From positions 117,058 through 137,057 of the IMG/VR virus record IMGVR_UViG_3300008262_006132: a stretch of DNA of 20,000 nucleotides; one strand, written 5' to 3'. Position 1 is the first letter of the stretch. Every line of letters starts with the position of its first letter. The notes beneath the pieces are model-generated. The model did not search any database, had not been told where the DNA came from, and saw nothing but the letters and a program-made list of their open reading frames with translations. This document shows, one piece after another, positions 1 to 20,000 of the stretch. A program made the position numbers and the translations under genes. This DNA is from an uncultured virus (IMG/VR IMGVR_UViG_3300008262_006132) (Duplodnaviria; Heunggongvirae; Uroviricota; Caudoviricetes).

Positions 1-1
1 A

Positions 2-3000
2 GATAAGATTATTGCCAAGGGTAATTATACGAAATCTCCTGGTGTGAGATGGATTCTCGGAGTTGGATCCTCGATGGTTGGATTCGGACTTGCCGCGGTA
101 ACACTAGGTGGAATAATAGTCGGTACTTTAGGTTTAGGAGGATTGGCCATCAAAGCTGGACTTTCTGCAGTTGAATCAATTGCAAAAACTATAGTGAAGA
201 CTGACAAAATATTAAGTGCTGGTCAATATACAAAGTACCCAGGTGCTGCTTGGGCTTTAACAGTTGGTTCAATTATTACAGCGTTTTCTACAGCAGTATT
301 ATTATTGGGTGCTGTTAGTTCAGGAGGAGGTCTCTTGCAAAAGTTGAGTCTTGGATTAGTAAAAAACCCATTAGAGTCAGGAATACAAGCAATAAAGAAA
401 ATAGCTCAAGCTATAGTAGATGTAGATAAAAAGTTAGCTGAAGGTAGTTATACTAAAGGTCCGAATCCTACTTGGGCAAAAGGCATTTCCGCATCACTCT
501 CTGCATTTTCACCAATTTACAGAATGTTATTAGCTGAAAAACTTATGAGTTTCATAGGTGGTGTCTCCGCTAAAGACTTTGCGCAAGCTATAAAAGTAAT
601 TTCTGGTGGAATAGTAGATTCCGCAAAACTCTTTGAAAGCGCAAAAGTTGCCTTTAAAAATGGACCACCAGTTACTTGGTCAAAAGGTGTAAGTGCTTCA
701 CTCGGTGCGTTCTCATCAATATACTCACTACTCGTAAAAGATAAAATTATGAGTATTTTTGGATCAGGAATCTCACCGAAAGATTTTTCTCAAGCTATTA
801 AGACAATTTCTGGTGGAATAGTAGATGCCGCAAAATTATTTGGAAATGCTGCTGTAGCGTTTAAGAACGGGCCACCAGTTGAGTGGGCTAAGGGTATCAG
901 TAAAGCACTTGGTGCTTTTTCATCTATCTATTCACTTCTAGTTAAGGATAGAATAATGAGTATATTTGGTTCTGGTGTATCACCTAAAGACTTCTCGCAA
1001 GCGATTAAGACAATTTCTGGTGGTATAGTAGATTCTGCAAAGTTATTTGACAAGGCGTCTGTTGCATTCAAGAATGGTCCACCAGTTGAATGGGCAAATG
1101 GAGTTAGTAAATCTTTAGGAGCATTCTCATCTATATACAAATTACTAGCAAGTAATTCTGGTTGGTGGAAAAGTGGTGTCGATCCAAAAATGTATGCACA
1201 AGCTATAGTTACAATTACGAATGGAATTGTGACTGCGGCAAAGGCTTTCGGGTCGGCGTCAGTAGCATTTAAAAATGGTCCACCTGTTGAGTGGGCTGAT
1301 GGGGTTGGTAAGTCACTCTCAGCGTTTCAGCCTATTTATGAACTATTATTAAAAAATTCTGGTTGGTGGAAGAGTGGTATAGATCCTAAAATGTATTCTC
1401 AAGCAATTGTGACTATAACTAGTGGTATAGTCACTGCTGCAAAGGCATTTGGTTCCGCATCGGTGGCGTTTAAAAATGGTCCACCGGTTGAATGGGCCGA
1501 TGGAGTTGGTAAGTCACTAGCTGCCTTTCAACCTATATATGAGTTATTACTTAAAAATACTGGATGGTGGAAAAGTAATATAGATCCAAAGAAATATGCA
1601 CAAGCTATAGTCACTATAACTGGTGGTATAATCACCGCGGCTAAATCATTTAGTCAGGCTTCTGTTGCATTTAAAAATGGACCACCAGTCCAGTGGGCCG
1701 AAGGTGTTGGTAAGGCTCTTTCAGCATTTCAACCGGTATATGAATTACTGGTTAGAAATTCAAGTTGGTGGAAAAGTTCAATAGATCCTAAGAAATACGC
1801 TGAAGCGATAGTAACGATTACTGGTGGAATTGTAACTGCTGGTAAAGCATTCGGAGCAGCGGCTGTTGCATTTAAAAATGGTCCACCAGTTCAGTGGGCT
1901 GAAGGTGTCGGTAAAGCACTTTCAGCGTTTCAACCAGTCTATGAGATGTTGGTAAGAAATGCTAGTTGGTGGAAAAGTTCAATAGATCCTAAGAAATATT
2001 CAGAGGCTATACGAACGATTAGTAGAGGAATTACTGATGCCGCAATAGTGCTGTCTACCGCATCTGTTGCATATAAATTTTATCCAACAGAACAGTGGGC
2101 TTCTGGTGTAAGTAGAGCACTTACTGCATTTCAACCAATTTATAAGATTTTACAGAAAGATTCTGGATGGCTCAGAAGTGGTATTTCTCCAAAGATGTAT
2201 GCCGATGCTATAAAGACAATTACAACTGGTATTCGAGACTCAGCGATGATTTTAGCACAAGCTTCGATTGCCTATAGAATGTTTCCAACAGTACAGTGGG
2301 CAAACGGTGTAAGTAGAGCTCTTAGTGTGTTCCAACCAATTTATAAAATTTTAGAAAAAGATTCTGGATGGTTGAGGTCTAATATATCACCAGAAAAGTA
2401 CGCTAAAGCAATCAAAACAATAACTACTGGTATTCGAGACTCAGCGATGATCTTGGCTTCAGCTTCTATTGCTTATAGAATGTTCCCAACAGTTCAGTGG
2501 GCAAACGGTGTGAGTAGAGCTCTTAGTACTTTTCAACCAATATATAAGATTCTACAAAAAGATTCGGGTTGGTTCAGAAGTAACATATCTCCAGAGAAAT
2601 ATGCAACAGCTATAAAAACTATTACAACTGGAATAAGAGACTCGGCTGTGATTTTAGCCTCAGCTTCTCTTGCTTATAGAATGTTCCCAACAACACAGTG
2701 GGCAGACGGAGTTAGTAAGGCTTTAAGTACCTTTCATCCAATATACAAGATATTACAAAAAGATTCAGGTTGGTTTAGAAGTAATATATCACCTGATAAG
2801 TATGCCGCGGCTATTCGTACTATTAGTCAAGGTATAGTTGATTCTGCTTTAATATTAGCAAAAGCAAAGTCCGCTTATAAGTCTTTCCCAACCACAGAAT
2901 GGGCAGATGGTGTTAGTAGAGCACTTTCAGCTTTTCAACCTATTTATACGATACTACAAAAAGATTCAGGATGGTTTAAAAGTGGAGTTTCAGTTGGTAA

Positions 3001-5785
3001 GTATAGTGAAGCTATAAAAACACTTAGTATGGGAATCGTAGATTCTGCGAACATACTTAGTAAGGGTTTGTATAAAATTTATCCAACAGTAAACTGGGTT
3101 ATGGGAATATCAGGAGCTTTTGCAATGATACCAGCACTGATTAAGAAAGTAAACAACATTGATTTCAAGGGACTTTCTAAAATTTGGATGATAAGTGATA
3201 GTATTTACAAACTCTCGATTGCATTCAAGGACGCTAAGTTTACAAGTTTTCCGAGTAAAAAATGGACAAGTGCTATTTCATCATCTTTTACTATGATGAT
3301 TAATCTTCTAAAGAGTATTGATAAAAGTATATCTATCACTTCACTACTTAGTGGTATTTTGAAGTCTAAATCCTTAGTTAATTACATTCTAGATTTGGAT
3401 AAGAAATTTAGCCTCGGTAAATTTAACAAGTTTCCAAACTCAAATTGGGTTAAAGGGTCTACAAAGTCTATTAGTGAATTTGCGAAGTTACTCAGTGAAC
3501 TTAATAAGTTGGTCTCTTTAGTAGGATTAAAGACTGGTCAATTCAAAATTTCGAGTATTCTGAAGTCTGTTTTGGATGTTGATAATCAGATATCTAGAGG
3601 TAAATTTAACAGAGTAATAAGTCAGAAATGGTCAAGTTCATTGAGAGTTTCAATACTAGAATTTTCAAACTTGTTTAAAAATGTAGATAAATTGATATCA
3701 ATAATTGACTTAAAACTTGGTCAAACTAAAGTTACTAGTATCATTAAATCTATTCTACAAATCGACCTACAAATTTCTAAAGGCAAATTTAATAAATTTA
3801 TTGATAATAAGTGGATCAAAGGCACAAAATCTTCAATTATAGAGTTCGGTGGATTATTCAAAACTATAGACAAATTAGTTTCAATAATTTCCTTAAAAAT
3901 CGGCCAGACAAAGGTTACAAGTATCATCAAGTCAATACTTCAAATCGATTCACAAGTTTCAAAGGGTAAATTTAATAAATTTATTGATAATAAGTGGATT
4001 AAAGGCACAAAACAGTCTGTTCTAGAGTTCGGAAAATTGTTTATTGATGTTAATAAGAATTTCTCTGTGACTTCTTTATTACTTGGTTTTAATAAAGTCA
4101 AAATGATTTTTGATAATATTATATGGATTGATAATAAAATATCTAGAGCTAAATTTGAGAAATCACCACCAACAAAATGGCTTACAAATACTAGAGATTC
4201 AATAGTTTATTACGGTAAATTGGCGATTGATTCTAATAAAATGTTCGGCACAGTGCCTCTAATAGCAGGTATCAAAAAGATTAAAACACTAGTAGATACA
4301 ATTTTGTGGGTCGATAAGACTCTATCAAAGGGTAAATATAATAGAGTTCCAAGTTTAAAATGGCTAAACGAATCTAAAAATGCAATTTTTACATATGGTA
4401 AGATAGCAATCGATTCAAATAAGATCTTCCCTCTGATTTCACTTATAGCTGGTATTAAGAAGGTTAAAATGATATCAGAGGCTATACTATGGGTTGATAA
4501 AACACTATCTAAGGGAAGTTACACTAAAGTGCCAACGCAGAATTGGTTGACACGTTCAAAAAGCACGATTTTTCAATACGGGAATCTAGCTATAGAATCA
4601 AATAAAAGGTTTGGAACAATTGGATTATTCTTAGGTCTGAAAAAAGTTAGAAATATTGCAGACACTTTAAAATATGTTTCGCTTGTAATTAGCGGTGGTA
4701 ATTATACTAAGTTTCCAAGCTTAGAATGGTCCAAGTCAGTTCCTGCGGCAATATCTGGCTTTATGAATCTACCGTTTAAGGGAATGTTTGGTCAATTTTT
4801 TGAAAGTATTTTCGGGGCTTCAGAAGATAGTAAGAAATCACAATTAGGAAAAATTGTAGATTTGATGTTATATGTTGATAAGAGATTTCAATCGGGTAAC
4901 TGGAAAAAGTTCCCAACTGTTGAGTGGGTTAAAGGTACAATTTTAGCTCTTCAGAAATTTAAAGATATAGTTTCTTTACTTAGTTTTGGTTCACTAAATA
5001 CTAAGATAATGACTGCATTCGGTGGTAAGAATCCACTTGTAAGCGCAGTTTCTAACATTGAAAAACTGGCACAGTCTTTTGATAAACTAGGAAATTCTAT
5101 GAAGAATTTCAGTCAATCAATAAAAACTCTAGATACAGAAAAACTCGCAGCGATTAAGAGTCTTTCTTCAAATGTTATTTTAATGTCATTGATGAATCCA
5201 GAGCAATTTGACGCGATGTTATCTAAGTTAGAAGAAAGATCTGGAGTTTTTGCTGACCTTATGAAGGATGTGCAAGACAAGAAAGGTACTTCTGCTAAAA
5301 CTACTGGTGCCCCTGGTACAGGTCAGAAAGTTGCAGGTGGTGGCGCAATGACTGATTTCAAGATGGTACCATCATCTACGGGAGCTAGAATGTCTGGTAA
5401 ATCAGATGATGCTAAAATGCTTGAGAAACTCGATGCTATGACAAGTCTACTCGCTGATATATCTAGTGTTGTTGGTAGTAAAGGAGCTTTGAAAACATAC
5501 CTTGGAAGTCTTAAAGAAGATGTTGATATAGGTGATGGTGGGTTCTCACTTTTTAGTAGATCTGATAAAAGAACCAAAAACATATTGAAAAAAGTTGGTG
5601 TATCACCAGATGGTATAAATATCTACTTATTCTCATATAAGTTTGATCCTACAGTAGTTTACCAAGGTGTAATTGCACAAGAGTTGCTTGGCACGAGATT
5701 TGAAAACTCAGTTGTACTTGATAAGTCTGGGTATTACGCAGTTGACTACTCAAAACTAGATGTTCAGTTTAAAAGAACAAATTGA
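2..5785 (+). CDS. Giant helical-repeat virion protein, tape-measure-like, with C-terminal Peptidase S74-type intramolecular chaperone domain; 5'-truncated by the window
   Basis: The frame is open from position 2 (DKIIAKGNYTKSPG...), so the GTG at 44 is not the true start. It has Gly/Ala-rich hydrophobic segments, about 20 tandem 61-69 aa repeats with a [FY]xxxPxxxW signature, and a C-terminal SDKRTK...GVIAQE...VDYSKL motif. Tape-measure function is an inference. Confidence 0.6.
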   Translation, partial: DKIIAKGNYTKSPGVRWILGVGSSMVGFGLAAVTLGGIIVGTLGLGGLAIKAGLSAVESIAKTIVKTDKILSAGQYTKYPGAAWALTVGSIITAFSTAVLLLGAVSSGGGLLQKLSLGLVKNPLESGIQAIKKIAQAIVDVDKKLAEGSYTKGPNPTWAKGISASLSAFSPIYRMLLAEKLMSFIGGVSAKDFAQAIKVISGGIVDSAKLFESAKVAFKNGPPVTWSKGVSASLGAFSSIYSLLVKDKIMSIFGSGISPKDFSQAIKTISGGIVDAAKLFGNAAVAFKNGPPVEWAKGISKALGAFSSIYSLLVKDRIMSIFGSGVSPKDFSQAIKTISGGIVDSAKLFDKASVAFKNGPPVEWANGVSKSLGAFSSIYKLLASNSGWWKSGVDPKMYAQAIVTITNGIVTAAKAFGSASVAFKNGPPVEWADGVGKSLSAFQPIYELLLKNSGWWKSGIDPKMYSQAIVTITSGIVTAAKAFGSASVAFKNGPPVEWADGVGKSLAAFQPIYELLLKNTGWWKSNIDPKKYAQAIVTITGGIITAAKSFSQASVAFKNGPPVQWAEGVGKALSAFQPVYELLVRNSSWWKSSIDPKKYAEAIVTITGGIVTAGKAFGAAAVAFKNGPPVQWAEGVGKALSAFQPVYEMLVRNASWWKSSIDPKKYSEAIRTISRGITDAAIVLSTASVAYKFYPTEQWASGVSRALTAFQPIYKILQKDSGWLRSGISPKMYADAIKTITTGIRDSAMILAQASIAYRMFPTVQWANGVSRALSVFQPIYKILEKDSGWLRSNISPEKYAKAIKTITTGIRDSAMILASASIAYRMFPTVQWANGVSRALSTFQPIYKILQKDSGWFRSNISPEKYATAIKTITTGIRDSAVILASASLAYRMFPTTQWADGVSKALSTFHPIYKILQKDSGWFRSNISPDKYAAAIRTISQGIVDSALILAKAKSAYKSFPTTEWADGVSRALSAFQPIYTILQKDSGWFKSGVSVGKYSEAIKTLSMGIVDSANILSKGLYKIYPTVNWVMGISGAFAMIPALIKKVNNIDFKGLSKIWMISDSIYKLSIAFKDAKFTSFPSKKWTSAISSSFTMMINLLKSIDKSISITSLLSGILKSKSLVNYILDLDKKFSLGKFNKFPNSNWVKGSTKSISEFAKLLSELNKLVSLVGLKTGQFKISSILKSVLDVDNQISRGKFNRVISQKWSSSLRVSILEFSNLFKNVDKLISIIDLKLGQTKVTSIIKSILQIDLQISKGKFNKFIDNKWIKGTKSSIIEFGGLFKTIDKLVSIISLKIGQTKVTSIIKSILQIDSQVSKGKFNKFIDNKWIKGTKQSVLEFGKLFIDVNKNFSVTSLLLGFNKVKMIFDNIIWIDNKISRAKFEKSPPTKWLTNTRDSIVYYGKLAIDSNKMFGTVPLIAGIKKIKTLVDTILWVDKTLSKGKYNRVPSLKWLNESKNAIFTYGKIAIDSNKIFPLISLIAGIKKVKMISEAILWVDKTLSKGSYTKVPTQNWLTRSKSTIFQYGNLAIESNKRFGTIGLFLGLKKVRNIADTLKYVSLVISGGNYTKFPSLEWSKSVPAAISGFMNLPFKGMFGQFFESIFGASEDSKKSQLGKIVDLMLYVDKRFQSGNWKKFPTVEWVKGTILALQKFKDIVSLLSFGSLNTKIMTAFGGKNPLVSAVSNIEKLAQSFDKLGNSMKNFSQSIKTLDTEKLAAIKSLSSNVILMSLMNPEQFDAMLSKLEERSGVFADLMKDVQDKKGTSAKTTGAPGTGQKVAGGGAMTDFKMVPSSTGARMSGKSDDAKMLEKLDAMTSLLADISSVVGSKGALKTYLGSLKEDVDIGDGGFSLFSRSDKRTKNILKKVGVSPDGINIYLFSYKFDPTVVYQGVIAQELLGTRFENSVVLDKSGYYAVDYSKLDVQFKRTN
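662..3080 (+). repeat. Coding tandem repeat array A, 67-69 aa units (FKNGPPVEWA / YRMFPTVQWA ... GWWKS)
   Basis: Equivalent codons at 662, 869, 1076 (207-nt period), then 1277, 1478, 1679, 1880, 2081, 2282, 2483, 2684, 2885 (201-nt period), then 3080. Confidence 0.95.
3416..4930 (+). repeat. Coding tandem repeat array B, 61 aa units (SKGKFNK..P...W)
   Basis: Equivalent codons at 3416, 3599, 3782, 3965, 4148, 4331, 4514, 4697 (183-nt period), with a last longer unit at 4895. Confidence 0.9.
5561..5785 (+). other. Peptidase S74 / intramolecular chaperone autocleavage-like domain
   Basis: R|SDKRTKNILKKVG...IYLFSYK...QGVIAQEL...GYYAVDYSKL matches the SDxRxK, GxIAQE and VDY hallmarks of the endosialidase-chaperone family. 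Confidence 0.8.
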
Positions 5786-5805
5786 TTAAATTTAATATAA
5801 TTGCC

Positions 5806-6234
5806 ATGAATATCTTTCAAAAAATTAAATTGTTTCGAGAGTATAAAAAAGTCATAAGAAATAATGAAGTCACTCTAGAACAAGACTACAATATTAGAAT
5901 AGACAGAGCATCAAGACTTTATACCGTTCTTAATATTCCTCAAGAATTATATGGAGAGCCATATAATCTTAGAACTTCAGACATTGATACAATTTCACAA
6001 ACATATATTAAAGAATATGTGTCAAGAGTATCTTCTTATCTTAATTCTGTAGGTTTAAACGAGTTGTATGACTTTTATGAAAATGTAAAAAAGGTTGATA
6101 AATACTCATACCTTATAGTTCTTGGATTTAAACCACTAAACTCGGTTAAATATTATAATGTGGTCTATTTTAGACTGTTACCAATTTTAATTACATCTTC
6201 GATTATTACCTTATTATATTTCATTTTCCGATAA
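5806..6234 (+). CDS. Hypothetical protein with C-terminal transmembrane helix
   Basis: In-frame ATG at 5806 is preferred over TTG at 5782. Hydrophobic C-terminus LLPILITSSIITLLYFIFR. Confidence 0.75.
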   Translation: MNIFQKIKLFREYKKVIRNNEVTLEQDYNIRIDRASRLYTVLNIPQELYGEPYNLRTSDIDTISQTYIKEYVSRVSSYLNSVGLNELYDFYENVKKVDKYSYLIVLGFKPLNSVKYYNVVYFRLLPILITSSIITLLYFIFR

Positions 6235-6278
6235 ACAAAGATCATAATATTTATTATAAATAAAAAAAATATTTATTT

Positions 6279-6704
6279 ATGGGTAAATTTTACGATGTAT
6301 CACAAGATACTCAAGATACATTTTACGAAGTTTTCAATAAAAAAACCTTCCCACTCGCTGTTAAGTTTCAGTTCTTAGGTTCTGAATCACAGAAAAATCT
6401 AATTAAAATATCTAAACTTCCTGACCAATATGGATTTCTTTTAGAAAAAGAACTTCTAGTATTAATCAATGAAGATTTGATGTCTGTATTTGATGATGAG
6501 TCAATTACAATCCTTATTGAACAGGAAATCGATAAGATTTCTATAGATACACAGTCTGGTAAAATTAAAATGATTAAGCCAGATTTAACAACATTTTCAT
6601 CACTTATCTCAAAGTATGGGGTTGATAAAGTAGCAAAGGCAAATCAAGTCGAAGATCTATATCACCAACAATTAAAAGATGGAAAAGAAGAATTTATTGC
6701 ATAA
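6279..6704 (+). CDS. Hypothetical protein resembling a degenerate putative phage metallopeptidase
   Basis: ILIEQEIDKI...GKIKMIKPDLTTFSSLISKYG parallels the family pattern LIxHELxHI...HDxxxFxxxxxxYG but lacks the His ligands. Confidence 0.5.
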   Translation: MGKFYDVSQDTQDTFYEVFNKKTFPLAVKFQFLGSESQKNLIKISKLPDQYGFLLEKELLVLINEDLMSVFDDESITILIEQEIDKISIDTQSGKIKMIKPDLTTFSSLISKYGVDKVAKANQVEDLYHQQLKDGKEEFIA

Positions 6705-6707
6705 AAC

Positions 6708-6944
6708 ATGGAAAATCTACAAACAGTATACTACACAGCTCTTAAAAAGAGATACGAGTCTCAAATAGCGGAAGCAGAGGCTAATCTTACTCTTTACTTT
6801 AGTTCTAAAAATCTAGCTGCTATCGGTGAGCACTCTGACCTACTTACAGAACATGATAGGTGGATAGAACAATTGGCAAATGCTAAAGACAAGTTGGAGA
6901 CACTAGAGAATTTTATCTCTACTGGTCTAACTATAAATGGATAA
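6708..6944 (+). CDS. Small coiled-coil phage hypothetical protein (IGEHxD motif)
   Basis: ALKKRYESQIAEAEANL...AIGEHSD...AKDKLE resembles a small conserved protein that I recall from aquatic T4-like phages. Confidence 0.65.
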   Translation: MENLQTVYYTALKKRYESQIAEAEANLTLYFSSKNLAAIGEHSDLLTEHDRWIEQLANAKDKLETLENFISTGLTING

Positions 6945-6963
6945 AAAAATAAAATAAGAAAAT

Positions 6964-7611
6964 ATGTCACAAACAAAATTAGAAGTTAACACGGTTAAAC
7001 CAGACTTGTTTTTCACTAAAAAGGAAAACACCTTCAGAATCTTAGATACAGATACTGAATTTACATTGGATTCTTCAATTACCACCCTAGAAGAGTATAT
7101 CAAAAACACCAATGGATTTGGTAAGAGTGAAGAACAAAAAGATATGGATTACGCTCACGCTCAATATCTATGGAAAGAGTATCAAACAGAGTTGAAAAAT
7201 TGCAAACTAAATTTTCATCTCGATCAAAGTCAATATTCTCTTTTGACCGACCTTTTGATAAAGAAGCTTGAATATGATACAAATACTGTTTTCATTGCAA
7301 TCGAATTAGTAGATTTACTCGGATCAATTAAAGGTACTAAATTTCAAGGAGAAGAAGTAAAGTCTTTTAAAGTCACCGCTACAGAAATTACTTATATCTA
7401 TCACCTTATTCAGAATTATAAAGTTAAGGGTCTATCAAAAGAAGCATTCACTTTTGCTGAAATTCTTAGACGGATTGGCGAAATTTCTAAAGTAGTTAGT
7501 TTCTATGATGCGAGAGCAAAGAACTTTACTGAAGAAATCGCTAAATGGGCTCTTAGTTTAGATGCAGATTCGGCGAGTCTAATTTATGAAGTGCCAGGAA
7601 AAACAGAATAG
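6964..7611 (+). CDS. Hypothetical protein
   Basis: 215-aa ORF co-oriented with neighbours, with an A-rich leader. No recognised motif. Confidence 0.8.
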   Translation: MSQTKLEVNTVKPDLFFTKKENTFRILDTDTEFTLDSSITTLEEYIKNTNGFGKSEEQKDMDYAHAQYLWKEYQTELKNCKLNFHLDQSQYSLLTDLLIKKLEYDTNTVFIAIELVDLLGSIKGTKFQGEEVKSFKVTATEITYIYHLIQNYKVKGLSKEAFTFAEILRRIGEISKVVSFYDARAKNFTEEIAKWALSLDADSASLIYEVPGKTE

Positions 7612-7637
7612 TATTAATTCTATTTTGACCATTAGAA

Positions 7638-7841
7638 TCACAAATTTCGATTTTTTAAAAATTCTTTAAAATTCAAAATTTGTGATTCTTTTATTTTATT
7701 AGGTAGCTTCTTAAAAGAGACATCTTTAGTCCACTCTTCATCAAAAACCCATTTCATATTTTTTGGCGCCTTCTTTTTAGATCCCCATTTTCTTCTCATT
7801 GCCCAAATAAATTTGAATTGTTGTTTTGACCTTGATGGCAT
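7638..7841 (-). CDS. Small basic phage hypothetical protein (MPxxSxxQ...KKLP type)
   Basis: MPSRSKQQFKFIWA...WTK...KKLPNKI pattern, common in small phage proteins. Lies 5 bp downstream of the amidoligase-like gene. Confidence 0.7.
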   Translation of the reverse strand: MPSRSKQQFKFIWAMRRKWGSKKKAPKNMKWVFDEEWTKDVSFKKLPNKIKESQILNFKEFLKNRNL

Positions 7842-7846
7842 TATTT

Positions 7847-8938
7847 TTACTTATTTTCTAAGAATTTATAAAGCTTCTTTAAATATATATTCCTGTCATA
7901 TTCAAAATTTGTCATAAGATGAACCACGTAAGTAAAATAGAGAAGCTTATCTATTAGGTTAGTTTTATCCATCTCACCTCCTGGGTATCTAAATTCAATA
8001 TAGTTAAATCTTTTTAGAGGTATTAAATTAACCCCATAGTTTTTATAACCTTTTTCATTTAGAATTCGGATAAGTCTATCATTTAATATATTTTCTATAT
8101 CGGAAATTTTTTCATCTTGCATTAACTTTTTACATTCTTCAATTAGATTCTTTTCTTTAGTTAGTTCGGATATTAAAGAACCGCAAAATTTAGAATTTTT
8201 TCTCCATTCCATGTTTTTAAATACAAATGGGTCATCACCTGTATCATTTAAAAACAAAAGTCCTTTTATTATATTGTAATTGGTTGATTCCTTGAGTCCA
8301 ATATTAATATGTATTCCAGTATTTTCTGTAAATTTCCAATATTTTTGAATACTATATGAATCATAGAAATCTTGAATGAATCCGATTAAGTCATCAATTG
8401 AGTTGAAATATGTTAGATTTGAAAGTTCAATTCCTCTATTTAAAGTATTATCTAGTTCAAACTTTAATACACTTTTGTATTTTTTATAAAAATCTTTGAA
8501 ATTACTTCTGAATTGATTCTCTAAATAATTAAAATCATCAGAGTAGAAATAAGATAAAACTTGTGGCTTTATTAATTGAACTATTAATTTATTTTCGCCT
8601 TCATAAGATTCCTCTTCTAATATTTCATCTACTAAATATTCATAATCTTCCCATTCGTATTTTATCTCGTTTAGTATTGTCTCTATAAATTCTTGGATTT
8701 TCTCGGTAATAGTAAATTCATCTATTCTAAGAAGATGTTTTATGACTGAATTTTTTATCTTCAAGACAATCTCATTAACATATTTTTCACTATAATCAAT
8801 ATCACCATCTGTTAAGTCTTCTGTCTCTAACTCAATTTCTATTGATGATGTGAAAAGATCTGATATTTCTTTTTTTCTAAATAAGTTCAGTTTACCACTT
8901 TTTACTTCATTTATAAAATCCGTGTATTTGAAAATCAT
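7847..8938 (-). CDS. Putative amidoligase (COOH-NH2 ligase type 2 / Amidoligase_2-like)
   Basis: Ordered motifs SIEIELE, DNTLNRGIELS, NTGIHINIG, KNYGVNL, YIEFRYPGG. Confidence 0.8.
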   Translation of the reverse strand: MIFKYTDFINEVKSGKLNLFRKKEISDLFTSSIEIELETEDLTDGDIDYSEKYVNEIVLKIKNSVIKHLLRIDEFTITEKIQEFIETILNEIKYEWEDYEYLVDEILEEESYEGENKLIVQLIKPQVLSYFYSDDFNYLENQFRSNFKDFYKKYKSVLKFELDNTLNRGIELSNLTYFNSIDDLIGFIQDFYDSYSIQKYWKFTENTGIHINIGLKESTNYNIIKGLLFLNDTGDDPFVFKNMEWRKNSKFCGSLISELTKEKNLIEECKKLMQDEKISDIENILNDRLIRILNEKGYKNYGVNLIPLKRFNYIEFRYPGGEMDKTNLIDKLLYFTYVVHLMTNFEYDRNIYLKKLYKFLENK

Positions 8939-8971
8939 ATAATATTTATTATTTTACAAAAGCCATATAAT

Positions 8972-9001
8972 AAAAAAACGAGACTAGTGCCTCGTTTTTT
9001 T
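8972..9001 (-). terminator. Rho-independent terminator
   Basis: Minus strand: A7-CGAGGC-ACTA-GTCTCG-T7, just downstream of the 9020..9556 gene. The A and T flanks could make it bidirectional. Confidence 0.8.
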
Positions 9002-9019
9002 AATAAAATATTATTCTTA

Positions 9020-9556
9020 TTAAGAAGGTAGTTCCTCAGTACCTTCTTCTTTAGATTCTTCTTCCTTTTCTTCAGTACTTTCTTCCTTTTCTTCCTCTTT
9101 TACTTCTTCGAAGTCATCGGAATTTTCTTCTGCCGGTGTTTCTGTTTCAACTTCAGTCTCAACTTTAACCTCAGGCTCAGCTTCAGCAACCGGCTCTTCT
9201 GTTGTTTCAGTAGATTCAACTGGTTCTTCCGTTGTTTCAGTTTCAGTTGGTGTAGCAGGTTGAGAGTCATCTTTTCCACCCATAAGAGCTTCAGCTGGAA
9301 TTTTATCAACATTCAAGAAGTTCAAGTTTATGTACTTAACAATCTCTTCTGCAATATCAACATCTCCAAAAAACTGACGTAGATTTTTACCAGCTGTATC
9401 TTTGACTTTCTTTACATAAGAATTTATTAAAGATTGTGGTATATCTACAAACGTTCTTACTTTATAGATATCATTTACTTGTAAAACAGATTCTTTTATA
9501 ATTTCAGATTTTTTTCTATCTGTAGTGTATTTTTCAAATTTTCTTAGATGTTTCAT
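9020..9556 (-). CDS. Hypothetical protein with acidic low-complexity tail, possible head/internal protein
   Basis: N-terminus MKHLRKFE, and a C-terminal half rich in E/T/P (TETTEEPV repeated). Confidence 0.8.
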   Translation of the reverse strand: MKHLRKFEKYTTDRKKSEIIKESVLQVNDIYKVRTFVDIPQSLINSYVKKVKDTAGKNLRQFFGDVDIAEEIVKYINLNFLNVDKIPAEALMGGKDDSQPATPTETETTEEPVESTETTEEPVAEAEPEVKVETEVETETPAEENSDDFEEVKEEEKEESTEEKEEESKEEGTEELPS

Positions 9557-9598
9557 CCTTTTGATTAATTTTTTATATACTATATATTAGTTTTTTAA

Positions 9599-10096
9599 TT
9601 AGCTTTTTATTAAGAATATTGCAGTCACTATAACTACCGCGGTATTAAGACCAACACTCACAAATTTGCCTAATTTTTGTCTAAATACTTCTTTTTTCAA
9701 CTCCTTAATCTCTTCATCTTTTATTTTAATTATATCATCACAGAGATCTCCTCCGCCTTGGCATCTCTCTAAAGCCATTTTCAGATCTTTGATCTCATCA
9801 TCTTTAGCCTTTCCCTGTGACTCTAGATCTTTAACCTTGACTTCAAACAAAGCAATTTTTTCACCAAGAGCATTTATTACTTTCACATAATTAGCATCAA
9901 TATTATCACAATCAATTTGAAGCTGCTTAAATAATCCAAGAAGTTCTAAGTCATTGTCAAGTTTTTGAGCTTGTTCGATAGAAATAACAATTCCAATTGT
10001 GTCACCATTTTCTACTAGGTAGTAAGGCGTATCCTTTGATTGAGAAAATGATATTGTGCTCATAAGAGTTAGTAATAAAATTAGTAAGTGTTTCAT
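9599..10096 (-). CDS. Exported coiled-coil protein with signal peptide and C-terminal membrane anchor (spanin-like candidate)
   Basis: MKHLLILLLTLMSTISFS|Q signal peptide, heptad-rich middle, three Cys, hydrophobic C-terminus. Overlaps the upstream gene by 4 bp (ATGA). Confidence 0.6.
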   Translation of the reverse strand: MKHLLILLLTLMSTISFSQSKDTPYYLVENGDTIGIVISIEQAQKLDNDLELLGLFKQLQIDCDNIDANYVKVINALGEKIALFEVKVKDLESQGKAKDDEIKDLKMALERCQGGGDLCDDIIKIKDEEIKELKKEVFRQKLGKFVSVGLNTAVVIVTAIFLIKS

Positions 10097-10515
10097 TTTT
10101 TCGTTGTTTTTTCTTTTAGAGACTCAATTAATAAATCTCCCTCTCTTTTAATCGGGTTTTTTGTAAGATTTTCTATTTTCTTTTCAGTCTCTTTCTTTTT
10201 GTCCTTTTGTACCTGTAGATCCCCTCTTAGTATCTGAATCTGTATGTCTTTTAAAGCAATAACTTTATTTATAGAATCTATTTTAAACTGATATTTAGCT
10301 GCTTCGATTGAATCTTGTTTAGCTTCAAGTTTATAAAATTCAACCTCTTGTTTAAGTTGTTCTCTTTTTTCTTCTAATTCCTCCGATCTTTGTTCTAAGT
10401 TTTTTATAAGTCTTTTGTGACCAGAAGAATCATAAAAATAAAAGAAAAGTAGAAATATAGCAATACCAGAAACTACAAGAATTAGCCAAGTTTTTGGATC
10501 AAAATTTATTTTCAT
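10093..10515 (-). CDS. Membrane-anchored coiled-coil protein (i-spanin-like topology)
   Basis: N-terminal TM helix WLILVVSGIAIFLLFFYFY followed by about 100 aa of predicted coiled coil. Confidence 0.6.
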   Translation of the reverse strand: MKINFDPKTWLILVVSGIAIFLLFFYFYDSSGHKRLIKNLEQRSEELEEKREQLKQEVEFYKLEAKQDSIEAAKYQFKIDSINKVIALKDIQIQILRGDLQVQKDKKKETEKKIENLTKNPIKREGDLLIESLKEKTTKK

Positions 10516-10579
10516 TTCTTTTTATTTATATTTGTATTTGTATATAATATATATCTAAAATTAAAACCTTTTAATTTCT

Positions 10580-11062
10580 GTGAAAAACCTTTCGATTTTC
10601 GATTTTGATAATACTCTTTGTTTCACACCTGAATCAAAAGAAGGTATGGAAATTTATAAAAATAAGACCGGTCAAGAGTGGCCTTATCCAGGTTGGTGGG
10701 GTAGAAAAGAATCACTTGATACTGATATTTTTGATATTCCTCTTAATAAAGTTGTTTATGATAAATATCTATCTTCTAAAGGAGATTATTTAGTACTTGC
10801 AACTGGTAGACTCTCAAAATTAACAAGTGAAGTATCATCTATACTAGAAAAATATGAACTAAAATTTGATGAAGTTCATTTAAATCCAGGAATGGATACT
10901 TACAAGTTCAAAACGGATTTATTTGAAAAAGTAATTTACAAAATTAGACCAGATAAGGTGGTCATTTATGATGACCGAGATACTCACCTTATCCGATTCA
11001 AAGAGTGGTCTGAAAAGCAACCTTGTTCTATAGAAATCATAGATGTTAAAAAATTAAAATAA
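10580..11062 (+). CDS. HAD-superfamily phosphatase, Swiss Army Knife RNA-repair-like
   Basis: Motif I FDFDNTL followed by TP and GWW, motif II LATGR, motif III FK, motif IV IYDDR. GTG start. Confidence 0.8.
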   Translation: MKNLSIFDFDNTLCFTPESKEGMEIYKNKTGQEWPYPGWWGRKESLDTDIFDIPLNKVVYDKYLSSKGDYLVLATGRLSKLTSEVSSILEKYELKFDEVHLNPGMDTYKFKTDLFEKVIYKIRPDKVVIYDDRDTHLIRFKEWSEKQPCSIEIIDVKKLK

Positions 11063-11149
11063 AAAGAGTCTAACAAAAGAGACGATTTACTTGAAAATTA
11101 TCAAATAAATTAATCTTAAAAAATAAAATAGATTTTTAATATATAATTT

Positions 11150-12022
11150 ATGAAATATCTTAAACATTTCAATGAAGAGCTAAAACCTGAAACCTATATA
11201 ACGGCTGGTAACAGTCTCAAATATTATGGAAAACATACAAAAGGCAATAAGCTAGTTGATTATGGATATGAGAAAGGCCACGGTTTTTATAATGCACACA
11301 TACAATATGTCGGATTATCTCCAGTTTATACTGGTAAAATTACAAATCCAATTTGTAAATTCTATTATGGAACGCCACAATGGGATGGTCCACAATCCGG
11401 TAATTCAAAATTAGTCCACACTAATTTATCAGAAGAACAATTAGTTAGCGATTGGAAAAATGGAAATGGGCCTCTATCATTTACATTAGAATTTAGATTC
11501 ACCCCATCAGAAGAATTAAAATCGGATTTAAAAAAATTAAATGATGATGATAGGCTTAAATCCTCAATTAATCATTCGAATAGTTTTCACTTATTTACAA
11601 TGAACGTAAGCTTGAGTGATTGGAATGAAGGATTAAAATACTATAATTATATAGAAGATGATGATGAATTTATTGAACCAGGAGATCCAAACTATGTAGA
11701 CTTAATAGATTTATATCAAAATACAAAGTCATTATCAATAAGATTAAGTAGATTAATGGATAAAGGCATTTATGGTATATTCGCTGATAGACAATCTGCA
11801 CTTAAATTTAAAAGAAATTTACCTAGCCTAATAAATCCACACAAAGAAAAGATAATGAATTTATTATCTATTATAGGTGGTGGTGCTGAAGAATTGGAAG
11901 ATATTTTTGAATCTTTCGATATAATTAGAATTAACTCTTTATATCAGAGTGAGGATATAAAAGGCGTTAACTTACACAATACTTGGTATAAAGGATTTCT
12001 TTATATCAGAGTGAGGATATAA
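11150..12022 (+). CDS. Hypothetical protein, possible head-internal protein; C-terminus altered by tandem duplication
   Basis: 290-aa ORF starting MKYLKHFNEE, with ATATATA just upstream. Confidence 0.8.
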   Translation: MKYLKHFNEELKPETYITAGNSLKYYGKHTKGNKLVDYGYEKGHGFYNAHIQYVGLSPVYTGKITNPICKFYYGTPQWDGPQSGNSKLVHTNLSEEQLVSDWKNGNGPLSFTLEFRFTPSEELKSDLKKLNDDDRLKSSINHSNSFHLFTMNVSLSDWNEGLKYYNYIEDDDEFIEPGDPNYVDLIDLYQNTKSLSIRLSRLMDKGIYGIFADRQSALKFKRNLPSLINPHKEKIMNLLSIIGGGAEELEDIFESFDIIRINSLYQSEDIKGVNLHNTWYKGFLYIRVRI

Positions 12023-12059
12023 AAGGCGTTAACTTACACAATACTTGGTATAAAGGATT
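11936..12059 (+). repeat. Exact 62-bp direct tandem duplication
   Basis: TCTTTATATCAGAGTGAGG...TGGTATAAAGGATT occurs at 11936-11997 and 11998-12059 with no spacer. Confidence 0.95.
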
Positions 12060-12190
12060 CATATAATATCAACAAACTTATCAAAATCATTAATTATTTT
12101 CAGGAATTAATTTGAGGTTAAAAAATTAAAATAAATTTTTAAACTTATAAAATTTTAAATATATAAAACACCTAAAATCAATAAAAAAAT

Positions 12191-12472
12191 ATGAGCACAA
12201 TTACTGAAAAGAAAACAAAATCCAAAGCTGATGAAATTCTTTCTAGACCGTGGAAATTGATACTTTCAAACGATGATTATAATACGTTTGATTGGGTAAT
12301 CACTTGTTTGATGAAAGTTTGTGGACACGAATATGAGCAAGCTTCTCAATGTGCGCACATCGTACACTTCAATGGAGAGTGTGATGTTAAATACGGAGAT
12401 CTCGAGACAATTTCTACAATGAAAGATAAATTAGTTAATGCTGGTTTGAAAGCCTTGATCGAGGCTAATTAG
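12191..12472 (+). CDS. clpS: ATP-dependent Clp protease adaptor ClpS
   Basis: LILSNDDYNTFDWVITCL...EQASQCAHIVHFNG..VKYG...L...GL matches the ClpS NDDxxT and VHxxG motifs, in the short Bacteroidetes-like form. Confidence 0.93.
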   Translation: MSTITEKKTKSKADEILSRPWKLILSNDDYNTFDWVITCLMKVCGHEYEQASQCAHIVHFNGECDVKYGDLETISTMKDKLVNAGLKALIEAN

Positions 12473-13260
12473 TCTTTTTGATTTCTAAGATAATTTTTAA
12501 TATTTTCTAGATCATCTTTAGTCAGATTATCAATCGTATGCTTTATACTAAATTTCAACTCTTCTTCTTTTAACTTGTCTTCTATTTTAGCTTCTTGTCT
12601 CTCTGATTCCGTTAAAGGAGAAACTGATTTTATTAGTTTTCTAATTTCTTTAACACTCGGAGTATTAAAGTCTCCAGATTTTGGAATTTCTCTAACAACT
12701 GGAATTTCTGATTTAAATTCAGAAATCTCTTCCTCAGAAAAGTTTTTGACAATAGATAGAATTCTCCAGTCAAGCTTTTCTTTATTTTCTCTGATAAAGT
12801 CTATAGAAAGATCATTCGCACTAATTAGATTCCAAAGTTTGAATTTTTCTATAATACTTTTATAGATTGAAATGTTAGATATTTTATCAGAAGAGCTTAA
12901 GTATAGAATCATTCTCTCCCAATTAATCCATTCTTCATACTCTTTTATAAAATCTTCCGATAGATTTGAGTATGTCAACATGTTTAAGTCAGATATATCT
13001 TCTAAAGTAAAGTACTCCAAGGTTATGCCAGATTTAATAAAGTCCTCAGAAAGAGATAACATAGTAATTACTATTTCTTTATCTATGCCTTCAAAATCTT
13101 CACTTTCTGGTCCCCATTTTAAAAGAAATGATTCTGGTATTTCATATTCTCTAAGTACCTCTATCGCTCCTTCTTCTTTAATTTTTTCGAGTAGTTGAAA
13201 TTCAGTTAGCTCTACTTCAGAGTTTGAAACTTCTTTATTTACAATTTTAACTTTTTTCAT
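12469..13260 (-). CDS. Tryptophan-repeat family-like protein
   Basis: Repeated units LSEDFIKEYEEWINW, LSIDFIRENKEKLDW, LSEDFIK, FSEEEISEFK. Lies directly downstream of terL-C. Confidence 0.7.
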   Translation of the reverse strand: MKKVKIVNKEVSNSEVELTEFQLLEKIKEEGAIEVLREYEIPESFLLKWGPESEDFEGIDKEIVITMLSLSEDFIKSGITLEYFTLEDISDLNMLTYSNLSEDFIKEYEEWINWERMILYLSSSDKISNISIYKSIIEKFKLWNLISANDLSIDFIRENKEKLDWRILSIVKNFSEEEISEFKSEIPVVREIPKSGDFNTPSVKEIRKLIKSVSPLTESERQEAKIEDKLKEEELKFSIKHTIDNLTKDDLENIKNYLRNQKD

Positions 13261-13269
13261 TTTTAAAAT

Positions 13270-15489
13270 TTATTTTTTGAAAGGATTATCCCATTTTCCA
13301 AGAGAAATATCATTTTTATATCTATTATTAAATTTAGATTTTCTTCTTATATCTAAAAGCTGTTTATAGTCAACGCCTTCTATAAATTCATTGTTATTTA
13401 ATATTTGATCTATAAACAATCTTAGTTGACTATCACTAAGACTATCAATGTAATCTTCTATTATTTGTCTAAACTCATTTTTTTGAAAAATGGCACACAT
13501 GTCAATTATTGTCATAACAGTGTCATCATGAGATGATCCATCTGCCGCGTACTTCACATTACCAGCACTTGTTGTATGTTTGATGAAAGTAGTTATTTCT
13601 TGAATATTGATTTCATTTGTAATTATTATAGATTTGTCTTCCATTTTATCTTGATACTCTTTAACAAGTAAATTTTTATTTTCACCGACTTTTAATCCTA
13701 TTTTTTCTTCAATCGCATCAGCTCTATGTTTAAATCTGAAAAATATTGAAGAACCATAGTTATTTCGTCCATCAAATACATTTGGTAAATGAGCTAAGAG
13801 TTCATTTCCATAGGTATTGATTTCTAAAACTATTTTAACGTTTTCTGGATTGAAGTATTCAAATGCAATCAAATAAAGAAGTTCGGATAGCTGTTGAACG
13901 GAAATTAAATTACTTCTAAAAATTCCAATCTGTTCAAGTCTTCCGAAATCGACAATAGATTTGTATTTATGCTTTTGTTGTTCAATCAATTCACTTGGCT
14001 TTATACCAACTTTAAAAATATTCACTACTGTGCTGTCTTGACCTAGACCTTCTGCCACATCCACTGAAATAATAATTTTATAATTTTTTCTTTGGATTGG
14101 TATGTAAATATCTTCATCTTGACACCATTTTAAATCTTGATAAGAAAATTTCAACTTTCCTTCAAACTCATCAATATTTTCCCACTCATAAAGTTTTTTA
14201 CCTCTTGTCATCTCATCAATCAAGGTCTCACTTAATAAGCTTCTTGATGAGTTTATGAACCTAAGATCATATTCTTGATTAAAAGCTTCTTCACCACCTA
14301 TATCTTTAATAGTTTCCTTTTTCCAAGTTGTGATGTCTGAAAATTCGAGTAGCCTAATTTCGTTAAATGATTCCGCAAGTAAGTCTTCCTCTGAACAATC
14401 ACTGTTGTTCAAGGTCGTTATTACCCATTTTTTTAATTCATCATTATATTTTAAACTATGTTCGTTCTTTGGGTATTGTTGTTTTAAGTAATTTAGTAAC
14501 TCCTCTTTATCAATATCTAATTCTTTAACTTTCTTGGGATTAAGTCTTATATAAGTAGAAAATCTTTTTGGCACTTGCCACCAATAAACCCTTTTAGCCA
14601 TATATGATGATTTTTCCCCTTCTGGCTTTTCGGCCTCGGTTAATAATTTGTGAAATAGATTAAAACCATTAGGAGTAGATGTTATAATAATTTTAGAATT
14701 TTCTATGTTTGACACAGTTGGAAAAACAGATTTATAAAACTTATCAGCTATATTATCTGGTAAGTAAGCAAACTCATCTAGATATAAAAAGTCAGCAGTT
14801 TGACCAATAGAGGATGTTTTTGTAGTCGCGAAGCCTTTGATCCTACTTTTATTTTCAAAAACCATAAATTTTTGATTCCAGTTAATTATTCCTTGTTGTA
14901 AGAAAAAGGGTAGTCTTTGATAAATTTCTCTTATTTTATCCAAAACTTCAACAGCTGTATCCAATTTATTAGCAGTCACAAGAACATTCTTGTTATTATT
15001 AAAAAGAACATAATGTAGCATCATTATTGAAGAACAAATCGTATTATGAGATAGAATTCCGTTTGTATAAAGTCTGTGATTACGATGATCAACAGTTGCA
15101 TCAAACATAGATGTTTTGAATTTTATCTTTTGCACACTTATTACCTTTTCTTCTCCAGTTTGAGTTTGTAGAATATCACCAACTTTTAGCTCTTTTACGA
15201 ATATTTCCTTGAAATTACTACCAAAAACTATATGATTGTCTGCACTCTCTAAATGAAAATTACTCGTTTTAACTACCCAATGAGTGTATGGTTGTGTGAG
15301 ATGTATTTTTGATACGGGTTCGTATCCAGTATCACTTAAAACCTTCAAGTTACTTGTGTTTAGAGAATTAATAATCTTTTTTGATATATCATCCTCATTT
15401 AGACTTGTACCTCTATACTCAATTTTTTCTATAAATTGAATCAATGAATAAAGTAATTTGATTGTTACTGATTTAAAAAATTTAAACAT
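13270..15489 (-). CDS. terL: Large terminase C-terminal fragment fused to split intein IntC (aa 1-149 intein; aa 150-739 rest of ATPase plus nuclease)
   Basis: T4 gp17-like motifs after HN|T: Walker B FLYLDEFA, coupling motif ITSTPNG, FNQEY, nuclease acidic motifs VDVAEGLGQD, LEINTYG, HDDTVM. Confidence 0.95.
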   Translation of the reverse strand: MFKFFKSVTIKLLYSLIQFIEKIEYRGTSLNEDDISKKIINSLNTSNLKVLSDTGYEPVSKIHLTQPYTHWVVKTSNFHLESADNHIVFGSNFKEIFVKELKVGDILQTQTGEEKVISVQKIKFKTSMFDATVDHRNHRLYTNGILSHNTICSSIMMLHYVLFNNNKNVLVTANKLDTAVEVLDKIREIYQRLPFFLQQGIINWNQKFMVFENKSRIKGFATTKTSSIGQTADFLYLDEFAYLPDNIADKFYKSVFPTVSNIENSKIIITSTPNGFNLFHKLLTEAEKPEGEKSSYMAKRVYWWQVPKRFSTYIRLNPKKVKELDIDKEELLNYLKQQYPKNEHSLKYNDELKKWVITTLNNSDCSEEDLLAESFNEIRLLEFSDITTWKKETIKDIGGEEAFNQEYDLRFINSSRSLLSETLIDEMTRGKKLYEWENIDEFEGKLKFSYQDLKWCQDEDIYIPIQRKNYKIIISVDVAEGLGQDSTVVNIFKVGIKPSELIEQQKHKYKSIVDFGRLEQIGIFRSNLISVQQLSELLYLIAFEYFNPENVKIVLEINTYGNELLAHLPNVFDGRNNYGSSIFFRFKHRADAIEEKIGLKVGENKNLLVKEYQDKMEDKSIIITNEINIQEITTFIKHTTSAGNVKYAADGSSHDDTVMTIIDMCAIFQKNEFRQIIEDYIDSLSDSQLRLFIDQILNNNEFIEGVDYKQLLDIRRKSKFNNRYKNDISLGKWDNPFKK
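15043..15489 (-). mobile_element. Split intein C-fragment (IntC, 149 aa)
   Basis: Block B-like LESADNHIVF, LKVGD motif, block F MFDATVD, block G LYTNGILSHN followed by Thr(+1). No N-terminal Cys/Ser block A and no endonuclease domain. Confidence 0.93.
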
Positions 15490-15566
15490 GATTTTTTTTA
15501 TATTTTTTCATTATTATCTCAAATAAATCATTTATCTTCCTATCAAGTTGGGAAACGTTTTAAATA

Positions 15567-16067
15567 TTATTTATCGAGAAGGTATATAAGGTCGTAAATT
15601 TTTATTTTTATTTTTTCTAAAATTGTTAATTTTCTTTGTCTCGATAATATATAGTAATATAATTTTCCAAATCTTATCTCTAATAACTCATCATTTAATC
15701 CAACAAAAACCTTCGTATTAAAGGAAAAACACTTACCAATCTGACGACTTGCCATAAGTATATTAAATCTATTATTAAAGAAGTTATCTAGTATTTCTTT
15801 TTGATAATCTCTTAGAGGTATTATAATTGGTTGACCTTCTTCTCCTTTGATGTAACAATATGTTGACGCGAAGTAGTGAATGTCGAGTGCACACCTAATA
15901 TACTCTTCTTGCTCTTCAGGTGACATTTTGAAAACAAGTCCTGATGTTCTAAGACCCACTACCTTTTCAAAAAATGGATTTTCTAATCTACTGAGTACAA
16001 ATCCATTATTTATTCGCTCAGTAGCATCTTCAATCATTTTTGAATCCCAAATAATTTGCCTAGACAT
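15567..16067 (-). CDS. terL: Large terminase N-terminal fragment fused to split intein IntN (aa 1-112 extein; aa 113-166 intein)
   Basis: Adenine-binding motif LRDYQKE and Walker A start MASRQIGK, followed immediately by CFSFNTKV (intein block A) in place of the expected Thr. Confidence 0.95.
   Translation of the reverse strand: MSRQIIWDSKMIEDATERINNGFVLSRLENPFFEKVVGLRTSGLVFKMSPEEQEEYIRCALDIHYFASTYCYIKGEEGQPIIIPLRDYQKEILDNFFNNRFNILMASRQIGKCFSFNTKVFVGLNDELLEIRFGKLYYYILSRQRKLTILEKIKIKIYDLIYLLDK
15570..15731 (-). mobile_element. Split intein N-fragment (IntN, 54 aa)
   Basis: Cys1 codon at 15729-15731. CFSFNTKVFV...EIRFGKLY is typical of block A and the following strand-helix. Confidence 0.9.
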
Positions 16068-16112
16068 AAAATTTTAAAAATTTTGAAAAAAATCCACAAA
16101 GGATTATTTTAT

Positions 16113-16122
16113 GTATATATAC
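16113..16122. promoter_or_regulatory. Palindromic GTATATATAC, candidate bidirectional late promoter
   Basis: Perfect 10-bp palindrome in the 62-bp gap between divergent terL-N and the putative terS. Its ATATATA core recurs upstream of many genes in the window. Confidence 0.5.
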
Positions 16123-16129
16123 TAATACT

Positions 16130-16744
16130 ATGGGTACTATGTCTAAATCAGAAAAAGAGCATAATCGTATTAACGATGAGTTTGATATGATACAAGAAGA
16201 GAATAGAGATTTTGATATTTCTAGTCACTTGGCCAAAGTTGACGACTTACCAGATTTAGGTCAAATCGAATTATATGACTATGACTCAGATCTTACAGTC
16301 GTTGCTCAAAAAGGATTAGAAGTGATTGAATCACTTGTAGATTTATACCTTAGTGAGTTTGGTGATTTAAAAAACCATCCATATATCAGAAATAAAGTAA
16401 AAGAAGATGCGATGGTTTACGCTGAGACATTATTTTTATCTAAAATGACTAGAAAAAACTTTTTAACGCAGTTAAGACAGATTGATAATGGTGACAATTC
16501 TGCTAGAATGCATGAAGTAATAAACCAAACGATCAGAGAAGTTCGAGAGAATTCTAAATTTTCATCTTCTCAAAGGACCGAGTTAGAGCAATATTACAAG
16601 ACATTTAGAGAGGATTTAAGTGAAGTCGCTTCTACTATGAAGAAAGATGGTGGTTCTAATTCTGGTGGAGACGATGGAACAATAGTTGATAGTAAGAAAT
16701 TAAATGACTTAATTTCCGAGGCTATGAAGAAGAAAAAGAGTTAA
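16130..16744 (+). CDS. terS: Probable small terminase subunit (T4 gp16-like)
   Basis: Adjacent to terL and predicted helical. DDLPDLGQIELY, DNSARMHEVINQ and TIVDSKKLNDLI resemble, in the same order, gp16 segments as I recall them (SDLPGI..., DSPRHMEVF, TVFMGSPTELMD). Confidence 0.6.
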   Translation: MGTMSKSEKEHNRINDEFDMIQEENRDFDISSHLAKVDDLPDLGQIELYDYDSDLTVVAQKGLEVIESLVDLYLSEFGDLKNHPYIRNKVKEDAMVYAETLFLSKMTRKNFLTQLRQIDNGDNSARMHEVINQTIREVRENSKFSSSQRTELEQYYKTFREDLSEVASTMKKDGGSNSGGDDGTIVDSKKLNDLISEAMKKKKS

Positions 16745-17586
16745 ATCCTATTAAAGTTTTCAAAGCTTCTAACTATGTTAGAGTACTCTAATTGAACTTG
16801 AAACTCATTGAATCTATTTGCATTGTTGTGTGTACATTCCTTAATGACTAAAAAGTTGTCATCATTTTTGAGTTTATCTTTAACAATTAGTTTTACATCA
16901 TTTTGGGTTTTGATTAATAAACTTTCAAGTAGCTTATTAAGATCTTTAGTCATAGAAATGGATTTTGGATTATCATCGTAGAAAGTAATCTGATTATAAT
17001 TATCAATTGTTTCAGAAGTTAGAATATCTCCATCTGTTTTAAGACCAATCAAGTGTTGCAAAATTAATCTCGATTTTATATAAGCTAAATTGTCATCATT
17101 TTTATTAAAAAAAGTTTCTGATATAAAGTAATATTTTTTAACTAATAGTCCTTTTTCTTTTAATTTTTCTTCTAAGTTTTCTATTTGTTTTGTAAAGTAT
17201 TCTTTTTTATTCTTTGAGCATATTATATAAATATCATCATTTGTATTAATGACATTATTAAAAAGTGAAAGTTCTAATTTGAATTCAAGATGTTCAGCCA
17301 CTGATGGGTTAAGAAATTCTTGAAGAGATATTCCTAAATTTGAAATATCAACTTTGTGTTTCTTTGATTTCACTTTTAGTGTGTTCATGAATTCGTTAGA
17401 TAACCAAAATGTTTTTCCATTAAAATTTAGTTTATTACCTTGTGATTTATAAATCCCAGATTTAAATAAATTAAAATCAGAAGTTTCAAGTTTTAAGATA
17501 GGTATATTTGGATTGTTTTTATCAACAATCCAGGGTTTTGAGTCTATTTTTAGAATTACATCTAAGTCAATAAAATGAGCATTCAT
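16741..17586 (-). CDS. Hypothetical protein with HAD-like motifs
   Basis: N-terminal FIDLD (DxD), IYIICSK (motif II-like) and ITFYDDN (motif IV-like). Confidence 0.55.
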   Translation of the reverse strand: MNAHFIDLDVILKIDSKPWIVDKNNPNIPILKLETSDFNLFKSGIYKSQGNKLNFNGKTFWLSNEFMNTLKVKSKKHKVDISNLGISLQEFLNPSVAEHLEFKLELSLFNNVINTNDDIYIICSKNKKEYFTKQIENLEEKLKEKGLLVKKYYFISETFFNKNDDNLAYIKSRLILQHLIGLKTDGDILTSETIDNYNQITFYDDNPKSISMTKDLNKLLESLLIKTQNDVKLIVKDKLKNDDNFLVIKECTHNNANRFNEFQVQLEYSNIVRSFENFNRI

Positions 17587-17600
17587 AACATCTTATATAT

Positions 17601-17628
17601 AAAAAACCCACTCTATAAAAGAGTGGGT
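17601..17628 (-). terminator. Rho-independent terminator
   Basis: 9-bp stem ACCCACTCT/AGAGTGGGT with a T-run on the minus strand, downstream of 17655..18110. Confidence 0.85.
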
Positions 17629-17654
17629 CTTAATTTTTAGTTAATTTTTATTTT

Positions 17655-18110
17655 TTAAATGAATCCCTTTTCTAATGAAAATTCAAACAAGGTTGGTAAG
17701 TTGAGATATTTTGAAAATAAGTCTCTAACCTGACCTGTTGTCTTTGATTTTTTCAATATTGCAATAATTTTTAAACCAAATTCTTCTTGAAAGTCTAAGC
17801 AGCAGTCAATCCAATTCACTTTATAGTTATTTGAGAATCTCCATTCTTTATCTCCGCCTGATAGCCAATAAAGACACTTTTCAGGTGATATATTATAGAG
17901 ATTTACATCTTTTAATTCAATTTCCCAAAATTTGCTATTTTTATTCTTACTTTTCATTAAAATTGCGATTGCTTCTGCTATGTCGTTTGTAACTAGATTT
18001 CCTATTTCGAAATAGTAATTGTCTCCTTCTTTGTCGACTTTTACTTGATTATCTGACCAATAGTCAAAGCTTCTCATAGTATCTACTTTTTTAAACTTTC
18101 TCATAAACAT
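17655..18110 (-). CDS. Hypothetical protein
   Basis: 151-aa ORF co-oriented with its neighbour and followed by a terminator. Confidence 0.75.
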   Translation of the reverse strand: MFMRKFKKVDTMRSFDYWSDNQVKVDKEGDNYYFEIGNLVTNDIAEAIAILMKSKNKNSKFWEIELKDVNLYNISPEKCLYWLSGGDKEWRFSNNYKVNWIDCCLDFQEEFGLKIIAILKKSKTTGQVRDLFSKYLNLPTLFEFSLEKGFI

Positions 18111-18124
18111 ACTTATTTTTTATA

Positions 18125-18412
18125 TCAACTTTGATTAATTCCCGAATTCCAATTTCCTTTAAAATTACCTCCTTCAAATATTCCGTTTTCCCAATTCCCG
18201 TAAAAATTACCATTTTTAAATACTCCGAATTTCCATTCTCCAGAATAAAAGTTCCCAGAATGCCAAATAATTGTGTTTTTCTTTATTTCGATTTTAGCGT
18301 CTTCAATTTCTGAGTCTACTAACCAGTAAAATTTTTGACTTATAAGTAAATCCTCTATTTTCGATTGACTTTTTATTGACTTGTTGTCAATCAACAATTC
18401 TGCGTATCTCAT
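18125..18412 (-). CDS. Small protein with 5-residue [WF]xxG repeats (beta-solenoid-like)
   Basis: WHSGN FYSGE WKFGV FKNGN FYGN WENGI FEGGN FKGN WNSG. Confidence 0.75.
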   Translation of the reverse strand: MRYAELLIDNKSIKSQSKIEDLLISQKFYWLVDSEIEDAKIEIKKNTIIWHSGNFYSGEWKFGVFKNGNFYGNWENGIFEGGNFKGNWNSGINQS

Positions 18413-18493
18413 AACTATGAGTTATATATTCATGTAATTTTACCACTTAATATTCTAATCTTATTTTTTTCAAAATTTAGATTATTAAAAATT

Positions 18494-18533
18494 AAAAAAG
18501 TCCAAAATCTTTATCTGGTAAAGATTTTGGACT
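18494..18533 (-). terminator. Long hairpin, probable terminator
   Basis: 15-bp perfect inverted repeat AGTCCAAAATCTTTA/TAAAGATTTTGGACT (18499-18513, 18519-18533) with a T-run on the minus strand, downstream of 18558..18944. Confidence 0.8.
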
Positions 18534-18557
18534 GTTAAGGATTCTTTAATTAATATT

Positions 18558-18944
18558 TTATTTCAATCCATCAAGAAATTTACGTTCATTAGTGGATAGT
18601 GATTCCATTCCAGATTTAGAAATTTTATCAAGAATTACATCAAGTCGGTCACGTTTTTGTTCACCATCCTGATAGTTAGTGTGTTTAGATTTGATCGTTA
18701 AGCTTGGTAGAGTTTTTAAGTTCGATATAAACTCATCATTGAAAATTATATCTTTTTTAACACTGTGGTGAACAAGACCAATGATCTTATGAGTTTCTGA
18801 ATCTATAAATACTTTAGTATAACCATCTTCTGAGAGTTTGAATAGATATTCTGCATCAATATTTATCAAATCATTATCGATACAGAGTTGATGATATTCT
18901 TCAAATTCTGAATATCGAGTAAGATGTATTGCTTGTACTTTCAT
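18558..18944 (-). CDS. Hypothetical protein with C-terminal DUF6576-like motif
   Basis: C-terminus LDVILDKISKSGMESLSTNERKFL matches the xDxILDKIxxSGxxSLxxxEKxFL motif. Confidence 0.75.
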   Translation of the reverse strand: MKVQAIHLTRYSEFEEYHQLCIDNDLINIDAEYLFKLSEDGYTKVFIDSETHKIIGLVHHSVKKDIIFNDEFISNLKTLPSLTIKSKHTNYQDGEQKRDRLDVILDKISKSGMESLSTNERKFLDGLK

Positions 18945-19094
18945 ATTCTATTATTATTTAGTAAATATAAGATAAAATTAATGATTTACAAAATTTTATT
19001 TAGAATTTTTCTCCTTGTTTACTTTAAATATAATATAAAACTTAAATTATCAAATCTGATTTTTTATATATACGAAAAACCCAAAGTCATTTTT

Positions 19095-20000
19095 ATGAGA
19101 AAAATACTCACTCGTGAATCATATTTAAGAGAACTAAATACTAACTTATATTCAAAATATACTGGAATAGAACCTATTAATGAGGAAGCTCCTTTTGCGA
19201 GTGATATTCCTTGGGGAGATTCACTTATCGGTAGATTGATAAATTCGATATCTCGTAAGTCAAGAATAGCTTTCAACAAAACAAGGATAAGTGGACTTGT
19301 AAGAGGGTTGAAATCCATTTTTGATGAAATCATGGAAATGGGTAAAATTGAAATTGTCGGTGACGCAACTGATTTAATTAATTTTATCCGAATCTCGGAT
19401 TTATTGAAATTACTAAGTGAGCAAGTTCGAGACGAGGAAGATGTTTCGGTTTTAATCGATACAACTAATCAATTAATTGATACTGTTAAGCGATATGAGT
19501 CTGAAAATAAAGATAAAATGTTGAATGCGTTAGAGGAGTTTTTAGAATATCTAAAGGGACTTAAATCCGGTAAAATTTCAGATGATTCAGATGATTCAGA
19601 TGATTCAGAAAAGGATTCTATTGAGGACCCAACTCAAATATTCTATAAAAATTCAAGAATTCTTCTACAGTCTATAGTGGATTTATCAAGACTTATAAAA
19701 CAAAATGTTGTTAGAATAAGTGGCGGTAGTGAAGAATATGAAAATAAGATAATTTCAAAAAGATCTACTCTTAAAGTTGGTAGTGAATATCTTTATATCA
19801 ATAGTAAGGGTGAGAAATTTAGATGTAAATTATTAAGCCTAGATAATAAGATAGAAAGAGCTGATGATAAGAAATGGCTCACAACGGATGATAAAAAAGG
19901 CACTAAACTCAATAAAGATCAGGCTTGTGTTGTATATAAGAAGAAACTAGATGATTATGGTGATAATTTCAAAAGCGAAGTTGTTGAAATCTTAAAACTT
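19095..20000 (+). CDS. Large hypothetical protein, 3'-truncated and absent from the supplied ORF track
   Basis: Manual translation from ATG 19095 (MRKILTRESYLRELNTN...PWGDSLIGRLINS...) shows no stop over 302 codons to the window end. ATATATA lies at 19066-19072. Confidence 0.9.
   Translation, partial: MRKILTRESYLRELNTNLYSKYTGIEPINEEAPFASDIPWGDSLIGRLINSISRKSRIAFNKTRISGLVRGLKSIFDEIMEMGKIEIVGDATDLINFIRISDLLKLLSEQVRDEEDVSVLIDTTNQLIDTVKRYESENKDKMLNALEEFLEYLKGLKSGKISDDSDDSDDSEKDSIEDPTQIFYKNSRILLQSIVDLSRLIKQNVVRISGGSEEYENKIISKRSTLKVGSEYLYINSKGEKFRCKLLSLDNKIERADDKKWLTTDDKKGTKLNKDQACVVYKKKLDDYGDNFKSEVVEILKL
19577..19609 (+). repeat. In-frame 9-bp microrepeat (TTCAGATGA x3.7) encoding SDDSDDSDDS
   Basis: Seen directly in the sequence. 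Confidence 0.9.

Follow-up and report, generated by a model that had tools for sequence, protein, structure and literature searches.

A candidate split intein with a predicted helix on each half at the Walker A loop of a phage large terminase

Introduction

How could a phage make a working large terminase (TerL) when its gene is cut in two inside the ATP-binding loop? This question is raised by a 20,000-nt stretch of DNA (the window; positions 117,058 to 137,057 of the uncultured virus record IMGVR_UViG_3300008262_006132), in which TerL is coded by two genes, both on the (-) strand, that part within the Walker A loop. The source record comprises 137,057 bases and is judged 44% complete; because the identical sequence sits in contigs of 172,576 and 291,299 bases, the source is probably a jumbo phage. 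The sequencing runs that carry the locus sequence are for the most part aquatic, and no RNA run is listed among them.

P-loops are common intein sites (PMC4760082), RNA splicing restores other phage terL genes (PMC12880540, PMC10055350), and natural atypically split inteins have an N-terminal fragment (IntN) of 15-37 aa, with the break at S1 or S2 (PMC13014065, PMC10189870, PMC11766414). Dassa et al. 2009 (PMC2677866) described fractured genes, including nuclease-less (step III) and uncoupled (step IV) stages, and reported a gp17-like 'Terminase' locus with an unusually split C-terminal fragment (IntC) as well as the endonuclease-less gp41-7. PMC6892783, PMC8228797, PMC7886860, PMC7090010 and bioRxiv 2025.01.02.630785 also belong to the comparison literature. 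We propose that the two TerL precursors of the window are very probably joined by protein trans-splicing through a split intein.

Results

All features of the locus lie on the (-) strand. Gene 1 (15567..16067; 166 aa; PHROG terminase large subunit, E 2.3e-15) encodes a 112-aa N-extein (15732..16067) that ends SRQIGK, its last residue being the Walker A lysine (T4 gp17 K166), followed by a 54-aa IntN (15570..15731). The IntN starts with Cys1 (codon 15731-15729), has two strands and helix alpha1 within about residues 1-30, and continues into an extra amphipathic helix (about residues 35-54; 15570..15629). After a 77-nt spacer (15490..15566), gene 2 (13270..15489; 739 aa; PF03237, E 4.9e-11) opens with a 149-aa IntC (15043..15489) that has zero cysteines and ends SHN; its head helix at about residues 5-25 (15415..15477), on which the IntN tail helix is predicted to pack, precedes a Hint core that starts at about residue 41. 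Within this core are block B, Ala83-Asp84-Asn85-His86 (15232..15243), block F Asp130 (15100..15102) and block G His148-Asn149, which together with Thr+1 spans 15040..15048. Thr+1 (codon 15042-15040) is the Walker A threonine (T4 gp17 T167) and the first residue of a 590-aa C-extein (13273..15042), which comprises the remaining ATPase and the nuclease domain, with Walker B at 14767-14781, motif III at 14665-14685 and nuclease acidic motifs at 14047-14061 and 13516-13530.

The initial annotation had described a gene 1 ending in a 54-aa IntN, a 77-nt gap and a gene 2 starting with a 149-aa IntC in another frame, and its coordinates were confirmed; it had also rightly seen no endonuclease gene in the spacer. 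Its claim of stops in all three frames holds across the junction region, where each of the three frames hits a stop; it is a little off for the 77 nt taken strictly, where one frame has a single stop and then 23 open codons up to a TAA that overlaps the IntC start.

The two exteins sum to 702 aa, which is the length of an intein-free relative (L009) with 92.9% identity to the N-extein and 84.7% to the C-extein, and in the intein-free alleles both exteins abut exactly. The relative aligns with T4 gp17 (E 1.1e-41, the nuclease part weakly), which puts the break between residues K166 and T167 in Walker A, and Walker A, Walker B, motif III and the C-terminal nuclease acidic motifs of a gp17-type large terminase are all present. 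The predicted 702-aa TerL with ATPase and nuclease motifs, left once the intein is removed, was thus recovered, and the suggested mapping of the insertion site on T4 gp17 gave a definite position. Among the 32 loci found with gene 1, the residue after the shared RQxGK is Thr in 19 and Cys in 13.

To place the locus in its family, we assembled a sample in which gene 1 retrieved 32 loci and IntC 5, and to which matches to the IntC alignment were added, the best 80 of 328 from viral and the best 80 of 426 from metagenomic sequences; the counts from this sample are biased. It holds 112 distinct inteins, 69 of which are split, helix-bearing and located at the TerL Walker A site, with an IntN of at least 44 aa. 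A long same-strand ORF lies between the halves in 50 of these 69, the gap is shorter than 300 nt in 12, and the other 7 have antisense ORFs (5) or broken nucleases (2). The rest comprise 2 split inteins without helices, 6 contiguous mini-inteins with both helices (194-201 aa), 2 long contiguous inteins, 10 in other ATPases, 1 at a second site and 22 with only the IntC visible. Among the GenBank records examined, no cultured phage has the split, helix-bearing form.

Intein HMMs gave a divided answer. Both window halves stay under the curated cut-offs (PF14890, 15.4 bits versus 35.8; TIGR01443, 13.8 versus 15.6), a contiguous relative (L105) lies above that of TIGR01443 (19.1 versus 15.6), and IntC residues 41-148 match CatC (6dsl_B, E 5.5e-8) and VidaL (6vgv, E 7.7e-5). 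The model of L105, a natural contiguous intein, is predicted with a Hint fold (pLDDT 91.9) that superimposes on VidaL (Z 20.2, rmsd 2.0, 134 aligned); its top 33 structural matches are all Hint domains, the best Foldseek match being VidaL (E 1.2e-9), and two extra helices (37-49 and 54-68) follow helix alpha1.

By sequence, the window intein has the residues of class 1: Cys1, block B His, block F Asp, block G His-Asn and Thr+1. C1, T65, A83, D84, H86, M128, D130, S147, H148 and N149 are invariant in the 69 split relatives, and the +1 residue is Thr in 66 and Ser in 3 of them. The usual block B TxxH is absent, with Ala83, where most inteins have Thr or Ser, in 69/69; this does not disqualify the intein from class 1, because VidaL, whose host is presumably not TerL, also has Ala there. 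The break follows helix alpha1 and leaves blocks B, F and G all in the IntC, which makes this an atypical split of the S2 type; an atypical split at the Walker A Lys-Thr junction with Thr+1 is what had first been suggested. Its IntN is longer than the 15-37 aa of natural atypical splits (54 aa in the window, 44-81 aa in the 69 relatives). The AceL, GOS and Cat inteins have Cys+1 and occupy what we take to be a downstream TerL site. This position fits a second, Cys+1 split site seen in L188 and in Vibrio phage EniLVp02, which in the window is empty, with Leu there; the two sites are distinct, as the initial annotation had held. Between the window and its sister L004, dN/dS is 0.236/1.05 for IntN and 0.215/1.45 for IntC, and wherever there are changes dN stays below dS in every one of the 7 pairs tried; both intein halves are under purifying selection.

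Both helix stretches, residues 35-54 in IntN and 5-25 in IntC, are conserved and amphipathic. Their own dN/dS values between the window and L004 (0.31/1.21 for the IntN helix, 0.23/0.91 for the IntC helix) are those of purifying selection, and Lys42 of IntN and Glu21 of IntC are kept in 99% and 97% of the 69 relatives. Contiguous relatives carry the helix pair as a hairpin. A duplication reading, by hhalign of the IntN helix against the IntC helix, reached a probability of 33% locally and 0.8% globally. The helix on each half, the most distinctive trait of the family, is absent from the initial annotation.

Prediction of the IntC-IntN complex gave a score of 0.91 (best of 3 controls, 0.01), with 100% contact agreement, a partner pLDDT of 92 and an interface of 107 contacts; this mark, roughly applicable here, is reached by 116/157 solved complexes and 2/215 mismatched pairs. 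Since a pair cut from a single domain is apt to pass through its likeness to solved inteins, we take the pass to suggest likeness to such inteins more than binding, and it may partly reflect memory of the solved Cat and VidaL structures, though those lack the helices. The helix contacts are the part of the model for which no solved precedent was found, and none of the structural matches listed for the L105 model has a matching helix pair. The predicted pairing is antiparallel, IntC 13-20 against IntN 42-49, and places K42 next to E21, a possible salt bridge.

We infer from these comparisons that TerL is made as two separately translated precursors, whose IntN and IntC would associate to form a single Hint domain, with the antiparallel helix pair at the S2 split point as an aid. 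The splicing steps themselves are established intein chemistry: Cys1 would form the thioester, transfer to Thr+1 would follow, Asn149 would cyclise with the aid of His148, and an O-N shift would complete the reaction. Lys112 would be joined to Thr+1 and the Walker A loop thereby restored, in a gp17-type terminase of 702 aa, so that the dependence of DNA packaging on trans-splicing, already put forward in the initial annotation, is a probable reading.

A very improbable alternative is that a tiny intron or ribosomal bypass unites the two frames, ahead of translation or in its course, into one precursor with a cis-splicing intein. Contiguous relatives of 194-201 aa do exist in 6 distinct cases, RNA splicing is known for phage terL (PMC12880540, PMC10055350), and Dassa et al. 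name bypassing as an alternative (PMC2677866). Against it, no Rfam family was found in 14500-16500 (the sole chance match has E 0.58), the spacer has no significant fold relative to shuffled sequences (z 0.58), and the IntC start is preceded by an A-rich leader, as for other genes in the window. The spacers between halves in the family also range from -1 to 1,898 nt, and in three relatives the halves are not even neighbours. In LR756501.1 they lie 12,371 bp apart with 14 ORFs between them; the IntC there ends Leu-Asn and the block G His is absent, and a third match in this record is a 394-aa paralog without the Walker A lysine. In G003 they are about 67 kb apart in reversed order, and in G002 about 22 kb apart on opposite strands. 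The IntN of all three is 51-55 aa long and has its helix. These three cases are metagenomic assemblies; only a join at the protein level explains their layout.

It is still less probable that the halves dock through the intein and its helices and function without covalent splicing, or that the intein serves only as a cleaving scaffold. The large predicted interface would allow this, and fractured enzymes without inteins exist (PMC2677866), whereas the break here parts the adjacent P-loop Lys and Thr, and none of the splicing residues varies among the 69 relatives. Equally improbable is a reading of the locus as defunct or as a product of assembly error, with an intact terL elsewhere; it draws on the 44% completeness of the record and on support that comes from contigs, not raw reads. 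An assembly slip does not account for the split layout: in run X5 a contig spans 14857-16141 with 0 differences and 0 gaps at depth 28, one of run X15 spans 15294-15741 with 3 substitutions and 0 gaps, and three relatives (L002, L003 and L119) have the same 77-nt gap. No single piece crosses the spacer in runs X13 and X17, and no indels are listed in the contigs of the four runs; the spacer check that had been called for is thus answered at the level of contigs. Intein-free alleles of relatives occur in two of the runs. The signs of purifying selection on both halves also stand against a dead locus, and no second TerL locus was found in the record itself, in G001 (60% complete) or in G003 (89% complete). 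What counts most against these rivals is the existence of uncoupled relatives, together with the invariance of the catalytic residues. Stop-codon recoding is ruled out, as the genes are in different frames.

What, then, lay between the halves? The intervening ORFs of the family carry a Vsr-like motif in 46 of 52 cases by our own pattern; a DUF559 match was obtained in 3 of 5 ORFs scanned, 2 of them above its cut-off. In the sister L004 the intervening ORF matches DUF559 (E 4e-6) and, below cut-off, Vsr TIGR00632 (E 0.0047). In 38 of 44 distinct cases the nuclease ORF overlaps with the beginning of the IntC. An intein tree from a quick search covers the sample less L188's second-site intein and the 22 with only the IntC visible. 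It places the window beside the nuclease-bearing L004 as its sister (SH-aLRT 98); 12 changes are required for the 12 rows with short gaps, at least 6 of them forced, and 4 for the 6 contiguous rows, at least 3 forced. From the changes needed by the short-gap rows, nuclease loss appears to be recurrent in the family; L065 retains an obvious nuclease 3' remnant. No nuclease related to the family's was found in the window's own record (44% complete).

The 5' part of the spacer (15531..15564) matches the IntN tail or endonuclease leader of nuclease-bearing relatives, with a best score of 37 that 0 of 300 shuffles reach. These comparisons suggest that the absent endonuclease is a derived loss within a fractured-gene family, and that the 77-nt spacer is a probable scar of it. 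Read as what is left of the nuclease C-terminus, the spacer's 3' half looks suggestive by eye, yet the likeness is not significant: 262/300 DNA shuffles, 102/300 with L004 alone and 197/2000 peptide shuffles score as well. The shared overlapping stop is trivial, since it lies in IntC codons. We infer a history in which the S2 loop of a mini-intein at Walker A would have been invaded by a free-standing Vsr-like homing endonuclease gene, which the window lineage would later have lost, leaving 77 nt.

Discussion

The layout is less novel than the initial annotation had supposed. As in the fractured genes of Dassa et al. (PMC2677866), the N-part with IntN and the IntC with C-part are adjacent, on the same strand and in the original order, and a Vsr-like nuclease lies between the halves in the window's relatives. 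The window differs from the typical case in having no GIY-YIG or Vsr-like endonuclease between them, and this nuclease-less state too belongs to that family, where it fits gp41-7. Of the leader hairpin with a late-promoter element that marks those fractured genes, the window's spacer keeps a leader match in sequence, while its fold is at the level of shuffled spacers (z 0.58). The 'Terminase' record there consists only of an IntC, of 122 aa, that ends HN-Ser and has no head helix, whereas the window supplies both halves, helix-bearing, with Thr+1 and the nuclease gone. That IntC shares LSDQVERKF and CADTHIVFD with the Walker A intein of L192 (by eye, with no score), and because of this resemblance it probably also sits at the Walker A site.

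Nor is the P-loop position new, as had been thought, given this Ser+1 IntC and a contiguous mini-intein annotated in GenBank in the TerL of cultured Ackermannviridae phages (Klebsiella phage Magnus, MN045230.1; Ag3; Maynard; Marshall). The latter has the same Walker A junction, Cys1 and Thr+1, and about 35% identity to the window IntC; unlike the split, helix-bearing window intein, it is a single chain of 159 aa that splices in cis and whose short S2 loop has no helix. With AceL-TerL, GOS-TerL and Cat (6dsl) the window shares a TerL host, an S2 split after helix alpha1 (PMC13014065) and an IntC homologous to CatC; those inteins have Cys+1 (PMC11766414; 6dsl_B), an IntN of 25-37 aa and no helix pair, in contrast to Thr+1 and 54 aa here. 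The window intein works like AceL and Cat but is not their allele. VidaL (6vgv/6vgw) is likewise a natural atypical split with Ala at the block B Thr position; it is split at S1, with a 16-aa IntN (PMC13014065) and no helix pair.

We found no published description of the helix-bearing family in the literature covered, which is thin on subscription papers, on the primary AceL, GOS, VidaL and Cat papers, and on supplements that could name the site or the family. The helix on each half, the Thr+1 of these split inteins and the uncoupled relatives were likewise not found in that literature. Tentatively, and with somewhat more doubt than conviction, we suggest that the helix on each half may be a dedicated trans-docking zipper, needed for efficient capture of the halves, which would allow the two terminase genes to shed the nuclease and move away from each other (to 12-67 kb, or onto opposite strands), with specificity set by a swappable pair.

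As standard HMM cut-offs miss both halves, the terminases of such large phages are annotated as truncated. This copy has traits of an orthogonal ligation tool, as a candidate only: Cys1 is its sole cysteine, the IntC having none, and the scar would be a Thr. Its 54-aa IntN suits synthesis less well than the known forms of 15-37 aa; the family offers dozens of variants as further candidates. The helix pair is a predicted structural addition at the S2 split that is not found in solved atypical inteins, and it allows a direct test of what drives fragment capture. The family also constitutes a densely sampled natural series for the origin and uncoupling of split inteins, for which the 2009 model came from fragments. 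If the zipper reading is true, it would provide split inteins with Thr+1 in large number, their specificity residing in a swappable helix pair, and one intein family would show every stage from contiguous to fully uncoupled.

Nuclease-like ORFs in TerL inteins and between their halves

In two relatives of the window, a nuclease ORF is nested within a contiguous TerL intein. Locus L192 has an uninterrupted TerL frame at 1834-4677 and a Vsr-like nuclease ORF at 2171-3010; the corresponding positions in L179 are about 2041-3375 for TerL and from 2120 for the nuclease ORF. Both nested ORFs lie on the same strand as TerL but out of frame with it, span about 280-300 aa and fall within the S2 loop, the split point after intein helix alpha1; the TerL frame stays open throughout each of them, so that this stretch is dual coding. 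This arrangement looks like a stage immediately preceding fracturing, in which the gene is broken into halves. Related architectures are described in bioRxiv 2025.01.02.630785.

In five other relatives (L053, L056, L063, L068 and L164), the gap of 1,751-1,898 nt between the halves holds an antisense ORF of 550-590 aa, of a different nuclease-like type. The inteins of L053 and L055 are near-identical, but the antisense nuclease-like ORF of L053 is absent from L055.

Variant and intein-free relatives

The IntC terminus is Leu-Asn rather than His-Asn in L202 (LR756501.1; 2504-4771) and Ser-Gln rather than His-Asn in L205 (LR756500.1; from 2456). The closest intein-free terL, in L007 (4001-6000), reaches a stop after 275 aa and continues in a different frame, reflecting either an assembly error or a true frameshift.

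Related inteins were also found at the Walker A motif of non-TerL ATPases in ten loci (L180, L189, L191 and L193-L196; L176, L184 and L190). They are atypically split, except for one that is contiguous, and lack the extra helices; judged by motif only, the host proteins would be gp46/SbcC-like and helicase-like ATPases.

Genes neighbouring terL in the window

A 204-aa ORF (16130-16744, + strand) is divergent from terL gene 1. It had no PHROG match and only sub-threshold Pfam matches; its position and helical look prompt the guess that it is possibly the small terminase. Two further + strand genes near terL encode a ClpS adaptor (12191-12472; PF02617, E 1.4e-17) and, at 10580-11062, a HAD-family protein (PF10307, E 1.3e-8). 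Positions 2-5785 (+ strand) encode a protein of >1,900 aa with many repeats of 50-60 aa, the C-terminus of which matches phrog_6121, a virion structural protein.

Other and additional intein sites in TerL

In L079, L134 and L143, the nuclease domain of TerL is interrupted by a second intein, which is contiguous and has Cys at +1. In Campylobacter phage CP21 (L206:1491-3936), a contiguous intein lies a few residues ahead of the Walker A lysine, and a second IntN at the gene end is followed by a nuclease-like ORF. The TerL of L188 (1367-5249) is in three pieces: one split intein, with Ser+1, interrupts it at Walker A and another does so at the downstream Cys+1 site, and a separate ORF lies between the halves of each. 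An atypical intein also splits TerL at the downstream Cys+1 site in the cultured Vibrio phage EniLVp02 (PP209424.1; L204:1381-3667), where the genes for the halves overlap and the second half is annotated as hypothetical. This phage would be a ready-made in vivo test system for trans-splicing.

Follow-up and report, generated by a model that had tools for sequence, protein, structure and literature searches.

Does a split intein hold its two fragments together with anything besides the fold that it divides? By the prevailing view, the fragments of natural split inteins come together by means of the Hint fold and nothing else. In the window (the 20,000-nucleotide stretch of AT-rich DNA analyzed here, from a virus record of 137 kb that is 44% complete), a sequence-only reading had noted two mutually similar amphipathic helices, one appended to each free end of a split intein, and had proposed that they form either a pseudo-symmetric docking module or a membrane- or partner-binding switch that controls when splicing occurs.

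A split intein interrupts the Walker A motif of a two-gene terminase

The virus is likely a large phage whose DNA-packaging motor, the terminase large subunit (TerL), is encoded as two genes. Two ORFs on the minus strand, at 16067-15567 (166 aa) and 15489-13270 (739 aa), lie 77 nt apart, and the Terminase_6N match in the longer ORF begins at residue 150 (Table 1). Given that RQxGK runs directly into T[IV] in many intein-free alleles among the relatives and that one contig omits exactly positions 15043-15731, making it a precise intein-free allele, the split intein interrupts the Walker A motif between SRQIGK and T. IntN comprises 54 aa from Cys1, and IntC comprises 149 aa and ends in His-Asn before the Thr. 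An ORF of 318 to 358 aa sits between the intein halves in 33 of 46 non-redundant relatives, and one of the two such ORFs scanned matches DUF559 (E 1.5e-6). The window has no nuclease ORF at this place, only the 77-nt gap, the RNA fold of which is unremarkable (z 0.31). The sequencing runs searched contained no more than 5% of the words.

Table 1. Features of the split terminase locus in window coordinates
Feature	Coordinates	Strand	Supporting observations
TerL N-extein, 112 aa, ending in Walker A ...SRQIGK	15732..16067	-	Intein-free alleles: RQxGK straight into T
IntN Hint core, residues 1-32: Cys1, two strands, extended helix alpha1	15636..15731	-	Cys1 invariant in 46/46 loci; one-piece relative E7-12, E15-20, H21-32
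IntN clasp helix (predicted), residues 36-54 (K42, I/L45, Y46, I/L49, L52)	15570..15626	-	K42 56/56, Y46 51/56; dN/dS 0.11; contacts in complex model
Intergenic gap, 77 nt	15490..15566	.	Most relatives: endonuclease-like ORF at same place
IntC clasp helix (predicted), residues 1-25 (L13, L16, I17, I20, E21, E24)	15415..15489	-	I17 and E21 56/56; E24 43/46; H2-24
Acidic linker, IntC residues 26-37	15379..15414	-	D34 42/46, K37 45/46
IntC Hint core, residues 38-149: His86, Asp130, His148-Asn149	15043..15378	-	All four residues invariant in 46/46 loci; Foldseek VidaL, Cat
TerL C-extein, 590 aa, first residue Thr+1	13270..15042	-	PF03237 Terminase_6N E 4.9e-11

The catalytic residues listed in Table 1 indicate a class 1 split intein, for which trans-splicing is predicted. 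Block B of IntC reads ADNH (this motif is usually TxxH). Modeled alone, IntC adopts a Hint fold (pLDDT 92.5) with a strand at residues 39-52, and a Foldseek search with this model returned Hint structures in all top rows, among them VidaL (E 1e-8, rmsd 1.0 Å) and Cat (E 2e-6). Pfam and NCBIfam intein matches fell below the cutoffs of those databases, and searches with IntN alone returned nothing in Pfam, NCBIfam, PDB sequences, or the ESM Atlas (best 0.81, which is chance level).

Both core boundaries had to be moved. The Hint core of IntC had been placed from NLKVLSDTG on; its actual start is earlier, at about K37-K38, where the strand at residues 39-52 is about to begin, K38 is invariant (46/46), and helix-less relatives begin (profile positions 31 to 39). 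The IntN core, first taken to be about 25 aa, is longer as well, helix alpha1 extending to about residue 32 in the model of a one-piece relative. In that model H21-32 precedes the helical insert, so the break falls after alpha1, as in S2-type split inteins. IntN mostly ends at 31 to 42 aa in helix-less relatives and at 51 to 62 aa in helix-bearing loci.

Both free ends carry conserved helices

The extensions lie where the sequence-only reading had put them, on the minus strand, with residues 34-54 of IntN at 15632-15570 and residues 1-25 of IntC at 15489-15415, and both are predicted to be helical. The IntC helix is modeled with a pLDDT of 87 to 93, and AlphaFold2 renders one one-piece allele as a helix-turn-helix (pLDDT 97) in which residues 37-52 and 55-68 are joined by a 2-residue turn. 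Translation of IntC starts upstream of its helix, most likely at the ATG at 15489, the next in-frame ATG of the window being M128. Among the 46 loci, 42 have ATG and 4 have GTG as the start codon ahead of the helix, at a distance of 0 to 18 codons from the preceding in-frame stop; in 16 of the 46, no ATG, GTG, or TTG stands at IntC positions 26-50. When a 194-residue one-piece relative was used for a fold search, no solved intein aligned over more than 149 residues and none with a hairpin appeared, an absence that is not conclusive.

The extensions proved to be conserved. The IntN helix is present at the end of 118 of 120 precursor homologues (the best 120 of 278, judged by eye), the remaining 2 being intein-free, and the IntC helix is whole at the start of 116 of 120 precursors (the best 120 of 290), the other 4 being gene calls that start at position 16. 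In 46 paired loci, K42, Y46, and I17 are each present in 45 and E21 in all 46; among 56 pairs, K42, I17, and E21 are invariant. Estimated from 66 close pairs among 32 loci, dN/dS is 0.18 for IntC 13-25, 0.44 for IntC 2-12, and 0.16 for the core, as compared with the value in Table 1 for IntN 36-52; the ratios are rough because synonymous sites are near saturation. By these values, both helices are under purifying selection about as strong as that on the intein core, and the distal IntC residues 2-12 are less constrained. Both helices are amphipathic (median hydrophobic moments, 0.40 and 0.49; 36/46 loci). The net charge of IntN 30-47 is +4 in the window (median, +3), and that of IntC 18-34 is -3 (median, -4). 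We conclude that both helices are real and coding.

Predicted packing of the two helices

A contact between the two helices, as had been proposed, appeared in the predicted complex of IntN with IntC, which scored 0.91 versus 0.01 for the best of 3 controls; at the mark set for this score, 116 of 157 solved complexes pass, as do 2 of 215 mismatched pairs, counts that apply only roughly to our own alignments. Model runs agreed in 100% of contacts, with a partner pLDDT of 92. The modeled interface includes IntC residues 6, 9-10, 13-14, 16-17, 20-21, and 23-24 and IntN residues 36, 38-39, 41-42, 45-46, 48-49, and 52-53, and the pairs with the lowest error include C13-N45, C13-N49, C17-N45, C17-N46, C16-N45, C17-N42, C20-N42, and C20-N45. 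Since IntC residues 13, 17, and 20 pair with IntN residues 49, 45, and 42, respectively, the predicted packing is antiparallel. Residues 1-14, 16, and 21-29 of the IntN core also touch IntC in this model. Because the fold that the two fragments make up is already represented by Cat (6dsl) and VidaL (6vgv), the score may reflect likeness to solved structures, and, as a value for the modeled whole fragments, it neither isolates the helices nor demonstrates binding by the helices alone.

The helices also occur together. From 202 rows, 102 non-redundant split loci with both halves within range were kept, those lacking an IntN in range being left out; both helices are present in 56 of the 102, neither in 46, and only one in none, and 46 of the 56 both-helix pairs had trained the scoring profiles. 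This co-occurrence amounts to about one evolutionary event, with 4 label changes among 146 tree rows. Covariation gave no support: inter-chain mutual information was without excess at the predicted contacts in a check of low power (46 rows, contact columns near-invariant). The proposed docking module is thus favored by conservation, co-occurrence, predicted contact, and an IntC start upstream of the helix, but not by a covariation signal.

The same pair is found within single polypeptides. One-piece alleles with both helices number 14, of which 11 are among the best 150 representatives and 3 are contig loci. The link between Y46 and I17 measures 14 to 18 residues in 10 of the 11 representatives and 31 in the other, and 24 residues lie between these positions in the window's two ends. 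Alignment under the one-piece model misplaced the tails of IntN fragment rows on the IntC helix columns. A weak search with the IntN region found no longer fused forms; the IntC profile search did find such forms.

The likeness of the two helices is borderline

The claimed mutual similarity stood up less well. The window's own pair has a best ungapped BLOSUM62 score of 25 (P = 0.10 when compared with shuffled sequences and 0.24 when the shuffling preserves the hydrophobic pattern), and in the claimed register the other 45 loci average 7.5 versus 20 for the window, with 4 of the 45 reaching the window's score. YxL[IL]xxx[DE]K was rejected as a conserved motif, being present in only 2 of 46 IntN and 8 of 46 IntC sequences. 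Family-wide, the similarity is borderline. Best-offset profile tests gave P values of 0.25 and 0.36; with a fixed register, 55 other pairs gave 0.007 and 0.014, and hhalign nulls gave 0.013 and 0.05, values that are optimistic, the register having been picked on a family member. Whole-fragment hhalign gave an E value of 0.069. Concerted evolution of the helices left no sign, cognate pairs being no closer than non-cognate ones (P = 0.51).

The pattern L-Y-x-x-[LI]-x-x-[LI]-E is common to both helices, and their invariant residues differ (K42 in IntN versus I17 and E21 in IntC). Weak sequence likeness and differing invariant residues point to a heterodimer. The term "pseudo-symmetric" therefore suits the predicted antiparallel geometry, in which the interface stripes coincide in the claimed register, but not the sequences themselves. 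Such likeness as there is may stem from duplication, or two aliphatic stripes encoded by AT-rich DNA may have converged; the two origins would look alike.

Distribution and history of the helix pair

An IntC profile search of 1.84 billion representatives returned 1795 matches, and the best 150 comprise 49 split inteins with the helix, 70 split inteins without it, and 31 internal matches, of which 11 are one-piece terminase inteins bearing both helices, 13 are one-piece inteins lacking them, and 7 are unclear. Since many relatives have this split without the helices (70 of the best 150 representatives and 46 of the 102 loci), the helix pair is an add-on and not a requirement. Every helix-bearing intein seen has a terminase as its host. 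Helix-less members have other hosts as well, which we take from their flanks to be the P-loops of proteins resembling SbcC, helicases, Clp, and RecA. LR756501 (735 kb) retains both helices and has its intein halves separated by 12.4 kb, a stretch with 10 ORFs of ≥90 aa. A second match was found in 4 of the 11 helix-bearing records searched, two of these matches being helix-less members in a helicase-like gene; the window's own record, at 44% completeness, yielded one family member. Helix-less records carry up to three members, so the helix pair is unnecessary for coexistence.

A quick tree was computed from 146 rows and the 112 columns of the core that they have in common; it has 7 starred forks, and of the 150 rows it omits 6 that were unclear and 5 that were truncated or had a short match. 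Helix-bearing rows mostly group together in it (SH-aLRT, 81 to 87), and the one-piece rows lie apart from one another, with 23 label changes for 23 rows. The tree leans weakly toward gain of the helices in a split ancestor and repeated re-fusion. On that history, a helix-less intein would have been broken after alpha1 by an endonuclease gene, the helix pair would have been gained once, in one terminase lineage, and several alleles would have fused again later. The reverse order, with the hairpin first and a cut at its tip afterward, is possible. Helices "appended to free ends" thus describes one of two possible histories, as the one-piece alleles hold the same pair as a hairpin.

Comparison with known split inteins

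CatC is the best intein sequence match to IntC (E 5.5e-8), from residue 41 on, and the 6dsl match leaves IntC residues 1-40 uncovered. The AceL, GOS, and Cat inteins presumably occupy another TerL site. Natural atypical IntN fragments span 15 to 37 aa and are broken at S1 (VidaL, PolB16) or S2 (AceL, GOS), according to PMC13014065; the PolB16 split intein is described in PMC10189870. AceL-TerL, GOS-TerL, and the consensus intein Cat (PDB 6dsl) share with the window a phage terminase host and a break after alpha1, at S2 (PMC13014065), but their IntN measures 25 to 37 aa versus 54 aa here, and this TerL trio has Cys+1 where the window has Thr+1 (PMC11766414). By sequence, the window intein resembles an S2 split intein that departs from AceL, GOS, and Cat in fragment length (15 to 37 aa) and junction (Cys+1); apparently new here are an IntN of 54 residues, beyond the published 15-to-37 range, and a helix pair on an otherwise known, S2-like split intein.

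VidaL (PDB 6vgv/6vgw), which is the best fold match by Foldseek and aligns over 135 residues with a VIA Z of 18.5 and an rmsd of 1.6, is like the window intein in being a natural split with a short IntN. It differs in being split at S1, with a 16-aa IntN (PMC13014065), and in having a 145-residue chain that has no room for the hairpin. The fractured genes of Dassa et al. 2009 (PMC2677866) likewise divide a host gene into two ORFs, each with an intein half; their layout includes a free-standing endonuclease between the halves, which the window lacks and at the place of which 33 of 46 non-redundant relatives have the 318- to 358-aa ORF, and their 122 aa fits the helix-less type, whereas the window IntC reaches 149 aa because of the helix. 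The TerL mini-intein of Ackermannviridae (Klebsiella phage Magnus, Shigella phage Ag3) occupies the same site, between RQxGK and T, with ~35% identity to IntC, but it is contiguous, 159 aa long, and without a helical hairpin. In engineered coiled-coil or dimerizer split inteins, as used for conditional protein splicing, an added dimerization module raises association (FKBP/FRB; PMC11766414); those modules are artificial, whereas that of the window is natural and fixed at the break. We found no description of such helices on natural split inteins in the literature searched (mostly listings and the openings of abstracts), and the primary work on GOS-TerL and Cat may mention them.

A predicted clasp and its alternatives

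Taken together, we consider it likely that the helix pair forms a heterodimeric helical clasp, as predicted in the complex model, that aids association of the fragments. IntN residues I45, Y46, and I49, together with K42, are predicted to pack on L13, L16, I17, and I20 of IntC, and the end of the IntN helix would adjoin the start of the IntC helix, with the extended alpha1 probably as the last member of a small helical bundle. Basic IntN 30-47 and acidic IntC 18-34 may steer the encounter, bringing K42 near E21, and the clasp would add buried surface to a short IntN that would otherwise be bound via two strands and one helix. Two separately made precursors would thus associate, trans-splicing would rebuild the Walker A motif, and the clasp would depart with the excised intein. 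More tentatively, the clasp could be a natural heterodimerization device acquired after the fracture, one that gives the TerL halves affinity and partner choice against split inteins of the same genome (a helix-less helicase-like member is present in at least 2 of the 11 helix-bearing records), allows the genes to move away from each other (by 12.4 kb in the 735-kb phage), and makes up a portable orthogonal trans-splicing module; we regard this extended version as possible but on the doubtful side.

The order of events bears on another reading, that the pair is a structural insert, once the hairpin of a one-piece intein and later cut at its tip, which packs within the folded complex and has a role in stability but little part in capture or specificity. 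The 14 one-piece alleles, nearly all with a short link of 14 to 18 residues, are what it would lead one to expect, as are the helix-less one-piece inteins (159 aa) at the same site in cultured Ackermannviridae and the commonness of helix-less split forms. We nonetheless judge it unlikely: one-piece alleles are singly dispersed among split ones (in a quick tree of 112 columns with few supported forks), a short linker in the allele P0251 connects what look like two intact free ends, as re-fusion predicts, and in split loci the helices are selected as strongly as the core.

Two further readings look outside the pairing. That the helices mainly shield the isolated precursors, masking hydrophobic surface, preventing aggregation or premature cleavage, or self-associating until they swap to the partner at assembly, would suit the confident helix of IntC modeled alone, the conserved hydrophobic IntC positions 5, 8, 12, and 19, which are absent from the inter-chain contact list, and the weak helix likeness, which would permit self-pairing; yet strict co-occurrence, complementary charge, and the short one-piece links point to mutual pairing and make shielding improbable. 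Least probable of all, and in our view very improbable, is gating of the time of splicing through attachment of the helices to a membrane or to some other protein. Amphipathicity of both helices and the restriction of helix-bearing hosts seen to terminases would fit such gating, but the main hydrophobic stripes are occupied in the predicted interface and no partner is indicated. A transmembrane segment requires a 19-residue mean hydropathy of ≥1.6, which is reached by 6 of 46 IntC helices but by 0 of 46 IntN helices, and the window's values are 1.13 and 0.84, with no transmembrane segment, so that the membrane switch entertained at the outset is unsupported.

For the family as a whole, the split layout accounts for the usual annotation of these terminases, in which a hypothetical protein stands beside a truncated TerL. 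If the predicted clasp sets affinity or specificity, it may furnish new orthogonal pairs for protein ligation. A widespread helix-pair lineage beside helix-less split and one-piece relatives constitutes a natural series on how intein fragments meet, and the same series bears on how a gene, once broken, can settle into a stable system of two genes.

A DNA element behind IntN

The gap between the IntN and IntC genes of the window keeps the sequence CCAACTTGATAGGAAG, which is the initial segment of a DNA element with the form ..TTG..GGAAGCCAT..TAATATATA. This element lies behind IntN in many relatives irrespective of frame, with matches to a strict pattern in 19 of 46 loci. It may be the promoter of the endonuclease gene that was lost, and it would account for the RKP endings that recur in IntN.

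Features of the window
Feature	Window position	Strand	Description
CCAACTTGATAGGAAG	15545-15525	-	First part of the element
1913-aa ORF	44-5785	+	Many imperfect repeats with KNGPP..W and FPT..W
204-aa ORF	16130-16744	+	Divergent from TerL-N

By its look, the 1913-aa ORF is tape-measure-like. A Pfam scan of the 204-aa ORF returned only sub-threshold matches.

Divergent layouts and stacked inteins

In the 735-kb phage LR756501.1, 12.4 kb holding 10 unrelated ORFs on both strands separates the terminase halves (L319:13926-14468 and L319:26843). The IntC of this phage lacks the penultimate His and ends in LNLN|T (the bar marks the intein/extein junction), and that of LR756500.1 ends in SSQ|T, with a terminal Gln and no His. 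The latter locus (L316:757-4345) combines a split intein of the helix-bearing type with a 366-aa endonuclease-like ORF.

Some sequences seem to hold stacked inteins. The protein P0243 has a second intein-like stretch, starting with Cys, directly after SHN; TerL-C proteins of 1068 to 1113 aa (P0161 type) carry a further intein Pfam match; and G013:C1:132546-134240 contains three matches in a single frame.

Helix-less inteins and intein-free alleles

Judged by the flanks, many P-loop hosts hold members of the helix-less family (loci L165 to L244), which are split at the same point. An estimated ~1300 stretches of the viral collection fit the patterns of this family. A close intein-free allele, L006, is 95% identical to the N-extein and shares its collection prefix with an identical split allele (L001/L002). 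Empty and occupied terminase alleles may thus coexist.
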